DNA from: Patescibacteria group bacterium
Lineage (GTDB): Bacteria > Patescibacteriota > Minisyncoccia > GWC2-36-17 > M10-OD1-4
DNA length: 64,000 bases
Assembly: GCA_038061695.1 (NCBI GenBank)
Contig: JBBTYT010000001.1
Coordinates: 1,339-65,338 of the forward strand
Reading direction: 5' to 3'
Shown: positions 1 through 64,000 of the stretch, piece by piece
Layout of the letters: the number at the start of each line of letters is the position of its first letter
How positions within the stretch are numbered: position 1 is the first letter of the stretch
The notes under the pieces: generated by a model
What the model saw: only the letters and a program-made list of their open reading frames with translations
Database searches by the model: none
Told to the model about the DNA's origin: nothing
Made by a program: the position numbers and the translations under genes

Positions 1-2333
1 GAAATATCAAGAGTCCTCGTTTGTTTAAGAGAGTTTTTAAATTCCAGTATTTCTTTTTCAACTATTTTTTCAAGAGACTCTGAAGAAAGCGGAATAAAAG
101 TTATGATATTATCTATTCTGTTTATTAATTCAGGTCTTAAAATTTCTTTTAAGGATTTTTGAGATTTTTCTCTTGTGTTTTTAAATTGTTTTCTTCCTTT
201 TTTTCTTCCTTCTTCAAAAAATCCCAAAGACTCTTTATTAAATTCTTCATTTCCTATATTAGATGTCATAACGATAATAGTATTTTTAAAATCAATGGTA
301 TGAGAGCTTGAATCTGTTAAGACTCCTTCATCTAGTATTTGGAGAAGTATGTTAAATATCTGAGGATTGGCCTTTTCTATCTCGTCAAAAAGAATTAAAG
401 ATCGGGGATTATTTTTAACTTTCTCAGTGAGATATCCTCCTTCTTCAAATCCGACATATCCTGGAGGGGAGCCGATAAGTCTTGATATGCTATGCGGTTC
501 GGAAAATTCAGACATATCTATTCTTATAAAGTTGTTAAATGTTTTATTATATGCGTTTTTGCTTCCAAATATCTCTTTTGCTATTTGCTTTGCAAGTTCT
601 GTTTTTCCGACACCAGATGGTCCTAAAAATATAAAAGAGGCAAGAGGTCTTTCTTTATTTCGTATGTTGGCAAATGCTCTTATAACCGTTTCGGAAACTT
701 TTTTTACAGCCTCGTCTTGACCGATAATCTTTTTTAGTAAATTCTTTTTAAGATTTAATATCTTTTTTTTCTCTTCTTTTTCACCTGTAGGCATATTTAA
801 TATTTCAGATAATGTTTTTTCTATATCTTCCTTTGAAAGTGTTTTTCTTTGTTGCGCGTTATTTATTTTAAGTACATTCTTTTTTAGATTCTCTATCTCA
901 TCGGTTAAAAATATTTCTACTTTTTTCAGTTCGGCTCCAGTTTTATAATTCTCATTAAATATCGCCTCTTTTTTTTCATTTTTTACATTCTCAAGATCTT
1001 TTTCAATTTCTGATAATTCCTGCTGTTCTTCTGATGCAATGCTTGAATTACTAAGATGCGCAGATGCTTCATCTATTAAATCCAGAGCTTTGTCCGGTAA
1101 TTTTTTATTAGGAAAATATTTTTCTGAACATAAGATGGCGTAGGAGATAGCTTCATCTGATATACTTATATTATGATGTGATTGATAGGCATCTCTTAGA
1201 TGAGAGATGGTATTAAATGCTTGTTCCGGAGTTTCTTCTTTTATGCGTATTGGATTAAATCTTCTTGCTAAAGCGGAATCTTTTTCTATCGTTTTTTTAT
1301 ATTCTTCAGGCGTTGTTGCGGCTATTACCTTAATATTTCCAGAAGATAGAACAGGTTTTATCATATTAGCCGCATCAAGAGAGCCTGATGCAGAGCCAGC
1401 TCCAACTATCGTATGTATCTCATCTATAAATAGAATAACCTCTTCATTTTCAGCTTCTTCAAGTACATCTTTTAGTCTGGCTTCAAACTCACCTCTAAAT
1501 GATGTGCCGGCGACCAAAAGACCCATATCCAAAGAGAATATTTTTTTATCAAGAAGTTGAGCCGGCACTTGTTTTTTTATTATTTTCTGAGTAAGTCCTC
1601 TTACAATAGCTGTTTTTCCAACTCCAGCCTCTCCAATAAGCAAGGGATTATTTTTAAGTCTGCGTAGAAGTATATGAGATACTCTTTCAATCTCATTATC
1701 TCTACCAAATACAGGAGTTTCTTTTTTATTTTTACATCTCTCATTTAGATTATCACAGAAAAAAGATAGGGCTGGGAATTTCTCACTATATTCCATTCCT
1801 TTTTTATTTTTTTGTGAGGAGTGTCTTTTTCCTTCTTTTGTTATAGTTTGACTTAAAAATCCGTTAGTTGGAATATTTGAAGGGGAGTCTTTTAAATCTT
1901 GAAATTTTACAGAAGATTTTAATGTTTCGTTAATTTGATTTTTTATTTTTTCGTAATTTAAATCTTTTTTTAAGAGTTCTGTTTTTTCAAATATGGCGTA
2001 AAGAATATGCTCAGTTCCGATATATTTATGTTTGTATAAAGATGCGGTAGTGACTGATTTTACGAGAATATTTTTTGATAAGTCATCTAGTTTTTTAAGA
2101 ATAAGATCATGAAGTTTGAATTTTAATTTTTTTACCGTTTTGTATTTTAATTTAACGCCATTTACTAGAAGTATATTATAGGCAAGACAACCTTTTTCTT
2201 TTAAAATTGCACTTAAAATATGCTCAGGAGTTACGAGTTCTGATTTTTTAGATATAGCCTCTGACATCGCGATAAAAAATATATTTTTTGCATGCGATGT
2301 AAATTTTTCAAAAATTTTTTGTTCTGCTTCCAT
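1..2333 (-). CDS. clpC: ATP-dependent Clp protease ATP-binding subunit (ClpC/ClpA-type, two AAA+ modules). The C-terminus runs off the window start.
   Basis: Reverse-strand translation starts MEAEQKIFEKFTSHAKNIFF (Clp_N-like). D1 Walker A LLRRLKNNPLLIGEAGVGKTAIV is encoded around 1560-1670. The D2 segment has GPSGVGKTELAK and an LGF loop, the ClpP-docking type. Forward-frame ORFs 367-720 and 1207-1560 are antisense artifacts. Confidence 0.8.
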   Translation of the reverse strand, partial: MEAEQKIFEKFTSHAKNIFFIAMSEAISKKSELVTPEHILSAILKEKGCLAYNILLVNGVKLKYKTVKKLKFKLHDLILKKLDDLSKNILVKSVTTASLYKHKYIGTEHILYAIFEKTELLKKDLNYEKIKNQINETLKSSVKFQDLKDSPSNIPTNGFLSQTITKEGKRHSSQKNKKGMEYSEKFPALSFFCDNLNERCKNKKETPVFGRDNEIERVSHILLRRLKNNPLLIGEAGVGKTAIVRGLTQKIIKKQVPAQLLDKKIFSLDMGLLVAGTSFRGEFEARLKDVLEEAENEEVILFIDEIHTIVGAGSASGSLDAANMIKPVLSSGNIKVIAATTPEEYKKTIEKDSALARRFNPIRIKEETPEQAFNTISHLRDAYQSHHNISISDEAISYAILCSEKYFPNKKLPDKALDLIDEASAHLSNSSIASEEQQELSEIEKDLENVKNEKKEAIFNENYKTGAELKKVEIFLTDEIENLKKNVLKINNAQQRKTLSKEDIEKTLSEILNMPTGEKEEKKKILNLKKNLLKKIIGQDEAVKKVSETVIRAFANIRNKERPLASFIFLGPSGVGKTELAKQIAKEIFGSKNAYNKTFNNFIRIDMSEFSEPHSISRLIGSPPGYVGFEEGGYLTEKVKNNPRSLILFDEIEKANPQIFNILLQILDEGVLTDSSSHTIDFKNTIIVMTSNIGNEEFNKESLGFFEEGRKKGRKQFKNTREKSQKSLKEILRPELINRIDNIITFIPLSSESLEKIVEKEILEFKNSLKQTRTLDI

Positions 2334-2455
2334 TCTTTTTTATAACATTTATTACGTTTCTTTGCAAGGTAATCGGGCAATAGCTCTTAAGATGGAAATA
2401 TCATATTTTTTTATATTCGTAAGACCACTTTATCTTTTTTTAAAAAGCTTGTATA

Positions 2456-3832
2456 ATGATATTAATGAAAAAGAAAAAGTATTACAAATTTAGAAAGTTA
2501 GAGGCGTTTTTTGCCGTTCTATTTTTTGTGATCTCACTTTCTTTTATTTTTTCTCAATGGAATTATAATCGTAATTCGCCGGCTCAGGCTTCAAGTCATC
2601 CAGTTAAGATTGTTGGAGCCGCTTGGTCAGGTAGTATTGGTTGGATATCTTTTGTTCCTAATTGTGATAAAGATGGTGATGGTCTTTCTGATGGAGGAGT
2701 CGGATGTCCGCCAGCTCTGGATCCTGTTATTACTTATGGTATTTTGCTAGATACGCCAACCGATAATCTTTCAGGAAAAGCTTGGTCTGATTCAGTAGGT
2801 TGGATATCTTTTAATATTGCAGATTTAGCAGGTTGTCCAGATATATTTCCAGGTGATGTAGAGTGTCAGCCAAGGATTGTTGGTGGTAATGTTCTAGGTT
2901 GGGCAAGAGCGCTTAATACTAGCGGTGGTGGCTGGGATGGCTGGATATCTCTCTCTTGTCTTAATTCAGGTGTTTGCGGCACATCTTATTATCAGGTATT
3001 ATTTTCTTTAGCAACAGGAGAGTTTTCAGGGAGCGCATGGGGTGATGTAGTTATTGATTGGGTATCATTTAAGGGTCCAACTTATGGCGTTACAACCGCT
3101 CCAACTACTCCAACTGTTACGGCAAACTCAGTATCAATATTGGATTATTGTGTTGATAATAGAACTCCGGTATTCGTATTCACTTATGATTCTTCTAATT
3201 ATTATCCTATGACTAGTTATGAAATAGTAGTGACTAAGGTTGGGGATGTTCTTCCTTTTAGTAGCATATCAGGACTTCTATCTGTATCTCCTGGTGAATC
3301 TCGCTCTATTACATATACCGGAGCCCCACTTGATAGAAGCGGAGTTGTTGGTATTGATACAGGTTATAACTGGAGTATAAAAGTTACAAATACCGCCGGA
3401 GTGGATTCTTCTTTCACGGATATGGCAGGGAGTCCAGATGTTTTAATAGAGTTTAATAAGAGACCTGTAGTTGATTTTACTTGGGATCCGCTTCTAGTTT
3501 TTCCTGATATAGATATAGATTTTATAAGCGGTGGTTTTGCGGTATGTTATGATTACGATGCTATTGCTGGTAACGATCTTCCTAGGGATTGTACATCGGT
3601 GGATGGTGATACATTTTTATGGGATATTGTTCCTGGCGCGACTTATGTTGGCGGGTCATCAAATGCTTCTGCTGATCCAGTAGTAAATTTTCCTACTTCA
3701 GGAACAAAAATAGCCCAATTAAATATATGGGGAGTAGGCTTTAATACACTTGATGTAGGAGAGTCTTGCCAAATAATAAAAACTTTAGCTGTGAGAAAGC
3801 CAGCTCCAAAATTTCAAGAACAAAGACCATAA
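2456..3832 (+). CDS. Secreted/membrane-anchored hypothetical protein with four W-x4-GWISF-like repeats. It sits first in the pilus locus and is a candidate pilus-associated adhesin.
   Basis: N-terminal TM segment AFFAVLFFVISLSFIF. Repeats AAWSGSIGWISF, KAWSDSVGWISF, GGWDGWISL and SAWGDVVIDWVSF. Lies immediately upstream of pilM. Confidence 0.5.
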   Translation: MILMKKKKYYKFRKLEAFFAVLFFVISLSFIFSQWNYNRNSPAQASSHPVKIVGAAWSGSIGWISFVPNCDKDGDGLSDGGVGCPPALDPVITYGILLDTPTDNLSGKAWSDSVGWISFNIADLAGCPDIFPGDVECQPRIVGGNVLGWARALNTSGGGWDGWISLSCLNSGVCGTSYYQVLFSLATGEFSGSAWGDVVIDWVSFKGPTYGVTTAPTTPTVTANSVSILDYCVDNRTPVFVFTYDSSNYYPMTSYEIVVTKVGDVLPFSSISGLLSVSPGESRSITYTGAPLDRSGVVGIDTGYNWSIKVTNTAGVDSSFTDMAGSPDVLIEFNKRPVVDFTWDPLLVFPDIDIDFISGGFAVCYDYDAIAGNDLPRDCTSVDGDTFLWDIVPGATYVGGSSNASADPVVNFPTSGTKIAQLNIWGVGFNTLDVGESCQIIKTLAVRKPAPKFQEQRP

Positions 3833-3842
3833 ATTTTTTCAA

Positions 3843-4922
3843 ATGAAACTAAACTTAAATTCAAAAATAGATTTTTTAAGTATTTTTCGTGAACATACAT
3901 TTTTAGGTGTTGATATAGGCACATCATCAATAAAAATAGTTCAGCTTACCAGGAGCGGATTAAAATATAAACTTGATACTTATGGTGAAATTCATTTTTT
4001 TTCAAAAAATGAGAATAAAGAATCAGGAGATTCATTAAAAATGTTGGATAATGATGTTGCCTTTTTATTAAAAAAGATAATATTAGAGTCTGGTGCAAAG
4101 GCAAAGAGAGTGGTTATGAGTGTTCCTATATTCTCATCTTTCTCAATCATTATAGATATGCCTGATTTACCAAGAAATGAATTGACAAAAGCTATAGAAT
4201 TCCAAGCTAGACAATATGTCCCGATTCCTGTTAATCAAGTTGTTTTGAGTTATAATATTATAGGAAGAAAAGAGAATGCATCCGGTAATAATATATTACA
4301 GATTCTTTTAGTGGCGATACCGAATGAAGTAAGAGATAAATATTTTAATATAGCAAATATAGCAGGTGTCAAACTTGTATCTTTGGAGGTGGAAACGCTT
4401 CCAATGGTGCGGTCTGTTCTTAAAAATCTTAAAGAGACAGTCATGATAATTGATTTGGGTTTAAAGTCTACTAATTTTTGTATAGTAGATAACGGTGTTG
4501 TGAGATTATCTCATAATTACGATATATCAGGCAGTTCTATAACGCAAGCATTTTTAGGTTTTTCAGGTGGAGATTATAAGAAGGCGGAAAGTCTTAAAAA
4601 AACGATGGGTTTAAATATGACGCCCGGACAAAAAGAGATGGCAAGAGATGTTTTTCATACTATAAATATTATTACAGCAGAAGCAGATAGAATTATGAGC
4701 AGTTATTTTAATAAGTCTAATGTTAGAATGGAAAAGATTATTTTAAGTGGAGGCTCTGCTAATATGTTTGGCCTCAAGGAATATTTTGCAGATAGATTAA
4801 ATTTAGAGGTCGTTGTTGTTGATCCATTTTCAGGTATTATCTATCCAAAAGAATTAGAGAATATTTTGAAAGATATAGGTCCATCTTTTGCTATTGCCTT
4901 AGGACTTGCGATGCGGAAATAG
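3843..4922 (+). CDS. pilM: Type IV pilus assembly protein PilM (actin-like ATPase)
   Basis: LGVDIGTSSIKIVQL phosphate-1 motif; about 360 aa; followed by pilN/pilO-like genes. Confidence 0.75.
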   Translation: MKLNLNSKIDFLSIFREHTFLGVDIGTSSIKIVQLTRSGLKYKLDTYGEIHFFSKNENKESGDSLKMLDNDVAFLLKKIILESGAKAKRVVMSVPIFSSFSIIIDMPDLPRNELTKAIEFQARQYVPIPVNQVVLSYNIIGRKENASGNNILQILLVAIPNEVRDKYFNIANIAGVKLVSLEVETLPMVRSVLKNLKETVMIIDLGLKSTNFCIVDNGVVRLSHNYDISGSSITQAFLGFSGGDYKKAESLKKTMGLNMTPGQKEMARDVFHTINIITAEADRIMSSYFNKSNVRMEKIILSGGSANMFGLKEYFADRLNLEVVVVDPFSGIIYPKELENILKDIGPSFAIALGLAMRK

Positions 4923-5026
4923 GTTTTAGGTGCTAGGAATTTTTTATTTTGAATATATATTGTTAATGTAGTATAATTAAAAAGTTAAAACATAAAAGCT
5001 AACAGCTATAACTTAAAACCTAAAAA

Positions 5027-5551
5027 ATGCCAGATATTTCATTATTACAAAGTGATTACGAAGTGGTTTTGAAGGAAAGTAGAATCCCTAGTATTTTTCT
5101 TACTGTTTCCATAATACTTCTCGTAGTGAGTATAGGTTCATATGTTGGTCTTTTTTTCTATCACGCCACATTAGCTGAGAATTTGAAGCAGGTTTCCATT
5201 GCCATAGAGAGTCTAAGTATTGAAAATGCTTCAAATGAAGCTGGCAGGCTAAGTAAGATGGGCGGTCAATTAGATGTTATTCAATATTTGAGAGAGTTGC
5301 ATACGGATGCGAACGCATCTTTAGCGGTAATTGCAAAATCAGTTCATCCTAAAGTTTATTATAAAGATGCAGATATAAATTTAGTTCAAGGTGAAGCAAA
5401 ATTAACCGGTATTGCTTTGACACCTAAGTCTTTATCAGAGCAAGTGATGATGTATGCCGGAGAGAAGAATATATTAAGCTACGATATTTCCAATATCTCT
5501 TTAGTTAATGATAATGTTAAATTTGAATTAAACTTAAAGATTAAAAAGTAA
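5027..5551 (+). CDS. pilN: PilN-like type IV pilus inner-membrane assembly protein
   Basis: Single N-terminal TM (IFLTVSIILLVVSIGSYVGLFF) followed by a periplasmic region; position after pilM. Confidence 0.5.
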   Translation: MPDISLLQSDYEVVLKESRIPSIFLTVSIILLVVSIGSYVGLFFYHATLAENLKQVSIAIESLSIENASNEAGRLSKMGGQLDVIQYLRELHTDANASLAVIAKSVHPKVYYKDADINLVQGEAKLTGIALTPKSLSEQVMMYAGEKNILSYDISNISLVNDNVKFELNLKIKK

Positions 5552-5557
5552 GTTTTT

Positions 5558-6133
5558 ATGAATAAGGAATACATAACAGGGACAATCTTTCTTATCATCG
5601 CTGTGATTATCTATATTATTTTTATTGAACCAAAATATGCCGAAGTCAAAGTTACAGCAGAGTCTCTTATTGTAAAAAATAATGAGTTTGATGGTTATAG
5701 CGCTTTTATAAAAGATATTGGAAATATAGTTAAAGAATCAGAAGGAGATTTAAAAAGTATTCAAAAAATAGATTCTATCTTACCAGCATCTAAAAATACA
5801 TCTGATGTCCTTGTGAGACTTGATTATATTGCTTCTAGAAATGGACTACTAATGAAGGATGTGAAATTCTCAAATCCGGTGGCAAAATCTCAAAAAACAG
5901 GTAAATACTCAATTATAGATGTTAAGTTGTTTCTTTTAGGATCTTATAATTCATTTTTAAATTTTAGCAAAGATATAAAAAGTAGTAATCCTCTTATGGA
6001 TATAATAGATATCAAATTTTCCAATAATAAAAAAGATGAGGATAGAAACAAAGAGACGAAAGATGAAGTCGGATTATCTTTAGATCCAATTTTTGAATTT
6101 GAGATGAATATAAGTCTTTATTATCAATCTTAA
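5558..6133 (+). CDS. pilO: PilO-like type IV pilus assembly protein
   Basis: N-terminal TM (TIFLIIAVIIYIIFI), coiled-coil-like region, position between pilN and pilB. Confidence 0.45.
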   Translation: MNKEYITGTIFLIIAVIIYIIFIEPKYAEVKVTAESLIVKNNEFDGYSAFIKDIGNIVKESEGDLKSIQKIDSILPASKNTSDVLVRLDYIASRNGLLMKDVKFSNPVAKSQKTGKYSIIDVKLFLLGSYNSFLNFSKDIKSSNPLMDIIDIKFSNNKKDEDRNKETKDEVGLSLDPIFEFEMNISLYYQS

Positions 6134-6135
6134 TT

Positions 6136-6483
6136 ATGAATATTTCAATTAGAAACTTTTTACCGAAAAATGAAAAAACGAAGCAAGATTTAATGACGAT
6201 TATTTTAATAATCTCAACTTTAATAGTTTTTGTTATGATTTATAACTCTTATTTTAAAAAGGCACCCATTATCTCTGTTGTTGATGATGTAAAAAAGACA
6301 TCAGTTGGCGTTATTTCTTCTGCTGAAGCATCAAGGATTATTGTTGATAAAGTGAAAAAAGATATAAAAAGAATACAAGATGAATTAAAAAATCCTTTTT
6401 ACTCCTCTTTAAAAAAATATGAACCTGCAAGCAGTGAGATGGTGAGTCCAGGAAGAGGTAATCCATTCGTTAATACTTTTTAA
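6136..6483 (+). CDS. Small single-pass membrane protein, hypothetical (PilP-position protein)
   Basis: TM LMTIILIISTLIVFVMIY; 2-nt gap from pilO; no recognisable motif. Confidence 0.4.
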   Translation: MNISIRNFLPKNEKTKQDLMTIILIISTLIVFVMIYNSYFKKAPIISVVDDVKKTSVGVISSAEASRIIVDKVKKDIKRIQDELKNPFYSSLKKYEPASSEMVSPGRGNPFVNTF

Positions 6484-6504
6484 ATGATGAATTGATATTT
6501 TTTT

Positions 6505-8214
6505 ATGCAAAAAACACTCATAGATATATTAATAGCTTTAGGCAAAGTATCAGAAAACGATGCTAAGCTTTTAAGGCAAAATTTAACCACCTCTAAAATG
6601 ACAGAGGAGGATTTTTTATTGACTAAGTTTTCGGAAGATATTATTTTTAATGCAAAAAGTAAGTTTTACGGAGTACCACTTAAAGAGATAGCCGAAGATT
6701 ATCGCATTACAAGTTGGGCTTTATCTCAAATCCCGGAAGAAACGGCAAAGACATATAAATTCATACCGCTTAAGAAAGAGGGGTCACTTTTGGAATTAGG
6801 TATGGTTCATCCGCAAGATATGATGGCATCAGATGCTGTGAAATTTATTTTAACAAGTAAAAATCTCAATGCTAATATTTTTTTAATAACGAATACTCAA
6901 TTTGACTCTCTATTTAAACAATACTCTGCTATTGGAGTTAAAGTGCAAGAGGCTATTTCAGAAATTCAAGAAGATGTGGTTCCTGAGATAAAAATCAATT
7001 CGGACGATGGTAGTAAAATTCTTGCGGAGGCCCCAATAAATAAAATAGTCAATGTGATTTTTAAACATGCTTATGAAGGAGGAGCATCCGATATACATAT
7101 TGAGCCGATTGATGATAATACGCGTATAAGATTTAGAGTTGATGGTGTGTTGCACGCATCTTTATACTTGCCAAAGGAGACTCACAGCGCCATAGTTTCT
7201 AAGATTAAGATATTATCAAATCTTAAGATAGATGAATCAAGAATACCTCAGGATGGAAGATTTAGACAGATAATGTATGATCATCCAGTGGATTTTCGTG
7301 TTTCAACATTTCCAACCACTTCAGGAGAAAAGGTTGTTATTCGTATTTTAGATTCATATTCTGGATTAAAGAAAATAGAAGATCTTGGTTTTGTTGGTTA
7401 TTCTTACGATAAGATAATGGAAGCTCTAAAAAGACCATTTGGTATGGTTCTTACAACCGGACCCACCGGTTCAGGAAAATCTACAACACTACAATCAATG
7501 CTCGGTATTTTAAATAAAGAAGAGGTTAATGTGGTAAGCTTAGAGGATCCTGTAGAATATTACATATCAGGAGTTAATCAATCTCAAGTAAGACCTGAGA
7601 TCCAATATACCTTTGCTTCAGGCTTAAGGAGTATATTGCGTCAAGATCCGAATGTTATTATGGTTGGTGAGATAAGAGATAAAGAGACAGCTAACCTAGC
7701 TACTCATGCCGCACTTACAGGGCATATAGTTTTGTCAACAATTCATACGAATGATGCCCTTGGTGTAATACCCAGGCTTATTGATATGGGCGTGGAGTCA
7801 TTTTTGTTGCCACCGGCATTGAATTTAGTTATAGCGCAAAGATTAGTAAAAAAATTATGTGTCTCTTGTAAAACTACATATAAGCCTGAAGGTAGAGCAA
7901 GGGAAATATTAAATGAGGTTATATTGGGGATGCCTAAGTTTTTACAAGATGAATTAAATAAAAATGAAGTAAATATATGTCAAGCTAAAGGGTGTCCAAA
8001 GTGCTCCGGTAAAGGGACGAAGGGGAGAATAGTTATTTTTGAAGTTATAGAGATGACAAAGGAGTTAAGGGATATAATAATAAATGGACAATTTAACGCA
8101 AAGATTGAAGAGGAAACTAAAAGACAGAATATGATAACGATGAAACAAGATGGTATTATTAAGGTGTTAAAAGGTATTATTTCGCTAGAAGATGTTGTAC
8201 AAGCAACAGTTTAG
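6505..8214 (+). CDS. pilB: Type IV pilus assembly ATPase PilB (GspE family)
   Basis: N-terminal GspE_N-like region, Walker A GPTGSGKSTTL, Asp box, His box and a CxxC...CxxC tetracysteine (CVSCK...CPKCSGKG). Confidence 0.85.
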   Translation: MQKTLIDILIALGKVSENDAKLLRQNLTTSKMTEEDFLLTKFSEDIIFNAKSKFYGVPLKEIAEDYRITSWALSQIPEETAKTYKFIPLKKEGSLLELGMVHPQDMMASDAVKFILTSKNLNANIFLITNTQFDSLFKQYSAIGVKVQEAISEIQEDVVPEIKINSDDGSKILAEAPINKIVNVIFKHAYEGGASDIHIEPIDDNTRIRFRVDGVLHASLYLPKETHSAIVSKIKILSNLKIDESRIPQDGRFRQIMYDHPVDFRVSTFPTTSGEKVVIRILDSYSGLKKIEDLGFVGYSYDKIMEALKRPFGMVLTTGPTGSGKSTTLQSMLGILNKEEVNVVSLEDPVEYYISGVNQSQVRPEIQYTFASGLRSILRQDPNVIMVGEIRDKETANLATHAALTGHIVLSTIHTNDALGVIPRLIDMGVESFLLPPALNLVIAQRLVKKLCVSCKTTYKPEGRAREILNEVILGMPKFLQDELNKNEVNICQAKGCPKCSGKGTKGRIVIFEVIEMTKELRDIIINGQFNAKIEEETKRQNMITMKQDGIIKVLKGIISLEDVVQATV

Positions 8215-8249
8215 TAGTTTTTAGTATTATAAATATAAAGTTTTAAAAT

Positions 8250-8624
8250 ATGGATAGAAAAAAAATTTTAATAATAGAGGATGATGCTCTTTTGTCCAAT
8301 ATGTATCAGACAAAATTTAATTCTGAAGGATTTTGTATGATAGTGGTTGCTGATGGCGAGTCTGGTATCAAGCTTTTATCAGAAGGTCTTAATCCAAGTA
8401 TGGTGTTGCTTGATATTGTTATGCCAAAAATGGATGGTATAGAGGTTCTTGAAAAAATAAAGCAAATGGAGATATGTAAAGATGTGCCGGTTATAATGTT
8501 AACAAATTTAGGACAGAAGGAGAATATTGATAAAGCTACGAAGTCTGGTGCCGTAGGTTATATTGTAAAGGCGAATTATACGCCATCCGAAGTTGTGAAA
8601 AAAGTTAGAGAAATTATAGGCTAG
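8250..8624 (+). CDS. Single-domain response regulator receiver (CheY-like) embedded between pilB and pilT
   Basis: KILIIEDD acidic pocket, phosphoacceptor in MVLLDIVMPKMDG, TNLGQ, K in GYIVKA; 124 aa with no output domain. Confidence 0.75.
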   Translation: MDRKKILIIEDDALLSNMYQTKFNSEGFCMIVVADGESGIKLLSEGLNPSMVLLDIVMPKMDGIEVLEKIKQMEICKDVPVIMLTNLGQKENIDKATKSGAVGYIVKANYTPSEVVKKVREIIG

Positions 8625-8650
8625 ATTAATTAAATGATTTTTTAAATATT

Positions 8651-9718
8651 ATGAATGATTTAAAAAGAGAATTTGAGGCGTTGCTTTACGAGGTTGTTGC
8701 AAGAAAGGCATCTGATTTACATTTATCAATAGGAAGGAAACCTCAATTTAGAATAGACGGCTCTCTGGTTACTTTTGAAGAGGCGGATATCATAAGTGAA
8801 AAGAAGGGTAATGATTTAATGTCTATTCTTATGAGTGAGAATCAGAAAGAAAGATTTTTGGAAAATAGAGAAATAGATTTTTCATATACAGTTGATGGTA
8901 TAGGAAGATTTCGCGTTAATGTTTTTTTTCAGAGAGGTAATTTTTCAGTAGCCTTAAGACTTATTCCAAGCTCTATACAGACATTGGACGAACTTGGACA
9001 TCCTGATGTTTTGCATGATCTTTTAAAAACTTCACAAGGATTTTTTATTGTTGTCGGTCCTTCAGGTCAAGGTAAATCTACTACGCTCGCATCAATGATA
9101 GATGAAATAAATCATCAAAGGAAAAATCATATAGTTACAATAGAGGATCCGATAGAGTATTTATTTGAAGATATTAAATCAATTATTGATCAGAGGGAGG
9201 TTGGTAATGATACAAAAGGTTTTAATGTGGCATTGCGTTCTGTTTTGCGTCAGGATCCAGATGTTATTATGGTTGGTGAAATGAGGGATTCAGAAACAAT
9301 ATCAGCGGCTATTACCGCTTCGGAAACAGGACATCTTGTTTTTTCAACATTGCATACGAATAATGCTTCACAAACAATAGATAGAATAATAGACTCTTTC
9401 CCACCGGCGCAACAGAGTCAGATAAAGGCTCAACTTGCAGGAACGCTTTTAGGGGTTCTTTCAAAGAGGTTAATTCCAAGGATAGACGGAGGTAGAGTAG
9501 CGGCATTTGAGCTTCTAATAGCAAATTCAGCTGTTAGAAATCTAATTAGAGAAGGAAAGACACATCAAATTGATCTTGTTATTGAAACATCAGCAGATAT
9601 AGGTATGGTATCTTTAAATAAATCGCTTTCTTATCTTGTAAAAAGCGGAATTATTACTATGGAGAACGCCGAGATGCACTCTCTTAACCCAGTGGAATTA
9701 AGGATGCTTATTAAATAG
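8651..9718 (+). CDS. pilT: Twitching motility/retraction ATPase PilT
   Basis: Walker A GPSGQGKSTTL; 355 aa; lacks a GspE_N domain; AIRNLIREGK motif typical of PilT. Confidence 0.8.
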   Translation: MNDLKREFEALLYEVVARKASDLHLSIGRKPQFRIDGSLVTFEEADIISEKKGNDLMSILMSENQKERFLENREIDFSYTVDGIGRFRVNVFFQRGNFSVALRLIPSSIQTLDELGHPDVLHDLLKTSQGFFIVVGPSGQGKSTTLASMIDEINHQRKNHIVTIEDPIEYLFEDIKSIIDQREVGNDTKGFNVALRSVLRQDPDVIMVGEMRDSETISAAITASETGHLVFSTLHTNNASQTIDRIIDSFPPAQQSQIKAQLAGTLLGVLSKRLIPRIDGGRVAAFELLIANSAVRNLIREGKTHQIDLVIETSADIGMVSLNKSLSYLVKSGIITMENAEMHSLNPVELRMLIK

Positions 9719-9773
9719 AGGTTTTTAAGTATTAATCTAAAACCTAAAAACTATAACCTAAGACCTAGAAAAA

Positions 9774-10979
9774 ATGTTATTTAAATACGAAGCAAAAACA
9801 TATCAAGGTGAAACAAAGAATGGGACGATTGAAGCATCATCACAGAGTATTGCTGTTGACATACTACAAAAAAGCGATTTAATACTTCTTGATATTGTTG
9901 AGGCGTCAGATATTTCATTAGCTACAAAAAAGCTTAAGTTTTTTGAACATATTCCAAAGAAAGAAGTTTTTATGTTTTCTCGCCAGCTTTCTGTTTTATT
10001 TGAAGCTAAGGTTCCTGTTGTGGAATCTTTACGCACAATGATTGATCAAACAAGAAGCGTAGCATTTAAAGAGATTTTGGAAAAAGTAACAAAGAGCGTT
10101 AATGATGGAAATCCTTTATCAAAATCTTTTGCAGAACATAAAAAAGTTTTTTCTGATTTTTATATAAGCATTGTGAAGTCTGGTGAGCTTTCAGGAAATC
10201 TTGAAACCGTTTTCTCTTATTTAGCCGAGTCTCTTGAAAGAGATTATTATTTAACACAAAAAGTCAGAGGCGCAATGATTTATCCCGCATTTATTATATT
10301 TGCAATGATTGCCGTTACATTTGTGATGATGATTTGGGTTATTCCTAATCTTACTTCTGTTTTTACAGAATCAAATATGGAGTTGCCTTTTTTAACTCAA
10401 ATTATAGTTAATATATCAGATGTATTTCAAGAGTTTTGGTGGTTAATACTTTTTGTTTTGGTTGGTGGAGCGACTGGTTTTTGGCAGTGGGTATCAACTG
10501 AAAATGGTAAAATGATCTGGGGCTCAATCCAGCTTGAAATACCAGTTTTTGGCGAGATTTTAACAAAATTTTATCTTGCAAGATTCTCAGATTCTTTAAG
10601 CACATTAATAGTCGGTGGATTGCCAATTGTAAAATCACTAGAGACTTCTGCTGATGTCGTAGGTAATTATACATATAAAAAAATCTTAAGAGAGACTATT
10701 GATGTTGTAAAAAAAGGAGGAACTATAAGTTCAGTTTTTAGAAGATATAAAGAAGTTCCAATTATGGTTACTCAAATGATTTCAATAGGTGAGCAAGCAG
10801 GTAAGCTGGATGGCACATTGAAGACAATTTCTAAATTTTATAGCAAGGAAGTTGAGAGTGCTATGGATAATATGGTGACATTAATAGAGCCATTACTTAT
10901 TTTGGTGTTAGGAACAGGAGTAGGAATATTGATAGTCGCAATTTTAATGCCGATGTATAATCTTACCGCCGCTATATAG
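9774..10979 (+). CDS. pilC: Type IV pilus platform protein PilC (GspF family)
   Basis: 401 aa with duplicated GspF-like halves, three TM segments, C-terminal ILMPMYNL. Confidence 0.8.
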   Translation: MLFKYEAKTYQGETKNGTIEASSQSIAVDILQKSDLILLDIVEASDISLATKKLKFFEHIPKKEVFMFSRQLSVLFEAKVPVVESLRTMIDQTRSVAFKEILEKVTKSVNDGNPLSKSFAEHKKVFSDFYISIVKSGELSGNLETVFSYLAESLERDYYLTQKVRGAMIYPAFIIFAMIAVTFVMMIWVIPNLTSVFTESNMELPFLTQIIVNISDVFQEFWWLILFVLVGGATGFWQWVSTENGKMIWGSIQLEIPVFGEILTKFYLARFSDSLSTLIVGGLPIVKSLETSADVVGNYTYKKILRETIDVVKKGGTISSVFRRYKEVPIMVTQMISIGEQAGKLDGTLKTISKFYSKEVESAMDNMVTLIEPLLILVLGTGVGILIVAILMPMYNLTAAI

Positions 10980-11020
10980 TTTTTAGGTTATAGTTGCTAG
11001 GTTTTAGTTGTTAAAAATTT

Positions 11021-11389
11021 ATGGTTAAAATTAACTCTTATAAAGATTTAATCGTATGGCAAAGGTCTATGCAATTAGTTGAAAATATTTATAAAATAAC
11101 TGAGAAATTTCCCAAAGAAGAAATTTATGGTCTGACTGCGCAAATGAGAAGATCTGCCGTATCAATTCCTTCAAACATAGCAGAAGGAAGTTGTAGGGGA
11201 ACAAGAAAGGATTACGCGCAATTTTTAAGAATGGCATATGGATCTGGCGCTGAGCTTGAAACACAAATAGAGATAGCAAAAAGATTACTAGGAAAACAAA
11301 AAATTGATTATTCTGACGTTGATAAATTTTTAGATGAAGTAATGAAGATGCTTAATTCTTTAATAAAAAGACTAACCACCAACATCTAA
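11021..11389 (+). CDS. Four-helix-bundle protein (TIGR02436 / 23S rRNA intervening-sequence protein family)
   Basis: YKDLIVWQRSMQLVENIYKIT...EEIYGLTAQMRRSAVSIPSNIAEGSCRG...AYGSGAELETQIEIA is a near-textbook match to the family consensus. The gene is flanked by inverted repeats 10981-11012 and 11388-11424. Confidence 0.85.
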   Translation: MVKINSYKDLIVWQRSMQLVENIYKITEKFPKEEIYGLTAQMRRSAVSIPSNIAEGSCRGTRKDYAQFLRMAYGSGAELETQIEIAKRLLGKQKIDYSDVDKFLDEVMKMLNSLIKRLTTNI

Positions 11390-11542
11390 CAACTAAAACC
11401 TAGAACCTAAAATCTAGCACCTAGTGAAAGAGTTATTCACAGCTGTATTCAATTTAAAGTTGTTAAAATAAATATTTACTTGTATAATATATGAATATGA
11501 TAAATAAATAATTTATTCAAGGTCGAAAGTTAATCAAATCTT

Positions 11543-12052
11543 ATGAGCCACTTAAGCTTAGGGCTTATGAGAATATTAAAGAAAATTATGAAAAGAAATC
11601 AAAAAGGTTTTACGCTTATCGAACTTTTAGTCGTTATCGCTATTATCGGTATATTGTCTTCTATCGTTTTAGTCTCTTTGAATACTGCCAGAGTAAAAGC
11701 TAGAGATGCTAAGAGAACAGCGGATATGCAAGCAATTTCTACAGCTCAGGTTTTATTTGCTGATTCTCAGACAGCATTTAGATATGTAGCAGTTTCAGCT
11801 GCCGCTTGTACTGGCTGGGATGGTGTTAATTGTCCTCTTGTTACAGACGGAGTTCCAGCATTTTCTACTCTTATGCCAGTATTACCTGTTAATCCTTCAG
11901 CAACAGGACTTTATCATTATAAGAATGTTGGTTCTGATTCTACATATTGTGTAGCGGCTGATTTAGAGTCACCTGCTGGAGATGCATTTGTTTGTACTTC
12001 TGTGCGTTGCGCTAAGTTAACTGTTGTATCTACTGCTTGTGTAGAACAGTAA
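11543..12052 (+). CDS. Type IV major pilin (class III signal peptide; prepilin)
   Basis: Leader ...KRNQKG then FTLIELLVVIAIIGILSSIV (G-1, F+1, E+5). Followed by a strong rho-independent terminator. Confidence 0.85.
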   Translation: MSHLSLGLMRILKKIMKRNQKGFTLIELLVVIAIIGILSSIVLVSLNTARVKARDAKRTADMQAISTAQVLFADSQTAFRYVAVSAAACTGWDGVNCPLVTDGVPAFSTLMPVLPVNPSATGLYHYKNVGSDSTYCVAADLESPAGDAFVCTSVRCAKLTVVSTACVEQ

Positions 12053-12080
12053 TTTAGATTCTATTTAATTTAAAATAAAA

Positions 12081-12118
12081 ATTAGCGCACAATATTGTGT
12101 GCTAATTTTTATTTTTTT
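12081..12118 (+). terminator. Rho-independent terminator after the major pilin gene
   Basis: Perfect hairpin TTAGCGCACAA-TAT-TGTGTGCTAA followed by a T-run. Confidence 0.7.
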
Positions 12119-12168
12119 GGAAGTATGATATAATAAATATATCTTTTAATAAATTTTAATCTTAATTT

Positions 12169-12846
12169 ATGAAATATAATATTTTAAAGATGACATTTTT
12201 AATAACTTCTTTTGCTATGCTTTCATTTGTCGGCGCTATCTTAATTAAAAATTCCTACGCTCAGTGGGTTGGCCCCACTGGCGCGCCTCCATCAAATAAT
12301 ACATTGCCCTCTTTAAATACAGGAATTACAGATCAGATAAAAACAGGCGGTTTAACAGTTGGAAGATTAAACACATCAGGGAATATAACTGCAGGCGGAA
12401 TTATTTGTGATTCTTCGGGGTGTATAAATTCTTCTGCTTTAGAAGCAGATCCAACAGTTCTCGCATCTGTTAAAGATGGAGTATCTTGGGCTGAGCTTGC
12501 AACTGTTCCAGCAGGTTTCTTAGATGGTATTGATAATGTTGGAGCAGTTGTCGCAGAAACAGATCCAACAGTTCTCGCATCTGTTAAAGATGGAGTATCT
12601 TGGGCTGAGCTTGCAACTGTTCCAGCAGGTTTCTTAGATGGTATTGATAATGTTGGAGCAGTTACTCTCAATAGTGTTGGAACTAATGAAGTTATTGATG
12701 GCTCTCTAATGATGTCAGATATGAATGCCACGGTTATTCAGGCTAGAATTTCGGGTACTTGTTTATCAGGTATTTCCGTTGTGAATTCAAATGGAACCGT
12801 TGGTTGTGTAGTGGCTGGTTCATCGGAAGCTGTTTACGCTCCATAA
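12169..12846 (+). CDS. Secreted hypothetical protein containing a perfect 38-aa tandem duplication
   Basis: Signal peptide MTFLITSFAMLSFVGAILI. DPTVLASVKDGVSWAELATVPAGFLDGIDNVGAV occurs twice (nt 12448-12549 and 12562-12663, identical). Minus-strand ORF 12333-12731 is its antisense shadow. Confidence 0.6.
   Translation: MKYNILKMTFLITSFAMLSFVGAILIKNSYAQWVGPTGAPPSNNTLPSLNTGITDQIKTGGLTVGRLNTSGNITAGGIICDSSGCINSSALEADPTVLASVKDGVSWAELATVPAGFLDGIDNVGAVVAETDPTVLASVKDGVSWAELATVPAGFLDGIDNVGAVTLNSVGTNEVIDGSLMMSDMNATVIQARISGTCLSGISVVNSNGTVGCVVAGSSEAVYAP
12448..12663 (+). repeat. Two identical 102-bp copies in direct tandem with a 114-bp period (12-bp spacer)
   Basis: The 102-bp unit GATCCAACAGTTCTCGCATCTG...GTTGGAGCAGTT is repeated with 100 percent identity. 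Confidence 0.85.
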
Positions 12847-12863
12847 TTTTGAATTAGAAGATT

Positions 12864-13553
12864 ATGAAAAAAACAATAATAATAACAATAATATTTATAC
12901 TTATTACTATAGTTGTTTTTTCTATTTTGTACTTTTCTTTTTCTTTAAAAAAAGGTGAAGATCTAAGTAATGTTACTACATTAAATGAGAGAGAAATTCA
13001 AAAAAATACTCTTGAGATTATAAAAACAAAAGACTTTTCTCTATGCGAAAATATAAGTGATATTACATATAAATCTGTTTGTATAAATAATATTGCGATG
13101 ATGTTAGCAAAAGAGAGCGGCGATATCTCTTATTGTCAAAAAATGGATGGTAAATTAATAACAACTCAAGAGTGTGAAATACAAACTCTCTCTGTAAAAC
13201 TTTCTGAGAGCGGTGATGCAACCTTATGCGATAAATTCACTAATCAAGTATCTAAAGATGATTGTAAAAATGGTTTTTATTTAAGTGTTTCACAAGAGAA
13301 AGGCGATATTTCTTTATGCAAAAATATAAAAAATAAAACAGATTCAGATTTATGTATTAATTCTTACAATACAAGGAAAGTTTTCTTAAATGATCCGGCT
13401 AACTTTGATTGTTCTTTGATGATTGGTGATGATGCAATATCCGATTGCAAGAAAGTAAAAGATATTATAAGTGATTTTGGTAATAATGTCATTTTGTCGC
13501 CGGATAAATGTTTGCAACTCAAAACATCTTTATTTTCAACTTATTGTATATGA
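12864..13553 (+). CDS. Secreted Cys-rich repeat protein, hypothetical
   Basis: N-terminal TM IIITIIFILITIVVFSILYF; four to five repeats of C-x(10-14)-SGD(I/A)S(Y/L)C. Confidence 0.5.
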   Translation: MKKTIIITIIFILITIVVFSILYFSFSLKKGEDLSNVTTLNEREIQKNTLEIIKTKDFSLCENISDITYKSVCINNIAMMLAKESGDISYCQKMDGKLITTQECEIQTLSVKLSESGDATLCDKFTNQVSKDDCKNGFYLSVSQEKGDISLCKNIKNKTDSDLCINSYNTRKVFLNDPANFDCSLMIGDDAISDCKKVKDIISDFGNNVILSPDKCLQLKTSLFSTYCI

Positions 13554-15070
13554 GATATATTTTTTTATTAATTTTTGCTTTTATATTATCTTCTTTCGGA
13601 ATCAAAGATGTTTTTGCGGCGGAAGGTGATCTTTTGTGGTCAAAAAGCATAGATCAGACATCTAGCCAAGATTCGGCAACAGCTATTGCCGTTGATGCAT
13701 CCGGTATTTATGTTGCCGGGCGTATCCAGAATGTTACTGGCTATGATGCTAAGATAGATAAGTTGTCGCTAGACGGGACAACTGTCATAGCAAGCAGAAT
13801 ACTGAATATAGCAAATCCTTATAGAGCGGAGATCACAGATATAGCTTTAGATGCCACTGGTATATATATATCAGGATATAAGTATGCTTGTTGTCTAGCA
13901 TGGGACCTTGAATGGTTTGTAAAGAAAATATCTTTAGATTTAACAACAGAGATCTGGTCTGATAATCAAAATTATACTGTTGGCGGTAGTACTGAAGATA
14001 CGGCAAATAGCATTGCTGTTGACGCTACTGGTCTTTATGTTGGCGGTTCTATTTTACATGGAGGCGCTGGAAGCAAGTGGCGGTTAGAAAAAAGAAGCTT
14101 AACTACCGGTATTGTCTCGGATTTTGCGATAATAGATGTTGGACCAACCGGTATGTATAATAATCTTAAAAGTATTGATATTGATGCAACAAGTATTTAT
14201 TTAGCTGGTTCTTTTTCTGATTCTTCAAGTAATAAGAATTGGAGGATAGAGAAAAGGGCGATTTCTAACTTAAATACTATTATCTGGGCAAGGAATGTTG
14301 GAACGGGTGCAAATAATATACCTTATAGCATTGCTGTTGATGCTACTGGTGTTTATGTTGGCGGTACTTTTACAACTTGGAATATAAAAAAGCTTTCTAT
14401 TGTTGATGGTACTGTTATTTGGAGTAGAAGTGATTCCACTGTAGTGAACGGCTATCCTGCTAGTATTGATCTTGGAGCACCAGGTAATATCTACTCTATT
14501 GGATATGATATAAAAGTAGGTTCTGATTCTTGGTGGCATTTTGATAAGAGAGATACAAATGGAAATCTTTTGTGGTCGCAAGAAGAAAATCCATCTCTTA
14601 ACTTTGATATTCCATTTGGGGTAGTTATTGATTCTGCAAGCAATGGCATTTATGTAGTTGGCTATGACGCTATTTTAGGAAATGCTAATATTGAGTGGCG
14701 AATAGAGAAGAGAACGCTTTCTCTTATTTGTACTGGTCAAAAAGTATTTGTCTGGACGGATCCTGCTTTAACTGCTGGTCTTACAAAAATAAGAAAGGTT
14801 CATATAGATGAGCTTCGTTCAAATATTAATATTATGCGTTTGGATGCCGGTTTAATAACTTTCTTGTGGACAGATCCTATTATTGCATCAGGAGCTACGA
14901 AGATTAGAGCAACACATATTCAAGAGTTGAGGACAGCTATATTAGATGTTTATACAGCTTGTGGTTCTATAGCGCCGGTCTTTTCTGACGCAACCTTAGT
15001 AGCTGGAACAACAAAAATAAGAAAAGTTCATATAGACGAACTTAGAAGTGCTGTAAATCTTGTTCCGTAA
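13550..15070 (+). CDS. Secreted beta-propeller (SBBP-type repeat) protein with three C-terminal roughly 30-aa repeats
   Basis: Signal peptide. Six or more repeats of (S/A)IAVDATG(I/L/V)YV(A/G)G, the SBBP beta-propeller signature. C-terminal triple repeat WTDPxLxAGxTKIRxxHIxELR. Start chosen at the ATG overlapping the upstream stop (ATGA). Confidence 0.55.
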   Translation: MRYIFLLIFAFILSSFGIKDVFAAEGDLLWSKSIDQTSSQDSATAIAVDASGIYVAGRIQNVTGYDAKIDKLSLDGTTVIASRILNIANPYRAEITDIALDATGIYISGYKYACCLAWDLEWFVKKISLDLTTEIWSDNQNYTVGGSTEDTANSIAVDATGLYVGGSILHGGAGSKWRLEKRSLTTGIVSDFAIIDVGPTGMYNNLKSIDIDATSIYLAGSFSDSSSNKNWRIEKRAISNLNTIIWARNVGTGANNIPYSIAVDATGVYVGGTFTTWNIKKLSIVDGTVIWSRSDSTVVNGYPASIDLGAPGNIYSIGYDIKVGSDSWWHFDKRDTNGNLLWSQEENPSLNFDIPFGVVIDSASNGIYVVGYDAILGNANIEWRIEKRTLSLICTGQKVFVWTDPALTAGLTKIRKVHIDELRSNINIMRLDAGLITFLWTDPIIASGATKIRATHIQELRTAILDVYTACGSIAPVFSDATLVAGTTKIRKVHIDELRSAVNLVP

Positions 15071-15073
15071 TAT

Positions 15074-15847
15074 ATGATATTATTTTTTATATTTTTATTC
15101 GGTCTTATAATCGGTTCTTTTTTGAACGCCGTCATATATCGCCTTGAGGTTGGCGGTTCTTTGGTTACAGAGAGATCTCGCTGTCCGCTTTGTGGAGGTA
15201 CATTAAGCTGGTATGAGCTTATACCTCTTCTATCTTTTTTATTTCAAAAAGGACGCTGTCTTTCTTGCGGTGAGAAGATATCTTGGCAATATCCCATAGT
15301 AGAGCTTTTAACAGGATTTTTATTTCTTTTGACAGCTTTTTTAAAAGAGGGTTCTCTTTTAGATATGACACCAGTAGATATTATATATATTTTTATCGTC
15401 ATGACCTTTTTGGTCTTGATATTTATTTTTGACGGAAAACATTATATAATACCTAATGTAGCTATTTATCCGCTCATTGCTATGTCATTCTTTTACAATA
15501 TATATTCTTTAGGTATTACAGGGCTTTATTACTTTTTAGGAGCATTTATAGCATCGGGGTTTTTTCTTCTGCTTTATCTTATCTCTTCAGGCAAGTGGAT
15601 AGGTATGGGGGATGTAAAGTATGGTGCATTTATGGGTTTTTTCTTACCATGGACGAATGTTCTAGTTGCTCTTTTTATCGCTTATGTTATCGGTGCTATT
15701 TTTGGACTAGCTCTATTGTATTTAAGAAAGAAAGGCTTAAAAAGTGAGATTCCATTCGGTCCATTTTTAATTATAGGGACATTGATAGCATATTTTTTTG
15801 GAACTGATATATTAAGCTGGTATCTAGGCGGAGTTTTTTCTTTTTAG
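15074..15847 (+). CDS. pilD: Prepilin peptidase PilD (A24 family)
   Basis: CPLCGGTLSWYELIPLLSF...GRCLSCGEKISWQYP zinc tetracysteine; polytopic membrane protein; GMGDVKYG catalytic-Asp region. Confidence 0.8.
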   Translation: MILFFIFLFGLIIGSFLNAVIYRLEVGGSLVTERSRCPLCGGTLSWYELIPLLSFLFQKGRCLSCGEKISWQYPIVELLTGFLFLLTAFLKEGSLLDMTPVDIIYIFIVMTFLVLIFIFDGKHYIIPNVAIYPLIAMSFFYNIYSLGITGLYYFLGAFIASGFFLLLYLISSGKWIGMGDVKYGAFMGFFLPWTNVLVALFIAYVIGAIFGLALLYLRKKGLKSEIPFGPFLIIGTLIAYFFGTDILSWYLGGVFSF

Positions 15848-15943
15848 TTGTTAGCTTTTAGAATTAAAATAAAAGAAAAGATAAAAGTGTAAAATGCAAA
15901 GCGAAAAGTTCAAAATAACGACGCAAAATAGAAATAATAAAAT

Positions 15944-16540
15944 ATGCAAAATCTAAAATCTAAAACCTATAACCTAAAACCTAGCGAGGGCTTTACATTG
16001 ATAGAAATTATAATTGCCTCAGCGGTAATAGCTATAGTTTCTATTATAACTGTAGTTAAGGTAGGTACTGGAAATCAGGAACAGGCACTTTTAAGATCTG
16101 CTCAAAAGCTCGCGTTAGATCTAAGGAGGGCTCAAAATTTAGCACTTTCTCCATTAACTACTGATAATTGTGTTTATGGTGTTACAGGAAAAACGACCAG
16201 TTCTGATAGCTATATTCTTTATGTGGCAACTAGCACATGCGACTCTTTTAGTGATAGGAGCTTCCCAAACACCGGCTCTTATAGCGTCTGTAATGTTGAT
16301 GATGGTTGTCTTGGTAGGTATGAATTTGAGGACGGTGTTGTATTACAGACGGGTAATAATTTTGATATTTCATTTCTTCCTCCAGAACCAATATCTCTTT
16401 CTAATGGCAGAACTGCTGGTCCGCCTGGTTCTGCTTTCAATCCTGGAGGAATAGAAACAATCACCATTAGGTTAGCTAATAATATTGCAAGAGAAAAAAA
16501 AGTAGTAGTAAATAAATTTGGAAATATTGAAATACAATAA
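15944..16540 (+). CDS. Minor pilin / pseudopilin (type IV prepilin-like)
   Basis: Leader MQNLKSKTYNLKPSEG then FTLIEIIIASAVIAIVS. The internal ORF 16170-16454 is an artifact. Confidence 0.7.
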   Translation: MQNLKSKTYNLKPSEGFTLIEIIIASAVIAIVSIITVVKVGTGNQEQALLRSAQKLALDLRRAQNLALSPLTTDNCVYGVTGKTTSSDSYILYVATSTCDSFSDRSFPNTGSYSVCNVDDGCLGRYEFEDGVVLQTGNNFDISFLPPEPISLSNGRTAGPPGSAFNPGGIETITIRLANNIAREKKVVVNKFGNIEIQ

Positions 16541-16578
16541 ACGAGGTTTTAGGTTATAGCTTTTAGCTTATAGAATTT

Positions 16579-17145
16579 ATGAAAAAAATTATATTAAAAT
16601 TTAATAAAACTCTAAAACCTAAAACCTATAACCTAAAATCTAATAGGGGTTTTACTATAGTTGAATCCTTGGTTGCTATAACTATTTTGACTGTTGGCGT
16701 GTCAGCCTCAATAGGAGCTATAATGAGCTCTATTCAACTAGTCTCTAAGACAGAAAATAGAACAATAGCTGTTGGTTTGGCGCAAGAGGGTGTTGAGATT
16801 GTAAGAAATATGAGAGATTTAAATTGGATAGATGGCAATACGCCATGGGATTTGGGGTTAACTGATGATATATTAATCAGTGGTGGTTTCAAAACAGGAT
16901 GCGTTGAGTTTGATAGCGTCTCGTTTGATGTTAATTGTGTTGTCGGCACTTCTTATACTATGAAGCTTATTGATAATGCTGGTAATTTATATTACGGACA
17001 TGATCAATTGAGTCCGGCTACTATATTTTCAAGAACGATTACCTTAACAAGGATCAGCGCTGATGAGATTGTAGTGCGATCTTTGGTTGCTTGTGGAGTG
17101 AATTGCAATATTTCTGTAGAGGAACATTTATTTAATTGGCAGTAG
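16579..17145 (+). CDS. Minor pilin / pseudopilin
   Basis: Leader ...LKPKTYNLKSNRG then FTIVESLVAITILTVGVSA. Confidence 0.7.
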   Translation: MKKIILKFNKTLKPKTYNLKSNRGFTIVESLVAITILTVGVSASIGAIMSSIQLVSKTENRTIAVGLAQEGVEIVRNMRDLNWIDGNTPWDLGLTDDILISGGFKTGCVEFDSVSFDVNCVVGTSYTMKLIDNAGNLYYGHDQLSPATIFSRTITLTRISADEIVVRSLVACGVNCNISVEEHLFNWQ

Positions 17146-17170
17146 ATATTCTTTTAACTCGTAGAATAAT

Positions 17171-17713
17171 ATGATAAAAAATAGAAAATTTATAAAAGAA
17201 AAAAATGGATATACATTAATTGAATTAATGCTTGCTATATCTATTTTTTCTATCGCCGTATCAATATGCGTTAATATGTTTATTAACGCTATAAAGCTTC
17301 AAAGAAGCGCTATAGCAGTTCAAAATGTTTCCGATAATGGAAGATATATTATGGAAATAATAGCGAGGGAGATAAGAACAGGAAAAGTTAATAGTTTTAT
17401 TCTTAATGGCACTGATGATCTTTCCTTTCAGAGTAATTCTCCAAATAGAGCTGGAAATACATTAAAATTTTACTTATCCTTATCCGGAGATCAATTAATG
17501 TTTGATGATAATACCGCTGATGCCTTAGAAGCTTTATCTGTAACAGCAACTAATAATGTCGTAGTAACTTTTTTAAGATTTGAAATTCAAAATTCCACAA
17601 AACAACCAAGAATAACAATTTTTTTAAATGTTCAATCTAAAAATCCGCCAGTTGACTCTCAAGATGAAATTTATTTACAGACAACTATTTCGCCAAGAGA
17701 GCTAAGACAATAA
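17171..17713 (+). CDS. Minor pilin / pseudopilin
   Basis: Leader MIKNRKFIKEKNG then YTLIELMLAISIFSIAVS. Confidence 0.7.
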   Translation: MIKNRKFIKEKNGYTLIELMLAISIFSIAVSICVNMFINAIKLQRSAIAVQNVSDNGRYIMEIIAREIRTGKVNSFILNGTDDLSFQSNSPNRAGNTLKFYLSLSGDQLMFDDNTADALEALSVTATNNVVVTFLRFEIQNSTKQPRITIFLNVQSKNPPVDSQDEIYLQTTISPRELRQ

Positions 17714-17718
17714 TAAAT

Positions 17719-18141
17719 ATGAAAAAAATATTTAAAAAAAATGAAAATGGTATAGCTATTTATCTTTCAATCTTAATATTGGCTTCCGTCGTTTCTGTGG
17801 CTTTATCAGTCTCAAGTTTATTGATAGGTGAATTTAAAATATCAGGGGATTTACAGGAATCTTCGGCATCCATTTATGTGGCAGATTCTGGACTTGAGGC
17901 GGCGCTTTATAGTGTTAGACTTGAAACGCTTCTGGCAGGAATATATCCTTGTTCAGATCCTCAATTATTAGGAGCCGCAACAACTATGAATTGTTCTGTT
18001 ACGGTTGATACAGCTTATATAGATATTAATAATTCGCTCTGCAATAATGTACCTTATGATTGTACAAGTATTGTATCTACAGGGCAGAATAATGACGGTA
18101 CATATTTTAGGAAGCTTCAGGCAATATATCAAAATAGATGA
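17719..18141 (+). CDS. PilX-like minor pilin
   Basis: N-terminal hydrophobic IAIYLSILILASVVSVALSV then SIYVADSGLEAALYSV, which resembles the PilX_N AAEAGLE motif. Stop overlaps the ligA start (ATGA). Confidence 0.5.
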   Translation: MKKIFKKNENGIAIYLSILILASVVSVALSVSSLLIGEFKISGDLQESSASIYVADSGLEAALYSVRLETLLAGIYPCSDPQLLGAATTMNCSVTVDTAYIDINNSLCNNVPYDCTSIVSTGQNNDGTYFRKLQAIYQNR

Positions 18142-20237
18142 CGAAAAAAGGTATTAAACAAAGAATTAATAAACTCAAAAAAGAGATTAATTATCATAGA
18201 TATCTTTATCATGTTTTAGATACACGGGAAATATCAGATGCCGTTTTAGATTCTTTAAAGCATGAATTATATAGGCTTGAACAACAAAACCCTGAATTTA
18301 TAACAGAGGATTCTCCAACCCAGAGGGTTGGCGGAGAAGCATTGGATAAATTTAAAAAAGTATACCATAAGGTTAAGATGCTTTCTTTGGAAGATGTTTT
18401 CTCTACCGGTGAATTTGAGGATTGGGAGAAAAGAATCAAGAAAGTTTCACCCTCTGGAAAGTATGAATATTTCGGTGAACTCAAGATAGATGGTTTTGCA
18501 ATATCTTTGAATTATGAAAATGGTCTTTTAAAATTTGCTTCAACAAGAGGTGATGGAGAAATCGGAGAGGATGTTACTAAAAATATTAAAACTATAGAAT
18601 CTATTCCTCTTGCGTTAAACATTCACGAAGATGAAAATGTTATTAATGATGATATGAATATATATATAAAGTCTATCAAAAAATTATTGGAAAGAGGTAA
18701 TTTGGAGATAAGGGGTGAAGTTTATATGTCTAGGAAGGTGTTTTTAGAAATAAATAAAGAGAGAAAAAAAAAGGGAGAGCCTCTTTATGCAAATCCGAGA
18801 AACACAGCGGCAGGTTCTATAAGACAACTTGATCCTAAGATTGCGGCATCAAGAAAATTAGAATTTTTACCATATGCGATAATTACTGATTTCGGGCAGG
18901 ATGGTCATAAAGATGAGCATAATATATTAAAGATTTTAGGATTTAAAAGAGATAAATATGCAGGTATTTTTTCTAATATTTCTGAAGTTGAAAGTTTTTG
19001 GAAGGATATTTTAAAGAGAAGAGAGAAGTTAGCGTATCAGATAGATGGACTTGTTATATCCGTGAATGATAACGCAACTTTTAAAAAGCTTGGAGTAGTA
19101 GGCAAGGCTCCAAGGGGTGCTGTTGCTTTTAAATTCCCAGCAGAGGAATCAACAACAAAGGTTGAGGATATATCTGTGCAGATTGGAAGAACAGGCGCTT
19201 TAACTCCAGTTGCGCATTTTTTGCCTGTCTTAATAGGAGGGACTATAGTTACAAGAGCATCTTTGCATAATGAAGATGAGATAAGAAGGTTAGATCTAAA
19301 AATCGGAGATACTGTTATAATAAAGAGGTCTGGAGATGTTATACCAAAGGTTGTTAGTGTATTAAAAAATTTAAGAGTAGGCAAAGAGATGGATTTTAAG
19401 ATGCCAAAAAATTGTCCTTTTTGTGGTGGTAAAATTGAAAGAAAAGAAGGAGAAGTAATATTAAAATGCGTAAATAAAAAATGCTCCGCAAAACATAGAG
19501 AGGCGTTGCGTCATTTCACATCAAAAAAAGCTTTTGATATAGTAGGTCTTGGACCACAAATACTAAATAAGCTAGCAGATGAAGGTTTAATATCAGATTT
19601 TGCAGATATATTTTCTTTGAGAGAGGGCGACTTATTGCCTATAGAGAGATTTGCTGAGAGGTCAGCATCAAAATTAATAGAAGCAATTCAACAAAAAAAG
19701 GAGATAACTCTGGCAAAATTTATATATTCTCTTGGTATCCAGCATGTTGGTGAGGAGACAGCGCTTACACTTGCTGGAAGCACGAGCGCAGAAATAAAAA
19801 GTCAAAAATCAAAAGTCACTGTGGATGAAGTATCAAGTATATTGAAAAGTTTTTCTTTGGAGGATTTAGAAAAAATTCAGGATATAGGTCCTAAAGTGGC
19901 GGAGTCTATTCATATATATTTTAATGATATTAATAATAAGGTTCTCCTAGAAAAACTTAATAATCTTAATATTATAATCAATATTCCTAAGGTGAATTTG
20001 AAAAAATATATTTTTTCTGCTAAAGTCTTTGTATTGACTGGTGAACTAGAAGGTTTTACCAGAGATAAAGCAAAAGAGGTTATTAGGTCTTTTGGCGGAG
20101 AGATATCAAGCTCTGTATCAAAAAAAACCGATTATTTGCTCGCAGGTGAGAATCATGGTTCAAAATATGATAAAGCAAAAGAACTTGAAGTAAAAATTAT
20201 AAACGAGAAGGATTTTTTAAAAATGATTAATTCATAA
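18138..20237 (+). CDS. ligA: NAD-dependent DNA ligase LigA
   Basis: Adenylation motif ELKIDGFAIS, OB fold, Zn finger CPFCGGKIERKEGEVILKCVNKKC, HhH and C-terminal BRCT; 699 aa. Confidence 0.9.
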   Translation: MTKKGIKQRINKLKKEINYHRYLYHVLDTREISDAVLDSLKHELYRLEQQNPEFITEDSPTQRVGGEALDKFKKVYHKVKMLSLEDVFSTGEFEDWEKRIKKVSPSGKYEYFGELKIDGFAISLNYENGLLKFASTRGDGEIGEDVTKNIKTIESIPLALNIHEDENVINDDMNIYIKSIKKLLERGNLEIRGEVYMSRKVFLEINKERKKKGEPLYANPRNTAAGSIRQLDPKIAASRKLEFLPYAIITDFGQDGHKDEHNILKILGFKRDKYAGIFSNISEVESFWKDILKRREKLAYQIDGLVISVNDNATFKKLGVVGKAPRGAVAFKFPAEESTTKVEDISVQIGRTGALTPVAHFLPVLIGGTIVTRASLHNEDEIRRLDLKIGDTVIIKRSGDVIPKVVSVLKNLRVGKEMDFKMPKNCPFCGGKIERKEGEVILKCVNKKCSAKHREALRHFTSKKAFDIVGLGPQILNKLADEGLISDFADIFSLREGDLLPIERFAERSASKLIEAIQQKKEITLAKFIYSLGIQHVGEETALTLAGSTSAEIKSQKSKVTVDEVSSILKSFSLEDLEKIQDIGPKVAESIHIYFNDINNKVLLEKLNNLNIIINIPKVNLKKYIFSAKVFVLTGELEGFTRDKAKEVIRSFGGEISSSVSKKTDYLLAGENHGSKYDKAKELEVKIINEKDFLKMINS

Positions 20238-20251
20238 TTTGTGATTTATAT

Positions 20252-20542
20252 ATGATAGACAAGGAAAAGATAAAACATATTGCTTCGCTAGCAAGGCTTA
20301 AAGTAGATGATAGTGAAGTTGAAAAATTTTCAAAAGATTTATCAGCAATTTTAGATTATGTTGCTGAGCTTAATGAAGTTGATATTTCAGATATATCTCC
20401 AACATTGAGTGCAACATCATCTCAAAATGTATTTCGTGATGACAATGTGGACGAAGAAAATAAAGATGTTGCTAAGAGGTTGGTTCAGTCCGCTCCAGAT
20501 AGCGAGAATGGCTATATTAAAGTTAAGTCAATATTAAAATAA
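20252..20542 (+). CDS. gatC: Asp-tRNA(Asn)/Glu-tRNA(Gln) amidotransferase subunit C
   Basis: 96 aa; IKHIASLARLKVDDSEVEKFSKDLSAILDYV is a GatC signature; 1-nt overlap with gatA. Confidence 0.8.
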   Translation: MIDKEKIKHIASLARLKVDDSEVEKFSKDLSAILDYVAELNEVDISDISPTLSATSSQNVFRDDNVDEENKDVAKRLVQSAPDSENGYIKVKSILK

Positions 20543-21966
20543 TGGATTTTACAAAGCTAACAATAAGGGAAATTAATAAAAGCCTAAAAGAGAAAAATGT
20601 CTCAGCTTCGGAGTTGACCGATTTTTTTATCAATCAGATTAAAGATAAAGATGAGGATATAAAAGCTTTTTTAAGTAATGATTTTGCATCAGCAAAAAAA
20701 CAAGCCAAAGCCGTAGACGAGAAGATTAAAAGCGGAGTGGATATTTCAATCCTTGCCGGAGTGCCGTCTGCTATAAAAGATAATATATTGATTGACGGTG
20801 TAAAAGCCACAGCATCTTCAAAGATGCTTGAAAATTATATCGCTACTTACGATGCCACAGTAATAGAAAAATTGAAAAATCAAAATTCTGTTTTTTTAGG
20901 CAAAACAAATATGGATGAGTTTGCTATGGGATCATCAACAGAAAGTTCAGCGTTTTTTAAGACCAAGAATCCAAATGATTTAAATAGAGTGCCTGGAGGT
21001 TCGTCTGGTGGTTCTGCGGCGGCGGTTGCCTCCTCTGAAGTTGTTTTTGCTTTAGGCTCTGATACGGGAGGCTCAATTAGACAGCCAGCATCTTTTTGTG
21101 GCGTTGTTGGTTTAAAGCCTACATATGGAGCTGTTTCAAGATACGGACTTATAGCGATGGCATCTTCTTTGGATCAAATTGGCCCTTTAACAAAAACCGT
21201 AGATGATGCGAGAGTAGTTTTTGAAGCTATAAGAGGGAAAGATAAGAGGGATGCAACCAGTGTAATATATCCTGAGAAATTACAAGAGAGAGGATTAAAA
21301 GGAATGAAAATAGGAATTCCAAAGGAGTATTTTATTGATGGAATGGATAAGGATGTTGAGAAATTGATAAAATCTGAAATAAAAAAAATGGAAGATGCCG
21401 GCGCAAAGATAGAAGAAATAACATTGCCTAATACAAAAAGCGCTTTATCTGTTTATTATATTATTATGCCGGCAGAAGTGTCTTCAAATATGGCAAGATA
21501 TGACGGTATGAAATTCGGTTTTTCTACACATAATAATGACACGGAAGATCTTTTGTCGGTATATTTAAATTCAAGAGCGAAAGGTTTGGGAGTAGAAGTG
21601 AAAAGAAGAATAATGTTAGGCACATATGTTTTATCGGCCGGATATTATGACGCCTATTATAAAAGAGCTCAGCAGGTAAGAACAAAAATAACTAATGATT
21701 TTAAAAAGGCATTTGAGGAAGTTGATATTATAGTTACTCCTACGGCGCCAACAACAGCATTCTTGTTTGGCGAAAAGACAGATGATCCTCTCGCGATGTA
21801 TCTTGAAGATATATTTACAGTACCTATAAATCTAGCCGGTCTTCCGGCAATCTCTATTCCTTGCGGTAAGGTAAAAAATATGCCAGTCGGTATGCAGTTT
21901 ATAGCACCTTGGTTTTATGAGGAGAGATTATTTAGATCTGGAGAAGATTATGAAAAATTAAAATAA
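20542..21966 (+). CDS. gatA: Glutamyl-tRNA(Gln) amidotransferase subunit A (amidase signature family)
   Basis: GGSSGGSAAAVA amidase signature, Ser-cisSer-Lys triad context; 474 aa. Confidence 0.9.
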   Translation: MDFTKLTIREINKSLKEKNVSASELTDFFINQIKDKDEDIKAFLSNDFASAKKQAKAVDEKIKSGVDISILAGVPSAIKDNILIDGVKATASSKMLENYIATYDATVIEKLKNQNSVFLGKTNMDEFAMGSSTESSAFFKTKNPNDLNRVPGGSSGGSAAAVASSEVVFALGSDTGGSIRQPASFCGVVGLKPTYGAVSRYGLIAMASSLDQIGPLTKTVDDARVVFEAIRGKDKRDATSVIYPEKLQERGLKGMKIGIPKEYFIDGMDKDVEKLIKSEIKKMEDAGAKIEEITLPNTKSALSVYYIIMPAEVSSNMARYDGMKFGFSTHNNDTEDLLSVYLNSRAKGLGVEVKRRIMLGTYVLSAGYYDAYYKRAQQVRTKITNDFKKAFEEVDIIVTPTAPTTAFLFGEKTDDPLAMYLEDIFTVPINLAGLPAISIPCGKVKNMPVGMQFIAPWFYEERLFRSGEDYEKLK

Positions 21967-21977
21967 GATGAATTGTT

Positions 21978-22535
21978 ATGCAGAATACTCAAGTAGATTT
22001 TTTAATTAACGCGACAGAGGGCGTTGCAAATTCTGGAGTATTTCAGTCGGATGCGTTTTTGGCTTTTTTTTGGATTATTAAATTTATATTTTTGACACTT
22101 GCGGTAATTTTTTTTCTGCACATCATTTATCTTATTTTTAAAATTAATACTATACAAGGAGAATTTAAATTTTATAAAGATCTTTTAACAAAAAAAAATA
22201 CTTTTCAGCATAAAGGAGAATTTGCCGTAAAATGGAGAATAGTTAAAGAGAGGGCTTATAAAATACAAGAAGCGGAATATAAACTTGCTATTATTGAAGC
22301 AGATAAGTTGTTTGATGATCTTCTAAAAAAGATGAATTTAAAAGGTAATGATATGGGTGAAAGATTGAAGAATATCAATAATGAATTATTGCCATCTATA
22401 GATAGAGTTTGGAAGTCGCACAAGATAAGAAACAAGATCGCTCATGAGCCGGATTTTCATTTGAGTTATAATGATGCTCAAGATGTAATTAAAAACTATG
22501 AAGTGGCTTTATATGAGCTTAAAATACTTGATTAA
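21978..22535 (+). CDS. Hypothetical membrane protein
   Basis: Single TM FLAFFWIIKFIFLTLAVIFFLHIIYLIF; no motif recognised. Confidence 0.4.
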   Translation: MQNTQVDFLINATEGVANSGVFQSDAFLAFFWIIKFIFLTLAVIFFLHIIYLIFKINTIQGEFKFYKDLLTKKNTFQHKGEFAVKWRIVKERAYKIQEAEYKLAIIEADKLFDDLLKKMNLKGNDMGERLKNINNELLPSIDRVWKSHKIRNKIAHEPDFHLSYNDAQDVIKNYEVALYELKILD

Positions 22536-22716
22536 ATTGATTTTTTGTATTAGAATAGTTTAAACTCTAAATCGTCATATGCTTTGTAGTTAAAGATTAA
22601 GTGAGTGGAGTAGTTTTTTGTTTTATTAAGAATGAGTAAGACATTTGACCATCTGAATGTCTTAATTTGAGTTCAATTCTCAAAATAAGAGTAGCAGAAA
22701 AAAGTTGATAGAATAT

Positions 22717-22789
22717 AGCGGGGTAGAGGAGCTGGTACCTCGTCGGTCTCATAAGCCGAAGGTCGTGGGTTCGAATCCCGCCCCCGCAA
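22717..22789 (+). tRNA. tRNA with CAT anticodon, possibly initiator-like because the acceptor stem appears to have an unpaired 1:72 position
   Basis: Cloverleaf by eye: D-stem GAGG/CCTC, anticodon loop CTCATAA, T-loop TTCGAAT, acceptor xGCGGGG/CCCCGCx with discriminator A. Confidence 0.6.
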
Positions 22790-22821
22790 CAAAGTTTGGT
22801 ATGGTTTTTTCCAGTGATTAC

Positions 22822-22895
22822 GCCAGGGTAGCTCAGTTGGTTAGAGCACAGGACTCATAAGCCTGGGGTCGTGGGTTCGAATCCCACCTCTGGTA
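22822..22895 (+). tRNA. tRNA with CAT anticodon (elongator Met or lysidine-modified Ile2)
   Basis: GCCAGGG-T-A-GCTCAGTTGGTTAGAGC...CTCATAA...GTGGGTTCGAATCCCAC-CTCTGGT-A. Identity cannot be settled from sequence alone. Confidence 0.65.
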
Positions 22896-22917
22896 CCGAA
22901 ACTTTATAATTTTTTTT

Positions 22918-22995
22918 GGGGCCGTGGTCTAGCCCGGTTATGACGTCTCCCTGTCACGGAGAAGATCGCCGGTTCAAATCCGGTCGGCCCCGCCA
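22918..22995 (+). tRNA. tRNA-Asp (GTC) with genomically encoded CCA
   Basis: Acceptor GGGGCCG/CGGCCCC, anticodon loop CTGTCAC, T-loop TTCAAAT, discriminator G plus CCA. Minus-strand ORF 22904-23200 overlapping it is spurious. Confidence 0.8.
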
Positions 22996-23119
22996 GATTT
23001 CTAAGTTTGAACCCCGATAAAATAAGGGGTTTTGATGATTTAGAAACCGTTATCCGAACGAGGCGCCGGTTTTTCTTAATCCTTATCAAAGGAGTAAAAT
23101 TTTGATATAATAAAATTAT

Positions 23120-25462
23120 ATGGCAAACGAAAGAAAAACCGAAATAATCACAAGAGATCACTTTTCCAATTTTTTGGATTCTATTTATATTGAAGAACAA
23201 CGCTCAGATAATCCAAAAATTGATAAGTTGTTAAAATCCGCCTCAAAAAAAGGCGGTGGAAAAGGTTATCCTGAATTTATCATTAGCTATAAAACCAATC
23301 CTGATTTATTGATTGTTGTTGAATGTAAAGCAGATGTAACCAAACATGAAAGCAAAGATCGTGATAAATATTCAGAATTTGCGGTTGATGGTGCTTTACT
23401 TTATGCCTCCTATCTCTCTAAGGGTTTTGATGTTTTGGCAATCGCAGTTAGTGGAGAAACAAAACAATCATTAAAAGTTTCTCACTTTTTGCATTTAAGA
23501 AATGAGAAAAAAGCGACCCCAATTTTCGGAGATAAATTTTTACCTGTTGATGATTATTTGAATGGATATTTGAAAAGTCCTGAAAAATTCAGACAAGACT
23601 ATATCTCCCTTTTGGATTTTACAAAACAGCTTAATGAAAAACTACATACCTATAAGATTCTTGAAAGTCAAAGAAGTTTGCTTATCAGCTCAATTTTAAT
23701 TGCTTTAGAAAATCCTGCATTTAAAAGATCGTATGCTTCGCACACTAGACCAGAAGACTTAGCTTCTTCTCTTATACAAACAGTTTTAAGTGAATTAGAA
23801 AAGGCAAATATTACTGGTAAAAAATTAGAAAATTTAAATACACAATTTAGTTTTATAAAAACTGACACTTCTTTATCAAAAAAAGAAAATATTTTGAAAG
23901 AAATTATTGACGAAATTGACGAAAATATAAATATTTTTATTAAAACTCACAAATATTTTGATGTATTAGGACAGCTCTATATTGAATTTTTGAGATACGC
24001 AAACAGCGATAAAGGTTTAGGAATTGTTTTAACACCTCCGCATATTACAGAACTTTTTGCAGATTTGGCACAAGTAAATAAAAACTCTATTGCCTACGAT
24101 AATTGTACTGGAACAGGCGGATTTTTGATTAGTGCAATGAAAAGAATGATCGCAGATGCAAAAGGTGATGAAACAAAAATTAAAGAAATAAAATCAAAAC
24201 AGCTTATTGGAACGGAATATCAATCACATATTTTCGCTTTGGCGGTTTCTAATATGTATATCCATCAAGATGGAAAAACGAATATCATAAATGGAAGCTG
24301 TTTTGATGAGGAAGTTATTGAAGAAGTTAAATCAAGAAAACCAACAGTTGGATTTTTAAACCCGCCTTACAAATCAAATAAAAAAACAGATACTGATGAA
24401 TTAGAATTTATACTAAACAACTTAGAGTGTTTAGTTGACGGAGGAACTTGTGTTGCGATTGTACCAATGAGTAGTGCTTTAGCGATGAAAGGGAAAACCT
24501 ACGAAATTAAAAAGGAATTATTAAAAAAGCATACATTAGAAGCAGTATTATCAATGCCTAATGATTTATTTATTGATTCTGATGTTGGTACAGTTACTTG
24601 TATTATGGTTTTCACTGCTCATAAACCACATTTTCAAGGAAAAAAAACATTTTTTGGATATTTTAAAAATGATGGATTTGAGAAAAGAAGAAAAGGAAGA
24701 ATTGAAATTAATTGTCAATGGAAAGATATAAAAAATGAATGGCTAAAGGCATATTTAAACAAAGCCAATATTCCTGATTTAAGTATTAATATAGAAGTAA
24801 CGGCAAATAATGAATGGTGCCCAGAAGCATACTTAATTACAGATTTTACAAAAATAAATAATAATAATTTTATTAAAAATCTAAAAGAACATTGTATTTA
24901 TTTGTTTAATAACGATCTATCAAAAAATATTTCCAATAATCCTTTGGTGCAAAAAGAAATAAATATAAATTTTCAAAATTGGCAAAGGTTCAAGGTTAAA
25001 GATTTCTTCAAGGTTTATTCTGGTGGTGATAAACCAAAATCAGATGATTCAAAACATTGGAATGGTGAGATTGTTAATTCAGTAGAAAATCAAACAACAA
25101 ACAATGGAATAAAAGAAAAAATAGAATTTGCCGATGAAAATAAGATTTTTGAAAATTTTATTTCAGTTGTTTCTATCGGAGAAGGAGGTAAGGCATTTTA
25201 TCAACCAGAAAAAGGCGCTTGTTTTACTCGTGTTAAAGTCCTTGTTCCAATTAAGCAATGCAAAAATAATTTTAATAAATATCTCTTTCTGTTTTTTTGC
25301 TCCTTACTTGATATGGAAAGATATAGATATGGCTATGGCAGAGTTCTTAGCAAAGATAGATTGGGAGAAACGGAGTTATTAATACCAACAAAGAACAATT
25401 TACCAGATTGGGAATTTATGGAAAATTATATTAAATCATTGCCCTATTCTTCAAGTCTCTAA
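23120..25462 (+). CDS. Single-polypeptide restriction-modification enzyme, Type IIG-like: N-terminal PD-ExK nuclease, gamma-class N6-adenine methyltransferase and a C-terminal specificity region
   Basis: NPDLLIVVECK is a PD-x5-ExK motif. MTase motif I DNCTGTGGFLISA and motif IV FLNPPYK. The C-terminal region resembles a target-recognition domain. 780 aa. Confidence 0.6.
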   Translation: MANERKTEIITRDHFSNFLDSIYIEEQRSDNPKIDKLLKSASKKGGGKGYPEFIISYKTNPDLLIVVECKADVTKHESKDRDKYSEFAVDGALLYASYLSKGFDVLAIAVSGETKQSLKVSHFLHLRNEKKATPIFGDKFLPVDDYLNGYLKSPEKFRQDYISLLDFTKQLNEKLHTYKILESQRSLLISSILIALENPAFKRSYASHTRPEDLASSLIQTVLSELEKANITGKKLENLNTQFSFIKTDTSLSKKENILKEIIDEIDENINIFIKTHKYFDVLGQLYIEFLRYANSDKGLGIVLTPPHITELFADLAQVNKNSIAYDNCTGTGGFLISAMKRMIADAKGDETKIKEIKSKQLIGTEYQSHIFALAVSNMYIHQDGKTNIINGSCFDEEVIEEVKSRKPTVGFLNPPYKSNKKTDTDELEFILNNLECLVDGGTCVAIVPMSSALAMKGKTYEIKKELLKKHTLEAVLSMPNDLFIDSDVGTVTCIMVFTAHKPHFQGKKTFFGYFKNDGFEKRRKGRIEINCQWKDIKNEWLKAYLNKANIPDLSINIEVTANNEWCPEAYLITDFTKINNNNFIKNLKEHCIYLFNNDLSKNISNNPLVQKEININFQNWQRFKVKDFFKVYSGGDKPKSDDSKHWNGEIVNSVENQTTNNGIKEKIEFADENKIFENFISVVSIGEGGKAFYQPEKGACFTRVKVLVPIKQCKNNFNKYLFLFFCSLLDMERYRYGYGRVLSKDRLGETELLIPTKNNLPDWEFMENYIKSLPYSSSL

Positions 25463-25525
25463 ATATAACTCCTTGTAGATCAAAATAAAAACTCCCTGAA
25501 AAGCTGACGGGAAAAGCTCGATCAA

Positions 25526-25711
25526 CTAATTTGTGGAATCCACGATATCATCCGAGTAAGCAATCTGCTTTACACGAAGAGCAGAGTTAATAGCGGCTTG
25601 TTTTGAGGAATAACCCTCACTAGCAGCGACCTTCTCGCCGTTTAAAGCTTGAAGGTACCACCGATAATAACCGGCACGATTTTTGTAAATCACAAATCTT
25701 GGTTTTGCCAT
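25526..25711 (-). CDS. YegP-like (DUF1508/UPF0339) single-domain protein
   Basis: FVIYKNRAGYYRWYLQALNGEKVAASEGYSSKQAAINSALRVK matches the DUF1508 consensus (F.iyKd..GeyRwrLka.NGeiia.SegYsska.a...i.sVk). Codons are more G+C-rich than flanking host genes. Confidence 0.65.
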   Translation of the reverse strand: MAKPRFVIYKNRAGYYRWYLQALNGEKVAASEGYSSKQAAINSALRVKQIAYSDDIVDSTN

Positions 25712-26053
25712 AGATTTAATCCATTACTTTTTGTTAATTAATAGAGAGTCGACCTTTACGCTTACTCCCCACCCCAAAAACTAAAAGTTCCTAGGGAGGA
25801 GAGGTAAAGGCGACTTGATCTAATAACCACGAAAAGGTCCCTGAGGTATCCCGCCAGCTTTTCAAGGAGCTAATAATTACAATTTACGCTTTTTGAATTA
25901 TGGAGTCAAGATTAAGATATAAAATAATCCACCTCATTTTTACCCCTATTAGACTCTGGACGAGGCGTTTCAAACCATTCAGGATGAACTTTGTACATTA
26001 CCCTTAATTCGCTATACTTTTATCAATATCTTCGAATTTGAGCCACTTTCTAG

Positions 26054-26100
26054 GTTCAAAGTTCCGGAGATCGGCCCAGCCATATTTTTAAGTTTGAACC
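26054..26100 (+). repeat. Degenerate direct repeat of the tRNA-Asp 3' end plus downstream flank (putative attR of an integrated element)
   Basis: GGTTCAAAGTTCCGGAGATCGGCCCAGCCATATTTTTAAGTTTGAACC versus tRNA-Asp 22971-23013 GGTTCAAATCCGGTCGGCCCCGCCAGATTTCTAAGTTTGAACC. About 40 of 43 positions align with two small indels, including 12 identical terminal bases TAAGTTTGAACC. Confidence 0.6.
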
Positions 26101-26302
26101 GTAATGATTACAAGACTTAATGAAAGGAAGTTTTTTGAGCTTTCAGTGATGTATTCTCAACATAACAGAGCACGGATTGGTCGCGCTTTTTATTGCGACC
26201 ATTGACTTTTGCTTTAATAAATACTATTATGTTAAGTCATGATTCGGCATGTTGTTGGTCAGGTGGTCTGTTCATTCAAAACAAAATAAGGAGTGTGTTA
26301 TT

Positions 26303-26680
26303 ATGGTAAAGAAAATTTTGGTGCTGTTTCGAGATAAATTTTTTCACTGGAGGATATCTGATATGCTTAGACAAAATTATGGTCAATATACCTCAATAGA
26401 GAATGGAATTTGTTCTTTTCTTTACAACTCAAAAAACGCGTTGGATATCGTAGAAAGATTTAAAAAAGGAGGCTATGACTATCTGGTGATTATGGGTTCG
26501 TTCCAGATGAGTGATGTGTTCTGTAAAAATGGTATCAGAGTGTTGTGGCCGGAATGGGTCAAGGAAGATGATCATTCTAAAATTGAGTTTTATGATATGC
26601 ACGCCAGGCAAGGTTACCGGCTCGTTCGGTTTCGTCAGATTAAGAGTTTCACTAATGATACTCTAGAATTTGAGGATTGA
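26303..26680 (+). CDS. Hypothetical protein (island gene)
   Basis: Start chosen at the internal ATG with SD TAAGGAG 8 nt upstream (track ORF begins 26249). TTGACT-N17-TATTAT promoter-like site at about 26197-26225, preceded by a TGGTCGC/GCGACCA inverted repeat. Confidence 0.45.
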   Translation: MVKKILVLFRDKFFHWRISDMLRQNYGQYTSIENGICSFLYNSKNALDIVERFKKGGYDYLVIMGSFQMSDVFCKNGIRVLWPEWVKEDDHSKIEFYDMHARQGYRLVRFRQIKSFTNDTLEFED

Positions 26681-26767
26681 TTCATTTGGTGTTTCGGCAC
26701 CTTCACAGAATGGATATGATCGCCGAAACGATCGTGTCAGTAATGCATAAAATGAAAGGAGATCAAG

Positions 26768-27127
26768 ATGGAATACGATGAAGTCCTCAAACTGGCAATG
26801 AAGCTCGGAAAGGAGCGTCATCCGGAAGCTCCTCAACACCATCACGCGGCCTTTGTCAACTCAGTGCAGACTCTTGTTACTGGTTGGAGTGGAGGCTTCG
26901 GCGGTCCGTCCATGCGTGAGCACTGGGCGTGCCGAGTTGCCAAAGCCAAGGACACAGTCGGACAGTTCAGCTTCGACGATGCGGTGACGGCGGTTGAGGA
27001 AGCCTGTTACGGCCAACTCACCCTCGATCACGCGAACATGCTCGAAGAGGAGCACTGCTTCGATGATGCTCCTGGTGAAGTGGAGACGGCACAGTGGCTT
27101 CTGGCGATGCACCATCAGCACGATTGA
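26768..27127 (+). CDS. Hypothetical protein, conspicuously G+C-rich foreign ORF
   Basis: SD AAAGGAG upstream; His/Glu-rich product. Followed by hairpin terminator GGCACGTTTT-CCCA-AAAACGTGCC plus T-run (27154-27188). Overlapping minus ORF 26861-27193 and plus ORF 26994-27221 rejected. Confidence 0.5.
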   Translation: MEYDEVLKLAMKLGKERHPEAPQHHHAAFVNSVQTLVTGWSGGFGGPSMREHWACRVAKAKDTVGQFSFDDAVTAVEEACYGQLTLDHANMLEEEHCFDDAPGEVETAQWLLAMHHQHD

Positions 27128-27339
27128 ATTGAAGTGTGCGATAATGGGTTTCTGGCACGTTTTCCCAAAAAACGTGCCTTTTCTTTTATCCATTTTTGGC
27201 TATTTGACCGCCTTTATGTAATAATATACAATGGAAAGGTGAAAATATCACCTTTTCATTAAACATATTGATATTGCTACACTCGGAACAGGAGCGATAG
27301 TGTCTTCTGGTAAGTGCGAATTTAGAAAATAGTTTCTCT

Positions 27340-28761
27340 ATGAAAAAGATCGTCTTTTATTCTTGGCAGTCAGATTTACCTAACGGTACAAATCGTAATC
27401 TTATCGAAGGTGTTTTAAAGGATGTTGCCAAAGAAATAGGAAGTGATGAAGATACTAATATCGAGCATGTTATCGACAGGGATACTCAAGGTGTAGCCGG
27501 TGCGCCGAATATTGCAACAGCTATTTTCCAAAAAATTGATTCGGCAGATATTTTTGTCGCTGATGTATCAATAATTGGAAGTGCGAAAAAACGCGCAGTA
27601 CCTAATCCAAATGTTTTAATTGAATTAGGATATGCTCTTAAATCTTTAGGACACGAACGTATTATATTGGTTTTTAATACTGCGTTTGGAAAAATTGAAA
27701 AATTACCATTTGATCTAAGAATGCATAGAACTCTTACTTACCAATGTGCTGAGTCGGTTACAGATCGCACAGAAATAAAGAAAGGTTTAATTAGAGATTT
27801 CAGATTAGCTCTTTTAGCGGGATTTTCTCATGTAACTCCTAAAAAAGTCACAACACCTATAATTGATATCATCAAAAATAGAACGGCGAGTAAAAAAATT
27901 GACCTCAGGGCATATTTAGATGAATTATATAATGAATTGTGGAAATTACAGCCACCTATGAAAAGAGATGGCGGTACTGTACAAGATTTGTTATCTGCTC
28001 TACCAAAAACCGAAAAAATATCTGCCAAATTTGCAAAACTTTCACAGACCATCGTTTTAATGAACGATAAAGAATCATCAAGAGAAGTATTTCAATGGTT
28101 CGGTAAGTTGTTAACGAATTACGATCCAATACTAAAAGGCGATGGTAAAATATGGAACTGTGATGGAGATTTTTTTAAATTTATAGGGCATGATCTTTTT
28201 GTAAATTTTATAAATCCTTTTCTGCGAGAAGAAAAATGGGATGAAATAAAAGAACTTTTAAAAGGAATTTTATCAGTTGGGCCAACATCGTATAGCCAAA
28301 ACGATCGAAAGGAATCTTGGACAGAGTTATCCAAACATTCTCCGCTTTTAATAGATGAAGGGAAAACTAATCGCCGTGTATCTTTCCATGCCGATTTATT
28401 AAAAACCAGACACGAAAAAGGTGAATTAGCTTCCATCGTACCTTTTAAGGAATTTACTGAAACAGATTTTTTTCTCCATTTATATGGCGAAGGGATAACA
28501 CAAGATAACAAATATTACGGTAAATGGTATCCGAGAAGTGATATCTGGCTTCAGCATACTCCAAAATTTATATCTGAAGCTACTGATTATCCAACCGCCA
28601 TGAAGATATGCAATGCTCTACAAATAAGTGATGTCGAAGAATTTAAAAGACGGCTGGCACATACACAAATTAAATGGGATTGGCATTCCCCAGTTAGCGC
28701 AGCAGATATTAATAAAATTGGGAGTACTGGTGGTGCTGTTATTATTAAAATAGATGAATAA
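27340..28761 (+). CDS. TIR-like (ThsB/DUF1863-like, nucleoside 2-deoxyribosyltransferase fold) N-terminal domain fused to a roughly 300-aa C-terminal domain of unknown function; candidate anti-phage defense protein
   Basis: N-terminus KIVFYSWQSD parallels the ThsB-type RVFFSFHYQD start. ADIFVADVS and NPNVLIELGYALKSLGHERIILVFN carry the conserved Glu of the TIR/NDT superfamily. No motif recognised in residues about 170-473. Promoter-like TTGACC-N17-TACAAT at about 27195-27225. Confidence 0.5.
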   Translation: MKKIVFYSWQSDLPNGTNRNLIEGVLKDVAKEIGSDEDTNIEHVIDRDTQGVAGAPNIATAIFQKIDSADIFVADVSIIGSAKKRAVPNPNVLIELGYALKSLGHERIILVFNTAFGKIEKLPFDLRMHRTLTYQCAESVTDRTEIKKGLIRDFRLALLAGFSHVTPKKVTTPIIDIIKNRTASKKIDLRAYLDELYNELWKLQPPMKRDGGTVQDLLSALPKTEKISAKFAKLSQTIVLMNDKESSREVFQWFGKLLTNYDPILKGDGKIWNCDGDFFKFIGHDLFVNFINPFLREEKWDEIKELLKGILSVGPTSYSQNDRKESWTELSKHSPLLIDEGKTNRRVSFHADLLKTRHEKGELASIVPFKEFTETDFFLHLYGEGITQDNKYYGKWYPRSDIWLQHTPKFISEATDYPTAMKICNALQISDVEEFKRRLAHTQIKWDWHSPVSAADINKIGSTGGAVIIKIDE

Positions 28762-28930
28762 ATATGAAAAAGAAAAAATTTGATATTATAAAATTTATAA
28801 GGGAGTTTGTGTAATCACAAAGATTAACACGCGCACGGGTGGGTGGGGCAAGTGTTGTATTTATGTAGCCGACCTCTCCTCCAAAAAATCTTCGGATTGA
28901 ACCTCTTCTTATAACCTCGCAATTAAGAAA

Positions 28931-28960
28931 AACAGAAATCTTTAAATTTCTGTTTTTCTT
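28931..28960 (+). terminator. Rho-independent terminator at the distal end of the accessory region
   Basis: AACAGAAAT-CTTTAA-ATTTCTGTT perfect 9-bp stem followed by TTTCTT. Confidence 0.6.
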
Positions 28961-28994
28961 GCATTAAAGCTCTAATTATTCTAAAATATCTGGT

Positions 28995-29357
28995 ATGATA
29001 GATAAAAGAGAAATAGGTAAAATATTACTTATAACGATAACCTCTTTTTTGGTATTTCTTTCGATCTTATTTAAGGTGGATCCTAAAAATGCGGAACCAT
29101 TGGAATTTATAGCTTTTTATGTCAGTATATTCCTATCGCTTTTCGGGTTATTTTTCTTAGTCGGATTTATGGTGATGCATTTAAGCAAAAAATCTGACTC
29201 GCTGACATTTTATCAATCTGCTTTGCATGGGGGTTTACTCTCTCTTCTGCTCGTAGGTTTAATTATGCTTCAGCATTTGGGATATTTTTCATTTTTAAAT
29301 ATAATAATTTTTTCTTTAGGTGTGATATTTTTAGAATTTACTTTTTCAAAGAGATGA
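28995..29357 (+). CDS. Hypothetical polytopic membrane protein
   Basis: Three to four hydrophobic helices; stop overlaps the pheS start (ATGA). Confidence 0.45.
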   Translation: MIDKREIGKILLITITSFLVFLSILFKVDPKNAEPLEFIAFYVSIFLSLFGLFFLVGFMVMHLSKKSDSLTFYQSALHGGLLSLLLVGLIMLQHLGYFSFLNIIIFSLGVIFLEFTFSKR

Positions 29358-30385
29358 CGATTGATTTTAATGAATTAAAAAAAGAAGCGGATGGGGAGCT
29401 TAAAAAAATAGAGAGCCAAGAAAAACTTGAGCTTTTTAGGTTAAAATATTTTGGCAGAAAGGCGGGTATTTTAAATGATATTTTAAAATCTCTCAAAGAT
29501 TTATCAATTGAAGAAAAAAAAGAGGTTGGCAAGTTTGCAAATGAATTAAAAATATATCTTGAAAATGAAATAGATATAAAAAAAGAATCTCTCTTATTTG
29601 GTGATATAAAAGAGAGAGAAAAGAAAGAGAAGATTGATATTACTGTCCCGGGAAAAAAAGTTTTTAGAGGATATATTCATCCGTTGACTCATGTTATGAG
29701 AAAGGCGGTTTCAATATTTGAATCTATGGGATTTGAGGTTGTCTCCGGTCCAGAAGTTGAAACAGAGTTTTATAATTTCGATGCTTTAAATATACCAGCT
29801 TCTCATCCATCTCGCGATATGCAAGATACTTTCTGGCTTGATGTGCCAGGACTTTTAATGAGAACTCAGACATCATCTGTGCAGATAAGATTTATGAAGG
29901 AGCATAATAAACCTCCATTTAGAATAGTTTGTCCAGGAAGAGTCTTTAGAAAAGAGGCAACTGATGCTACGCATGAGATGCAATTTTATCAGATGGAATG
30001 TCTTGTTGTTGCAGAAAATATTTCTTTAGTCAATTTAAAATCAATTCTTGAATTATTTTTTAAGAAATTATTAGATAATAAGAAGATCAAGGTTAGATTT
30101 AGACCGTCTTTTTTCCCATTTGTTGAGCCTGGAGTAGAGGTGGACATCCTTTGTTTTAAATGTTCTGGAAAGGGATGTCCATTATGTAAAGAAACAGGTT
30201 GGATAGAGGTTGGTGGAGCAGGAATGGTGCATCCTAAGGTTTTAAAAGGAGTTAATATTGATATTTCAAAGTATAGAGGTTTTGCATTTGGTATGGGACT
30301 GGATAGAATAGCGATGATAAGATACGGAATTGATGATTTGCGTTTATTTTACAACACTGATATGCGATTTTTAAAACAATTTTAA
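29354..30385 (+). CDS. pheS: Phenylalanine--tRNA ligase alpha subunit
   Basis: Class II aaRS motifs (FRxE-like RVFRKEATDATHEMQFYQMEC, GxGxGxxR GFAFGMGLDRIAMIRYG); 343 aa. Confidence 0.9.
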   Translation: MTIDFNELKKEADGELKKIESQEKLELFRLKYFGRKAGILNDILKSLKDLSIEEKKEVGKFANELKIYLENEIDIKKESLLFGDIKEREKKEKIDITVPGKKVFRGYIHPLTHVMRKAVSIFESMGFEVVSGPEVETEFYNFDALNIPASHPSRDMQDTFWLDVPGLLMRTQTSSVQIRFMKEHNKPPFRIVCPGRVFRKEATDATHEMQFYQMECLVVAENISLVNLKSILELFFKKLLDNKKIKVRFRPSFFPFVEPGVEVDILCFKCSGKGCPLCKETGWIEVGGAGMVHPKVLKGVNIDISKYRGFAFGMGLDRIAMIRYGIDDLRLFYNTDMRFLKQF

Positions 30386-30400
30386 ACTTCAAATTTTAAA

Positions 30401-32464
30401 ATGAAAATTTCCTACAATTGGCTAAAAGAATATATTTCTTTAAAAGAAAAACCTGAAAAAATAGCAGATATTTTAACTATGCATGCCTTTGAAGTTGAAG
30501 ATGTAAAGAGGGTAGGTAAGGATTATATTTTTAATCTTGATATTTTACCAAACAGAGCCCATGACTGTCTTTCTCATATAGGTGTGGCGCGAGAGCTTGG
30601 CGTTCTGCTTAAAAGAAAGGTGAATTTTAAGATTCCAAAAGTTAAAGAAAATAAAAAAGAAAAGATAGAAGATTATATTTCAGTGGATGTGAATGAGAAA
30701 TATCTTTGCTCAAGATATACAGCAAGAGTTATTTTGAATTTGAAAGTTGGACCATCTCCAAAGTGGCTAAAAGAGAGAGTTGAATCACTTGATCAAAAAT
30801 CAATTAATAACGTCGTTGATGCAACAAATTATGCAATGTTTTTGATGGGACAGCCTATGCACGCTTTTGATCTTGATAAATTAAAGGAGGGCGAGATAAT
30901 AGTTGCAAAATCAAAAAAAGATGAAGTTATAGAAGTGTTGGGTGGTGATAAATATATTCTTGATGACTCTATTTTGACTATACGCGGTAAAGATGGGTTG
31001 CTTGCTATCGCTGGTATTAAGGGTGGTGTAAAAGCTGAAATAGATGCTAATACAAAAAATATTATTTTGGAGTCAGCATATTTTGAGCCGATAAATATAA
31101 GGCAAACATCAAAGAAGTTGAATTTGAGAACGGATTCATCAATGAGATTTGAAAATGAGCTTCATCAGACTATATGCAAGGATGCTCTGGAGTTTCTTGC
31201 TGGTATTATTTTGGATGTAGCTGGCGGTAGTGTTGTTTCCGGAGTTATTGATACAGGAGTTGATAAATATGAAAAAACAAAGATTATCTTTTCCATCAAA
31301 GAGATTAAGGATGTTATCGGCATTGATATATCTGAAAAGGATATTCTTGTTATATTAAAACGACTTGGATTTTTTGTTGTAAAATCAGTCAAAAAAGATA
31401 TTTTTATAGCGGATGTTCCTTTTGAAAGGCTAGATGTTTTATTAAAAGAGGATTTAGCCGAAGAGGTGGCGAGGGTTTATGGATATGAAAATATAAATTC
31501 AAGACCAATTGAGGCGGAGCTTTATCCGGCAGAGAGGAATGATGAATATTTTTATTCAGATTCTACAAAAAATATATTGGTCGGCCTTGGACTTACAGAT
31601 GTATATAATTATTCTTTTATAGGCAGAAAAGAAATAGCTTTATTTAATGATCAGTACAATGACCTAGTAAGTATCTTAAAACCTCTATCTTTGGATAAAA
31701 AGTTTTTAAGACCGACTTTGTTATTTCATCTTCTAAATAATATTTATGAAAATTTAAAGCATCAAAAACATATTAGGCTTTTTGAGATAGGGAAAGTATT
31801 TTCTTATTCAAAATCAAATGGTCTTTTAGAGAAAAATATGCTTGCCGGTGTTTTGGCTTATAAGACAAAGAGACAAGATGGTGCTGAGGTTTTCTATGAG
31901 CTTAAGGGAATTTTGGAGATATTTTTTGAAAAGCTCGGTATAGCTGATATATCTATAGATGCTTTAAAAAATGATAGTAGCTATTCACATTCTGCTTTTT
32001 GGCATTCTGGCAGGATAGCAGAGGTGAGTATTGGCAACATTGTTGTCGGAGTTGTTGGCGAGATAAGCCACTCTATTTTAAATAAGATGAATATAGATAC
32101 GAGAGTCTCTGCTTTTGATCTTGATTTTTCAAAGATTATAAAGATGGTGGATGAAAAATATGAGTATAAAGCTATAAGCAAGTTTCCGGCTACGACAAGA
32201 GATATAGCCATCTTAACGGAGAGCGATGCAAGAATAGGAGATGTTCAAGATTTGATAGAGAGGGTTGGCGGGTCATTACTCGTTGATGTAGATCTTTTTG
32301 ATATATACGATGATAATAATACAAATGCTTTATTTGGGAAAAGTCTGGCATTTCATCTTATCTTTCAATCTCAAGAAAAGACTCTGCTTGATAAGGATGT
32401 TGATAGTATTATGGAGAGAATAGTAAAATCTTTAAAAGATAGCGGTTGGGATGTTAGACAGTAA
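30401..32464 (+). CDS. pheT: Phenylalanine--tRNA ligase beta subunit (short form, no N-terminal tRNA-binding domain)
   Basis: Starts MKISYNWLKEYI (B3/B4 region); B5 and FDX-ACB-like C-terminus; 687 aa immediately after pheS. Confidence 0.85.
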   Translation: MKISYNWLKEYISLKEKPEKIADILTMHAFEVEDVKRVGKDYIFNLDILPNRAHDCLSHIGVARELGVLLKRKVNFKIPKVKENKKEKIEDYISVDVNEKYLCSRYTARVILNLKVGPSPKWLKERVESLDQKSINNVVDATNYAMFLMGQPMHAFDLDKLKEGEIIVAKSKKDEVIEVLGGDKYILDDSILTIRGKDGLLAIAGIKGGVKAEIDANTKNIILESAYFEPINIRQTSKKLNLRTDSSMRFENELHQTICKDALEFLAGIILDVAGGSVVSGVIDTGVDKYEKTKIIFSIKEIKDVIGIDISEKDILVILKRLGFFVVKSVKKDIFIADVPFERLDVLLKEDLAEEVARVYGYENINSRPIEAELYPAERNDEYFYSDSTKNILVGLGLTDVYNYSFIGRKEIALFNDQYNDLVSILKPLSLDKKFLRPTLLFHLLNNIYENLKHQKHIRLFEIGKVFSYSKSNGLLEKNMLAGVLAYKTKRQDGAEVFYELKGILEIFFEKLGIADISIDALKNDSSYSHSAFWHSGRIAEVSIGNIVVGVVGEISHSILNKMNIDTRVSAFDLDFSKIIKMVDEKYEYKAISKFPATTRDIAILTESDARIGDVQDLIERVGGSLLVDVDLFDIYDDNNTNALFGKSLAFHLIFQSQEKTLLDKDVDSIMERIVKSLKDSGWDVRQ

Positions 32465-32496
32465 GAGCAGTGTCAGGCACTATTTAATTTTTATAA

Positions 32497-34566
<2,070 letters not shown>

Positions 34567-34625
34567 ATTTTCATATTTGGCGCATTAGTATAAAAGTTTT
34601 AATTATTTTTTTTATAACAAGTAAT

Positions 34626-35249
34626 ATGCAAAAACAAAAAATATTTTTAATAGTAGCTCTGTTTTTATTTGTTCCTCTATTTTTTGCGTTCGCTGCCATA
34701 GTAAATCCTTTAGGAACCGTAGATACTATACCAGAGATAATATGTTTAGGAGTCTCTTTTTTATCAACTAAATTGATGCCACCATTAGCGGTTTTGTTTA
34801 TTTTTTGGGCTGGATTTTTATATCTTACAGCTGCTGGAAATTCTGAGAATATAAAAAAAGCAAATAACACTCTGGTTGCGGTAGTTATCGGTATTGCTGT
34901 TCTTCTCTTAGCACCAGCCCTAGTGGCTCTAACAGTCCAAATATCAGGCGGACCATCATCGGGCGCGCCTGTTGGCGCTACGACAGCCGTTACAAGTATA
35001 TGTAAGGTTGTCACCTCAACTTCAAATATAACAAATGCTCTTGTGAATCTAATAAATTGGTTTGCTTGGTTTGTGTCCCTAACTTCAGTCGCAATGGGGC
35101 TTTATGCTGGATTTTTATTTATGACATCCGGGGGAGATCCAAAAAAGAGAGAAGAAGCTACAAAGACATTTGTATTTACTTTGATAGGTGTTGCGGTAGC
35201 GATTTTAGCCTTCTCTATCATATCAATAGCCGAAGTTTTTATAAAATAA
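34626..35249 (+). CDS. Tandem TrbC/VirB2-like pilin protein (two VirB2-like hydrophobic hairpin units in one polypeptide)
   Basis: Signal peptide, then two units each with a TM hairpin and a charged loop (…FWAGFLYLTAAGNSENIKKANNTLVAVVIGIAVLLL… and …MGLYAGFLFMTSGGDPKKREEATKTFVFTLIGVAVAIL…). Minus ORF 34571-35014 is antisense. A bidirectional hairpin terminator lies at 35285-35309. Confidence 0.5.
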   Translation: MQKQKIFLIVALFLFVPLFFAFAAIVNPLGTVDTIPEIICLGVSFLSTKLMPPLAVLFIFWAGFLYLTAAGNSENIKKANNTLVAVVIGIAVLLLAPALVALTVQISGGPSSGAPVGATTAVTSICKVVTSTSNITNALVNLINWFAWFVSLTSVAMGLYAGFLFMTSGGDPKKREEATKTFVFTLIGVAVAILAFSIISIAEVFIK

Positions 35250-35321
35250 TCTCAAGTTTTAAAAGTTAATAAATTTTAAAAAAATCCGCACATTGCATGC
35301 GGAGTTTTTAATGTTCAATTT

Positions 35322-36038
35322 TTATATTACCAATCGACGCTGTAAGTAGCCTTTTATTTTCTGAGTACAGTGCATTACTATTTGAGATATCCTTGATTCA
35401 GTTACCCCATATATGCACCCGATGTCCTTATTTGTAAGGCCAATTTTAAAATGAAATAAGTATATATTTTTTTCATCAGCTGTAAGAGATGAGGTAATAG
35501 CTTTTTTAAGCCATCGCATATTCTCTTCTTTTTCACTTTGTATTTCCGGACTTATATTATAAATTAAATTACTATGGAAAATATTAATCTCGTCGTTATC
35601 TTCTTCAGGCGACTCTAGCTTTTCAAGTGGAATAAATCTCAATGATTGAGTTTTAAAAAGAATCATAGCAAGTTTTGCTATTGAGAGATTCATTACTACA
35701 GCAATCTCACTAAGTTTAGCTTTTCTTTGAAGAATTATTTCAATATCATTTATAGCATCTCTTGCAGTGCGACGTTTTCTAATAAGACCTTTTGATTCTA
35801 TCCCTGATCTTATTAGTCCGTCTTTCACGGCGCCTCGTATTTTTATTGTCGCATAGGTTGTAAATGAAGCTCTGCGAGATGCGTCATATTTTTCAAAGGC
35901 CTTCATGAGTCCGATAAGTCCATCCTGCACCATATCTTTAACATCAATATTTGCTGGAATGCCTTTTTTTATGTTGAAGACTATCTTTTTCACGAGTGCT
36001 AAGTGTTTTGCCACATCTTTATCAGATATCTTTTTCAT
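35322..36038 (-). CDS. RNA polymerase sigma-70 family sigma factor (group 3/FliA-like size)
   Basis: Region 2 DGLIGLMKAFEKYDASRRASFTTYATIKIRGAV; region 4 HTH GVTESRISQI; 238 aa. Confidence 0.75.
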   Translation of the reverse strand: MKKISDKDVAKHLALVKKIVFNIKKGIPANIDVKDMVQDGLIGLMKAFEKYDASRRASFTTYATIKIRGAVKDGLIRSGIESKGLIRKRRTARDAINDIEIILQRKAKLSEIAVVMNLSIAKLAMILFKTQSLRFIPLEKLESPEEDNDEINIFHSNLIYNISPEIQSEKEENMRWLKKAITSSLTADEKNIYLFHFKIGLTNKDIGCIYGVTESRISQIVMHCTQKIKGYLQRRLVI

Positions 36039-36191
36039 GAGATATTTCCTCCATAGGTATGTAATTTACTTGTAAGGAGCTGTAATAATATTAACAATTT
36101 TTGTTAGAAGTTGTCAATTATTTTTAAAAATGTATTTTATAAAAAAATAACCGCCTACTCATTAAGAGTTCGGCGGTTTTATTTTTAATAT

Positions 36192-37403
36192 CTATTTTTT
36201 AAGAAGTAATTTATTACGAATCTTAGAAAAAATACATAAGATATCTCCAAGTGGAATATCTTTCCAGTACTCATCAACGATTATACTTTTACCAAGCTCA
36301 ACTAAATCAAATTGAGAAAAATATGGTGTCTCAGCAGGATTAATCTGCATAGGCCATCTAATTTCATCATTTGAAGCTACGAGACGCATATCATTTCTCT
36401 CTTTACTTGTTAGAGAGCCGTTATCGTGAGCTACCAAAAGTCGACGATGCATAATTTCCTCTGATGGATGATCTTTGATGTAGCCGATTCGAGCCACTGT
36501 TCCCATTGGCATATGTACTGTGATATTTTTTGGTATCAGAGCAGGGCTCCACTTGCGTAAGTGTTGAAGCATTAAAGATAAAGAATTTTGATATTCTTTA
36601 CGGGTTGCGTAATGAATCATATCTGGTCCAGAAATATCATACCGATGAGTTTCGCCTGTCTTCCAATAATATACTAACATATTTGAAAGTATAGATATTG
36701 GTCCGTTATAACAAACACCGCCATGAGTAATTATTGGTTCATCAGAAAAGAGTAAGTTATCAAGCTCACTTAAAAGATTAATAAATGAGCTTGCAAGATG
36801 CTTGCTATTAATAATTAAAGTCCTTTCCTCTTCTTCTTTCGGCATAAGAGAGAAATCCGGATGAAACTCTGCAGAATTATTACTGCTTTTGAGCGGTACC
36901 ATGATACCTTTATCAGAAATATATCTTGTAAACACTTTTTCTGGACATGTATGAGCAAGATACTCAAACATTTCACTGATTTTTTCTTTCTCGGAAAGTA
37001 AAAGTCGTGAACAAGATGATAATGTCGGAGAGAAAGATTGTTGCATAGCTTGAACATGAATACGACCCAACTTTTGACCAAGATGTTCAGACATATCTGA
37101 TTTCAAGTATGCTGTAACATATCTATGTTCGGAAGTGGCGGTAGAGTCAATGCTCTTAATGGTCTCTTCACTCAAAAGCGGAATAGACTCGCCATTAACA
37201 AGTTTGTGTTTTGGCCAGTTATTTTTATCCGCTTTTGCGCAAGTTATATCCCATAGATTTTCCTGAATACCACAAGACCAGAGGGAACTCTTATATAAAG
37301 AAGCATTCCCTGGGTGACTCGTTAGAGTAACAGGTATGCCAGATGCTTGAAGGCTTAAAAGATCATTGATTGATAAATCACGGTTAGGCATAATCTTAAT
37401 CAT
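36192..37403 (-). CDS. Hypothetical protein
   Basis: Start set at MIKIMPNRDL with a GGAG SD (the track ORF extends to 37475). Hairpin terminator AACCGCC...GGCGGTT at about 36150-36180 downstream. Minus ORF 36815-37081 is in another frame and rejected. Confidence 0.45.
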   Translation of the reverse strand: MIKIMPNRDLSINDLLSLQASGIPVTLTSHPGNASLYKSSLWSCGIQENLWDITCAKADKNNWPKHKLVNGESIPLLSEETIKSIDSTATSEHRYVTAYLKSDMSEHLGQKLGRIHVQAMQQSFSPTLSSCSRLLLSEKEKISEMFEYLAHTCPEKVFTRYISDKGIMVPLKSSNNSAEFHPDFSLMPKEEEERTLIINSKHLASSFINLLSELDNLLFSDEPIITHGGVCYNGPISILSNMLVYYWKTGETHRYDISGPDMIHYATRKEYQNSLSLMLQHLRKWSPALIPKNITVHMPMGTVARIGYIKDHPSEEIMHRRLLVAHDNGSLTSKERNDMRLVASNDEIRWPMQINPAETPYFSQFDLVELGKSIIVDEYWKDIPLGDILCIFSKIRNKLLLKK

Positions 37404-37651
37404 GATGATTCTCCGTATGAATAGATAAAAAGAACAAAAATAGACCCTTCTTTCAGGGTCTATTTTTATCTTCATTTTTTGTATCTGTAACTTAGATTAG
37501 ATATCTCTTGAAATAAAAGCAAAAATAGGCCCTGAAAAAAGGGTCCAATAATGCATAAACATATTATTTTGTAATTTTTGCAATGACATAATTTAACTAT
37601 ATATAGAAAAAAGTAACTTGTCAAATGATTTTTTTTAAATTATTATAGATA

Positions 37652-37807
37652 GACCTACCACTCAATAACTTTCGTAGCGAAGCTTTTAAATAACGAGCGA
37701 GACGAAGCAAAAAAATAGAGTAATAATGGTTTTATTATGATATTTTTTTGTAAAGTCGTAGCCGTTATTTGAAAATTGTAGTAGAAAGGTTATTGAGTGG
37801 TAGGTCT
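37652..37807. repeat. Long inverted repeat (23-bp perfect core within about 45-bp imperfect arms, about 110-bp spacer) immediately upstream of the M15 peptidase gene
   Basis: AGACCTACCACTCAATAACTTTC at 37652-37674 and GAAAGGTTATTGAGTGGTAGGTCT at 37784-37807. The arms extend imperfectly (CGTTATTTAAAAGCTTCGCTACG / CGTAGCCGTTATTTGAAAA). Confidence 0.8.
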
Positions 37808-37812
37808 AAAAT

Positions 37813-38400
37813 ATGGAACAAATAATATTAGATAGTCAGTTGCCAAAAGAGGAGATATTAAAGCAGAATCCAAATATGCCTGCTCCGTTAGATGTTATAG
37901 ATAATTTAGAGATCATAACTCTTATTTATTATGGATTTGATTCTATTCTGCATCAAGGTCAGATGGTAATGCATAAAAAAGCAGTTAATGACTTAAAAGC
38001 ATTTTTTCAGTTAGCTTTCAAAATAAAATTTCCCATTGAGAAAGTGATACCGATAGCATATAAAAAGTATAAATGGAATGATGATCTATCATGTAATGAT
38101 AATAACTCGTCAGGTTATAATTTTCGTTTTATAGCAGGAACAAATAGAATGTCAAAACATGCGCTTGGTCTTGCGTTTGATATAAATCCGGCGCAAAATC
38201 CGTATATTAGATATAACGAAAAGAAAGAAGAAGTATTTAGAGCCCCAAGTTTTGCTTTATATGATAAGCAAAATCTTGGTACATTATACAAAGATCATCC
38301 GCTAGTTGTACTGCTAAAATCACACGGATGGGAATGGGGTGGAGATTGGGATATAGAAGGCGGAAGAATTGACTATCAGCATTTTGAGTTTTGTTTATAG
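37813..38400 (+). CDS. Peptidase M15 family (VanY / L-alanyl-D-glutamate peptidase-like) cell-wall hydrolase
   Basis: SKHALGLAFDINP (H-x6-D zinc ligands) and DYQHFE (D-x-x-H); GWEWGGDW. Confidence 0.65.
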   Translation: MEQIILDSQLPKEEILKQNPNMPAPLDVIDNLEIITLIYYGFDSILHQGQMVMHKKAVNDLKAFFQLAFKIKFPIEKVIPIAYKKYKWNDDLSCNDNNSSGYNFRFIAGTNRMSKHALGLAFDINPAQNPYIRYNEKKEEVFRAPSFALYDKQNLGTLYKDHPLVVLLKSHGWEWGGDWDIEGGRIDYQHFEFCL

Positions 38401-38539
38401 ATAATTTTATTAAAAATCCCCCCCTACTATGAAGAAAGATAATGTTATCCACTTTTATTATCTTGCTAAATTTTCGTTTAAGGATTATAATATAAAAAGT
38501 ATAGTAAAAATTTATTAAATTAATTTGATTTATTAATTT

Positions 38540-39769
38540 ATGAAAATAAAACAAAAACTTATCGGATCGTTTTTTTTGCTTCTTTTCTTTACTCTAGGTA
38601 TAACTAGTTATTTGCTTTATAAAAATTCAGTTAATAATTCTATCAACCTTGTATATGCAACAATGCATCAGGATATTAAGCAGAGAGCTCTTCGCATTGA
38701 AAATTTTCAAGATAGGGCAAAGAGCGATCTATTACTAGCTCTTAATTATCCGCTTTTTATAGAATATTTTGAGCTTCCAGAAACTAAAGCAGGAAATGTT
38801 TATGTGGATGGGATTATACAGTTTACCCCTAATCAACGTGAGATTAAAAATAAGCTTGATGTATGGATCAAGTTTTTTCAGAATCGATTTTCTGTTGATG
38901 AAACTTGCCTTATTGATGGATCTGGACAGGAGCATACGCGACTTACTTCAGGTATAATAGCGCCAGACGATGATTTTTCGAGTGAAGAAGATGGCGCGTC
39001 GTTTTTTGCGCCTAGTATGGCAAAATCAAAAGGAGAGGTACATATAGAGTATCCATATATGTCTCCAGATTCTAATAGGTGGGTATTCGCATATACTTCA
39101 CCAATCGTATTATCTGATGGATCAAAACCTTCGTTTTTTCACTTTGAGTTACCTATGTTATTTTTTCAAAAAACATCACTTGAACGCGCTCCTGAAAAAA
39201 CACGTATAATAGTACTTGATCCGGCAAAGGGTCTCATCCTTGCAGATACCGCGCAGAATATAGAGACAGGCGTTAAGGAATTGGGAGATATTGAAAAGTC
39301 GTTGATGACAAATTATTTTCCATCAATTAATACTATCTCGACAGGCGTAAACTTTAATACAGCTATAGCAGATATGAAAGCTGGAAAAGAAGGAAGTATA
39401 AATATTACAATGATAAATGGAGAAGAGAAGCTACTGGCATACGGTCCACTTACTACATTTGGTTGGTCTGTTTTAGAAATAAGAGATAGTGGAGAGAGTG
39501 GGGTGGCTGGAGTGTTCGGTGGTTCTATGCTGATTATTCTTATCACTGTCTTTCTTCTTGACCTTATTATTATCATCATCGTAACAAGAGCAATTGTACG
39601 ACCGATAGAAAGCTTAACTGAGAGCGCAAGTAAAATATCAAGAGGAGAAGCGAATGTTATGATACCAGAAATAAAAACTAAAGATGAGATTCACGATCTT
39701 GCAGAGGCAATGAAAGGTGTTCTTGCCGCTGTAGAATTTTTACGTGATGAAATTGATAAGAAAAAATAA
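38540..39769 (+). CDS. Membrane sensor-like protein: periplasmic Cache-like region, TM and HAMP domain, with no output domain
   Basis: N-terminal TM LIGSFFLLLFFTLGITSYLL, about 280-aa extracytoplasmic region, second TM MLIILITVFLLDLIIIIIV, then HAMP IVRPIESLTESASKISRGEANVMIPEIKTKDEIHDLAEAMKGVLAAV. Protein ends 20 aa later. Confidence 0.55.
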   Translation: MKIKQKLIGSFFLLLFFTLGITSYLLYKNSVNNSINLVYATMHQDIKQRALRIENFQDRAKSDLLLALNYPLFIEYFELPETKAGNVYVDGIIQFTPNQREIKNKLDVWIKFFQNRFSVDETCLIDGSGQEHTRLTSGIIAPDDDFSSEEDGASFFAPSMAKSKGEVHIEYPYMSPDSNRWVFAYTSPIVLSDGSKPSFFHFELPMLFFQKTSLERAPEKTRIIVLDPAKGLILADTAQNIETGVKELGDIEKSLMTNYFPSINTISTGVNFNTAIADMKAGKEGSINITMINGEEKLLAYGPLTTFGWSVLEIRDSGESGVAGVFGGSMLIILITVFLLDLIIIIIVTRAIVRPIESLTESASKISRGEANVMIPEIKTKDEIHDLAEAMKGVLAAVEFLRDEIDKKK

Positions 39770-39771
39770 AA

Positions 39772-39954
39772 TTGGGAAAGATATTGTTACAATATTATGA
39801 AATAGTAAAAGAGAGAGATGGGCTAAACTCTCAGGTTAAATTAGCTATGTTAACTAGGATTTCGTCAAAGAAAGCTGAAGTGATTGAGGATTCTCCAGAG
39901 AATATTGCGTTATTTGAAGATGCGATGAAAAAGATATTTGATGACAAAGATTAA
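39772..39954 (+). CDS. Small hypothetical protein (60 aa) downstream of the sensor
   Basis: ORF only. Followed by a 15-bp perfect-stem hairpin ACAACAGGCATCTAT...ATAGATGCCTGTTGT at 39974-40009. Confidence 0.3.
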   Translation: MGKILLQYYEIVKERDGLNSQVKLAMLTRISSKKAEVIEDSPENIALFEDAMKKIFDDKD

Positions 39955-40133
39955 GCGTGATGATTATAAAAAACAACAGGCATCTATCTTAATGGTAGAT
40001 GCCTGTTGTCAGCATTGATAGTTTTACAATAATGGTTAGGTTTGGATTAATATATCATAAAAATTTTTTGACATATTAAATTTATGTTGATATAGTAAGT
40101 CAATTAATTATAGAGGTAAATATTAATTTTTTT

Positions 40134-42866
40134 ATGAAATCAAGAAGGTTGTTTTTTATAGGCGCATTTTTTATCTTATTTGTCGTTTTTCCTAGCGTAG
40201 TAACACTTACAATAGATTGGTGGTGGTTTTCTGAAGTAGGTTATAGTAATATTTTTATTAAATCATTAGCTACTAAAATTCTATTATTTTTTTCAGTTTT
40301 TGTTTTTGTCGCTAGCTTCTTATTTACAAATCTCTACTTGGCGATTCGTTCAAAATCTCCTTGGGTAGCAAGTTTGCCGGAAATGTTAATTGGACGTTCT
40401 ATAAATCTTGATAATAGAGTTATCAAGAAATTAGCTATTACTGCAAGTCTTGTCATCGCGCTTTTTTTTGGATTTTCTGCAGTTGCTAATTGGCAAGAAA
40501 TTTTAAGATTTTATTCAGCTACGTCTTTTGGCGTAGTGGATCCAATTTTTGGAAAGGATGTAGCTTTTTATATTTTTTCTCTTCCTATATTTCAATTTAC
40601 TCTTGGTATCGTAAAGATGTTAATTGTTTTAACATTAATTATTTGTGCGTTTATATATGTTTTACGTGGTTCTCTTCGTTTTCCAGCGTTATCAGCACAA
40701 CGCGGGTTGCAATCTTTAAGGAATATAGAGATAGATCCTTCAACACGTCTTCATCTTGGTATTTTGTTAACTATTTTCTTGGCAACTATTGCCATCGGTA
40801 TATATCTCTCTTTATTTTCTCTGCTTACGAGTCAGAGTGGTCTTATCTTTGGCGCAACATATACAGATGCAACGATAAGAATACCATTATTATGGATATC
40901 TTTCGGCGTTGTTTTGTTCGCAGTAGCATCTCTATTTATATGGATATGGAGGGGAAGTTTGGCGTTGTTCGCAGGATCAATTTTTCTTTATATTTTAGTA
41001 GGAATAGCTTCCGTGATCATCCCATCTTTAGTTCAAAAATTATCTGTCACTCCAAATGAAATAGTGAAAGAAACGCCGTTTATTAAAAATAATATAGATG
41101 CTACTCGTCAGGCATTTGCTCTTAACGAGATAGAGGAAAGGGAGATTTCAGTGGATAAGCCAATAACTTCTGCTGATATAACTGCTAATAATCTTACCAT
41201 TAAGAATGTTAGGCTTTGGGATAGAAATCCTCTTTTATCAACATTTTCACAAATACAAGAGATAAGGACTTATTATGAATTTGTTGAAGTTGATGACGAT
41301 CGTTATATTATTGACGGAGAGATTCGTCAAGTTATGCTTTCTCTGCGTGAGTTGGCATCGGCTTCTTTACCGAATAGAAATTGGATTAACGAGCGTCTTA
41401 CATTTACTCACGGCTATGGCGTAGCGGCAGGACCTGTTAACCAAGTTACGCCAGAAGGATTACCAGTTTTATTTGTTAAAGATTTACCACCAAAGTCAGA
41501 TGTAAAGGAGCTTGAGATTTCTCGTCCCGAAATTTATTTTTCTGAACTTTCAAATGATTACATTATAACAAACACAAAATCACGCGAGTTTAATTATCCA
41601 AAAGGCGAAGAAAATGTTTACTCAGATTATGAGGGTAGCGGTGGCGTTGAGATTAATTCATTTTTGAAGCGTATATTTTATGCATTTAAGTTTAAATCAC
41701 TCGCATTGCTTTTATCAAACGACATTACTAGGGAAAGTCGTATTATTTACTTAAGAAATATATCTGATAGAGTTGCTAAGATTGCGCCATTTTTAACATT
41801 TGATAAAGATCCATATAGTGTTATTGCTGATGGTAAATTATATTGGATCGCTGATGCTTACACAACAAGTGATAGGTATCCTTATTCTCAACCATTAAAA
41901 TTAAATGGTAAAAATATAAATTACATCAGAAATTCTGTAAAGGCGGTAGTTGATGCATATAATGGAAAAATAACATTTTATCAAGCGGATGCAAAAGACC
42001 CGATTTTACAAACATATGCAAAGATTTTTCCAGGAACATTCAAGCCAATCTCAGAAATGCCAAAAAGCTTAATTTCTCATATTCGTTATCCTCAAGATAT
42101 ATTTACATTACAGACAAATATGTACTCTATTTATCATATGGATGATCCGCAGGCATTTTATAATAAAGAGGATCAATGGGAGGTTCCAATAATTACAGTG
42201 GATGGAGATGGTGTGTCTAAAGATAGATCTCCGCAGATGCAACCAAGGCATATTATTATGAGGTTGCCAGAAGAGAAAAAAGAAGAATATATTTTGATGT
42301 TGCCATTTACGCCGCGCGCAAAAGATAATCTTTCGGCTTGGATAGTTGCTCGTAATGATGGAGAAAATTACGGCAATCTTATAGTTTATCGTTTTCCTAA
42401 AGATAAGTTAATTTTTGGACCAAAGCAGATTATTGGTAGAATCAATCAAGACCCCGAGATTTCCCAACAGCTTTCTTTATGGAATCAGGGCGGTTCGCAA
42501 GTTATTCAAGGGCCATTACTAGTAATCCCAATAGAGGAATCATTGCTTTATGTGCGTTCTCTTTTTCTTAAGGCTGAGAATGGTAAAATTCCTGAATTAA
42601 AACGTGTTATTGTGGCATATGAGAATAAAATTGCGATGAAAGAGACATTAGAGGAGGGACTCGCAGTAATTTTTGGCAATAGTCCTACGATGAAATTAAA
42701 AGATAATAAAATTGCAAAACAGAAAATTACTATAACAGAAAATACGACTGAGCGTATAAAAAAAGCATTAAGTGCTTATGAGGAGTCATTGCGTGCTCAG
42801 AGAGATGGTGATTGGACACGCTATGGTGACGCAATTAAACGCTTAGGTGAAATATTAAAGCAATAA
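40134..42866 (+). CDS. UPF0182-like large membrane protein (N-terminal polytopic domain plus large extracytoplasmic C-terminal domain)
   Basis: 910 aa; N-terminus TIDWWWFSEVGY with about 7 TM helices, then a soluble domain. Family assigned from recalled architecture. Internal plus ORF 40490-41059 is in another frame and rejected. Confidence 0.45.
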   Translation: MKSRRLFFIGAFFILFVVFPSVVTLTIDWWWFSEVGYSNIFIKSLATKILLFFSVFVFVASFLFTNLYLAIRSKSPWVASLPEMLIGRSINLDNRVIKKLAITASLVIALFFGFSAVANWQEILRFYSATSFGVVDPIFGKDVAFYIFSLPIFQFTLGIVKMLIVLTLIICAFIYVLRGSLRFPALSAQRGLQSLRNIEIDPSTRLHLGILLTIFLATIAIGIYLSLFSLLTSQSGLIFGATYTDATIRIPLLWISFGVVLFAVASLFIWIWRGSLALFAGSIFLYILVGIASVIIPSLVQKLSVTPNEIVKETPFIKNNIDATRQAFALNEIEEREISVDKPITSADITANNLTIKNVRLWDRNPLLSTFSQIQEIRTYYEFVEVDDDRYIIDGEIRQVMLSLRELASASLPNRNWINERLTFTHGYGVAAGPVNQVTPEGLPVLFVKDLPPKSDVKELEISRPEIYFSELSNDYIITNTKSREFNYPKGEENVYSDYEGSGGVEINSFLKRIFYAFKFKSLALLLSNDITRESRIIYLRNISDRVAKIAPFLTFDKDPYSVIADGKLYWIADAYTTSDRYPYSQPLKLNGKNINYIRNSVKAVVDAYNGKITFYQADAKDPILQTYAKIFPGTFKPISEMPKSLISHIRYPQDIFTLQTNMYSIYHMDDPQAFYNKEDQWEVPIITVDGDGVSKDRSPQMQPRHIIMRLPEEKKEEYILMLPFTPRAKDNLSAWIVARNDGENYGNLIVYRFPKDKLIFGPKQIIGRINQDPEISQQLSLWNQGGSQVIQGPLLVIPIEESLLYVRSLFLKAENGKIPELKRVIVAYENKIAMKETLEEGLAVIFGNSPTMKLKDNKIAKQKITITENTTERIKKALSAYEESLRAQRDGDWTRYGDAIKRLGEILKQ

Positions 42867-42913
42867 ATATCTTACCATATACAAAGGAGGTTTTTAATTA
42901 AAATTTTAAAATT

Positions 42914-43807
42914 ATGAAGATAGGATATATAGGATTAGGAAAAATGGGTGAAGGTATGGTATTGAGGCTTTTGGAAAAAGGCTGGGATGTTGTTGCTTAT
43001 AATAGGAGTAAAGATCCGATAAAAGAGGTGGAAAAAAATGGTGCTGTTGGAGCATATTCATTAAGAGAGCTAGTGGATAAGTTGGAAACGCCAAGAGTTA
43101 TTTGGTTAATGGTTTCACATCAAGCCGTTGACGCTGTCCTAGAAGAGCTTGTGCCTTTGCTTTCTGATGGTGATGTTCTGATAGATGGTGGAAATTCAAA
43201 TTATAAGGAAACTTTAAAAAGATCAAAGGAGTTAAAAGAAAAAAATATCCACTTTTTAGATGCTGGCACAAGCGGTGGTCCAAGAGGAGCGAGAAATGGC
43301 GCTTGTGTGATGGTTGGCGGTGAAAGAGATTTATTTGATAGATATGAGAAGCTTTTTACAGATATATCTGCGGATAAGGCATATGGATATATGGGTCGCT
43401 CAGGATCAGGTCATTTTGTGAAGATGGTACATAATGGCATTGAATATGGGATGATGCAGGCTCTTGGAGAAGGATTCGAAGTTTTAAAAAAATCGGAATT
43501 TAATTTGAATCTTACAGAGGTTGTAAAGATATATAATAATAAAAGTGTAATAGAATCACGTCTTACAAACTGGCTTCAAAGCGCCTTTCAAAAACATAGT
43601 GAGGATTTAAATGGTATTTCAGGCAAGGTTTCTCATAGCGGGGAAGGTCTTTGGACTGTTGAGGCGGCAAATGAGCTTGGTGTGCCATTACCTATTATAG
43701 AGGGTTCGCTTAAATTCAGGGAAGAGTCGCAAAATAATCCTAGCTACACAGGTCAAGTTCTTTCCGCTTTGAGGAATGAATTTGGAGGACACGATGTTAA
43801 AAACTAA
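42914..43807 (+). CDS. gnd: 6-phosphogluconate dehydrogenase, decarboxylating, short (about 300 aa) form
   Basis: MKIGYIGLGKMGEGMVLRL Rossmann motif; 6PGDH C-terminal core; strong SD AAAGGAGG upstream. Confidence 0.7.
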   Translation: MKIGYIGLGKMGEGMVLRLLEKGWDVVAYNRSKDPIKEVEKNGAVGAYSLRELVDKLETPRVIWLMVSHQAVDAVLEELVPLLSDGDVLIDGGNSNYKETLKRSKELKEKNIHFLDAGTSGGPRGARNGACVMVGGERDLFDRYEKLFTDISADKAYGYMGRSGSGHFVKMVHNGIEYGMMQALGEGFEVLKKSEFNLNLTEVVKIYNNKSVIESRLTNWLQSAFQKHSEDLNGISGKVSHSGEGLWTVEAANELGVPLPIIEGSLKFREESQNNPSYTGQVLSALRNEFGGHDVKN

Positions 43808-44551
43808 ATGATTGATATAAAAGTGTACGAGAGTAAAAAAGATGCACTAAACAATATATCTGATGATATAAATAAAAAGATATCAGAATTCAAAAAAAGT
43901 AATACGCCTTTATTATTTTTAATATCAGGCGGTTCGGTTCTTGAAATTTTAGATTATATAAAAAAAGATTTTTTAGGAGATTTTATGACAATTTCTGTTT
44001 TAGATGAGAGGTTTGATATTACTAATAAAAATAATAATTTTACTCAGCTTTCAGAAAGAGTGATTTATAAAGCGATGGTTTTTGCAGGAGTCAATTTTAT
44101 AGATACAAGCGTAAAGTATGGTCAAACAAAAGAAGAGTTGGCTGATTTTTTTGAAGAAGAGCTTAAGAGCTGGAACGGAAAAAAAATAAATGGTAGAATA
44201 ATAGCAATATTTGGCGTCGGTATTGATGGACATACATCTGGCATTATGCCTTTTTTCAAAGATGAGAAAAAGTTTCTGGAATTATTTGAAGGTGATAGAT
44301 GGGTTATTAGTTATGATGCGTCAGGGAAAAATCAATATTCAGAAAGAGTAACAACGACAAATACTTTTTTACGCCGTATAGATGAAGCCTTTGTATTTGT
44401 AATTGGAGAAGAAAAAAAGATGGCATTAGAAAATATGCAAAAAAATGGAAGTGTAGCGGAAGTTCCAGCGAGAATTTTAGCTGAAATTAACGCCAAGGTT
44501 TATACAAATATACTATTTAAAAACTTTGAAATTACGAAAGAGAAAGATTAA
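43808..44551 (+). CDS. pgl: 6-phosphogluconolactonase (NagB/Pgl family)
   Basis: LFLISGGSVLEIL; 247 aa; lies between gnd and pgi. Confidence 0.55.
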   Translation: MIDIKVYESKKDALNNISDDINKKISEFKKSNTPLLFLISGGSVLEILDYIKKDFLGDFMTISVLDERFDITNKNNNFTQLSERVIYKAMVFAGVNFIDTSVKYGQTKEELADFFEEELKSWNGKKINGRIIAIFGVGIDGHTSGIMPFFKDEKKFLELFEGDRWVISYDASGKNQYSERVTTTNTFLRRIDEAFVFVIGEEKKMALENMQKNGSVAEVPARILAEINAKVYTNILFKNFEITKEKD

Positions 44552-44665
44552 GGTTTTCTTACGTGTGCTCACGCTAATCTGCCGACCAGTAGATTAGCTG
44601 CGCTTACCGTTAACACTTCAGAAAACCTTAATCTTTCTCTTTCGTAATTCGAAATTAAAAAAAAG

Positions 44666-45982
44666 ATGATGCAATTTTTTTATAAAAAAATATCTCAAAT
44701 AGAAGAAGGTGATACTATAGCGGTAACTTCTACTTTAAAAGATTATATTAAGCGCTTAAATGAAATTGCAAAAAGCGGGAATTATGAATCTCCGGAAGCA
44801 TCAATTAATTTAGCATTTGATGATGAGCTTATAAATAAGTCAGTAGAATTGGCAAGAATTAAAAAAAACGACAGATTAAAATATATAGTAATTGTCGGCA
44901 TAGGAGGTTCTAATCTCGGCACGATGGCTGTTTATGAGGCTATTTTTGGCAATTTAGCCGTAGTTTTAAATAATCAAAAGCCAAAGATGATATTTTTGGA
45001 TACGAATAATCCAAAAGATATTTTAGATGTGAAGCATATTTTAGCTGACATAAAAGATAGAGATGAAATACTAATAAATTTAATCAGTAAGTCTGGAGGA
45101 ACAACAGAAACAGTTGCGAATTTCGAGGTTTTATATGATTTTCTAAAAGGTAAAATTGATAATTTTGATGAAAGAGTTGTTGTAACAACGGATTTTGAGT
45201 CAAAGCTTTGGATTTCTGCAAAGAATAAAGGATTTTCTCTTTTGGAGATTCCAAAAAATGTAGGCGGAAGATATTCTCTCTTTTCTGCTGTTGGTATTTT
45301 CCCGTTAGCTTTGATTGGGATTGATATTAAGAATATTCTTGAGGGAGCGAAGAATATGAGAGATATATGTTTAAATAATGATATAGAAAAAAACCCAGCT
45401 CTCTTATCAGCTATTTTAATTTTTTTACATAATAAGAAAGGTATAAATATAAATAATTCTTTCTTTTTTCACTCACAACTTGAATCGGTTGGCAGGTGGT
45501 ATAGGCAACTTTTAGGGGAGTCTATAGGTAAGCAAAATAATAAGAATGGTGAAGAAGTAAGGGTTGGAATAACACCAATAGTATCTATAGGTTCGACAGA
45601 CCTTCATTCTATGGCTCAGCTTTTTTTGGGCGGTCCAAAAGATAAATTTACAACATTTATAAATACACAATCTCATAAAAGTGGTGTAAGTATGCCAAAT
45701 AAGCTTGAACTTGGTGAGCTTGTAGAAGATATAGCAGGAAGAGATTTTTCAGATATAATGGACGCAATATATAAAGGAGTAAAAGAGGCTTATATTCAAA
45801 ATAAAATGCCTTTTATGGAGGTGATTATAGATGATATTAATGAGAAAGAGTTGGGCGGATTTTTACAATTTAAGATGATGGAGATAATCTTTTTGGCGGA
45901 ACTTTTAAATGTAAACGCCTTTGATCAGCCTAATGTAGAGGATTATAAAAAAGAGACAAGGAAGATATTAAAAATTATATAG
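44666..45982 (+). CDS. pgi: Glucose-6-phosphate isomerase
   Basis: VIVGIGGSNLGTMAVYEAI, SKSGGTTET, GGRYSLFSAVG (PGI signatures); 438 aa. Confidence 0.85.
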   Translation: MMQFFYKKISQIEEGDTIAVTSTLKDYIKRLNEIAKSGNYESPEASINLAFDDELINKSVELARIKKNDRLKYIVIVGIGGSNLGTMAVYEAIFGNLAVVLNNQKPKMIFLDTNNPKDILDVKHILADIKDRDEILINLISKSGGTTETVANFEVLYDFLKGKIDNFDERVVVTTDFESKLWISAKNKGFSLLEIPKNVGGRYSLFSAVGIFPLALIGIDIKNILEGAKNMRDICLNNDIEKNPALLSAILIFLHNKKGININNSFFFHSQLESVGRWYRQLLGESIGKQNNKNGEEVRVGITPIVSIGSTDLHSMAQLFLGGPKDKFTTFINTQSHKSGVSMPNKLELGELVEDIAGRDFSDIMDAIYKGVKEAYIQNKMPFMEVIIDDINEKELGGFLQFKMMEIIFLAELLNVNAFDQPNVEDYKKETRKILKII

Positions 45983-46068
45983 CATTGATTTTTTTGTATA
46001 AATCTGTTATAATCTATGAAATTAATGTATAACATAGTTCTTTGAATTCATAATTAGGAGGGTTAAAT

Positions 46069-46332
46069 ATGATATTAAAGAATAATCAAGCAGGGAGCTA
46101 TGTTGTTGAGCTCGATGCTTACGAAGGTGTAGTTAGGGGAGCTAAGGTGTTATTCATAGCTTCTAACGAAAAGGTCGTCGTAAGAAATATCTCTAGTGTT
46201 GATAACGAGGTATTTATTATGGTTGATACTCCTAAGAAATTCTGGAGGGATTGTCATAAGAATCTTGGGCAGTCTTTTGAACCACCAGAAATTGTGAAGG
46301 TTCGCAAGAGCGATATTTATGTTCTTGTGTAA
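46069..46332 (+). CDS. Small hypothetical protein (87 aa) with strong SD and its own terminator
   Basis: SD AGGAGGG 7 nt upstream; terminator ACCCGC...GCGGGT plus T-run at 46345-46385. Confidence 0.45.
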   Translation: MILKNNQAGSYVVELDAYEGVVRGAKVLFIASNEKVVVRNISSVDNEVFIMVDTPKKFWRDCHKNLGQSFEPPEIVKVRKSDIYVLV

Positions 46333-46490
46333 TTAAACCCATAGACCCGCGGAAGCTAAAAAAGCTGAAGCGGGTTTTTTATTTGCACTCTGTTTTAGCG
46401 CATTATGTTGTGGATTAAATTTAGTTGGTGATATGTATATTTATTGATATAATGTTATTATGCATTAATAATAATTAATTTTTTAAAAAA

Positions 46491-46835
46491 ATGATGAGAA
46501 AGAAGTTTGAGTCTAATATTAAATTAGACAGGTCTATTTTTACAAATGCTCTTATATTAACTTTATTAGTAGGGTTGATTTTTTTTGCATATATTTTTGG
46601 TTCTTCTAATGGATATGTAAAAGGTAAGAAGATTGGAATATCAGAAGGAAAAGAGACTGGGCAAATTGAACTTTTGCAAGCGCAGAGAAAGTCTGCTGAA
46701 GATGCTATTATGGCAGCTCAGAATAGACTCAAAGAAGGACAGGATGCTTCTGCTCCAAAGGATATAAAAAATCCAATAGAGGATACACTTTCTCAGCCAT
46801 TTGGAACACCACTTGTAAATCCACTTAATAATTAA
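46491..46835 (+). CDS. Small membrane protein, paralog A
   Basis: TM LILTLLVGLIFFAYIFGSS, then GYVKGKKIGISEGKETGQIELLQAQRKSAEDA, C-terminal NPLNN. Confidence 0.5.
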   Translation: MMRKKFESNIKLDRSIFTNALILTLLVGLIFFAYIFGSSNGYVKGKKIGISEGKETGQIELLQAQRKSAEDAIMAAQNRLKEGQDASAPKDIKNPIEDTLSQPFGTPLVNPLNN

Positions 46836-46866
46836 TATATTAATTAGTAATTTAAGTTAATAAAAT

Positions 46867-47163
46867 ATGACAAAAACATTCTATATAGTTTTGTTTCTTC
46901 TTATTTTGATAGCGGGCGGAATTTGTTCTGGGTATTGGTATGGAAGTTCTACTGGTTTTGATTATGGTAAATCAATCGGCATAATAGAAGGAATTGAAAC
47001 AGGTAAGGTGCTAGGAAGATCAGCTGTTTTAAAGGAGCAAAGCAGTGCGGCTGAAAAAGCTTCAAAGGAAGCGCAAGATAAAGTTCTTAAAGATATTAAT
47101 CCATTTAACGCAGAAGAAATTAATCCTTTTTCCAATAGCTATACAAATCCTTTTGCTCAATAG
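46867..47163 (+). CDS. Small membrane protein, paralog B
   Basis: TM FYIVLFLLILIAGGICSGYWYGSS, then GFDYGKSIGIIEGIETGKVLGRSAVLKEQSSAAEKA, C-terminal INPFSNSYTNPF. Confidence 0.5.
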   Translation: MTKTFYIVLFLLILIAGGICSGYWYGSSTGFDYGKSIGIIEGIETGKVLGRSAVLKEQSSAAEKASKEAQDKVLKDINPFNAEEINPFSNSYTNPFAQ

Positions 47164-47193
47164 AGAGTTAAAATATTTTGTAAAATTAAAATA

Positions 47194-49083
47194 ATGAAAA
47201 GAAATATATTTAAAGTAATATTTATTCTTCCTTTGTTTGTGTTTGCAATTTCTTTTTTTGCAAATGCGCAGAATCCATTCGATATTGAATTTCCTATTAA
47301 AGAGCTTGGAAGTTGCTCTTCTATAAGCGAATGTAAGTCTTATTGTGATCAAGCTGATAATGCTATAGCGTGTATGAGTTTCGCTGAGAAAAACGGAATT
47401 GTTAAAAAGCAAGAAGATAGGTCTAGTAGAGCGGACGAAGTTCTAAAAGATAGAGCTGGTCCAGGCGGATGCGTTGGCAGAGTAGCTTGCGATGCTTTTT
47501 GTAGTGAGCCAGAAAATAGAGAAATCTGTTTCTCTTTTGCAAAAGAGAATGGTTTAATATCAAAAGATAAGATAGAAAAGATTGAAAAAGAGATGGAATC
47601 AAATAGTGGTCCAGGTGGTTGTAGTTCGCGTCAGCAGTGTGATACTTTTTGTAAAAATCCTGATAATATTCAAATTTGTTTAGATTTTGCCGTAAGCAAT
47701 GGGCATATTGATCAAGAAGAAGCGAGTCTTTTAATTGAAAGGATGAGCAGAGGTAAAGATTTCAGAATAAATAATCAAGGGTCACGAGGTGAATTTAAGG
47801 GTGAAGTGGTAGGCTTGGAGGTAGGCTTGGAGCCTGAGATAGATAAGAAAAAAGCTGAGGAGGTTTTAGCTAAAAATGGCGGACCAGGCGGATGTTTGAC
47901 CATGCTGGAATGTGAAGCTTTTTGCAGTAATGCTGACAATGGGAATATATGTCTTGATTTTGCAATTTCAAATAACTTAATACCAAAAGAGAAAGCAGAG
48001 AAGATGAAAGAGATGATGAATAAATCCGGACCAGGCGGATGTAAGGGAATTGAGTGTAAGGTCTATTGCGAGAATCCTGAAAATGCAGAGGCTTGTTTTA
48101 ATTTTGCAAAAGAGAATGGTTTGTTACATAAAGATGATATAAGACAGTTTGAGAGAGGAAAGGATATTATAAAGAGAATTGAGGGGCGAGGAGGTCCAGG
48201 AGATTGTAGGAGTGAGAAGGAGTGTAGAGCATATTGCCAAGATTCAGTAAATATTGATGAATGTGCTGCTTTCTCTGTTAGTGTGGGATTTATAGATGAA
48301 GATGAAGTTAAAAAATCTTTTGAAGAATTTGAATCTATTAAAGATATGCGAAATAATTTTTCTAATCAGGACTTTCAGGGGGATATGCAAAATCGTCTTA
48401 TAAGAGAAGGTAATTTTACCGGTCAGGGAAAAATGCAAGGAGATTTTAATCCTGAAGGTATGATGCAACAAGGCTTTGATAGGTTTGAAAAGTTTAGAGA
48501 TGAGTTTAAAAAGCATGAAGATTTTTGTTTAAAGCCAGAAAATTCTGAATCATGTAAAAAATTTGAACAGCCTAATATTAATCAAAATGAGTTTACGCCA
48601 AATGATAGAGCACTTGAAATGATGAGATACAAAGAGAATCAAAAAGATATGCCAAGGGATAATACAAATCAAGATCAATTAGATCGCAAAGATTTTAATC
48701 CTCAGAACGATGATGCTAGGAAATTTATACCTAGAGATGATCAGAGAATGGGCGATTTTAATTCTCAAGGTATCCCAAGTGGTCAAATGCCTGGAGCACC
48801 AGAAGGATTTAAACAACCAGAAGGTTTTGTTCCACCTGCAGGCTTTGACCCATCTCAGATGCCAAGAGACTTTAATCTTCAAGGTATTCCAAGTGGTCAA
48901 ATACCTATCGGATCGGAAGGATTTACTCCTCCGGCAGGCTTTGATCCATCTCAGATGCAAAGCGGATCAGAAAGTTTTAAATATCCGGAAGGATTTGTTC
49001 CTCAAATAATTCCACAGTCAATGAATAGATCAATAAATATACTTGCGAATCCACTTGATTTATTGTTTAATCTCTTAAAATAA
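47194..49083 (+). CDS. Secreted protein with six tandem Cys-rich repeats (GPGGC-x5-C-x3-C-x8-C...ENG(L/I)I) and a C-terminal Q/P/G/F-rich tandem repeat region
   Basis: Signal peptide. Repeats AGPGGCVGRVACDAFCSEPENREICFSFAKENGLI, SGPGGCSSRQQCDTFCKNPDNIQICLDFAVSNGHI and four similar copies. C-terminal GIPSGQ(M/I)P...PPAGFDPSQM repeated twice. ORFs 48244-48516, 48679-48960 and 48710-49009 are repeat-induced artifacts. Confidence 0.6.
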   Translation: MKRNIFKVIFILPLFVFAISFFANAQNPFDIEFPIKELGSCSSISECKSYCDQADNAIACMSFAEKNGIVKKQEDRSSRADEVLKDRAGPGGCVGRVACDAFCSEPENREICFSFAKENGLISKDKIEKIEKEMESNSGPGGCSSRQQCDTFCKNPDNIQICLDFAVSNGHIDQEEASLLIERMSRGKDFRINNQGSRGEFKGEVVGLEVGLEPEIDKKKAEEVLAKNGGPGGCLTMLECEAFCSNADNGNICLDFAISNNLIPKEKAEKMKEMMNKSGPGGCKGIECKVYCENPENAEACFNFAKENGLLHKDDIRQFERGKDIIKRIEGRGGPGDCRSEKECRAYCQDSVNIDECAAFSVSVGFIDEDEVKKSFEEFESIKDMRNNFSNQDFQGDMQNRLIREGNFTGQGKMQGDFNPEGMMQQGFDRFEKFRDEFKKHEDFCLKPENSESCKKFEQPNINQNEFTPNDRALEMMRYKENQKDMPRDNTNQDQLDRKDFNPQNDDARKFIPRDDQRMGDFNSQGIPSGQMPGAPEGFKQPEGFVPPAGFDPSQMPRDFNLQGIPSGQIPIGSEGFTPPAGFDPSQMQSGSESFKYPEGFVPQIIPQSMNRSINILANPLDLLFNLLK

Positions 49084-49085
49084 AT

Positions 49086-49931
49086 ATGTATCTTTTGTTT
49101 GATATAGGTGGAACCAAGACAAGAATTGCTTTCTCTGAAGATGGAAAAACATTTGAAGATCCAGAAATATTTTTAACACCTGAAAATTTTGAAGAAGGAA
49201 TAGATCTTATAAAAAGCAAAGCAAAAAAAGTTATAGGAGGAAGAAATCTTATTGCTTTGGCTGGCGGGATAGCTGGTTCTTTGAGTAAAGATAAGAAGGA
49301 GATATTAATTTTGCCAAATATTCCGAAATGGCAAGGAAAACCGATAGTCAGTAGATTAAGTAATGCTTTTAACCTTCCTATTTTTTTGGAAAATGACGCC
49401 GCTTTAGTTGCTCTCGGTGAGGCTATTTACGGTTCTGGTAAGGGAAATAAAGTAGTAGCATATATAACTTTAAGTACTGGGGTAGGTGGGGCGAGAATAG
49501 TTGACGGTAAGATAGATGTAAATTCTTTTGGTTTTGAGCCAGGACATCAAATTATTGATTTTGAAGAAGCATATTGTTCTTCTTGTGGCACTAAAGGTGA
49601 GCTAACTGATTATGTTAGTGGTAAGAGCTTAGAAAACAGACTACATAAGAAACCTCAGGATGTAAAAGATGAAAAAGTTTGGGACGAGCTTGCGAGAATT
49701 CTTGCTTATGGAATAAATAACGTTATTGTATTTTGGTCTCCTGATGTTGTTATTCTTGGTGGAAGTATGATGAACGAATCTAGTATATCTATAGAAAAGG
49801 TACGATCTTATTTGAAGGGTATATTAACTATATTTCCTAAATATTCAGATATTAAATCAGCTTCTTTGGGGGATGTTGGTGGTTTATACGGAGCTCTGGT
49901 ATTGGCAAATTCTAAAAAAGATGAATACTAA
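49086..49931 (+). CDS. ROK-family sugar kinase (glucokinase-like)
   Basis: LLFDIGGTKTRIAF ATP-binding start; ROK zinc motif CSSCGTKGELTDY; 281 aa. Confidence 0.7.
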   Translation: MYLLFDIGGTKTRIAFSEDGKTFEDPEIFLTPENFEEGIDLIKSKAKKVIGGRNLIALAGGIAGSLSKDKKEILILPNIPKWQGKPIVSRLSNAFNLPIFLENDAALVALGEAIYGSGKGNKVVAYITLSTGVGGARIVDGKIDVNSFGFEPGHQIIDFEEAYCSSCGTKGELTDYVSGKSLENRLHKKPQDVKDEKVWDELARILAYGINNVIVFWSPDVVILGGSMMNESSISIEKVRSYLKGILTIFPKYSDIKSASLGDVGGLYGALVLANSKKDEY

Positions 49932-51336
49932 GAAAACAAGAATTATAGCTACGATTGGTCCAGCATCTCAAAATGAAAAAGTGCTGACTAAAATGATAAA
50001 GTCAGGAGTGAACTTAGTTAGACTTAATTTCTCTCATGGAGATCATAAAATTCATGAGAGGACGGTTCAACTTATAAGAGAGATATCTAAGAAATTAAAA
50101 ATTTCTGTTTCTATAATTCAGGATTTATCTGGACCAAAGATAAGAATAGGGGATTTTTATAAAGATAGAGTTAATTTAAAAACCGGATCCATCTTTACAT
50201 TAAGCACTAAGCTGTGTATCGGTGATGAAAGTGTTGTATTTGTAAATTACAAAAATTTACCAAGAGAGGTTAAAAGTGGAAGCATGCTACTTCTTGATGA
50301 TGGTAAAAAGAAACTCTGTGTTATCTCTGTTTTAAAGAGTGAAATAAAATGCAGAGTAGTTGTTGGTGGAGAGATGAAAAACAGGAGGGGTGTAAATATT
50401 CCGGGAGCATATTTAAAGATCAGCTGTCTTACAGAAAAAGATAAAAAAGATATAGCTTTTGGCATTAAATATGATGTTGATTTTTTTGCTTTGTCTTTTG
50501 TAAGAAAGCCGTCAGATATTTTAGAGTTAAGATATATTTTAAATCAAGAGAAATCAGAAGCTGGTATAATTGCAAAAATTGAAACAGAGGAGGCTATAGA
50601 AAATTTAGATGCGATTATAGATGTAACAGATGCTGTTATGGTGGCAAGAGGTGATCTTGCTGTTGAGATGCCACCTGAGGATGTGCCTACATTACAGAAA
50701 ATTATTGTTAAAAAATGCAATAAGTCTGGCAAGCCAGTCATAGTAGCTACGCAGATGCTTGAGTCTATGATAAAATGTCCTGTCCCAACAAGGGCTGAAG
50801 TAAGCGATATTGCAAATTCTATACTTGATGGCGCTGATGCGCTGATGCTTTCTGAAGAGACGGCACTCGGAGATTATCCAGTTGAAGTGATAAATATAAT
50901 GGCGAGCGTTGCTATAAAGACAGAATTAAATTATCCTAAAAAAGAGATTCAAGTAGTAGATGAGCAATATAAAAAAGGTATCGTTGATTCTATAACAGAG
51001 TCAATTGTAAAAACAGCAAACGACATTGATGCGAAGATTATCATAGCTTTAACAGAGTCGGGATTTACGCCAAGAATGATATCAAGATATAAGCCGACAC
51101 AAAAGATAGTTGTTTTGACTCCAAATCAAAAAACAGCAAACAAAATAATGTTGAGTTTTGGGTGTTATCCTTTTATCATAAAACCATTTCAAGATATTAT
51201 TCAAGTAAGCGATTATGTGAGTTCATTTGTTATTAAAAATAAATATGCAAAAAAAGGTGATAGGATAGTTATCGCCGCAGGCATTCCATTCGGACAAGTA
51301 GGCGGAACTAATACTATAATGGTTCAGGAAATTTGA
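49921..51336 (+). CDS. pyk: Pyruvate kinase
   Basis: MNTKKTRIIATIGPAS...NFSHG, MVARGDLAVE. Start set at the ATG overlapping the ROK stop by 11 nt (the track ORF begins 49873). Confidence 0.85.
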   Translation: MNTKKTRIIATIGPASQNEKVLTKMIKSGVNLVRLNFSHGDHKIHERTVQLIREISKKLKISVSIIQDLSGPKIRIGDFYKDRVNLKTGSIFTLSTKLCIGDESVVFVNYKNLPREVKSGSMLLLDDGKKKLCVISVLKSEIKCRVVVGGEMKNRRGVNIPGAYLKISCLTEKDKKDIAFGIKYDVDFFALSFVRKPSDILELRYILNQEKSEAGIIAKIETEEAIENLDAIIDVTDAVMVARGDLAVEMPPEDVPTLQKIIVKKCNKSGKPVIVATQMLESMIKCPVPTRAEVSDIANSILDGADALMLSEETALGDYPVEVINIMASVAIKTELNYPKKEIQVVDEQYKKGIVDSITESIVKTANDIDAKIIIALTESGFTPRMISRYKPTQKIVVLTPNQKTANKIMLSFGCYPFIIKPFQDIIQVSDYVSSFVIKNKYAKKGDRIVIAAGIPFGQVGGTNTIMVQEI

Positions 51337-51356
51337 TAAGCTTATAATATTACAAT

Positions 51357-51788
51357 ATGGTTTCCACAACCGAGATTGAAAATTTTAATAAAAATTTTGA
51401 TGTTGTTTCTGTTTTTATTGAGCATAATGAAGAGATATTGCTTTTACATCGTCAGGATCATAAACCGCAAGGTAATACATGGGCTAATGTGGCAGGCAAG
51501 GTGAATGGCGGTGAGAATTTACTTGATGCTTTGATCAGAGAAGTTGAAGAAGAGATCGGTTTAAAAATAAAAAAAGAAAATTATACATACTTCAAGAAAT
51601 ATTATGTTAGATATCCGGGGTATGATTTTTTATATCATATTTACCATCTGCTTTTGGAAGAGAGGCCAATTTTGAATTTAAACTTAGAAGAAAGCAAAGA
51701 TTATAAATGGATAAAGCCGCAAGATGCTTTGAAGCTTGATTTAATTCAAGATGAGGATATTTCTATCAAGCAATTTTATAATATTTAA
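51357..51788 (+). CDS. NUDIX hydrolase
   Basis: Nudix box GKVNGGENLLDALIREVEEEIGL. Confidence 0.75.
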   Translation: MVSTTEIENFNKNFDVVSVFIEHNEEILLLHRQDHKPQGNTWANVAGKVNGGENLLDALIREVEEEIGLKIKKENYTYFKKYYVRYPGYDFLYHIYHLLLEERPILNLNLEESKDYKWIKPQDALKLDLIQDEDISIKQFYNI

Positions 51789-51808
51789 TCAGTTATATTA
51801 CTAATTAT

Positions 51809-52276
51809 ATGTCTAATGCCTGTGACCATAAAAGTGTCGGAATGATTCTTTACAAAGATGAAAAAATTCTATTAATTGAAAGAGCCAAATATCCTTTTGG
51901 CTTTGCCATTCCAGCTGGTCATGTCGATGATGACAAAACTTATGAAGAATCTGCCCAGCGTGAATTAAAAGAAGAGGTTGGGCTAGGAACAAAAGAATTA
52001 AAATTAATTATAGAGGGGAGAAAAGAAAATAAATGCAGGAGAGATGGCGGTTCATGGCATTTTTGGAAGATATATCAAATAATTTCAATTGGAGAAATAG
52101 ATAGAAGTAAAGACGAAACGAAGCAAGTCGGCTGGTATACTAAAGATCAAATAAGAGTTCTTGGAAATAAAGCTGAAAAGTATAATAATAAAGAAATTTC
52201 TGAGGAAGAGTGGAATAAGAATCCTGGGCTGGAACCCGTGATATATGAATGGTTTAAGGAATTAAAAATAATTTAA
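51809..52276 (+). CDS. NUDIX hydrolase (second, divergent copy)
   Basis: Nudix box AGHVDDDKTYEESAQRELKEEVGL. Confidence 0.75.
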   Translation: MSNACDHKSVGMILYKDEKILLIERAKYPFGFAIPAGHVDDDKTYEESAQRELKEEVGLGTKELKLIIEGRKENKCRRDGGSWHFWKIYQIISIGEIDRSKDETKQVGWYTKDQIRVLGNKAEKYNNKEISEEEWNKNPGLEPVIYEWFKELKII

Positions 52277-52281
52277 AGAAA

Positions 52282-52746
52282 ATGAAAAAAGTTACTAAAA
52301 TAAAAAAGAAAAAGAGAGAGGTTGTTATTTGTTCAAGCGCCGCTTTTTATAAAAATATGTTGGATGTTGAGGATGAGCTTAAGAGATTAGGATTTAAAGT
52401 AATCATCCCTCTTACTGCAAGTGCAATGAAAAAGAACGGTGATTTTAGCGTGGAAAGATATAAAACTTGGCATAAAAATTCGGATGATTATAAAAGAAAA
52501 ACTTTTTTAACGAAACATCACTTTAATAAAATTGTGAAAGGAGATGTTATTCTCGTATTGAATTATGAAAAAAATGGAATTATTGGATATATTGGCGGGG
52601 CAGTTTTATCTGAGATGGCAATCGCCCTTCATCATGGCAAGAAAATTTACATGCTTAATCCAGTACCAGAATCTCTATCTTACAAAGAAGAGCTTTATGG
52701 AATGATGCCGATTGTCATCAATGGCGATTTAAATTTAATCCGTTAA
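52282..52746 (+). CDS. Nucleoside 2-deoxyribosyltransferase-like protein
   Basis: VVICSSAAFY N-terminal strand and GGAVLSEMAIALHHGKKIYML, matching the NDT-family catalytic-Glu region. Confidence 0.45.
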   Translation: MKKVTKIKKKKREVVICSSAAFYKNMLDVEDELKRLGFKVIIPLTASAMKKNGDFSVERYKTWHKNSDDYKRKTFLTKHHFNKIVKGDVILVLNYEKNGIIGYIGGAVLSEMAIALHHGKKIYMLNPVPESLSYKEELYGMMPIVINGDLNLIR

Positions 52747-52765
52747 TAAAAAAGGTTTCAAATAT

Positions 52766-53101
52766 ATGACTTTAGAAATATTTCAAAAATTTATCGATGA
52801 ACAGGATGCTCTTTTTCGCGCGGTGAAAGATTCTAATAAAACTGATCGTGAACGTGTTTTTGCTCGTGTGATTAAATTAGGGGAAGAGTACGGGGAGTTA
52901 TGTGATGAAGTGCTTGCTTCAGTCGGAGATCAAAGAAAGGACAAATTAGATGAGAAGCATGATTTGGAGGGTGAGTTTGCTGATGTGGTTATCGTTGCTT
53001 TCATGCTCGCAAAAGCTATGAATATAGATATGAAAAAAGCGTTAATAAATAAGATGCAAAAAATTAAGGATAAACATAATAAACAAATAGGGGTTAAGTA
53101 A
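52766..53101 (+). CDS. MazG-like nucleotide pyrophosphohydrolase (single domain)
   Basis: EEYGELCDEVL and EFADVVIVAFMLAKAMNIDM (EExxE/D metal-binding helices); 111 aa. Confidence 0.65.
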   Translation: MTLEIFQKFIDEQDALFRAVKDSNKTDRERVFARVIKLGEEYGELCDEVLASVGDQRKDKLDEKHDLEGEFADVVIVAFMLAKAMNIDMKKALINKMQKIKDKHNKQIGVK

Positions 53102-53192
53102 AATTTATATAATCGAAATTGTGTTTCAAGTTGAATTTTTCAATTTTTCTGATATACTGATTTTATATTAAAATTTAACTTATTTATCTTAT

Positions 53193-53750
53193 ATGTATGA
53201 AGATATCTTAAATCCATTTAAGGAAAAAATGGAAAAAACCATTGATCATTTTAGATTGGAAATAACTTCTTTAAGAACCGGTAGAGCATCTTCCACCTTG
53301 GTTGAAGATTTGAAAGTTATTTATTTTGGAGTTCCAACTCCATTAAATCAAATTGCTTCAATAACAGTTCAACCGCCAAGCACGATAGTTATTAAACCGT
53401 GGGATAGAAGTGCTATTGCTCCTATTGAGTCTGCTATTAGAAATTCTCAAATTGGTCTTGCGCCTATTGCCGAAAGCGACTTTGTCAGGATAAATATTCC
53501 AACTTTAACTCAAGAAAGAAGAGAACAATTGATAAAGATTTTAGGTCAGAGAGCTGAGGATGCGAAAGTTGCTGTAAGGCAAGAAAGAGAGTATATTATG
53601 AAGGATATTGATAAAAGAGAGAAAGAAGGAACTTTGTCTGAGGATGATAAATTTAAATCAAAAGAGATGGTTCAGAAGCTTGTTGATTTATATAATGATA
53701 AGGTAAAAAATGTAAGAGATTTAAAGGAGAGAGATATATTAAGTAATTGA
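53193..53750 (+). CDS. frr: Ribosome recycling factor
   Basis: 185 aa; TIDHFRLEITSLRTGRASSTLVEDLKVIYFGVPTPLNQIASITV is a classical RRF. Confidence 0.9.
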   Translation: MYEDILNPFKEKMEKTIDHFRLEITSLRTGRASSTLVEDLKVIYFGVPTPLNQIASITVQPPSTIVIKPWDRSAIAPIESAIRNSQIGLAPIAESDFVRINIPTLTQERREQLIKILGQRAEDAKVAVRQEREYIMKDIDKREKEGTLSEDDKFKSKEMVQKLVDLYNDKVKNVRDLKERDILSN

Positions 53751-53761
53751 AATTATAACCA

Positions 53762-54850
53762 ATGTCAGTTTTATTATCTATAGTAGTTTTCATTGTTATT
53801 TTAGCCTTATTGGTTTTGGTGCATGAATTTGGGCATTTTAAGGCTGCGAGAAAATTCGGAATTCGTGTTGATGAATTCGGTTTTGGTTTTCCGCCTAAAA
53901 TTTGGAGTAGAAAAAAAGATGAAACAGAATATTCTATTAATTGGATACCGCTTGGCGGATTTGTGAAGATATTTGGAGAATCAAGAGAAGGGGAAGGAGA
54001 TCCAAGTAGTTTTGCGTCAAAGCCTGTTTGGCAAAGAATGATAGTCATTTCAGCAGGTGTGTTTATGAATTGGGTTTTAGCAGTTGTTCTTCTAACTATA
54101 GGATTTTGGTATGGTCTTCCTCAGCTTGTGACAGATGAGAATATTGGTAGAGCTAGAGATGTGACTGTCACTATTACTCAAGTTGTGTCAAGTTCTCCGG
54201 CACAAGAAGCAGGTTTTAAAGTAGGTGATTCTATAAACAAACTTACATTTGGTTCTGATATTATTTTAATTTCAGAGCCTGAGCATGTTCAGGAATTTAT
54301 TGCAAAGCATAAAGGTGAGAATATTTCAGCTCAAATAAAAAGAGGAGGGGAATTATTAAACTTGGAAGTTACTCCAAGATTAAAGGTTCCAGAGGGAGAA
54401 GGTGCTGTTGGTGTAGCTATGGGAAAAGTTGGTATAGTTTCATCTATTTGGTATAAAGCTCCTTGGGATGGTTTAAAAACAACATATTTTATGACAGGAT
54501 CTATGTTCACAGGTTTTTATGAAATATTAAAAAATCTTGTTCTTTCTGGTAAGGCTGGTGTTGATGTCGCAGGTCCTATAGGCATTGGTCAGATGACATA
54601 TCAATTCACTCAACTCGGATTCTCTTATCTTATTCAATTTGCTGCTATACTATCAATTAATTTAGCTATTTTAAATGCTCTTCCAATCCCAGCTCTTGAT
54701 GGTGGAAGATTTATATTTTTAATTATAGAGGCGATAAAAAGATCTCCTGTTTCTCAAAAGGTTGAGATGACTTTTCAGACAGTAGGTATTGCGCTTTTAA
54801 TATTATTAATGGTGGTGGTGACTATTAAAGATATTATACGTTTATTTTAA
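53762..54850 (+). CDS. rseP: RIP zinc metalloprotease RseP (site-2 protease)
   Basis: HEFGHF HExxH in the first TM, PDZ domain, LNALPIPALDGG LDG motif. Minus ORF 53653-54048 is antisense. Confidence 0.85.
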   Translation: MSVLLSIVVFIVILALLVLVHEFGHFKAARKFGIRVDEFGFGFPPKIWSRKKDETEYSINWIPLGGFVKIFGESREGEGDPSSFASKPVWQRMIVISAGVFMNWVLAVVLLTIGFWYGLPQLVTDENIGRARDVTVTITQVVSSSPAQEAGFKVGDSINKLTFGSDIILISEPEHVQEFIAKHKGENISAQIKRGGELLNLEVTPRLKVPEGEGAVGVAMGKVGIVSSIWYKAPWDGLKTTYFMTGSMFTGFYEILKNLVLSGKAGVDVAGPIGIGQMTYQFTQLGFSYLIQFAAILSINLAILNALPIPALDGGRFIFLIIEAIKRSPVSQKVEMTFQTVGIALLILLMVVVTIKDIIRLF

Positions 54851-55010
54851 TACTTTCCTTTGTTTTTGTTGAAAATATGCATAATTTCTAGGATGCTAGA
54901 GATTGTAATACACATGTTAAGTATCAATTTTATTAATGTTAAATAATTATATATTGATATACCTATTAAACCCTTGCTTTACGCTATATTTAGGTATAAT
55001 ATGTTAATTA

Positions 55011-56210
55011 ATGAATGATCAAGATGTAAATAAATCAGAGTTTAAGGAAATACCCTTGAAAATATATGAACCAACATGGGGTTCAGACCTTGCTGGTACT
55101 ATTATTGAGCTTGAAAAACTGCGCGTAAGAAAGCTTGGTGGACCGGTCCCACCCTATATATTTTTTCAGCTGAAAGATATTTTTCAGATGATGGAAAGTC
55201 TCGGGTCCGCGCGCATCGAGGGAAACCATACAACCCTCGCCGAGTTTGTTGAAAAAATTATTGACCAAATTCCAAAAGACACAAAAGAGGAATCCATTCG
55301 TGAGATTTTTAACATTGAACGAGCAATTAAATTTATCGAGGATAATGTTGCCGAGGGTGGGAAAATTACTCGTGCGCATATATCAGAAATTCATAAAATT
55401 ATTGTAGATGGTCTTACTCCGTCACCATTTGGTGAAGGCTCATGTTATCCTGGAGACTTGAGATCAATCAATGTCGGCATTCAAGGATCGTCCCATGTGC
55501 CACCTGATAAAGTTAAAGTGCTAGATTATTTTGAAGAGCTTATTGCGTTTGTGAACACGGAAGTCGGACCACAAAACGATCTATTGGTAACAGCTCTCTC
55601 TCATCATCGTATGGCGTGGATTCACCCATTCGATAACGGCAACGGACGTTTGATTCGAATGTTTACTTACGCTTTGCTCATTAAGCAAGGTTTTAAAGTC
55701 CATGACGGACGAATACTTAATCCAACGGCAATCTTTTGTATGGACCGTAATCAGTATTACAAAAATTTAGGACTTGCTGATACTGGAGAAAAAGACAAAG
55801 TGCTTGAATGGTGTTCGTATGTCCTTAGCGGTTTAAAAGAGGAAATTGAAAAAATTGACCGTTTGCTTGATTTAAAATATATGACTGAGACGATTTTGAT
55901 ACCAGTTTTGGCCTATGCGCTTGAACGTCAACTTATTACTAAACGCGAATTCTATATTTTAAGTGCCTTGGTGAAGAGTAAGTTGATGATAATTAAGTCG
56001 TCAGACCTCAATTCAATTATTGGAGAAGAGTCAGCTGTCCAGCGTTCACGCATTCTTAAGCGTCTAAAAGATAAAAAAATGCTCCGTCTTGCGCATGGCA
56101 AGAGTCGTGTATATACCATTAATTTCGTAAATAATTATCTATTGCGTGGGATTTTTTATGTTCTTGAGAAGAACGGCTTCGTCCCGCCGTCTTTGAACAA
56201 GAAAAATTAA
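55011..56210 (+). CDS. Fic family protein (class II, with N-terminal inhibitory SxxxEG helix and C-terminal winged-helix)
   Basis: Fic motif HPFDNGNGRLIRM; inhibitory motif SARIEGN upstream of the core. Flanked by AT-rich non-coding DNA on both sides. Minus ORF 55083-55379 rejected. Confidence 0.8.
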   Translation: MNDQDVNKSEFKEIPLKIYEPTWGSDLAGTIIELEKLRVRKLGGPVPPYIFFQLKDIFQMMESLGSARIEGNHTTLAEFVEKIIDQIPKDTKEESIREIFNIERAIKFIEDNVAEGGKITRAHISEIHKIIVDGLTPSPFGEGSCYPGDLRSINVGIQGSSHVPPDKVKVLDYFEELIAFVNTEVGPQNDLLVTALSHHRMAWIHPFDNGNGRLIRMFTYALLIKQGFKVHDGRILNPTAIFCMDRNQYYKNLGLADTGEKDKVLEWCSYVLSGLKEEIEKIDRLLDLKYMTETILIPVLAYALERQLITKREFYILSALVKSKLMIIKSSDLNSIIGEESAVQRSRILKRLKDKKMLRLAHGKSRVYTINFVNNYLLRGIFYVLEKNGFVPPSLNKKN

Positions 56211-56462
56211 AATGTAATTTAAAGTACAAACCGCCATACGATAAGACTCAAACATTGCTACATCGTCTATAGGTTTTTATCATTATTTGATAAACCTGCT
56301 TTTTAATTTGTCTTATTTTCGCTTAATTTCACTTGTAAATTCTGATTTTATTAGGATTTACAAAGTAACGGTATTGATGTATTCTATCATAATAGTGAGG
56401 ATATATCTTTTTTGACGAGGAATTAAAAGATATAAAAAATAAATTTCTTAAATTTCAAGATA

Positions 56463-57497
56463 ATGTTAAATAAAATTTTTGGATATTTTTCAAAAGATAT
56501 CGGGATAGATTTGGGCACCGCAAATACCCTTGTTTATGTTAAGGGTAGGGGTATTATAATCAATGAACCATCCGTTGTTGCTATAAATCAAAAAACTGGA
56601 CAAGTTCTAGCTATAGGTATTGAGGCAAAAAAGATGATTGGCAGAACGCCAGGGCATGTTGTAGCGGTGAGGCCTCTTGTAGATGGTGTTATCTCTGATT
56701 TTGAGGTTACCGAGCAGATGCTTAAATATTTCATAGATAAGGTTCACAAAGAATCTTTTTCTCTAATACCAAGACCAAGAGTCGTCATTGGTATTCCTTC
56801 TCAGATCACAGAGGTTGAAAAAAGAGCAGTGGAAGAGGCGGCAAAAAATGCCGGAGCGAGAGAAGTTTATTTAGTTGAAGAGCCTATGGCGGCCGCTATT
56901 GGTTCAAGAATGCCTATACATGATGCAGTTGGAAATCTAATTGTTGATATAGGTGGTGGCACAACAGATATAGCTGTTATATCTTTAGGTGGTGTCGTTA
57001 TTTCTAAAAATTTAAAAATAGCAGGTGATAAATTGAATCAGGACATTATAAGATATGCTCATGATGAGTATAAACTTCTTATTGGCGAGAGAGCGGCAGA
57101 GGATATTAAAATATCTATAGGCTCGGCTTATCCGCTGGAAGAAACCTTAACTACCCATATGAGAGGTAGAGATCTTGTTTCAGGGTTACCAAAAGAAATT
57201 ATTGTTACGGATGTTGAAATAAGAAAGACGCTTTCTCGCTCGGTAGGTGCTTTAATTAGTGCTATTAAGTCAACCATAGAATCAGCTCCTCCTGAGTTAG
57301 TCGCTGATCTCTTAAAAAATGGTATTATTTTAACTGGTGGAGGTTCTTTGCTTCGAGGTCTTGATAGGGCTATAGAGGAGGATACTAAAATATCTGTTAG
57401 AGTTGCGGAAGATGCTCTCGCTTCCGTTGTTATTGGAACTGGAATTATTATAGAAAATTTAGACAAGTTAGCCCATGTTTTAGTTTCAACTAAATAA
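56463..57497 (+). CDS. mreB: Rod shape-determining protein MreB
   Basis: DIGIDLGTANTLVYV, LIVDIGGGTTDIAVISLGG; 344 aa. Confidence 0.9.
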   Translation: MLNKIFGYFSKDIGIDLGTANTLVYVKGRGIIINEPSVVAINQKTGQVLAIGIEAKKMIGRTPGHVVAVRPLVDGVISDFEVTEQMLKYFIDKVHKESFSLIPRPRVVIGIPSQITEVEKRAVEEAAKNAGAREVYLVEEPMAAAIGSRMPIHDAVGNLIVDIGGGTTDIAVISLGGVVISKNLKIAGDKLNQDIIRYAHDEYKLLIGERAAEDIKISIGSAYPLEETLTTHMRGRDLVSGLPKEIIVTDVEIRKTLSRSVGALISAIKSTIESAPPELVADLLKNGIILTGGGSLLRGLDRAIEEDTKISVRVAEDALASVVIGTGIIIENLDKLAHVLVSTK

Positions 57498-57530
57498 AGC
57501 TATAAGTAAGAATCTTTAAGATATATTTGT

Positions 57531-58352
57531 ATGGCAAAAGGTAGTAAAATGAAGCTATTTTCTTTTTTAGTGGTGATAGTTTTTTTGTTGATTTTTTTGA
57601 GTATATTTTTTAAGAATGGTAAATTACAAAATATTATTTTTGATGTTGCTAGTATTCCAGAAAAAGCATTTTTTTTGATTGGTGATATATTTTCCAGTGG
57701 ATTTAAAATTATTTTCTCTTTAAAGAATGTTGTTATAGAGAATTCTTCATTAAGATTGGAAAATGATACTCTTGTGCAAAAGCTAGTTGATTTTGAAAAA
57801 GTAAAAAGTGAAAATATTCTTCTAAGAGAACAATTATCTTTAAGCTTAACAAAATCGTATAATCTTTTGGATGTTAAAATCACCAGTTTTGAGCCAAGTA
57901 ATCTTTTTGAATTTTTAATTATAAACAAAGGAAAGAATGATGGATTAGAAAAAGATATGCCTGTTATTTTGACCGGCAATATATTGGTTGGAAAAATTAC
58001 CGATGTCTATGATGATTATTCTAAAGTTATGCTCATAACTGACAGTAATAATAAAGTTAATGTTATTTCATTTTCTAATCAAGAAGATATTGAATCTCAA
58101 AACAGATCGTATTCTGGTGTTTTAAGTGGTTATTTTGGAAAATCAATTTTTATGGATTTAATAGAGAAGAGTTCTTTGGTTAATCAAAAAGATATGATAA
58201 TAACCTCAGGATTAGATGGTATTTATCCTGAAAATCTTATCGTTGGCTATGTTGATGTAATAAAGGATGATGATAATGCTGTTTTTAAACAAGCCTATTT
58301 AAATCCTGCTTTTTTACCATTAGACTCAACTTTAGCTTTTGTAATTAGATGA
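57531..58352 (+). CDS. mreC: Rod shape-determining protein MreC
   Basis: N-terminal TM, coiled coil, beta domain; position mreB-mreC-mreD. Minus ORF 57500-57979 is antisense. Confidence 0.7.
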   Translation: MAKGSKMKLFSFLVVIVFLLIFLSIFFKNGKLQNIIFDVASIPEKAFFLIGDIFSSGFKIIFSLKNVVIENSSLRLENDTLVQKLVDFEKVKSENILLREQLSLSLTKSYNLLDVKITSFEPSNLFEFLIINKGKNDGLEKDMPVILTGNILVGKITDVYDDYSKVMLITDSNNKVNVISFSNQEDIESQNRSYSGVLSGYFGKSIFMDLIEKSSLVNQKDMIITSGLDGIYPENLIVGYVDVIKDDDNAVFKQAYLNPAFLPLDSTLAFVIR

Positions 58353-58843
58353 AAATTTTTATATTTTTTTTCACTTTATCATTGGCTATATTTTTTCAAG
58401 TTTCTTTGATGCAAAAAATAGATTTTTATGGGGTTGCCCCAAATCTACCACTTGTTATTGTTTTTTTTCTAATATTTTTTTCTGATAATTATAAAAAAAC
58501 AATGTTTAGCGCAATGTTTTTAGGTCTTCTTTTTGATATATTTTCTGGAGTAATATTTGGAGTATTTACATTAACATTTATTGTAACAGCTTTTTTAGCA
58601 TTTGTTCTATCAGACACCATTGTTTCTCGTGATAATATATTAATCTTATTTTTTATATCCATATGCGGGACTTTATTTTATGCGTTATTTAGCGTTCTTT
58701 TAATTTATATATTTTCTTTTTTTAACACTGATAATTTAAAAATATTTTTGAATTTCATATTCTTTAGAAATATTATATTTGAGGCTATTTTGAATTCTTT
58801 ATTGATCTTTGTTTTATCGCCATTAAAAAGATTTGTGAAATGA
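58349..58843 (+). CDS. mreD: Rod shape-determining protein MreD
   Basis: 164-aa polytopic membrane protein; 4-nt overlaps on both sides. Confidence 0.6.
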   Translation: MKIFIFFFTLSLAIFFQVSLMQKIDFYGVAPNLPLVIVFFLIFFSDNYKKTMFSAMFLGLLFDIFSGVIFGVFTLTFIVTAFLAFVLSDTIVSRDNILILFFISICGTLFYALFSVLLIYIFSFFNTDNLKIFLNFIFFRNIIFEAILNSLLIFVLSPLKRFVK

Positions 58844-60792
58844 AATATTTTATAAAAAAATCGCAATCTGAGATGATAGAGCCAGAAGAAATTCTTCTAG
58901 ACAGACATTCATCAGAAAAACTAGATGATTCTAAGATGGAAGTTCCTATTAATAAGAAAATTTTTATATTATTTTTTATCTTAATTCTTTTTTTATTCGG
59001 TATTTTTATTATGCGTTCAATAGAGCTTCAACTTTTTAAATATAATGAATATTCTGGTTTAGCGGAAAATAATAAAACAAGAAGTTATCCAATACTTGCA
59101 AATAGAGGAATAATTTATGATAGAAATATGAATCAGCTTGTTTACAATGTGCCGAGTTTTGATCTTGTGGTAATCCCTGCAAATTTGCCAAAAAATAAGC
59201 TTGAAAGAGAACAAGAACTGATTAAGGTGTCAGAGCAGTTTGGCATTGGCAAGGAAGATATGTTAAATAAATTTAAAAAAGTTGATGCTGTATCATTGTC
59301 ACCGATATTGATTAAGGAAAATATACAGAGAGAAGACGCTTTGTTTATAGAATCGCACATAGATCAATTTGAAGGTGTTGAACTTAAAAAAAATTCAACG
59401 AGAGATTATAAGGATGGAAAATATTTTTCTCATATTTTAGGTTATACTGGAAAAATTTCTGTAGATGATCTTTTTTTAAATAAAAATTTATCATCTATTG
59501 ATTATATAGGAAAATCAGGTGTGGAGTTTGTTTATGACAATATTTTAAGAGGTATTAATGGCAGGGTTATTCAGTATGTTAATTCTATTTCAAGACTTAA
59601 AAAAGAGAGAAAAATAAGAGATGATGTAGTTGGTAATAATATTGTGCTTTCTATAGATGCCGATCTTCAAAGGATCATATATGATGAATTATCAAACCAG
59701 CTGGCAATTAATCCGACTGCAGATGGAGCCGCAGCAGTTGCTGTGGATCCAAAGACAGGTGAAATATTAGCTTTAGTTTCTTTGCCTTCTTATGATAATA
59801 ATATTTTTTCTAAAGGTGGTTTGAGAAGTGAATATAAGAAGATGATAGAAGATGAAAAAAAACCGCTTTTTAATAGGGTTGTTTCAGGCACTTATTCTCC
59901 AGGATCTGCTATAAAGCCTTTCATAGCATCAGCTGGACTGGAAGAGAATATTATTACAGAGAATACAAAAATACATGATACAATAGGATATATATCAATT
60001 CAAAATCAATATAATCCTGAGATAGTTTATACATTCAAAGATTGGAAAGCTGGTGGACATGGAATAATATCTATTAGAGATGCCCTCGCCGTATCATCAA
60101 ATGTGTTTTTTTACACAATCGGTGGTGGTTATGGTGATGTGGTTGGACTTGGTATGTCTAGGATTAAAAAGTATCTTAATCTTTTTGGTTTCGGTGATAT
60201 TTTAGGGATTAATTTAAATGGTGAGAGAGCAGGAATAATACCAGATCCTGAATGGAAGCAGAGGATTAAGGATGAAGATTGGTATATTGGAGATACTTAT
60301 AATTCGTCAATCGGACAAGGAGATGTATTAGTCACGCCACTTCAGATTGCTATGGCAACATCTGCAATAGCAAATAATGGCACTCTTTTTGAACCACACC
60401 TTGTAAAGGAGATAATAGATAAAGATCAAAATGTAATATCTAAAATATATTCAAAAGAGATGAGGAGTGGATTTATAAAAAAAGAAAATTTACAAACTGT
60501 CAGAGAGGGAATGAGGATGACTGTGACGGAAGGGTCAGCAAAAAGACTTTCTGATCTGCCTGTTGTAATTGCCGGAAAAACAGGAACAGCTCAGGTATCA
60601 GGTGATAATACTAATGCTTGGTTTACATCATTTGCGCCATATGAAGATCCAAATATAGTCTTGACCATATTAATTGAAAGGGGTGGTGAAGGCTCTGCGT
60701 CAGCAGTGCCGGTGGCTAGAGAGATTTATAAAAAATATTTTAAAATAAATGAACCAAAAAAACAATTAGAAGAAGAGCAACTTATTAATTAA
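58840..60792 (+). CDS. mrdA: Penicillin-binding protein 2 (elongasome transpeptidase)
   Basis: N-terminal TM, dimerisation domain, SxxK (TYSPGSAIK), SxN (SSN), KTG (GKTGTAQ); 650 aa. Minus ORF 59142-59360 rejected. Confidence 0.85.
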   Translation: MKYFIKKSQSEMIEPEEILLDRHSSEKLDDSKMEVPINKKIFILFFILILFLFGIFIMRSIELQLFKYNEYSGLAENNKTRSYPILANRGIIYDRNMNQLVYNVPSFDLVVIPANLPKNKLEREQELIKVSEQFGIGKEDMLNKFKKVDAVSLSPILIKENIQREDALFIESHIDQFEGVELKKNSTRDYKDGKYFSHILGYTGKISVDDLFLNKNLSSIDYIGKSGVEFVYDNILRGINGRVIQYVNSISRLKKERKIRDDVVGNNIVLSIDADLQRIIYDELSNQLAINPTADGAAAVAVDPKTGEILALVSLPSYDNNIFSKGGLRSEYKKMIEDEKKPLFNRVVSGTYSPGSAIKPFIASAGLEENIITENTKIHDTIGYISIQNQYNPEIVYTFKDWKAGGHGIISIRDALAVSSNVFFYTIGGGYGDVVGLGMSRIKKYLNLFGFGDILGINLNGERAGIIPDPEWKQRIKDEDWYIGDTYNSSIGQGDVLVTPLQIAMATSAIANNGTLFEPHLVKEIIDKDQNVISKIYSKEMRSGFIKKENLQTVREGMRMTVTEGSAKRLSDLPVVIAGKTGTAQVSGDNTNAWFTSFAPYEDPNIVLTILIERGGEGSASAVPVAREIYKKYFKINEPKKQLEEEQLIN

Positions 60793-60810
60793 ATTTATAG
60801 ATATAAAAAT

Positions 60811-61275
60811 ATGAAAGAATTAAAAGAGGGAGATAAAGCACCAGAATTTACATTACCATCATCATCAGGAAAGGATTTTTCATTAAGTGATTTTTTTGGC
60901 AAGAAGATCGTGTTGTATTTTTATCCAAAAGATATGACTCCAGGCTGTAGTATGGAAGCTCAGAACTTCAGGGATATTTATGATAAGTTTCAAGAGAAAG
61001 GCATTATTATTATTGGCGTTTCTCCAGATCCGATAAAGATGCATTTAAAATTTATTGAAAAAGAAAATTTGCCGTTTGAACTTTTAGCAGATGAGAGTCA
61101 TACTGTTTTGGAAATCTATGGCGTCTGGAAAGAGAAAAGTATGTATGGAAAGAAGTATATGGGTGTAGAGAGATCAACTTTTATTATTAATGAGGAAGGT
61201 AAGATAGAGAAAATTTATAGAAAAGTATCTGTCACGGGGCACGCAGAAGAGGCATTAAAATCCTGTAATATGTAA
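60811..61275 (+). CDS. bcp: Thioredoxin-dependent peroxiredoxin Bcp
   Basis: FYPKDMTPGCSMEAQ peroxidatic Cys motif; 154 aa. Confidence 0.8.
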   Translation: MKELKEGDKAPEFTLPSSSGKDFSLSDFFGKKIVLYFYPKDMTPGCSMEAQNFRDIYDKFQEKGIIIIGVSPDPIKMHLKFIEKENLPFELLADESHTVLEIYGVWKEKSMYGKKYMGVERSTFIINEEGKIEKIYRKVSVTGHAEEALKSCNM

Positions 61276-61381
61276 GAATTATAATATATATAAGTATATA
61301 TCTCAGGTATTATTGACTATTTACTATAAATGATATATTATAACTGTAATAAAGCCTGAGGGCTTTTTAAAAATAGTTTTT

Positions 61382-61585
61382 ATGAATATTTTATCAAGAG
61401 TATTTTTTTCTGTAGCGACCTATTCAAAAGAGGTTAGGTCAGAATTAAGAAAGGTTACGTGGCCATCAAAAGCAACCACTATTAATTACACACTTGCTGT
61501 AGTTGTTTTTTCCATTGTAATGATTATCTTTTTAGGCGGTCTTGATCTCGGCTTCTCTTATTTATTAAATAAGTATATATTATAA
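61382..61585 (+). CDS. secE: Preprotein translocase subunit SecE
   Basis: VRSELRKVTWPSKATTINYTLAVVVFSIVMIIF; 67 aa immediately upstream of nusG. Confidence 0.8.
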   Translation: MNILSRVFFSVATYSKEVRSELRKVTWPSKATTINYTLAVVVFSIVMIIFLGGLDLGFSYLLNKYIL

Positions 61586-61586
61586 T

Positions 61587-62132
61587 ATGGCAAAGCAGAC
61601 TATAGAACAAGGCAGGAAATGGTATGCTATTCATACTTATTCAGGATATGAAGATGCTGTTGTTAGAAATCTAAAACAAAGGATAGAGTCTATGAGTATG
61701 GAAGATAAGATATTTAATGTTCTTGTTCCAAAAGAAAAAAAGATAAAAATAAAAGACGGTAAAAGACATGTCATAGATGAAAGGATTTATCCAGGGTATG
61801 TTTTAGTTGAGATGTTAGTGACGGATGATTCTTGGTATGTTGTAAGAAATACTCCAAGAGTAACAGGATTTGTCGGTTCAGGAACAACGCCAATTTCATT
61901 ATCTGAACAGGAAATTAAAGATTTGCAGAAGAGAATGGGAGTAGAAGAGCCTAAGTACAAGATAGATTTAATTGTCGGTGATCCTGTGAAGATAGCAGAC
62001 GGACCATTTAAAGATTTTGATGGCAAGGTATCCGAGATAGATGATGAGAAGGGAAAGGTAAAGGTTTTAGTTTCAATGTTTGGAAGAGAGACGCCGGTAG
62101 AGTTGGACTTTTTACAAATAAAGAAAATTTAA
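61587..62132 (+). CDS. nusG: Transcription termination/antitermination factor NusG
   Basis: [14 protein letters not shown] domain, C-terminal KOW ([18 protein letters not shown]). Confidence 0.9.
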
Positions 62133-62152
62133 TTAAAGATAAAGTTAAAAAT

Positions 62153-62578
62153 ATGGCAGGTAAACCAATAAAAACAGTAATCAAAATAAATATTAAGGCT
62201 GGAGCGGCAAATCCAGCGCCTCCAATCGGAACAGCTCTTGGTCCGCACGGTCTTAATATTCAGCAGTTTTGTTTGCAATATAACGAGGCTACAAAAGATA
62301 GAATGGGTGAAGTTATCCCAGCAGAGATTACAATATTCACAGATAGAACATTCTCATTTAAATTAAAAACACCTCCTACATCTGAATTACTCAAAAAAGC
62401 TGCCGGAGTGACTAAGGGTTCAGCAGAGCCTCAGAAGAATAAAGTTGGTAAAGTAACAAAGAGCCAAATAAGAGAGATTGCAGAAAAGAAGATGGTTGAT
62501 TTAAATGCTTACGACCTTAATCAAGCATCGTTAATCATAAAAGGAACTGCAAGATCAATGGGTATCACAGTTGAATAG
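62153..62578 (+). CDS. rplK: 50S ribosomal protein L11
   Basis: [31 protein letters not shown]; 141 aa. Confidence 0.9.
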
Positions 62579-62649
62579 ATGTAGATAAGAAAAACAATCT
62601 TGCTTTTATGCTTGATTGTTTTTTGAATTATTAGATAATTTAAATTATT

Positions 62650-64000
62650 ATGGAGCATAATACAGATATTTTCACAAATTCAATTTTAGCGGTTGCTATA
62701 TTATTGTTTTTATCCTCAGTTATATCAGTTTATCTAAAAAATATTAAGATGCCTTATACTGTTGTGCTTGTTGTGGTTGGAATATTATTAAGTATTCTCG
62801 CAAAGAATGTTGAGGCGTTCAGCTTTTTGAATATTTTGGAGCTAACACCAGAATTAATATTTTATATCTTTTTACCAGTATTAATATTTGAGTCGTCTTA
62901 TAATATAAAATTTTCAGAATTTAAAGAAAATATAGTCACAATATCGGTGTTATCTGTTGTGGCTCTTTTAATATCAACATTAATAGTCGGAGTGCTTTTC
63001 TATTTTGGACTTAAGGTGATCGGCATAGAAATTCCTTTTATAGTAACATTGCTTTTTGGGGCGCTAATTTCAGCTACTGATCCTGTCGCCACCTTGGCGT
63101 TATTTAAGGAAATGAGAATTCCAAAAAGACTTTATTTAGTATTTGAAGGCGAGTCTCTTTTCAATGATGGAACAGCTGTTGTTGTTTTTCAGATTATATT
63201 AGCGTCTTTATTTTTGGGAAGTTTTTCAGCGATGTCTGTAATATCTGGTACGTGGGATTTTGTTTATGTTGTTTTCGTAGCTTGTATCTTCGGAGCTTTT
63301 ATGGGTTATTTATTTTCCTTTTTAATAGGGAAGGTAAGAAGCTTATTTGCAGTTGAGATGACATTGACCTTAGTACTCGCTCATACAACATTTATAATAG
63401 CAGAACGCTTTTTTGGTGCATCTGGTATTATAGCTACAGTTTTTGCAGGACTTATTGTTGGAGGCTATGGCAGAAGTAAAATATCTCCTCCAGTGCGTGA
63501 AATTATGGAAAAATTCTGGTGTTATGGAGCATTTGTTGTTAATTCACTCATATTTTTATTAATAGGACTTTCTATTGATAAGGTGAATTTTCTTGAAGTT
63601 GTAGTTGCTTCTATTATCGGAATAGTAGTTGTCTTAATAGCAAGAACGGCATCAGTATTTGTTTCTTTTCCTTTTATCCATAAATTTTCTAATGAAGATA
63701 GGACACCATTTTCTTGGCAGTTGGTTCTTTCATGGGGCGGATTAAGAGGAGCGTTGGCGCTTGCTATAGCTTTGCTTTTGCCGGAAGATTTTATTTATAA
63801 AGATTTTATTTTAACCATAACGCTTTCTATAATTTTATTTACCTTAATAATTCAAGCGACGACAATTAAGAAATTGATTCAAAAATTGGGTATAGACAAA
63901 TTATCTGATGAGGAGTCTTTTGAGTTGGAAGAAGGATTTATTTTTATTGATGAGATTGTAAGAAGAAAGTTGGTAGAGATGGAGAAATCGGGAGGAATCT
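62650..64000 (+). CDS. Na+/H+ antiporter, CPA1/NhaP-type (partial; runs off window end)
   Basis: Polytopic membrane protein with FGALISATDPVATLALF (the conserved TDP motif of CPA1 exchangers); C-terminal soluble tail begins before the window ends. Confidence 0.65.
   Translation, partial: MEHNTDIFTNSILAVAILLFLSSVISVYLKNIKMPYTVVLVVVGILLSILAKNVEAFSFLNILELTPELIFYIFLPVLIFESSYNIKFSEFKENIVTISVLSVVALLISTLIVGVLFYFGLKVIGIEIPFIVTLLFGALISATDPVATLALFKEMRIPKRLYLVFEGESLFNDGTAVVVFQIILASLFLGSFSAMSVISGTWDFVYVVFVACIFGAFMGYLFSFLIGKVRSLFAVEMTLTLVLAHTTFIIAERFFGASGIIATVFAGLIVGGYGRSKISPPVREIMEKFWCYGAFVVNSLIFLLIGLSIDKVNFLEVVVASIIGIVVVLIARTASVFVSFPFIHKFSNEDRTPFSWQLVLSWGGLRGALALAIALLLPEDFIYKDFILTITLSIILFTLIIQATTIKKLIQKLGIDKLSDEESFELEEGFIFIDEIVRRKLVEMEKSGGI

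Follow-up and report, generated by a model that had tools for sequence, protein, structure and literature searches.

Setting and question

This locus raises the question of whether the genes lying between a tRNA-Asp gene and pheS were gained by repeated integration at the 3' end of the tRNA gene. The window, i.e., the whole 64-kb stretch of DNA analysed here, comes from a tiny, uncultured, Azambacteria-like member of the Patescibacteria (CPR) with a genome GC content of 33%; a large type IV pilus / T2SS-like cluster is also encoded in it. The Rfam tRNA model and ARAGORN place tRNA-Asp last in a plus-strand cluster, behind two tRNA-Met genes (22717-22790 and 22822-22897). The features of the locus are listed in Table 1.

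Table 1. Features of the tRNA-Asp locus and its flanks (window coordinates)
Feature	Position	Strand	Basis
tRNA-Asp (GTC), target gene	22918..22995	+	ARAGORN; Rfam 64.3 bits
Repeat copy 1, attL-like: T-loop, 3' T-stem, acceptor 3' strand, CCA and 18-nt trailer F	22971..23013	+	alignment
Trailer behind tRNA-Asp, homologous to L105 trailer	22996..23079	+	local score 41
Type IIG R-M enzyme, single-chain, 780 aa, intact	23120..25462	+	PADLOC, Pfam, translation
Inverted repeat (30 nt, imperfect) around DUF1508 gene, left arm	25483..25512		24/30 complementary to 25849-25878
DUF1508 (YegP-like) gene, 61 aa; only minus-strand gene of the island	25526..25711	-	Pfam DUF1508 2.1e-11
Inverted repeat around DUF1508 gene, right arm	25849..25878		24/30 complementary to 25483-25512
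Repeat copy 2: decayed tRNA-Asp 3' fragment and trailer F; islet 1/islet 2 border	26053..26100	+	alignment
Orphan ORF, 125 aa	26303..26680	+	start per gene call on Logan contigs; longest ORF from 26249
Orphan ORF, 119 aa, GC-rich	26768..27127	+	no family match
TIR / nucleoside-2'-deoxyribosyltransferase (NDT)-like protein, 473 aa	27340..28761	+	PADLOC, AlphaFold, Foldseek
Candidate third copy of tRNA 3' end, strongly decayed, uncertain	28866..28921	+	alignment; 9-mer common with L107
A/T-rich hairpin terminator, island right edge	28925..28960	+	36-nt inverted self-match
Membrane protein, 120 aa, first core gene of right flank	28995..29357	+	orthologues upstream of pheS in relatives
pheS	29354-30385	+	Pfam

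A repeat of the tRNA-Asp 3' end

The final 25 nt of tRNA-Asp and the 18 nt behind its CCA (GATTTCTAAGTTTGAACC, trailer F) recur 3 kb downstream, as the original prediction had stated. The two copies are identical at 40 of 43 positions and mismatched at three; two indels, one of 2 nt and one of 3 nt, interrupt the alignment, and 27 of 30 positions match in the gap-free portion (22984-23013 vs 26071-26100). The end originally assigned to copy 2 was correct and its start, given as 26054, lies 1 nt further left. In a control with 60 shuffled queries run against the entire window on both strands, local scores were 22.4 +/- 1.75 with a maximum of 28, compared with 55 for the real pair, and the similarity is therefore far beyond chance. 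No other site in the 64 kb exceeded a score of 26 for the tRNA-end query. Copy 2 starts inside the T-arm and lacks the 5' tRNA portion; because the 5' two-thirds of tRNA-Asp found no match upstream of it (score 11), it is a 3' fragment rather than a whole-tRNA pseudogene. This geometry is the one that an element integrating at the T-loop of a tRNA should leave, and such sites are reportedly among the sublocation classes of Williams.

Related loci: empty site, variable cargo and pseudo-copies

Synteny between Azambacteria-like relatives and the window breaks at 22993-22998 and restarts at 28955. An empty site had been predicted and was found in L107 (LSNV01000028, gatA 82% identical), where 212 nt separate tRNA-Asp from the membrane gene, which is followed by pheS; in L116 the corresponding interval is gene-free and 458 nt long. 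Membrane-gene orthologues adjoin pheS upstream in L107 (56% identity), L116 (40%) and L111. Other relatives carry differing cargo at the same site, in agreement with the proposed hotspot: a Schlafen (SLFN) AlbA_2 + HATPase_c_4 ATPase gene in L105, an 88-aa ORF in L111, and other ORFs, interrupted by contig ends, in L106 and L117.

Pseudo-copies of the tRNA-Asp 3' end were detected within 160 nt behind the gene in L107 (score 43), L111 (44), L116 (34) and L117 (38), compared with scores of at most 17 at 14 unrelated tRNA-Asp loci whose 3' 25-mer is identical and a 99th percentile of 21 for random segments. By eye, L116 may have a second, more decayed one. The repeat starts at the 5' edge of the T-stem in L107, L111 and L116, and a few nucleotides further in for the window and L117. 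The L111 pseudo-copy best matches the window-type allele and the L117 pseudo-copy the L111 type. Since these match another lineage's allele, foreign 3' ends have been exchanged, as would be expected of elements whose attachment site was copied from an earlier host. In the relatives, 26-57 nt lie between the tRNA and the pseudo-copies; this spacing is not predicted by simple integration and requires later deletion of cargo. L116 and L111 also have fragments of the tRNA-Asp 5' part ahead of the gene.

The window trailer aligns over 84 nt with that of L105 (local score 41; shuffles 16.9 +/- 2.7, maximum 28), and homology to it is at background level in L106, L107, L111, L116 and L117. Of 118 loci, L105 and the contigs of the window strain are the only ones with the motif AAGTTTGAAYC. 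Because the trailer is common to the distant L105 (gatA identity 67%) and absent from closer relatives (72-83%), it is probably an element-borne arm with other cargo behind it.

Cargo of the two islets

Profile searches agree with the gene content originally described (a fused R-M enzyme, a YegP-like gene, two ORFs without family, one of them GC-rich, and a TIR-like gene). The R-M enzyme matches PADLOC REase_MTase_IIG (6.8e-160, residues 26-598) and the Pfam families N6_Mtase (5.8e-28) and Methylase_S (3.4e-16). It combines an N-terminal PD-(D/E)XK-like motif (PDLLIVVECK), a gamma-class N6-adenine methyltransferase (motifs DNCTGTGG and NPPY) and one HsdS-type target-recognition domain (TRD); its sequence matches in PDB are Type I M subunits. 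The promoter scan found a promoter-like site (23083-23111) ahead of the gene, whose codon usage is host-like (GC3 z -1.1).

The adjacent DUF1508 gene (GC3 z +3.1, codon z -3.7) also matches NCBIfam HVO_2922 (1.5e-9), under that model's cut-off. The inverted repeat around it is the top one (within 600 nt) in 22600-29400 and was equalled in 1 of 30 block shuffles. The minus-strand RNA is strongly structured (z -8.5), with the right arm of the repeat as its closing stem; this arm holds CCCGCCAGCTTTTCAAG, with a weak additional likeness to the tRNA end and trailer (14/17); the tract has a local score of 19 against the tRNA end, about the 98th percentile of random segments. The interval 25712-26250, which contains copy 2 and one consensus promoter match, had been proposed as a decayed integrase. 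A six-frame Pfam search of it found no recombinase match at E <= 10, and the proposal was not borne out; judged from the promoter match and the RNA fold, part of the interval may act as promoter and structured 5' UTR for the DUF1508 gene.

In islet 2, the 125-aa ORF is preceded by a terminator-like hairpin (26178-26201) and a promoter-like site (26202-26230). It has no match in Pfam, NCBIfam or PHROG, a marginal PADLOC match only (PDC-M51A, E 0.0094), and a GC3 z of +3.7; a search of 1.84 billion representatives gave just 19 relatives at E <= 1e-3. The 119-aa ORF has a GC content of 56.7% and a GC3 of 61%, vs the genome GC of 33% (GC3 z +9.2, codon z -6.7). Its 39 homologues are about 120 aa long and none is named; one (81% cluster) is in Candidatus Komeilibacteria. 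A strong terminator (27154-27178) lies behind it.

The TIR-like protein matches a PADLOC TIR effector (2.2e-6) and, under the cut-off, Pfam CAP12-PCTIR_TIR (3.3e-4). With its AlphaFold model (pLDDT 84), Foldseek retrieved the SfSTING TIR (7un8, E 1.4e-4) and NDT enzymes. The protein has 1699 homologues, with an invariant motif (NPNVLIELG) in the N-terminal domain, and its C-terminus is a helical domain of about 330 aa without solved relative. In other CPR genomes the gene, whose codon usage in the window is host-like, stands alone in unrelated contexts, DNA homology being limited to the ORF. It is a candidate defence effector. The description of the cargo as defence genes holds for the R-M enzyme, is plausible for the TIR-like protein, and is conjectural for the DUF1508 gene and the two orphan ORFs. 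As for base composition, the island is a mosaic, and the proposed codon-usage check showed non-uniformity, with the three small genes set against the host-like R-M and TIR genes.

Right edge

The hairpin terminator described at the right edge was recovered. The conserved core restarts at 28955, where BLASTN homology with L107 begins; aligned with L107 and L111, it opens with a promoter-like sequence, TTTCTTGCAT...TAAAAT, belonging to the membrane gene-pheS-pheT unit. A third copy of the tRNA end had been claimed at 28870-28909; taken alone it is at chance level, its local score of 14 being the median of random 191-nt window pieces. The 9-mer CCTCGCAAT is common to about 28887-28921 and the L107 pseudo-copy, in the same position ahead of a terminator (p about 0.02), and this comparison weakly suggests a decayed third copy slightly to the right of the claimed site.

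Search for an integrase

In line with the earlier statement that no integrase gene is intact, Pfam, PADLOC and NCBIfam found no integrase domain in the island ORFs. None was found among the scanned unidentified ORFs of the window or at tRNA-Asp in the related loci spanning the site (L107, L111 and L116), and viral contigs yielded no matching attachment site. The complete island is present in all contigs of the strain from several samples (L087 spans 22959-28853); as every strain contig has it in full, there is no sign of present mobility.

Origin of the island

In our assessment, 22996-28954 is probably a fixed, decayed composite island, formed when elements inserted site-specifically, two or more times in succession, at the T-arm/3' end of tRNA-Asp. 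The repeat, the empty site, the variable cargo, the mosaic composition and the pseudo-copies of relatives all support such tandem accretion. Incoming circular elements would have had as attachment site the 3' part of tRNA-Asp, starting with the T-stem and extended by about 18 nt of trailer. Recombination with the chromosomal tRNA, which we infer to have been carried out by a tyrosine or serine recombinase, would have remade the working tRNA from the element's copy, each insertion displacing the earlier 3' end and everything behind it away from the gene. On this model, the newer islet (23014-26052) would have brought the Type IIG R-M enzyme and the DUF1508 gene, and the older one (26101 to about 28865) the two orphan ORFs and the TIR/NDT-like protein, for which a defence role is presumed; the stretch at about 28866-28921 may be the scar of a still earlier event. 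The recombinase genes might have been lost, or never have been inside the islets (trans-mobilised, CIME-like), and the island would now be passed on vertically. Several observations count against the composite-island reading: the host-like codon usage of the R-M and TIR genes, the statistically weak third copy, the very short gaps between tRNA and pseudo-copy in relatives, and the finding of no integrase, no viral attachment site and no present mobility.

An already composite 6-kb island might instead have been gained once from another CPR tRNA-Asp locus, with copy 2 as an internal relic. The full island is one block in all samples of the strain, copies 1 and 2 have the same trailer F, which would put both islets in one element family, and tandem arrays are able to travel together by accretion (PMC3146451). 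The divergence of copy 2 (3 substitutions and 2 indels in 43 nt) speaks to the age of the events, not to their place; a donor locus with both islets was not found, and the TIR-like gene of islet 2 is found alone elsewhere, so that we regard a single acquisition as unlikely. It is quite improbable that the genes entered by natural transformation with homologous or homology-facilitated illegitimate recombination, the tRNA being only a homology anchor and no site-specific recombinase taking part. Double-crossover replacement gives no direct repeat of a tRNA 3' end, and the repeat starts, at the T-stem 5' edge in L107, L111 and L116, point to a defined crossover site rather than random exchange, even though no integrase was detected anywhere searched, the pilus / T2SS-like cluster could serve DNA uptake, and divergent CPR genomes resemble one another most closely in their tRNA genes.

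If the tRNA-Asp 3' end had been partly duplicated in place, or a second tRNA-Asp had left a remnant, in either case without connection to the accessory genes, this would suit the pseudo-copies of relatives, which lie 26-57 nt behind the tRNA across a cargo-free gap, and the 5' fragments ahead of tRNA-Asp in L116 and L111. However, local duplication cannot yield two pseudo-copies closer to another lineage's allele than to their own tRNA, nor does it fit a trailer common to a distant relative and not to near ones; copy 2 moreover lies 3 kb away, exactly at the border of compositionally and contextually distinct gene sets. We hold this origin to be very improbable. Chance similarity deserves practically no credence: nothing favours it for copy 2, for which the whole-window shuffles refute it, and it applies to the third copy only.

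Comparison with known systems

The composite island is of a familiar structural kind, the tandem tRNA/tmRNA islands, now in a new, under-studied lineage. Integrase-less remnants and older elements pushed off the tRNA by newer ones are documented (bioRxiv 10.1101/2020.12.28.424599; PMC3146451). Cis-mobilisable elements (CIMEs) and the accretion of integrative elements are reviewed in PMC5704250 and cited in PMC3146451; CIME status needs att sites still usable by a related integrase, and copy 2, with two T-arm indels, may be dead.

At tRNA-gene integration hotspots of Enterobacteria, such as the asparagine tDNAs of Klebsiella, islands of tens of kb have P4-like integrases adjoining the tRNA (PMC4891358). 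The likeness lies in strain-specific islands at one tRNA gene with direct repeats of its 3' end, whereas the islets here are miniature and integrase-less. In the tRNA-flanked islands of Prochlorococcus, partial tRNAs are scattered and newcomers push older elements deeper; its tycheposons are defined by a tyrosine recombinase plus replication genes, degenerate elements occur, and the cargo is partly defence-related (bioRxiv 10.1101/2020.12.28.424599). Our locus shares the streamlined genome, the tRNA-adjoining island, the partial tRNA inside it, the degenerate state, the partly defence-related cargo and the inferred displacement of older elements, while the tyrosine recombinase and replication genes are absent and no evidence of excision or a circular form was obtained.

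Behind the tRNA-like ssrA gene of Dehalococcoides, several islands stand in tandem with short direct repeats of the gene's 3' end between them; insertion is assigned to the T-loop and conservation reaches past the repeat (PMC3146451). Many of these islets retain a six-gene integration module with a serine recombinase adjoining attL, and some without the module are read as cis-mobilisable or fixed remnants (PMC3146451). Here, in contrast, tRNA-Asp takes the place of tmRNA as target, the islets, at about 3 kb, are far shorter and hold other cargo, and no recombinase was seen in islets or relatives. The small streamlined genome, tandem islets, 3'-end repeats, T-loop site, conservation past the repeat and module-less islets are common to both.

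Repeat of the tRNA-Asp 3' end and the features of the island

The sequence from the T-loop of tRNA-Asp to its CCA end, together with the first 18 nt of the trailer behind it (22996-23079), forms a 43-nt stretch (22971-23013, here copy 1) that reappears at 26053-26100 (copy 2). The two were aligned at 40 of 43 identical positions, with three mismatches and indels of 2 and 3 nt. When the whole 64 kb was searched on both strands, copy 2 scored 55 compared with 22.4 +/- 1.75 (maximum 28) for shuffled queries, and no other site in the window scored above 26 against the tRNA-Asp 3' repeat query. The main repeat of the original prediction is real, with a score far above the shuffles, and had been placed to within 1 nt. 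Upstream of copy 2, nothing corresponds to the 5' two-thirds of tRNA-Asp (score 11), which makes copy 2 a 3' fragment starting in the T-arm. The att-like sequence of this locus consists of the T-arm, CCA and GATTTCTAAGTTTGAACC. Besides the three tRNAs, no Rfam-type RNA family was found in 22500-29400.

tRNA genes and protein-coding genes at the tRNA-Asp locus
Feature	Position	Strand	Size	Remarks
tRNA-Met	22717-22790	+		tRNA gene
tRNA-Met	22822-22897	+		tRNA gene
tRNA-Asp	22918-22995	+		intact tRNA gene at one end of the island
Type IIG R-M enzyme	23120-25462	+	780 aa	single chain, intact; PADLOC REase_MTase_IIG, 6.8e-160
DUF1508/YegP-like protein	25526-25711	-	61 aa	domain match
Orphan ORF	26303-26680	+	125 aa	19 relatives among 1.84 billion representatives
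Orphan ORF	26768-27127	+	119 aa	56.7% GC; 39 unnamed homologues
TIR/NDT-like protein	27340-28761	+	473 aa	weak TIR matches

A further copy had been proposed at 28870-28909. Its score of 14 equals the median for random 191-nt pieces of the window, and thus it has no support from the window alone. The stretch at ~28866-28921 shares the 9-mer CCTCGCAAT with a decayed tRNA-Asp 3' end in L107, a contig of a related genome, at the equivalent place ahead of the terminator (p ~0.02). An old scar at this place is suggested by that one shared 9-mer, and the outermost boundary copy of the island (28866-28921) is weakly supported.

The same site in related genomes

The nearest relatives of the window's genome are Candidatus Azambacteria. 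Their loci were fetched using gatA homologues as anchors (gatA identity to the window of 83% in L106, 82% in L107, 74% in L111, 72% in L116 and L117/L118, and 67% in L105), except that L105 came from a metagenome scan with the tRNA 3' 25-mer, which returned mostly unrelated high-GC organisms and L105 as the sole relative. All of these relatives share the gene order ligA, gatC, gatA, a 185-aa protein, tRNA-Met, tRNA-Met and tRNA-Asp. Among the reference genomes searched by way of pheS, the sole close one, JACQDS01, is uninformative at this site because one contig breaks inside pheS and the tRNA contig ends 350 nt past tRNA-Asp.

DNA homology between these relatives and the window ends at 22993-22998 and picks up again at 28955. 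In L107, tRNA-Asp is followed after 212 nt by the orthologous membrane gene (56% identity) and then pheS, which is the empty site that had been predicted. A gene-free stretch of 458 nt was found in L116, about 1 kb with one 88-aa ORF in L111, a Schlafen AlbA_2 + HATPase_c_4 + HTH gene in L105, and other ORFs, truncated by the contig end, in L106 and L117. Given the homology break and these differing states, 22996-28954 is an accessory interval, and what the site holds varies within the lineage.

Several other tRNA fragments were seen at these loci. At 7075-7375 of L107, a decayed 5' copy of tRNA-Met (up to the T-stem) lies upstream of the first tRNA-Met and is followed by a frameshifted GIY-YIG-like ORF (~80 aa) and the intact tRNA-Met; it represents a second kind of tRNA-gene insertion at the same locus. 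Fragments resembling the 5' part or anticodon arm of tRNA-Asp are located upstream of the intact gene in L116 (12410-12520), where the fragment is split by a 51-nt palindrome, and in L111 (12340-12400). In both contigs, the breakpoints of these 5' fragments and of the downstream 3' fragments coincide at the variable loop/T-stem junction. L105 has an inverted-repeat-rich insert of 400 nt (961-1369) between its two tRNA-Met genes, a gap of only ~30 nt in the window.

Pseudo-copies, swapped alleles and a shared trailer

Decayed copies of the last ~30 nt of tRNA-Asp (pseudo-copies) were detected within 160 nt behind the gene in the relatives, with scores of 43 (L107), 44 (L111), 34 (L116) and 38 (L117), and a possible second, more decayed one was noted by eye in L116. 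As negative controls, the 14 other loci from the metagenome scan, which are unrelated and carry an identical tRNA 3' 25-mer, scored at most 17, and the 99th percentile of random segments was 21. The pseudo-copies of L107, L111 and L116 start at the 5' edge of the T-stem; in that of L117 and in copy 2 of the window, the alignable part begins a few nt further in.

The pseudo-copy of L111 is closer to the window-type allele (CCGG...TCGGC) than to its own tRNA (CCAG...TCAGGC), and that of L117 is closer to the L111-type allele than to its own. Such swapped alleles are as expected if an element brings the 3' end of its former host's tRNA and displaces the resident one. Moreover, the window trailer (22996-23079) is homologous to that of L105 (score 41 vs 16.9 +/- 2.7) and unrelated to those of closer relatives, and the sequence behind copy 2 begins with the same 18-nt trailer start as that behind tRNA-Asp. 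The simplest reading of these sequences is that the trailer would be the element-side arm of one element family, of which there would be three representatives: one heading islet 1 (23014-26052, with the R-M and DUF1508 genes), one heading islet 2 (26101 to ~28865, with the two orphan ORFs and the TIR-like gene) and one, with different cargo, in L105.

Genes carried by the island

The 780-aa enzyme contains Pfam N6_Mtase and one Methylase_S target-recognition domain (TRD), and PD...ECK, DNCTGTGG and NPPY motifs in its translation. Judged from these signatures, it would unite a nuclease, an N6-adenine methyltransferase and a TRD on a single chain, as Type IIG enzymes do. The island may be a defence island, a term for clusters of at least two recognised defence systems: according to PADLOC, its defence content amounts to this one recognised system and one candidate, the TIR-like protein. 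The other three genes gave no significant PADLOC match, apart from a marginal one to PDC-M51A (E 0.0094) for a 143-aa form of the first orphan ORF.

For the 473-aa protein, Pfam CAP12-PCTIR_TIR scored 21.1 bits, under the cut-off of 24.7, and the PADLOC TIR match was 2.2e-6. The N-terminal domain of its AlphaFold model (pLDDT 84) matched the SfSTING TIR domain in Foldseek (E 1.4e-4) and also nucleoside 2'-deoxyribosyltransferases, with TM values of 0.2-0.6; for the C-terminal helical domain, no solved structural relative was found. An NPNVLIELG motif with E95 is invariant in 36 homologues. The protein is a candidate TIR-domain defence effector, with E95 as the putative catalytic glutamate and a possible NADase activity. 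Its family has at least 1699 full-length relatives, the best 120 of which are all called hypothetical. This widespread ~470-aa TIR/NDT-like family with an uncharacterised C-terminal domain is worth considering as a candidate single-gene defence system.

Some relatives of the 125-aa orphan carry its domain in tandem. A set of them (P0294-P0304) defines with it a rare domain of ~110 aa; several proteins of 230-265 aa contain this domain twice, and one of 1065 aa has six copies of it. One homologue of the 119-aa orphan belongs to Candidatus Komeilibacteria, and this gene of 57% GC circulates among low-GC CPR genomes.

Against 56 genes of the window (GC3 0.24 +/- 0.04), the large island genes look native (GC3 z of -1.1 for R-M and -0.3 for the TIR-like gene) and the small ones are strong outliers (DUF1508 +3.1, 125-aa ORF +3.7, 119-aa ORF +9.2). 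In other CPR genomes the TIR-like gene stands in unrelated contexts, once behind an XRE-type HTH gene and once alone, and DNA homology of these loci to the window is confined to the ORF. The island is therefore a mosaic in which genes of the CPR pool are joined by one or more of high-GC character. The sole other outliers among the 56 background genes, a Fic/DOC-domain gene (55011-56210; GC3 z +2.7, codon z -3.2) and an 87-aa ORF (46069-46332; GC3 z +3.0), may also be foreign.

The DUF1508 cassette

A 30-nt imperfect inverted repeat (25483-25512 / 25849-25878; 24/30 complementary, p ~0.03), both arms of which resemble a tRNA acceptor end plus trailer, encloses the DUF1508 gene. In the predicted fold of the 411-nt minus-strand RNA (25475-25885), it forms a 23-bp closing stem; the folding energy was -152.9 kcal/mol compared with -102.4 +/- 5.9 for shuffled sequences (z -8.5). 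The 5' UTR contains a strong hairpin and by itself gave z -3.6. Part of the non-coding stretch 25700-26310, which includes copy 2, may represent a promoter (one consensus match) and this structured 5' UTR. The cassette RNA had no Rfam match, and no comparable inverted repeats were found around distant viral DUF1508 genes. Two G-rich words in inverted orientation, unusual at 33% GC, were noticed by eye: CCCCACCCC (plus strand, 25768-25780) within the 5' UTR hairpin and GGGTGGGTGGGG (28829-28841) at the island's right edge.

Search for a recombinase

Pfam, PADLOC and NCBIfam searches found no recombinase domain in the five island ORFs, and no helicase or primase in the island. The stretch 25712-26250 had been suspected of being a decayed integrase; six frames of 25700-26310 gave no Pfam recombinase match at E <= 10, and reading the frames of 25712-26250 by eye revealed nothing integrase-like. 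No recombinase was found among those of the 62 window ORFs that had not been identified by eye, which turned out to be a sigma factor, peptidase M15, Fic, HAMP, T4SS pilin, a 23S-IVP protein and a 427-aa unknown protein, nor at the tRNA-Asp site of L107, L111 and L116. Viral contigs of IMG/VR contained neither an exact match to the tRNA 3' 25-mer or to the pattern of 18-nt trailer start plus trailer, nor close relatives of the 119-aa, 125-aa or TIR-like proteins. Since no integrase, remnant or viral attachment site was detected, the recombinase step is one that we infer, and a serine recombinase, as in Dehalococcoides, would be as possible as a tyrosine one. Homing of a CRISPR-associated transposon or another Tn7-like origin was rejected, as there is no transposase and no Cas, and the repeat is 43 nt long and not a 5-bp duplication.

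The 122-aa '23S rRNA intervening-sequence protein' or bAvd-like four-helix-bundle gene (11021-11389) lies within a type IV pilus cluster. bAvd-like proteins can accompany diversity-generating retroelements.

Proposed history, alternatives and classification

Site-specific insertion at tRNA-Asp, the main interpretation of the original prediction, is supported by the empty site, the varied cargo and the pseudo-copies. The proposed order would run from tRNA-Asp with copy 1 through islet 1, copy 2, islet 2 and the possible old scar to the terminator hairpin (28925-28960) and the conserved putative promoter of the membrane gene-pheS-pheT unit. Newer arrivals would sit beside tRNA-Asp and push older ones outward, as described for Prochlorococcus islands (bioRxiv 10.1101/2020.12.28.424599) and Dehalococcoides ssrA islands (PMC3146451).

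Chance similarity is excluded for copy 2. A local duplication of the tRNA-Asp 3' end would put such repeats behind the gene, but it is contradicted by the allele swaps and the shared trailer; because the pseudo-copies of L111 and L117 do not match their own tRNAs, local duplication cannot be their source, and we regard it as highly improbable. Uptake of DNA anchored on the tRNA gene by a recombinase-free route would leave the direct repeats and their start in the T-arm unexplained and is improbable, if somewhat less so. An island that was already composite when acquired in a single event fits most of the data and is a better, though still unlikely, alternative to stepwise insertion.

A less ordinary account is about as unlikely as single acquisition: Azambacteria-like CPR would host an unrecognised family of integrase-less mini cargo cassettes, inserted at the tRNA-Asp T-arm either by an uncharacterised enzyme or by a recombinase whose gene lies outside them, such as on a phage or plasmid of CPR. 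The process would repeatedly rewrite the tRNA 3' end with alleles of other species and leave 30-nt scars in arrays, at spacings of 26-57 nt, even where the cargo is gone, and the att-like inverted repeat and stable fold of the DUF1508 cassette would be part of the machinery rather than coincidence. Room for such an account comes from the recurrent short scar arrays, the responsible enzyme and the highly structured DUF1508 cassette with its att-like inverted repeats.

The structure is of a well-known kind, which comprises decaying tandem arrays of islands beside tRNA or tmRNA genes and CIME-like remnants. Like an Islander-type tRNA island, it has an intact tRNA gene at one end, a repeat of the tRNA 3' end at the distal boundary (copy 2) and is absent from related genomes (L107, L116), and it departs from the strict definition in having no integrase gene inside; atypical base composition or codon usage, a further mark of such islands, is seen in its three small genes, and its two large ones look host-like. 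As in a cis-mobilisable element or accreted tandem array, att-like repeats flank DNA that lacks genes for recombination or transfer; a cis-mobilisable element would be excised or mobilised by a cognate integrase acting in trans. Tycheposons carry a tyrosine recombinase with replication or cargo modules by a partial tRNA, and here there is no recombinase, helicase or primase. The architecture is that of the textbook, and therefore known biology is extended to a new lineage, not changed; the locus adds a case from a lineage in which such elements have hardly been described.

CPR/Patescibacteria have tiny genomes. To our knowledge, few mobile elements are recognised in them and they are mostly without CRISPR, and for this reason the gain and exchange of their defence genes are poorly documented. 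The locus offers a clean comparative example: in several species of a single lineage the same tRNA gene has repeatedly served as a landing site, and the empty site, sites occupied by other cargo, exchanged alleles of the tRNA 3' end and scars in decay can be seen side by side.

Contig ends and a large rearrangement or insertion

The island is present in every contig of the window's strain, across several sequencing runs. Ends of contigs cluster at 22959-22963, at 25964-25993 plus 26063, and at 28824-28856, which are the module boundaries of the island; the contigs concerned are independent Logan contigs of that strain, 100% identical and from four sequencing runs between them, and two of one run overlap by exactly 30 nt. 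The clustering hints at assembly-graph branches, which may come from strain variants.

Elsewhere in the window, ~26 kb of mostly housekeeping genes (35250-61300) separate the T4SS-pilin gene from secE/nusG. They include genes for a sigma factor, a UPF0182-like protein of 910 aa, pgi, pyruvate kinase, frr, rseP, a Fic protein, mreBCD, a PBP2-like gene and a peroxiredoxin. In L116 and in L004, another contig of a related genome, the pilin gene adjoins secE/nusG, and the window thus differs from these two by a large rearrangement or insertion.

Follow-up and report, generated by a model that had tools for sequence, protein, structure and literature searches.

A single-chain, single-TRD protein from a Patescibacteria group bacterium is very probably a BcgI-type restriction-modification enzyme

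Introduction

A 780-aa ORF of a Patescibacteria group bacterium raises the question of whether its product is a DNA methyltransferase (MTase), as its database name says, or a complete restriction-modification enzyme, and to which type such an enzyme would belong. A database entry of identical sequence carries the name "MAG: N-6 DNA methylase [Patescibacteria group bacterium]". The ORF is intact in the 64-kb stretch of DNA analysed here, which is termed the window, and starts 125 nt past a tRNA-Met/tRNA-Met/tRNA-Asp cluster (22717-22995). An earlier note on this DNA described the ORF at this position, and all three sequence strings quoted in it are present in the translation. It assigned the protein to the fused enzymes of the MmeI/BpuSI type. 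Correct calls matter for defence inventories of Patescibacteria/CPR genomes, and the label "N-6 DNA methylase", given at NCBI to this protein and to hundreds of its relatives, hides a complete single-gene restriction system.

Reviews distinguish three primary forms of Type IIB enzymes, among them the BcgI form, which consists of RM and S subunits at a ratio of 2RM:1S, and the AloI form, which is an RMS polypeptide of ~1250 aa with two target-recognition domains (TRDs) (PMC4081073, PMC3874165). A table that accompanies the cryo-EM study of BsaXI lists BcgI.RM (637 aa), BaeI.RM (626 aa), SdeOSI.RM (630 aa) and Bve1B23I.RM (614 aa) as "RM, Type I-like" and HaeIV (953 aa) as "RMS, TRD1"; among the sequenced and characterised Type IIB enzymes in this table, HaeIV alone is given as one chain with one TRD (PMC11997821 Table S2).

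Results

Domain organization of the 780-aa protein

The protein gives two Pfam matches, N6_Mtase at aa 281-589 (E 6e-28) and one Methylase_S, a Type I-style specificity domain, at aa 620-772 (E 3e-16). The region of aa 1-~280 has no Pfam match, and the NCBIfam search gives no specific family, only sub-threshold matches to PrmC and MADS. The features of the gene are as follows.

23120..25462, forward strand: complete ORF of a single-chain R-M-halfS restriction-modification enzyme, 780 aa plus stop
23120..23569, forward strand: PD-(D/E)xK nuclease domain, aa 1-150, with the order alpha-beta-alpha-beta-beta-alpha-beta-beta
23270..23329, forward strand: catalytic motif P51-E52-X15-E68-C69-K70, aa 51-70, from conservation and strand positions
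23570..23959, forward strand: multi-helical connector between nuclease and MTase, aa 151-280, with AF2 helices at 154-276, covered by the PADLOC IIG models
23960..24889, forward strand: gamma-class N6-adenine MTase, aa 281-590, from Pfam, HsdM as best PDB matches and invariant motifs
24890..24976, forward strand: junction and linker, aa 591-619, where the end of RM homology (~aa 600) overlaps the start of S-linker homology
24977..25390, forward strand: single HsdS-type TRD, variable and swappable, aa 620-757, from Pfam, PADLOC Specificity_II, identity to split S subunits and the mosaic pattern
25391..25462, forward strand: conserved C-terminal tail LPDWEFMENYIKSLPYSSSL, aa 758-780, which matches the ends of the TRD halves in split S and bcgIB-like proteins

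Four modules account for all 780 aa, and there is no ATP-dependent translocase or helicase domain among them. The MTase lies distal to the nuclease on the same chain and ends in a helix at aa 581-597. Its motifs X (GIVLTPPHI, aa 301-309, with TPPH at 305-308), I (DNCTGTGGF, aa 327-335) and IV (NPPY, aa 414-417) are arranged in this order and are all invariant among the relatives, in agreement with the gamma class proposed earlier. The C-terminal TRD of that proposal is likewise recovered, as a single domain of the HsdS type. The tail of aa 758-780 is a putative dimerisation helix; because the helix is short in the model (aa 764-772), a rigid dimer is hypothetical. Two segments of the MTase, aa 278-304 and 362-396 (window 23951-24031 and 24203-24307), have an AF2 pLDDT below 50 and are also where sequence conservation of the MTase is highest (the surroundings of motif X, and the stretch LIGTEYQSHIFALAVSNMYIHQDGKTN). 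They may be disordered when SAM or DNA is absent, or their low confidence may be an artefact of a shallow alignment.

Upstream of the gene, a promoter-like site at 23083..23111 of the forward strand (TTATCA-17-TATAAT with TG, an extended -10; a consensus match only) ends 9 nt before the ATG. The mRNA may be leaderless or nearly so, because of this position and because the sole AGGAG lies ~25 nt upstream.

Nuclease domain and catalytic motif

In the Foldseek search with the full-length model, the MTase dominated and the domain orientations lowered the TM scores, and therefore aa 1-150 were modelled separately. The resulting model has the PD-(D/E)xK fold that had been proposed for the N-terminus. 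A strand at aa 53-57 follows P51-E52, and a strand at aa 63-70 terminates in E68-C-K70. The motif was previously read as PD-x5-ExK, with P61-D62 as the acidic pair. The E68-C-K70 part of this reading holds, but P61-D62 lies in the hairpin between the two strands. Conservation was counted among 51 full-length representatives that are 39-65% identical to the query in the nuclease domain. P51, E68 and K70 are each present in 52/52, and position 52 is E in 43 and D in 9. In contrast, P61 is present in just 18/52, and position 62 is variable (D 22, N 17, E 6, Q 3, R 2, K 1). These counts indicate that the canonical motif is P51-(E/D)52-X15-E68-x-K70, with P51-E/D52 as the true acidic pair. This motif aligns with PEF...VEDK of a protein annotated as bcgIA. 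The mutation of Glu53 of BcgI to Ala abolishes cleavage, and E53 is catalytic (PMC3592470). E52 is inferred to be equivalent to this residue from its nearly identical position and from the alignment to the bcgIA-annotated protein, which serves as a proxy for BcgI. Thus, both the nuclease fold and intact catalytic motifs are found in aa 1-150.

Relationship to BcgI-type RM and S subunits

The REBASE-derived PADLOC model REase_MTase_IIG matches aa 26-598 with an E-value of 6.8e-160, and the PADLOC model for Type II specificity subunits (Specificity_II) covers aa 610-772. The Type IIG models are better than the Type I MTase models by ~120 orders of magnitude. These matches, together with those to Pfam N6_Mtase and Methylase_S, bear out the previous description of the protein as a fused nuclease-MTase-specificity polypeptide that is Type IIG in kind.

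The homologues fall into two length classes, ~771-796 aa (N6_Mtase and Methylase_S) and ~611 aa (N6_Mtase only). The closest relatives belong to the ~611-aa class and share 83% identity with the query across its first 77%. The contigs examined all have one arrangement: the 611-aa gene overlaps by 8-14 nt with a downstream Methylase_S gene for a protein of 322-333 aa, as in the A+B gene pair of BcgI. These S subunits carry two TRDs. The last 190 aa of the query align end to end with aa 147-331 of S (35% identity, E 4e-27), and this alignment to the second half (TRD2) includes the C-terminal tail (...FMENYIKSLPYSSSL). The junction is sharp: split RM subunits are homologous up to ~aa 600, and the central linker of S is homologous from aa 596 onwards. 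This result indicates that the protein, as read from its sequence, is RM[1-~600] joined to S[~147-331], with TRD1 missing. It contains one RM per TRD, a 1:1 ratio that follows from the fusion.

The comparison with BcgI was made only through a depositor-annotated pair in a Staphylococcus phage record, "bcgIA" (630 aa) and "bcgIB" (333 aa), and through PADLOC models of matching length. The phage "bcgIA" matches the 637-position PADLOC IIG model at 4e-240, and the query is 31% identical to it over aa 25-566 (E 1e-60). The TRD of the query aligns to both halves of "bcgIB", each of which ends in PDxEFMExYIK. When all PDB chains were searched by phmmer and with the family profile, the matches at E<=1 were all of HsdM type (2okc, 1e-10; 5ybb), and BpuSI (3s1s), DrdV (7lo5), BsaXI (8w0p) and MmeI were not among them. 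Foldseek with the full model places BpuSI first by E-value and BsaXI further down, and the fold of the MTase core is closest to that of HsdM (TMt 0.61).

These results place the protein, with high confidence, in the BcgI-type family (Type IIB, also classed as Type IIG/IIC) and establish its single-chain architecture with the same confidence. It is the single-TRD "HaeIV form" of Type IIB, in which R, M and exactly one TRD are present on one polypeptide, and the name "N-6 DNA methylase" is a mislabel of a complete restriction-modification enzyme. The MmeI/BpuSI subclass that had been suggested does not fit, because sequence and profile searches of the PDB never reach these enzymes and the nearest relatives are BcgI-like RM and two-TRD S proteins. 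The remark that 780 aa is compact for the class does not hold either: this is the size expected for a BcgI-type body with half an S subunit, and the protein is compact only in comparison with MmeI and BpuSI.

Distribution and exchange of domains

When the nuclease domain was used as a profile in an exhaustive search, 810 clusters (50% identity) were obtained, of which 492 match at E<=1e-10. The top 150 include 51 full-length representatives, about half of them fused: 24 are 581-659 aa long and 27 are 771-811 aa long, and no length near 1250 aa occurs among them. A genome scan finds relatives in 384 species-representative genomes, and relatives occur in Patescibacteria, Bacteroidota, Campylobacterota, Desulfobacterota, Spirochaetota, Elusimicrobiota, DPANN and methanogenic archaea. 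The cultured strain Flavobacterium columnare ATCC 23463 has an intact fused ORF of 772 aa. The protein is thus an ordinary member of a widespread and known anti-phage family. A 780-aa copy in an Elusimicrobiota MAG (JBDRIG010000006.1; L024 3001-5343) is 94% identical over its full length, including the TRD, and reflects either a very recent horizontal transfer or mis-binning.

At the loci examined, the fused homologues are solitary and lie in unrelated neighbourhoods, and neither the tRNA adjacency nor the DUF1508 neighbour seen in the window is conserved. The genes of split relatives (RM and S) are often followed by Abi_C (PF14355; L001 7840-8634, L002 3158-3952, L006 3203-3997), suggesting a recurrent three-gene RM-S-Abi defence cassette.

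Identity to the query is mosaic. Some relatives are 93-95% identical in the nuclease domain and 17-24% in the TRD, and others are 64% identical in the nuclease domain and 73-79% in the TRD. Judged from these identities, the pattern is that of classic TRD exchange. A tree of the catalytic body, crude in that it was made by UPGMA on identity, requires at least 25 switches between the fused and split states, against ~57 for shuffled labels. The body of the query is closer to split RM subunits (84-86%) than to most of the fused ones.

Direct repeats and the surrounding islet

The earlier note regarded the gene as the first one of a putative integrated element. Two att-like repeats bear on this claim.

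22984..23013, forward strand: left att-like direct repeat, the last 12 nt of tRNA-Asp and 18 nt downstream
26071..26100, forward strand: right att-like direct repeat, 27/30 identical to the left copy

For a 30-nt repeat at 27/30 identity, 0 matches are expected by chance. Between the two copies lie exactly the RM gene and the convergent DUF1508 gene, a module of 3.1 kb, and a degenerate remnant of a tRNA T-arm (~26053-26070) lies just upstream of the right copy. There is no integrase in the island, no third att copy was found, and no contig with an "empty site" was found among the comparison contigs. The acquisition of the 3.1-kb module by tRNA-targeted, site-specific integration is therefore partly supported: the tRNA-Asp repeats speak for it, but an integrase and an empty-site comparator are lacking. 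The pair of repeats looks like the attL and attR sites of an islet that has decayed or is mobilised in trans.

In Logan assemblies of other samples, contigs with 100% identity to the window end at ~22853-22963, ~25964-26063 and ~28824-28856. The breaks at the left border were rejected as evidence of integration, because they are located in tRNA genes, where shared k-mers provide a trivial explanation. The right break, which is not in a tRNA gene, may be the true right border of a strain-variable island of 5.9 kb.

The Rfam search of the island gives three tRNAs only. A near-perfect long hairpin at 25735-25829 of the reverse strand lies upstream of the DUF1508 ORF (25711-25526). It has an RNA MFE of -44.6 kcal/mol (z = -6.1 against shuffles), matches no Rfam family, and could be a 5' leader structure of DUF1508 or a bidirectional terminator. 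Two ORFs of 143 and 119 aa at 26249-27127 have no match in Pfam, NCBIfam, PHROGs or PADLOC. The GC content of this patch is 0.48-0.51, as compared with ~0.31 in the background, which suggests that it is foreign DNA with an origin other than that of the RM gene. A 473-aa protein (27340-28761) has a weak TIR-like region at aa ~52-145, with matches to the Pfam CAP12/Pycsar effector TIR at 3e-4, which is below the cutoff, and to a PADLOC TIR effector at 2e-6, and its C-terminal part matches a PHROG of unknown function at 5e-17. This gene may be the second one of the islet with a role in defence. The stretch up to pheS (29354), including the patch of higher GC and the TIR-like protein, looks like a small composite defence islet.

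Discussion

Proposed mechanism and its rivals

The protein is likely to be a self-contained, ATP-independent enzyme of the BcgI family, in which RM is fused in frame to half an S subunit (central linker, one TRD and C-terminal helix) and the homodimer of which acts on a symmetric bipartite site. Two chains would dimerise through the conserved C-terminal elements to give two nucleases, two MTases and two identical TRDs. Because single-TRD S subunits are known to form homodimers and BcgI has one RM per TRD, such a homodimer would reconstitute the A2B, or (RM)2S, unit of BcgI. The target would be symmetric and bipartite, with a half-site, an N5-7 spacer and the complementary half-site, because both TRDs are identical and would be inverted. 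Each half-site would receive one methylated adenine, the two lying on opposite strands, and a separate MTase would therefore be unnecessary. Unmodified DNA would be cleaved on both sides at fixed distances, probably only after two sites are bridged, by analogy with BcgI. Mg2+ would be required for cleavage and SAM for methylation. The dimer, symmetric-site and double-cut steps, which are derived from the architecture and by analogy, have a reasonably good chance of being correct.

The main rival is that the protein is an MmeI/BpuSI-type Type IIG/IIL enzyme, a monomer that recognises a continuous asymmetric site, hemi-methylates it and cuts on one side at a fixed distance. This is unlikely. By E-value, Foldseek ranks monomeric BpuSI first among the structural matches to the full-length model, but sequence and profile searches of the PDB extend to HsdM only, and the nearest relatives are split RM proteins with two-TRD S subunits. 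The TRD corresponds to one half of an HsdS protein (~140 aa), shows homology to the two halves of bcgIB-like subunits and retains their terminal motif. A half-site of 3-4 bp would be very frequent if it were read by a monomer, and modification of one strand would leave the host unprotected after replication.

It is considerably less probable that the protein functions only as an MTase, either orphan or epigenetic, with built-in specificity and a vestigial or silenced nuclease. The database name points in this direction, and BcgI-like systems are inactive in some hosts, such as H. pylori (PMC3936762). However, the nuclease domain is conserved to the same degree as the MTase, with P51, E/D52, E68 and K70 invariant across the family, a pattern that points to selection for catalysis. 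The ORF and its homologues in many phyla are also intact. A Type I-like M-S fusion whose HsdR translocase is encoded at another locus of the genome is highly improbable, because the protein carries its own PD-(D/E)xK nuclease fused to the MTase and the PADLOC models favour Type IIG by the wide margin given above. Best hits to HsdM with separate HsdR/HsdS genes were named earlier as a sign against the Type IIG reading. HsdM proteins are indeed the best sequence matches of solved structure and have the nearest fold of the MTase core, but no HsdR- or HsdS-like sequence is present in the 64-kb window, which contains no other R-, M- or S-like sequence, or in the surroundings of the fused homologues examined. 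The fused BcgI-type enzyme is therefore the preferred assignment.

Implications

The way in which Type IIB enzymes introduce four cuts around a site is still debated for BcgI, TstI and BsaXI. With one RM and one TRD in cis, the protein is a stoichiometrically simple model that could help to settle this question. The natural swapping of TRDs suggests a source of programmable Type IIB enzymes with symmetric sites, of the kind used in 2b-RAD. Nothing in these results would surprise a restriction-enzyme specialist.

AlfI (GCA N6 TGC) and BdaI (TGA N6 TCA) are commercial enzymes with symmetric sites and the 10/12 geometry of BcgI, and their sequences are not public. We propose only tentatively that proteins of ~780 aa with one fused TRD constitute a distinct, biochemically uncharacterised, minimal subclass of Type IIB, the homodimer of which would exactly rebuild (RM)2S, which would arise and revert repeatedly by fusion and fission with split RM and S operons, and which might be the molecular form of AlfI and BdaI. 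If so, the subclass would supply many Type IIB cutters that are encoded by one gene and have swappable TRDs. A search of published papers found no characterised enzyme that combines a ~600-aa BcgI-type body with a single TRD.

Comparison with characterised enzymes

BcgI (BcgI.RM, 637 aa, and BcgIB, 341 aa), BaeI, SdeOSI and Bve1B23I have the same RM body as the protein in the window: a PD...ExK nuclease, a helical connector, a gamma-class m6A MTase and a C-terminal helix. The type of the TRD and its terminal motif match those of BcgIB-like S subunits, there is no translocase, and there is one RM per TRD, as in BcgI. Unlike these two-subunit systems, the protein contains only the second half of S, fused to RM, and is encoded by one gene instead of two; the identical TRDs of its putative unit predict a symmetric bipartite site, whereas that of BcgI is asymmetric.

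AloI, CjeI, TstI and PpiI (single-chain RMS Type IIB enzymes of ~1250-1300 aa) share with it the fusion of R, M and S and swappable TRDs, but they have the full TRD1-CR1-TRD2-CR2 arrangement (1 RM : 2 TRD), a "knob" domain and asymmetric sites. The protein in the window has one TRD at 1 RM : 1 TRD, and its relatives lack a ~1250-aa length class. MmeI, BpuSI and DrdV have TRDs and C-terminal regions that are larger and of a different kind, and they act as monomers on continuous asymmetric sites with a one-sided cut. HaeIV of Haemophilus aegyptius (7/13 GAY N5 RTC 14/9) is a homodimer with a symmetric bipartite site, a double-sided cut and no separate MTase; it is 173 aa longer than the protein in the window, the body of which is of the ~600-aa BcgI type, and is likened to it by its listed architecture.

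The principle that one TRD with a conserved helix homodimerises on a palindromic bipartite site is provided by M.AhdI and M.DrdI ("Type 1 1/2" MTases), EcoDXXI deltaC and EcoR124I delta50. The single-TRD S homodimers of EcoDXXI deltaC and EcoR124I delta50 read TCA N8 TGA and GAA N7 TTC respectively, and TRD3 of H. pylori reads AAG N5 CTT (PMC3874165, PMC3936762). These half-HsdS and "Type 1 1/2" systems are MTases or Type I components, and the protein in the window differs from them by its predicted fixed-distance nuclease, which is fused to the same chain.

Follow-up and report, generated by a model that had tools for sequence, protein, structure and literature searches.

MEK7452633.1, the product of the gene at 27340–28761 on the + strand of the window (the whole stretch of 64,000 nucleotides of Patescibacteria DNA analysed here), is probably a self-contained, single-protein abortive-infection sensor-effector, in which an N-terminal TIR domain would be the effector, the C-terminal domain would be the sensor or regulator and the outcome would be NAD+ depletion. 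An earlier sequence-only reading had put the gene forward as a candidate for an undescribed defence system. The gene does lack annotation and HMM coverage, but its product is a domain-swap relative of bSEFIR. The TIR gene is therefore most likely a TIR-for-SEFIR variant of the bSEFIR kind of defence and not an entirely new system.

The gene is complete, as judged by the ORF listing, full-length homologs, an exact-sequence look-up and the AlphaFold2 (AF2) model. The ORF listing gives an ATG start and a product of 473 residues, in exact agreement with the coordinates and length assigned earlier. The product sequence is identical to MEK7452633.1, deposited as 'hypothetical protein [Patescibacteria group bacterium]', which places the window (GC content 0.33) in a Patescibacteria genome; the AF2 model of the product has a mean pLDDT of 86.8. 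At least 1,699 homologs (E ≤ 1e-3) were retrieved by word-indexed search; almost all are about 470 residues long and align end to end, and each named homolog is labelled hypothetical. When one genome per GTDB species was scanned, relatives turned up in at least 514 genomes, with a patchy spread over more than ten phyla that include Saccharibacteria, Paceibacterota, Cyanobacteria, Proteobacteria, Bacteroidota, Acidobacteria, Chloroflexota, Planctomycetota, Myxococcota and Armatimonadota. Given these mostly full-length homologs and the number of genomes, the TIR gene is genuine and conserved, and its ORF did not arise by chance. Within the family, the mean pairwise identity is 61.7% for the N-domain versus 43.4% for the C-domain. 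A literature search found no published account of the TIR-headed family, tblastn of MEK7452633.1 against phage genomes gave no match, and PDB queries with the protein, the full-length profile and the N-domain profile returned nothing significant. An identity with DUF4062 (Swarozyc/NIR) was considered and rejected: this is a different TIR-like family, and MEK7452633.1 has no DUF4062 match at E ≤ 1.

The N-terminal domain (residues 1–165; 27340–27834, + strand), a probable NAD+ N-glycosidase effector, adopts a TIR (flavodoxin-like) fold in the AF2 model. The three sequence elements on which a TIR-superfamily domain had been proposed all fall on predicted elements of this fold: KIVFYSWQSD forms strand A (residues 3–8), ADIFVADVS forms strand C (residues 71–75) and NPNVLIELGYALKSLGHERIILV forms helix C (residues 90–103) and strand D (residues 108–113). 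The proposed fold thus stands, but the proposed ThsB type does not, as no ThsB match was found in Pfam or PADLOC and the nearest TIR subtype by HMM and Foldseek is CAP12/Pycsar (PF10137). PF10137 is the best-scoring Pfam family, with a score of 21.1 bits (E = 3.3e-4, residues 75–112 only) that falls below its gathering threshold of 24.7 bits. It is matched by 19 of 20 distant relatives that share only the N-domain (E ≤ 0.01), compared with two of the 20 for PF05014, and is precomputed for seven of 120 among the homologs listed. The PADLOC matches of MEK7452633.1 are to TIR-effector models only (CBASS TIR effectors), and there is no SEFIR family match in Pfam or PADLOC. The model also has a β-hairpin extension in the C–C loop, between strand C and helix C (residues 80–87; 27577–27600, + strand; DSSP strands 80–82 and 85–87). 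Such a hairpin has been described as distinctive of CAP12/Pycsar TIRs, for example SfTIR-STING (TIR atlas, 10.64898/2026.04.30.722052). The PF10137 ranking, the C–C loop hairpin and the pattern of strand A favour a CAP12/Pycsar-type TIR. We take the FYSWQSD of strand A to be a TIR-type pattern and not the glycine-rich first-strand motif of the NDT type.

Two stretches of the domain stand out by their conservation. The loop DRDTQGVAGAP between strand B and helix B (residues 46–56; 27475–27507, + strand) is conserved, and its residues 48–56 form a low-pLDDT segment in the AF2 model; in 58 family members Asp48, Thr49 and Gly54 are invariant and Asp46, Arg47, Gly51 and Pro56 are at least 90% conserved. 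From TIR topology, this loop would sit where the BB-loop does. The motif PNVLIELGYA (27607–27636, + strand) carries the putative catalytic Glu95 (GAA, 27622–27624), which is located in helix C of the model. Asn89, Pro90, Asn91, Val92, Glu95 and Gly97 are invariant both in the 58 family members and in 51 diverse N-domains, and the counterpart of Glu95 is also invariant in the 20 proteins with other C-termini described below. The PDB sequence searches gave no significant residue-level alignment of the N-domain to a solved TIR, CAP12 included; the sole sequence alignment obtained, to the NDT 6qai, was not significant (E = 0.78). Glu95 would be the counterpart of the catalytic Glu of TIR and NDT enzymes, and by analogy with CAP12/Pycsar TIRs the N-domain is a probable NAD+-cleaving enzyme.

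The C-terminal helical domain (residues 174–462; 27859–28725, + strand), a probable sensor or regulatory module, had been described from the sequence as matching nothing recognizable. It is instead homologous to the C-terminal domain of bSEFIR. An exhaustive phmmer search of 1.84 billion cluster representatives (clusters at 50% identity) recovered 442 or more clusters with the C-domain at E ≤ 1e-3, 282 of them at E ≤ 1e-10. The best 150 of these 442 clusters comprise 77 with a full CAP12-like N-domain, 16 with a truncated N-domain, 37 with the C-domain alone or a short N-terminus (many of them probably fragments) and 20 with a different N-terminal module. The different heads are SIR2_2 (n = 4), protein kinase (n = 4), SEFIR (n = 2), other TIR types (n = 7, a label taken from N-terminal sequence patterns and aggregate PADLOC matches, not assigned per protein), an nSTAND1 NTPase with a LuxR HTH (n = 1) and Effector-associated domain 7 (EAD7; n = 1). 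At least six output domains are thus seen on the C-domain: CAP12-like TIR, canonical TIR, SEFIR, SIR2, Ser/Thr kinase, and STAND or EAD7 adaptors.

The two SEFIR-headed proteins, P0230 and P0206, owe this label to their matches with the solved SEFIR domain of B. cereus (5y8e; E = 7e-12 and 5.5e-15, respectively). The C-domain of P0230 aligns with that of MEK7452633.1 over 267 residues at 28% identity (BLASTP, E = 1e-30), and in the library-wide phmmer search with the C-domain the two proteins were recovered at E = 6e-21 (P0230) and 5e-23 (P0206). By eye, MEK7452633.1 and P0230 have the motifs DFxKFIGHELFV, RxSxxADLLxxRH, ADFFLxL and WxPxS in common. Among 103 C-domain carriers of about 475 residues, 16 match the bSEFIR model of PADLOC (best E = 4.8e-65), six match PDC-S66 (1.3e-57) and three match a ThsB1 model (3.7e-63). 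It follows from the P0230 alignment, the common motifs and the bSEFIR-model matches of the carriers that the previously uncharacterized C-domain is the bSEFIR C-terminal domain. The PADLOC matches also set the fusion proteins among defence proteins, known or candidate. In the STAND fusion P0182, positions 204–364 of the 412 in the bSEFIR model align to the C-domain region (PADLOC). The SIR2-headed proteins match PDC-S65 (E = 1e-49 to 1e-59), with the match of P0239 extending into the C-domain, and the four kinase-headed proteins match the PADLOC models PD-T4-6, mad6 and Stk2.

bSEFIR, from Bacillus sp. NIO-1130, has been validated by experiment as a single-gene defence that protects against phi29, and it occurs in 460 genomes from more than 20 phyla with enrichment in defence islands (Millman et al. 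2022, preprint 10.1101/2022.05.11.491447). MEK7452633.1 resembles it in being encoded by a single gene for a protein of about 470–490 residues, in which an N-terminal STIR-superfamily domain is followed by the homologous helical C-domain of about 290 residues, in lacking a conserved partner and in its patchy distribution over many phyla. It differs in its head, which is a CAP12/Pycsar-like TIR without a SEFIR match, and it has no match to the bSEFIR HMM (PADLOC PDLC03957). The authors left out cluster members with a TIR hit stronger than the SEFIR hit (10.1101/2022.05.11.491447), a rule that places MEK7452633.1 outside their set.

The N-domain is shuffled in its turn. Its HMM matches 20 proteins (E = 1e-36 to 1e-81) with C-termini unrelated to the bSEFIR-type C-domain, and the alternative C-termini fall into at least ten classes. 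N-domain proteins with other C-termini occur on 23 viral contigs of IMG/VR, where the N-domain is found only in this form, and on conjugative plasmids of Providencia and Proteus; on a Ruegeria plasmid, such a protein is encoded by the third, overlapping gene of an AbiEi–AbiEii operon. Two modules that are shuffled separately, the enzyme-like head being constant and the tails swappable, are as expected of sensor-effector immune proteins.

The C-domain has many conserved polar and aromatic residues (Asp275, Asp277, Glu285, Glu297, Arg346, Ser348, Asp352, Arg357, His358, Asp376, Trp327 and Trp396), which suggest a conserved ligand or site more strongly than a rapidly evolving protein interface. 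A bolder proposal, possible but doubtful at present, is that the C-domain is a universal infection-sensing module, unnamed so far, that is plugged into at least six output domains. Its many invariant polar and aromatic residues would then suggest that it recognizes a single conserved cue, either a small molecule or a nucleic acid, instead of a phage protein that varies.

The TIR gene stands alone in its locus. That it has no ThsA-like or cyclase neighbour, as stated from the sequence, holds for the seven flanking ORFs scanned (21978–29357). Two small upstream ORFs (26303–26680 and 26768–27127) had been suggested as components. They have no significant match in Pfam, PADLOC, NCBIfam or PHROG, the best family match of the first being PADLOC PDC-M51A (E = 0.012, not significant), and the co-occurrence search proposed with the suggestion gave no homologs of either by tblastn in 90 loci carrying a relative of MEK7452633.1. 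They are also separated from the TIR gene by two sites identified by consensus scan, both pattern matches only, and are ruled out as partners on these grounds. One is a terminator-like hairpin (27154–27178; 10-bp stem with five GC pairs) that is followed by a T-run (tail TTTTCTTTTA; feature 27154–27188, + strand) and lies 3' of ORF 26768–27127. The other is a sigma-70-like promoter candidate, TTGACC-17-TACAAT (27204–27232, + strand; 10 of 12 consensus matches), 108 nt upstream of the TIR start codon. The placement of the gene inside a tRNA island holds only in part: the 3' end of tRNA-Asp recurs as a 30-nt repeat (22984–23013 and 26071–26100, 27 of 30 positions identical), but the segment it bounds encloses only the Type IIG RM and DUF1508 genes and leaves the TIR gene outside. 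The Type IIG RM gene (PADLOC E = 7e-160) lies 1.9 kb upstream of the TIR gene, and in an Rfam scan of 22500–29400 three tRNAs alone reached threshold.

Comparison with the closest relatives indicates how the gene arrived. The DNA identity of 89% between the window and one relative locus (L011) is confined to 27340 to about 28798, that is from the ATG to about 40–60 nt beyond the stop codon. This shared tail includes the first 16 codons of a NUDIX gene, which remain in the window as a stub (28764–28814, + strand, from alignments to the closest relatives) and mark where the horizontally shared segment ends on its 3' side; the rest of the NUDIX gene is absent from the window. Because the identity is limited to the ORF and these few nucleotides, it indicates that the TIR gene was acquired recently by horizontal transfer as a tight single-gene segment. 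In the closest relatives (87–94% protein identity), the gene order is serine recombinase, XRE HTH, TIR gene and NUDIX, with the HTH gene 4 nt upstream of the TIR gene and the NUDIX gene directly downstream in L118 and L119. Neither neighbour is a general partner: the XRE HTH was found in two of 111 loci (jackhmmer) and in L119, closest relatives only, and the NUDIX gene, which is likewise downstream in the closest relatives only, is probably a host flanking gene.

Across the wider family no conserved partner was found. When the ±4 neighbours from about 85 loci were clustered, only two families recurred, a cyanobacterial phosphoketolase, which reflects vertical synteny, and a large serine recombinase that directly adjoins the gene in at least nine loci from several phyla. 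A raw Pfam tally of the ±2 neighbours of 57 homologs showed mostly housekeeping genes, with a few ParE, PIN, Uma2, PLD, DDE and methylase families. Surroundings range from purely housekeeping (L001, L006 and L007) to an island of RM, GmrSD and DpnII with a serine recombinase (L115); at L117, the SIR2 fusion is flanked by an IS3 transposase and a KAP NTPase, and L116 adjoins a D5-type primase, which suggests a mobile element.

How the protein would work can be proposed from its relatives. By analogy with CAP12/Pycsar TIRs, bSEFIR and the precedent of stand-alone TIR-SAVED, we infer that the N-domain is an NADase switched on by oligomerization, that the C-domain acts as the sensor and that the protein protects against phage. 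The C-domain would keep MEK7452633.1 inactive until an infection cue is received, as in TIR-STING, TIR-SAVED and bSEFIR; an active oligomer of the TIR domains would then form and use Glu95 to cleave the nicotinamide–ribose bond of NAD+, and the resulting NAD+ depletion would stop phage replication. With CAP12/TIR-STING and the Pycsar effector PycTIR (PF10137), the protein shares the C–C loop β-hairpin, a conserved and putatively equivalent Glu in helix C and, as in TIR-STING, the order of an N-terminal TIR followed by a C-terminal sensor. It differs in having neither a cyclase partner (CD-NTase or Pycsar) nor a cyclic-nucleotide sensor domain. Stand-alone TIR-SAVED without its cyclase gives antiviral protection and NAD+ depletion via a host-made signal (10.1101/2025.06.19.660554), although its sensor is SAVED and its ligand cyclic di-AMP, neither of which is indicated in MEK7452633.1. 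The PADLOC candidates PDC-S65 (SIR2 with the C-domain) and PDC-S66 and the single-gene SIR2 defences of the DSR type also combine an NAD+-directed N-terminal effector with a C-terminal module; the effector fold there is SIR2 instead of TIR, and the PDC systems are candidates only. SEFIR itself is counted among the NAD+-cleaving defence domains, together with TIR and SIR2 (10.64898/2026.01.28.702374).

Other explanations of the gene can be weighed against these observations. The N-domain could be an N-glycosidase like NDT, MilB or DNPH1, which would hydrolyse or transfer the base of a (modified) nucleoside or nucleotide and not act on NAD+, either as a defence against phages with modified DNA precursors or in salvage. 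We consider this unlikely, since MEK7452633.1 scores 13.2 bits with the nucleoside 2-deoxyribosyltransferase family PF05014 against a gathering threshold of 28.8, PF10137 ranks better both here and in the distant relatives, strand A has a TIR-type pattern, and the C-domain is swapped with SEFIR, TIR and SIR2, all of which are NAD+-directed. Consistent nucleotide-salvage contexts, which the sequence-only reading had named as evidence that would speak against defence, were looked for, and no recurrent neighbourhood of this kind was found among the ±2 neighbours of the 57 homologs. A signalling TIR is a somewhat less probable alternative still. Like Thoeris ThsB, MEK7452633.1 is a TIR-fold protein of the kind found in bacterial immunity, and it could convert NAD+ to a cyclic-ADPR-type or other signalling nucleotide, which would switch on an effector whose gene lies at another place in the genome. 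This is countered by about 110 loci that show no conserved partner of any kind; no ThsA-like gene is present among the seven flanking ORFs scanned, and the CAP12/Pycsar TIRs nearest to the N-domain are terminal NADase effectors. The C-domain is also joined to SIR2 and kinase domains, which are effectors in known defence systems.

The genetics of the family raise two further possibilities. The gene could be an addiction or competition module of a small serine-recombinase element, that is a regulated toxin that mainly stabilizes or benefits its carrier, with immunity secondary. The recombinases adjoining the gene across phyla, the regulator- or antitoxin-like layout of the HTH gene in the closest relatives, the relative joined to an AbiE toxin–antitoxin operon on a plasmid and the movement of the gene as a tight single-gene unit are all in keeping with this. 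Most loci, however, have neither the recombinase nor the HTH, the window copy lacks both and is nevertheless intact, and mobile carriage is also typical of true defence genes. This explanation, which overlaps with the sensor-effector reading, appears about as improbable as a signalling TIR. The least probable alternative, and one that we regard as very unlikely, is that the gene is a non-functional passenger in this genome, a recently acquired fragment left without its upstream regulator and its downstream neighbour, and unexpressed or impossible to activate. The HTH and recombinase of the closest relatives are indeed missing, the NUDIX gene is cut to its stub and no clear Shine–Dalgarno sequence precedes the ATG. 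The ORF is nonetheless full length with all invariant residues intact, a promoter-like site lies upstream, and the GC content of the gene (0.344) is near that of the genome (0.332).

The TIR-headed family is missed by current HMM sets and appears in public records as hypothetical only. If the sensor-effector reading is true, PADLOC and DefenseFinder-style bSEFIR models overlook many related proteins solely for their different N-terminal domain, and a candidate NAD+-depleting immune gene is added to the Patescibacteria. The module swapping amounts to a natural experiment, with one C-domain combined with six output domains and one TIR combined with at least ten C-termini, which helps to tell sensor from effector and offers a way to approach the bSEFIR trigger. 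The most interesting point about the family is what the shared C-domain recognizes. Were the C-domain a universal sensor, its ligand would also explain the triggering of bSEFIR and of the PDC-S65 and PDC-S66 candidates, and the TIR-headed form would be the most frequent architecture in the set of proteins nearest to MEK7452633.1 and would count among the few abortive-infection systems that Patescibacteria (CPR) carry in their reduced genomes.

The TIR gene (27340-28761, + strand) lies downstream of a segment bounded by a 30-nt direct repeat, the copies of which (22984-23013 and 26071-26100) are identical at 27 of 30 positions. The repeat unit comprises the last 12 nt of a tRNA-Asp gene and the 18 nt 3' of it. 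The approximately 3.1 kb between the copies hold a Type IIG restriction-modification gene (23120-25462) and, on the - strand, a DUF1508 gene (25526-25711); no integrase ORF was found within this segment. The repeat pair resembles the attL and attR sites of an element integrated into tRNA-Asp. The small DUF1508/HVO_2922-family gene is itself flanked by the arms of a 30-nt inverted repeat (25483-25512 and 25849-25878; 80% complementary), with which it may form a small cassette.

Two further features border the TIR gene more closely. Upstream, the ORF at 26768-27127 (119 aa) has a GC content of 0.567, compared with 0.332 for the genome; it matches no known family and has no homolog in 90 loci that carry a relative of the TIR gene. 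This ORF is probably a high-GC fragment of foreign origin. Downstream, in the gap that separates the TIR gene from its neighbour (28995), is a perfect inverted repeat (28925-28960; 15-nt arms, 6-nt loop). Its sequence is AT-rich and no clear T-run follows, so it may act as a weak terminator or as a hairpin with a regulatory role.

The surroundings of the TIR gene were also compared across loci from other genomes that carry relatives of the gene or its domains (L-numbers). In the closest relatives (87-94% protein identity), an XRE-family HTH gene encoding 57-67 aa ends 4 nt 5' of the TIR gene (L011, 1736-1939; L114, 185-388; L119, 5823-5996). This placement, in the closest relatives, suggests that it is a lineage-specific transcriptional regulator; neither the window nor the more distant relatives have it, and it is present in two of 111 loci and in L119. 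A large serine recombinase repeatedly adjoins the TIR gene (L003, L005, L062, L012, L115 and L118). The DNA common to L003 (region 8001-11144) and L005 (region 8001-11432) consists of the TIR gene, the recombinase gene convergent with it and a conserved ORF of 113 aa, and is possibly a 3-kb mobile cassette.

The two domains of the protein also have separate matches. On a Ruegeria plasmid (NZ_CP065363.1; L008, 3252-6266), an AbiEi-AbiEii operon has as its third gene one encoding the same TIR-like N-domain with a different C-terminus, and the start of this gene overlaps the AbiEii stop codon. The operon may be a three-component AbiE variant. The C-domain is matched by phrog_11745, a PHROG family of unknown function with 482 profile positions, a total length similar to that of the TIR protein (E = 4.6e-17; window 27340-28758, aa 174-452). 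No member sequences of this family were recovered, from a phage genome collection or from IMG/VR. Because the match is confined to the C-domain, some phage-encoded proteins may carry this domain behind another N-terminal region.

Follow-up and report, generated by a model that had tools for sequence, protein, structure and literature searches.

The window, i.e., the whole stretch of 64,000 nt of DNA that was analyzed, contains an intact gene for a peptidoglycan peptidase of the M15 family, the 5′-side of which is occupied by a long foldback element. The neighboring genes encode a sigma factor, a pilin, a HAMP protein, and a UPF0182 protein. The region around the start of the M15 gene comprises the following features:

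37618-37646, plus strand: sigma-70-like promoter of the M15 gene, TTGTCA-N17-TATTAT (promoter scan, 10/12 matches)
37650-37808, plus strand: foldback element with the ends TAGACCTACCAC...GTGGTAGGTCTA, situated downstream of the -10 box and upstream of the M15 start codon, ATG
37650-37726, plus strand: left arm of 77 nt, with a perfect basal part at 37651-37669, AGACCTACCACTCAATAAC
37714-37740, no strand assigned: apex of the hairpin, AATAGAGTAATAATGGTTTTATTATGA
37732-37808, plus strand: right arm of 77 nt, with a perfect basal part at 37789-37807; an SD-like AGGT at 37802-37805 is paired in the stem
37813-38400, plus strand: intact gene for an M15 family peptidoglycan peptidase of 195 aa (Peptidase_M15_4, CwlK/VanY-like; PF13539, E = 2e-18)

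The repeat search revealed that positions 37650-37808 form a single imperfect hairpin of 157-159 bp, the arms of which (37650-37726 and 37732-37808) are complementary at 71% and are separated by 5 nt. It is the longest inverted repeat of the entire 64-kb window. The original prediction had postulated an inverted repeat at this site, and the repeat is indeed real and far beyond chance: the 23-mer AGACCTACCACTCAATAACTTTC was found at 37651-37673 on the plus strand with 0 mismatches, and its expected number in 100 shuffles was 0. However, the dimensions had to be revised. A perfect core of 23 bp had been announced, but at the DNA level the core comprises 19 bp (37651-37669 / 37789-37807), or 20 bp if T37650:A37808 is included. 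The partner of the 23-mer on the reverse strand, at 37785-37807, has two gapless mismatches, and 23 continuous basal pairs are formed only in RNA, after a register shift and with the inclusion of a G:U pair. The positions originally assigned to the arms, 37652-37674 and 37784-37807, were off by one. The complementarity had been thought to extend outward by about 20 nt, but it runs inward instead and builds up the 77-nt arms. Because just 5 nt lie between these arms, a spacer of 110 nt, which had also been proposed, does not exist, and the respective nucleotides are the remainder of the 159-nt stem-loop. The end of the right arm 5 nt upstream of the ATG (37813) and the identity of the downstream gene as an M15 peptidase had been recognized correctly.

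In silico folding, which had been suggested as a check, predicted a very stable structure for the plus strand RNA of the hairpin region (-74.3 kcal/mol, z = -12.2), and none of 200 shuffled sequences folded as well. The value for the minus strand RNA was -55.4 kcal/mol. When the element was folded alone, the plus strand formed 64 pairs including six G:U pairs (-72.8 kcal/mol), and the minus strand formed 57 pairs and no G:U pair (-54.6 kcal/mol). This strand asymmetry is compatible with a structure that is present as sense-strand RNA. Alternatively, the ratio of six to zero could reflect a strand-biased C-to-T mutation, because the GC skew is strongly positive at this place. Pairing in the stem interior has eroded to about 60%, and only the base is perfect. 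In size and organization the hairpin agrees with MITEs and foldback elements: it is shorter than 600 bp, non-coding, and bordered by a perfect terminal inverted repeat of 19-20 bp. It overlaps with a single ORF, a mechanical TTG frame of 29 codons on the minus strand (37621-37710), and a conserved ORF was not found. A T-tract is absent 3′ of the hairpin on both strands, which rules out an intrinsic terminator and is in line with the earlier view that the structure is not a simple terminator. An integron attC site was ruled out by eye, as the R″/R′ boxes (RYYYAAC / GTTRRRY) are absent.

The promoter of the M15 gene had been assumed to be bracketed by the repeat. The best sigma-70-like site, 37618-37646, is instead located wholly upstream of the left arm, and the promoter scan did not detect a promoter-like site within the element. 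An outward-directed promoter via TAAAAT at 37807-37812 was rejected, as this motif abuts the ATG and transcription would initiate inside the ORF. With the promoter immediately upstream of the left arm, transcription should begin at the base of the hairpin, and from the promoter consensus the start is predicted at about position 37653, 2-3 nt into the base. AGGU at 37802-37805, the sole SD-like sequence, precedes the AUG by 7 nt and takes part in the basal stem. The original prediction had also considered that a dimeric regulator of the lytic enzyme binds to the DNA at this site. The dyad symmetry beside the promoter would agree with an operator, but the symmetry extends without interruption through 159 bp on the downstream side of the -10 box, which is not operator-like; in addition, it is absent in orthologues that have retained the promoter, and the same termini occur in an rRNA gene and in other phyla (see below). 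An operator function is thus extremely improbable.

Comparison with orthologous loci

Orthologous M15 loci were taken from GTDB genomes and from an exact-protein look-up. Apart from an identical protein entry, the nearest relatives of the M15 peptidase share at most 65% identity with it. In the five closest available orthologues (57-65% identity), the promoter is retained at a distance of 6-9 nt from the ATG, and the hairpin is absent. The hairpin-free loci with a -10 box 6-9 nt from the ATG are L007, L008, L009, L012, L087, L090, and L175-177. The most informative comparison is that with L090, the M15 protein of which is 65% identical and the promoter of which is nearly identical up to the junction, with the -10 box 6 nt from the ATG. 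The sequence at the junction is AACTTGTCAAATGATTATTTTAGAACTACTATAGATA|TATGGAACAG in L090, and in the window it is AACTTGTCAAATGATTTTTTTTAAATTATTATAGATA (also ...TTATTATAGATA), followed by the hairpin GACC...GGTC and by TAAAATATGGAACAA. A divergently oriented upstream gene of about 400 codons is common to L090, L008, L009, L010, and L012, and the M15 gene is located beside it across the clade.

Judged by the spacing between the -10 box and the ATG, the M15 mRNAs of the relatives look essentially leaderless. Because the orthologues have kept the promoter and lack the hairpin, the sequence comparison argues that the hairpin is a lineage-specific insertion of about 157 bp at position +1 of a gene that normally has no leader. 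The hairpin is present in the window and absent at the orthologous sites, of which the nearest one that was compared belongs to a protein of only 65% identity. A deletion from all other lineages in place of an insertion is formally possible, though unparsimonious.

Related hairpins at other loci

One locus that is represented by two assemblies (L094 and L106, 38-40% GC) contains a hairpin of 159 nt that can be aligned with the window copy over the full length. Apart from this hairpin (76% identity across 67 nt, E = 2.6e-7), the locus and the window share no nucleotide similarity. It is located inside a bacterial SSU rRNA gene (Rfam, 1376 bits), at the tip of helix 21, where 240 nt replace 27 model positions. 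The TrmD protein of this organism is 80% identical to TrmD (P0245) encoded on the 83,711-nt contig that contains the window, which identifies it, at the level of protein sequence, as a Patescibacterium related to that of the window. The element is absent from helix 21 of the 16S rRNA of the window genome itself (L178 contig end, sister assembly L180), which instead has a different extra stem-loop of 62 nt (107 nt for 35 model positions). Within a single Patescibacterial clade, homologous hairpins thus occupy a 16S rRNA gene in one member and the start of the M15 gene in a second one. [quoted passage not shown]

Further copies were searched for in metagenome contigs with a gapped pattern of the termini, AGACCTACCAC-N(108-138)-GTGGTAGGTCT. 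The search yielded 16 copies on 15 contigs, including the copy in helix 21, all of them near-perfect hairpins of 130-159 nt with folding energies from -61 to -116 kcal/mol. They represent at least five interior sequence types, and the GC content of the contigs ranges from 38 to 70%. About two matches to the pattern would be expected by chance, a rough estimate that assumes an unverified collection size of 10^12 bases. At least seven more copies, which retain the GACCTACC core, were found via neighboring DUF559 genes and thus independently of the pattern. The hallmark of the family would be the conserved termini with the core GACCTACC...GGTAGGTC, and a variable interior of 130-160 nt that is nearly fully self-complementary. 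The window copy resembles the high-GC copies only in the searched termini and the overall architecture. Several of the loci (L098, L100, and L103) stem from one assembly series, JAABUZ. Two copies that are 412 nt apart are present in L105, together with nested partial arms, and nested arms were also found in L095. The 75 kb of the window genome that were examined (window and L178) contained a single copy.

Neither the GTDB species genomes nor the JGI metagenomes contained the exact 19-mer AGACCTACCACTCAATAAC. According to the original prediction, a 23-mer that occurs only here and has no variants would speak against it; this is the case for the exact 19-mer and 23-mer, but it is no longer true when only the termini are required. 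A 14-mer had 63 single-arm matches in viral contigs and no paired matches, and we take the single-arm matches to be due to chance. The gapped pattern of the termini had no matches in viral contigs in either of two length ranges, and blastn searches of PLSDB plasmids with the window element and one high-GC copy were also negative. A comparison with Rfam, performed for the window at the gathering threshold and for six family loci at an E-value threshold, retrieved only rRNA, tRNA, and spurious miRNA matches, and a literature search for the terminal 11-mers retrieved only unrelated primer sequences. A matching family was found neither in Rfam nor in the searched literature, and thus, the family appears to be undescribed. 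The flanks of 17 copies have no target-site duplication in common. The window copy alone is flanked by TA, and a TA duplication of the IS630 type was ruled out, as the other copies are devoid of TA. An autonomous partner of the element was not found. Of the original proposals, only that of a mobile, MITE-like promoter cassette is supported, and this in part. The mobile part of this idea agrees with an insertion that is missing at orthologous loci and with a multi-locus family with conserved termini, but the element contains no promoter, and the promoter lies outside.

These results also bear on the possibility that the hairpin is a dedicated cis-regulatory RNA, evolved or exapted, that controls M15 translation by sequestration of the ribosome-binding region, e.g., by responding to temperature as a thermometer, by resembling a riboswitch, or by being targeted by a helicase or an sRNA. 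The 3′-arm indeed buries the SD-like AGGU (37802-37805) located 7 nt in front of the AUG, much as the ribosome-binding region is enclosed in the helix of RNA thermometers and translational riboswitches; the six G:U pairs are found only in the sense strand, and the M15 gene is intact and identical in at least five samples. In contrast to such regulators, the hairpin is not conserved together with the gene but is missing at all orthologous loci examined, and homologous elements are found in a 16S rRNA gene and at unrelated intergenic sites. With about -73 kcal/mol and a basal helix of 23 bp, it is an order of magnitude too stable and cannot melt at physiological temperatures. Furthermore, an aptamer-like core or a conserved internal loop resembling a ligand pocket is absent, and none of the Rfam families matched. 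We therefore regard a function as RNA switch or thermometer, which the original prediction had named as one possibility, as improbable, although the occlusion of the only SD-like sequence is a part of it that stands.

A switch at the DNA level was also considered. In at least five samples, short-read contigs (Logan) terminate at 37713 or have their first position at 37741, whereas the control, another long hairpin at 44525-44654, was assembled through in the same samples. The apex contains an inverted repeat of 10 bp, CAAAAAAATA / TATTTTTTTG (37708-37717 / 37741-37750), and the right contig break coincides with its inner edge. In addition, the hairpins of L093 and L098, two other family members, lie between identical flanks of 60 nt on both sides, while their asymmetric apexes are reverse-complemented (score 36.5 versus 1.5 in forward orientation), which indicates that family members invert in place or re-insert. 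The palindrome might thus be a hot spot of recombination or inversion, by apex flip-flop or cruciform formation, and generate heterogeneity at the M15 promoter. However, a simple flip of the apex predicts breaks at 37717/37741, and the observed breaks at 37713/37741 rule it out, as the left one is 4 nt short. A sequencing or assembly effect at the AT-rich apex might also explain the breaks. The inversion of the apex would hardly alter the RNA, and the promoter would be left on, since it lies outside the repeat. An inspection of the neighboring genes did not reveal a recombinase gene adjoining the hairpin. A DNA-level switch is thus very improbable, and an invertible promoter, which had also been suggested, does not agree with the location of the promoter at 37618-37646, the lack of a promoter inside the repeat, and the lack of an evident invertase nearby.

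Several of the high-GC copies are associated with a specific gene. In L093, L098, and L105 (about 60% GC), which represent one orthologous locus, a gene for a DUF559 protein (PF04480, E = 1e-34) has family hairpins on both sides. Further DUF559 homologues were obtained independently of the DNA pattern. In three cases, family hairpins were found within 150 nt of the gene: L171 (homologue of 78%, in an exosortase/PqqD neighborhood), L172 (74%, at the same DUF3084 locus as L093, L098, and L105), and L173 (64%, in a MurB neighborhood). The flanking hairpins of L171-L173 have the ends nGACCTACCnC...GnGGTAGGTCn. Hairpin-flanked DUF559 genes are thus present at three non-orthologous loci (L171; L173; and L093/L098/L105/L172) of high-GC bacteria of other phyla. 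The DUF559 homologue of another genome (L174, 64%) is flanked by unrelated inverted repeats of 36 nt. A tblastn search did not detect a DUF559 gene in the window, and an association with repeats was not found in the literature on DUF559.

Presumed co-transcription, RNase III, and known systems

A tblastn search did not retrieve rnc in the 64-kb window, but an RNase III gene is present on the same contig, at positions 6096-6782 of L178 (TIGR02191, 243 bits, cut-off 166). A length of 23 continuous base pairs is a canonical and sufficient substrate for RNase III. Taking all observations together, we consider it probable that a non-autonomous foldback element has inserted at this site, is co-transcribed as a 5′-hairpin, and is probably trimmed by RNase III. 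As the element has neither a promoter nor a terminator tail, it would be transcribed from the resident promoter of the M15 gene. The mRNA would then carry a 5′-terminal hairpin of roughly 64 bp, which would end 5 nt before the AUG and hide the only SD-like sequence. RNase III of the host would trim the hairpin off the mRNA, as it does with the intervening sequences of rRNAs, and a cut in the basal stem would free the AGGU and result in an mRNA with a short leader. By analogy, this trimming is most likely the reason why the M15 gene tolerates the hairpin. The transcription start, the cleavage by RNase III, the effect on expression, and the mobilizing enzyme are features that we infer.

Intervening sequences of rRNAs are extended stem-loops of about 100-200 nt in transcribed RNA, which occur sporadically, seem to be horizontally acquired, and are tolerated via excision by RNase III. 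The homologous copy at the tip of helix 21 and the presence of an RNase III gene on the contig of the window are in agreement with such a relationship. In contrast to IVSs, the window copy is located at the 5′-end of an mRNA, outside of rRNA, and its cleavage would be presumed from the analogy. To our knowledge, IVSs have not been described as a family that has also landed outside of rRNA genes or that has termini common across phyla.

The best functional analogy for the M15 hairpin is provided by the Correia elements (CREE/NEMIS). According to De Gregorio, Di Nocera et al., these are said to be palindromic, non-autonomous elements of about 100-160 bp near gene starts, the hairpins of which are reportedly co-transcribed into mRNAs and cleaved by RNase III, altering the mRNA level. 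Correia elements have terminal inverted repeats of 26 bp, a duplicated TA, IHF sites, and promoter boxes, and they are present in hundreds of copies, in Neisseria only. The element in the window differs from them in several respects: the sequences share no similarity, the termini are AGACCTACCAC, the family follows no TA rule, a promoter is lacking, the host is a Patescibacterium, and the copy number is one in 75 kb. It also resembles MITEs of the IS630/Tc1-mariner type (e.g., RUP), as it is small, ORF-less, bordered by terminal inverted repeats, and has TA on either side, but the other copies do not have the TA flanks, and a related transposase or an autonomous IS was not found.

The family shares long hairpins, inverted terminal modules, conserved ends, a variable middle, and the lack of a target duplication with the REPIN/RAYT system, and as in this system, copies are found on the sides of one small nuclease gene, here that of DUF559 in other phyla. 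In contrast to REPIN/RAYT, the flanked gene encodes a Vsr-like PD-(D/E)XK protein, DUF559, and not an HUH/Y1 RAYT. Furthermore, GTAG (GGTAGG) is located at the outer 3′-end of the stem and not 5′ of a 25-nt REP, and neither a DUF559 nor a RAYT gene was seen in the window. A more far-reaching explanation would be an undescribed cross-phylum family of foldback elements with the ends GACCTACC...GGTAGGTC that is spread by DUF559 (Vsr-like, PD-(D/E)XK) endonucleases and colonizes essential transcribed sites that are cleared by RNase III. We regard this generalization as doubtful and put it forward only tentatively. The sites concerned are helices of 16S rRNA and the +1 positions of leaderless genes. 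If it were true, a partnership like that of REPIN and RAYT would have arisen on a different enzyme, and at least some of the so-called intervening sequences of rRNAs would be ordinary mobile DNA.

An inert relic is a real alternative to an element that is co-transcribed and trimmed, albeit an unlikely one. A decaying insertion would then cripple or silence a dispensable M15 gene, with neither processing nor regulation. The stem interior with about 60% pairing and a perfect base alone would be expected for a decaying element, the insertion has destroyed the leaderless start that is kept in the relatives, and the single copy seen in 75 kb of this genome would also fit. Several observations speak against a relic: the M15 ORF is intact, its product is identical in short-read contigs of at least five samples from two studies, and the gene is found beside the same neighboring gene across the clade. 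In addition, an RNase III gene is present in the genome, and in a related organism an essential rRNA accommodates a homologous element.

If the preferred reading of an inserted, co-transcribed, and probably trimmed element is right, the same hairpin element would occur in two related Patescibacteria, once as an IVS of 16S rRNA and once inserted at the beginning of a protein-coding gene. The unexplained short insertions in CPR rRNAs would then be tied to mobile DNA, and the M15 locus would represent a natural experiment that combines leaderless translation and RNase III trimming in unculturable organisms. Through the link to DUF559, a very large domain of unknown function would receive a function that can be tested. 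Should the conservative part alone hold, the hairpin would be one more palindromic insertion, of interest for the local annotation.

The divergent leader

The upstream 340 bp had been described as free of ORFs, which turned out to be incorrect, as a conserved ORF of 30 codons and two conserved hairpins are located there. The divergent side of the intergenic region comprises the following features:

37596-37624, minus strand: divergent promoter, TTGACA-N17-TATAGT (promoter scan, 11/12), conserved in L090 and L009
37497-37589, minus strand: leader ORF of 30 codons, MSLQKLQNNMFMHYWTLFSGPIFAFISRDI, conserved (28-33 codons), 6 nt after the -10 box
37523-37545, minus strand: hairpin T2, inside the leader ORF, conserved
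37433-37470, minus strand: hairpin T1, strong and terminator-like, before the 403-aa gene, conserved

The divergent promoter and the M15 promoter have a common -35 hexamer. The 403-aa neighbor gene had no match in Pfam, NCBIfam, or PDB. With the sequences of seven genomes, RNAalifold chose a mutual pairing of T2 and T1, and compensatory changes were found in 13 of 28 pairs. According to this structural model, the leader of the 403-aa gene looks like a candidate leader-peptide attenuator.

Leader region of the 403-aa gene

The window region 37404-37624 (- strand) represents a candidate leader-peptide transcription attenuator for a conserved, uncharacterised gene of 403 aa. The candidate is present in the window and likewise at six loci of other genomes (L008, L009, L010, L011, L012, and L090). 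The following elements were delineated in the window:

36192-37403, - strand: conserved uncharacterised 403-aa gene, preceded by the leader region 37404-37624
37497-37589, - strand: conserved leader ORF (28-33 codons across genomes; product in the window MSLQKLQNNMFMHYWTLFSGPIFAFISRDI)
37523-37545, - strand: hairpin T2, within the leader ORF
37433-37470, - strand: terminator T1, downstream of T2

The C-terminal motif W..P[ILV]FAF[IVM] of the leader ORF is common to five genomes. The 3' half of T1 and the 3' half of T2 are alike in every genome compared, and RNAalifold chose the T2:T1 pairing, with compensatory changes in 13 of the 28 pairs. Rfam contains no entry for the candidate attenuator.

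A promoter on the - strand was predicted 6 nt ahead of the leader ORF. A single palindrome-like -35 hexamer at 37618-37624 (TTGTCAA / TTGACAA) serves both this predicted promoter and that of the divergent M15 peptidase gene, and the common hexamer is kept in the relatives' loci L008, L009, and L090. Judged from the sequence, the transcripts of the M15 gene and the leader ORF both appear to be leaderless.

Hairpins at DUF559 genes and in 16S rRNA

In high-GC metagenomic bacteria, long hairpin repeats are found on either side of small genes for DUF559 (Vsr-like endonuclease) proteins. DUF559 genes with flanking repeats are located at:

L093, 6013-6741
L098, 552-1327
L105, 2324-3065
L171, 2249-2960
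L172, 2321-3063
L173, 2296-3045
L174, 2359-2990

At three non-orthologous loci the flanking hairpins carry GACCTACC termini, and in L171 the terminal 22-mer GCGGGGAGGTAGGTCTCTTAAC is additionally present in four tandem copies. The L174 gene is flanked by 36-nt inverted repeats that are unrelated to the GACCTACC hairpins. The location of a DUF559 gene between flanking hairpins recalls the RAYT/REPIN layout.

Helix 21 of the 16S rRNA of the window organism (L180, a sister assembly, 5028-5875) contains an extra stem-loop of 62 nt (TCCAGTAGATAA...TTATCTGCTGGA). At the same site, the 16S rRNA of a relative (L094, 2520-2860) contains a 35-nt outer stem and a 159-nt GACCTACC hairpin.

Further hairpins, repeats, and neighbouring genes

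The window contains a second, near-perfect hairpin of 130 nt (44525-44654), which is unrelated to the M15 hairpin. It has 42-nt arms with 90% complementarity and a folding energy of -64.5 kcal/mol, and its neighbours on the two sides are a 6-phosphogluconolactonase-like gene and pgi. The final codons and the stop codon of its upstream gene come from the left arm, in the manner of a further palindromic insertion.

Logan short-read contigs from at least five samples of two studies were all interrupted at the apex of the M15 hairpin (37713/37741), while the second hairpin was assembled through in these samples, which suggests heterogeneity at the apex of the M15 hairpin.

Inverted arrays of the heptamer AGGTTTT/AAAACCT and its variants occur at 10975-11027 / 11373-11423, 15948-15983, and 16544-16643, and one pair flanks a 122-aa ORF (11021-11389). 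A 114-nt tandem duplication (12441-12663; 2.0 copies, 99% identity) is presumed to lie inside a coding region.

In a hairpin-free M15 locus with 64% identity (L175, 3201-5412; also L176 and L177), a reverse transcriptase gene (RVT_1) is found downstream of the M15 gene together with a gene for a bAvd-like accessory protein, and this combination suggests a diversity-generating retroelement.
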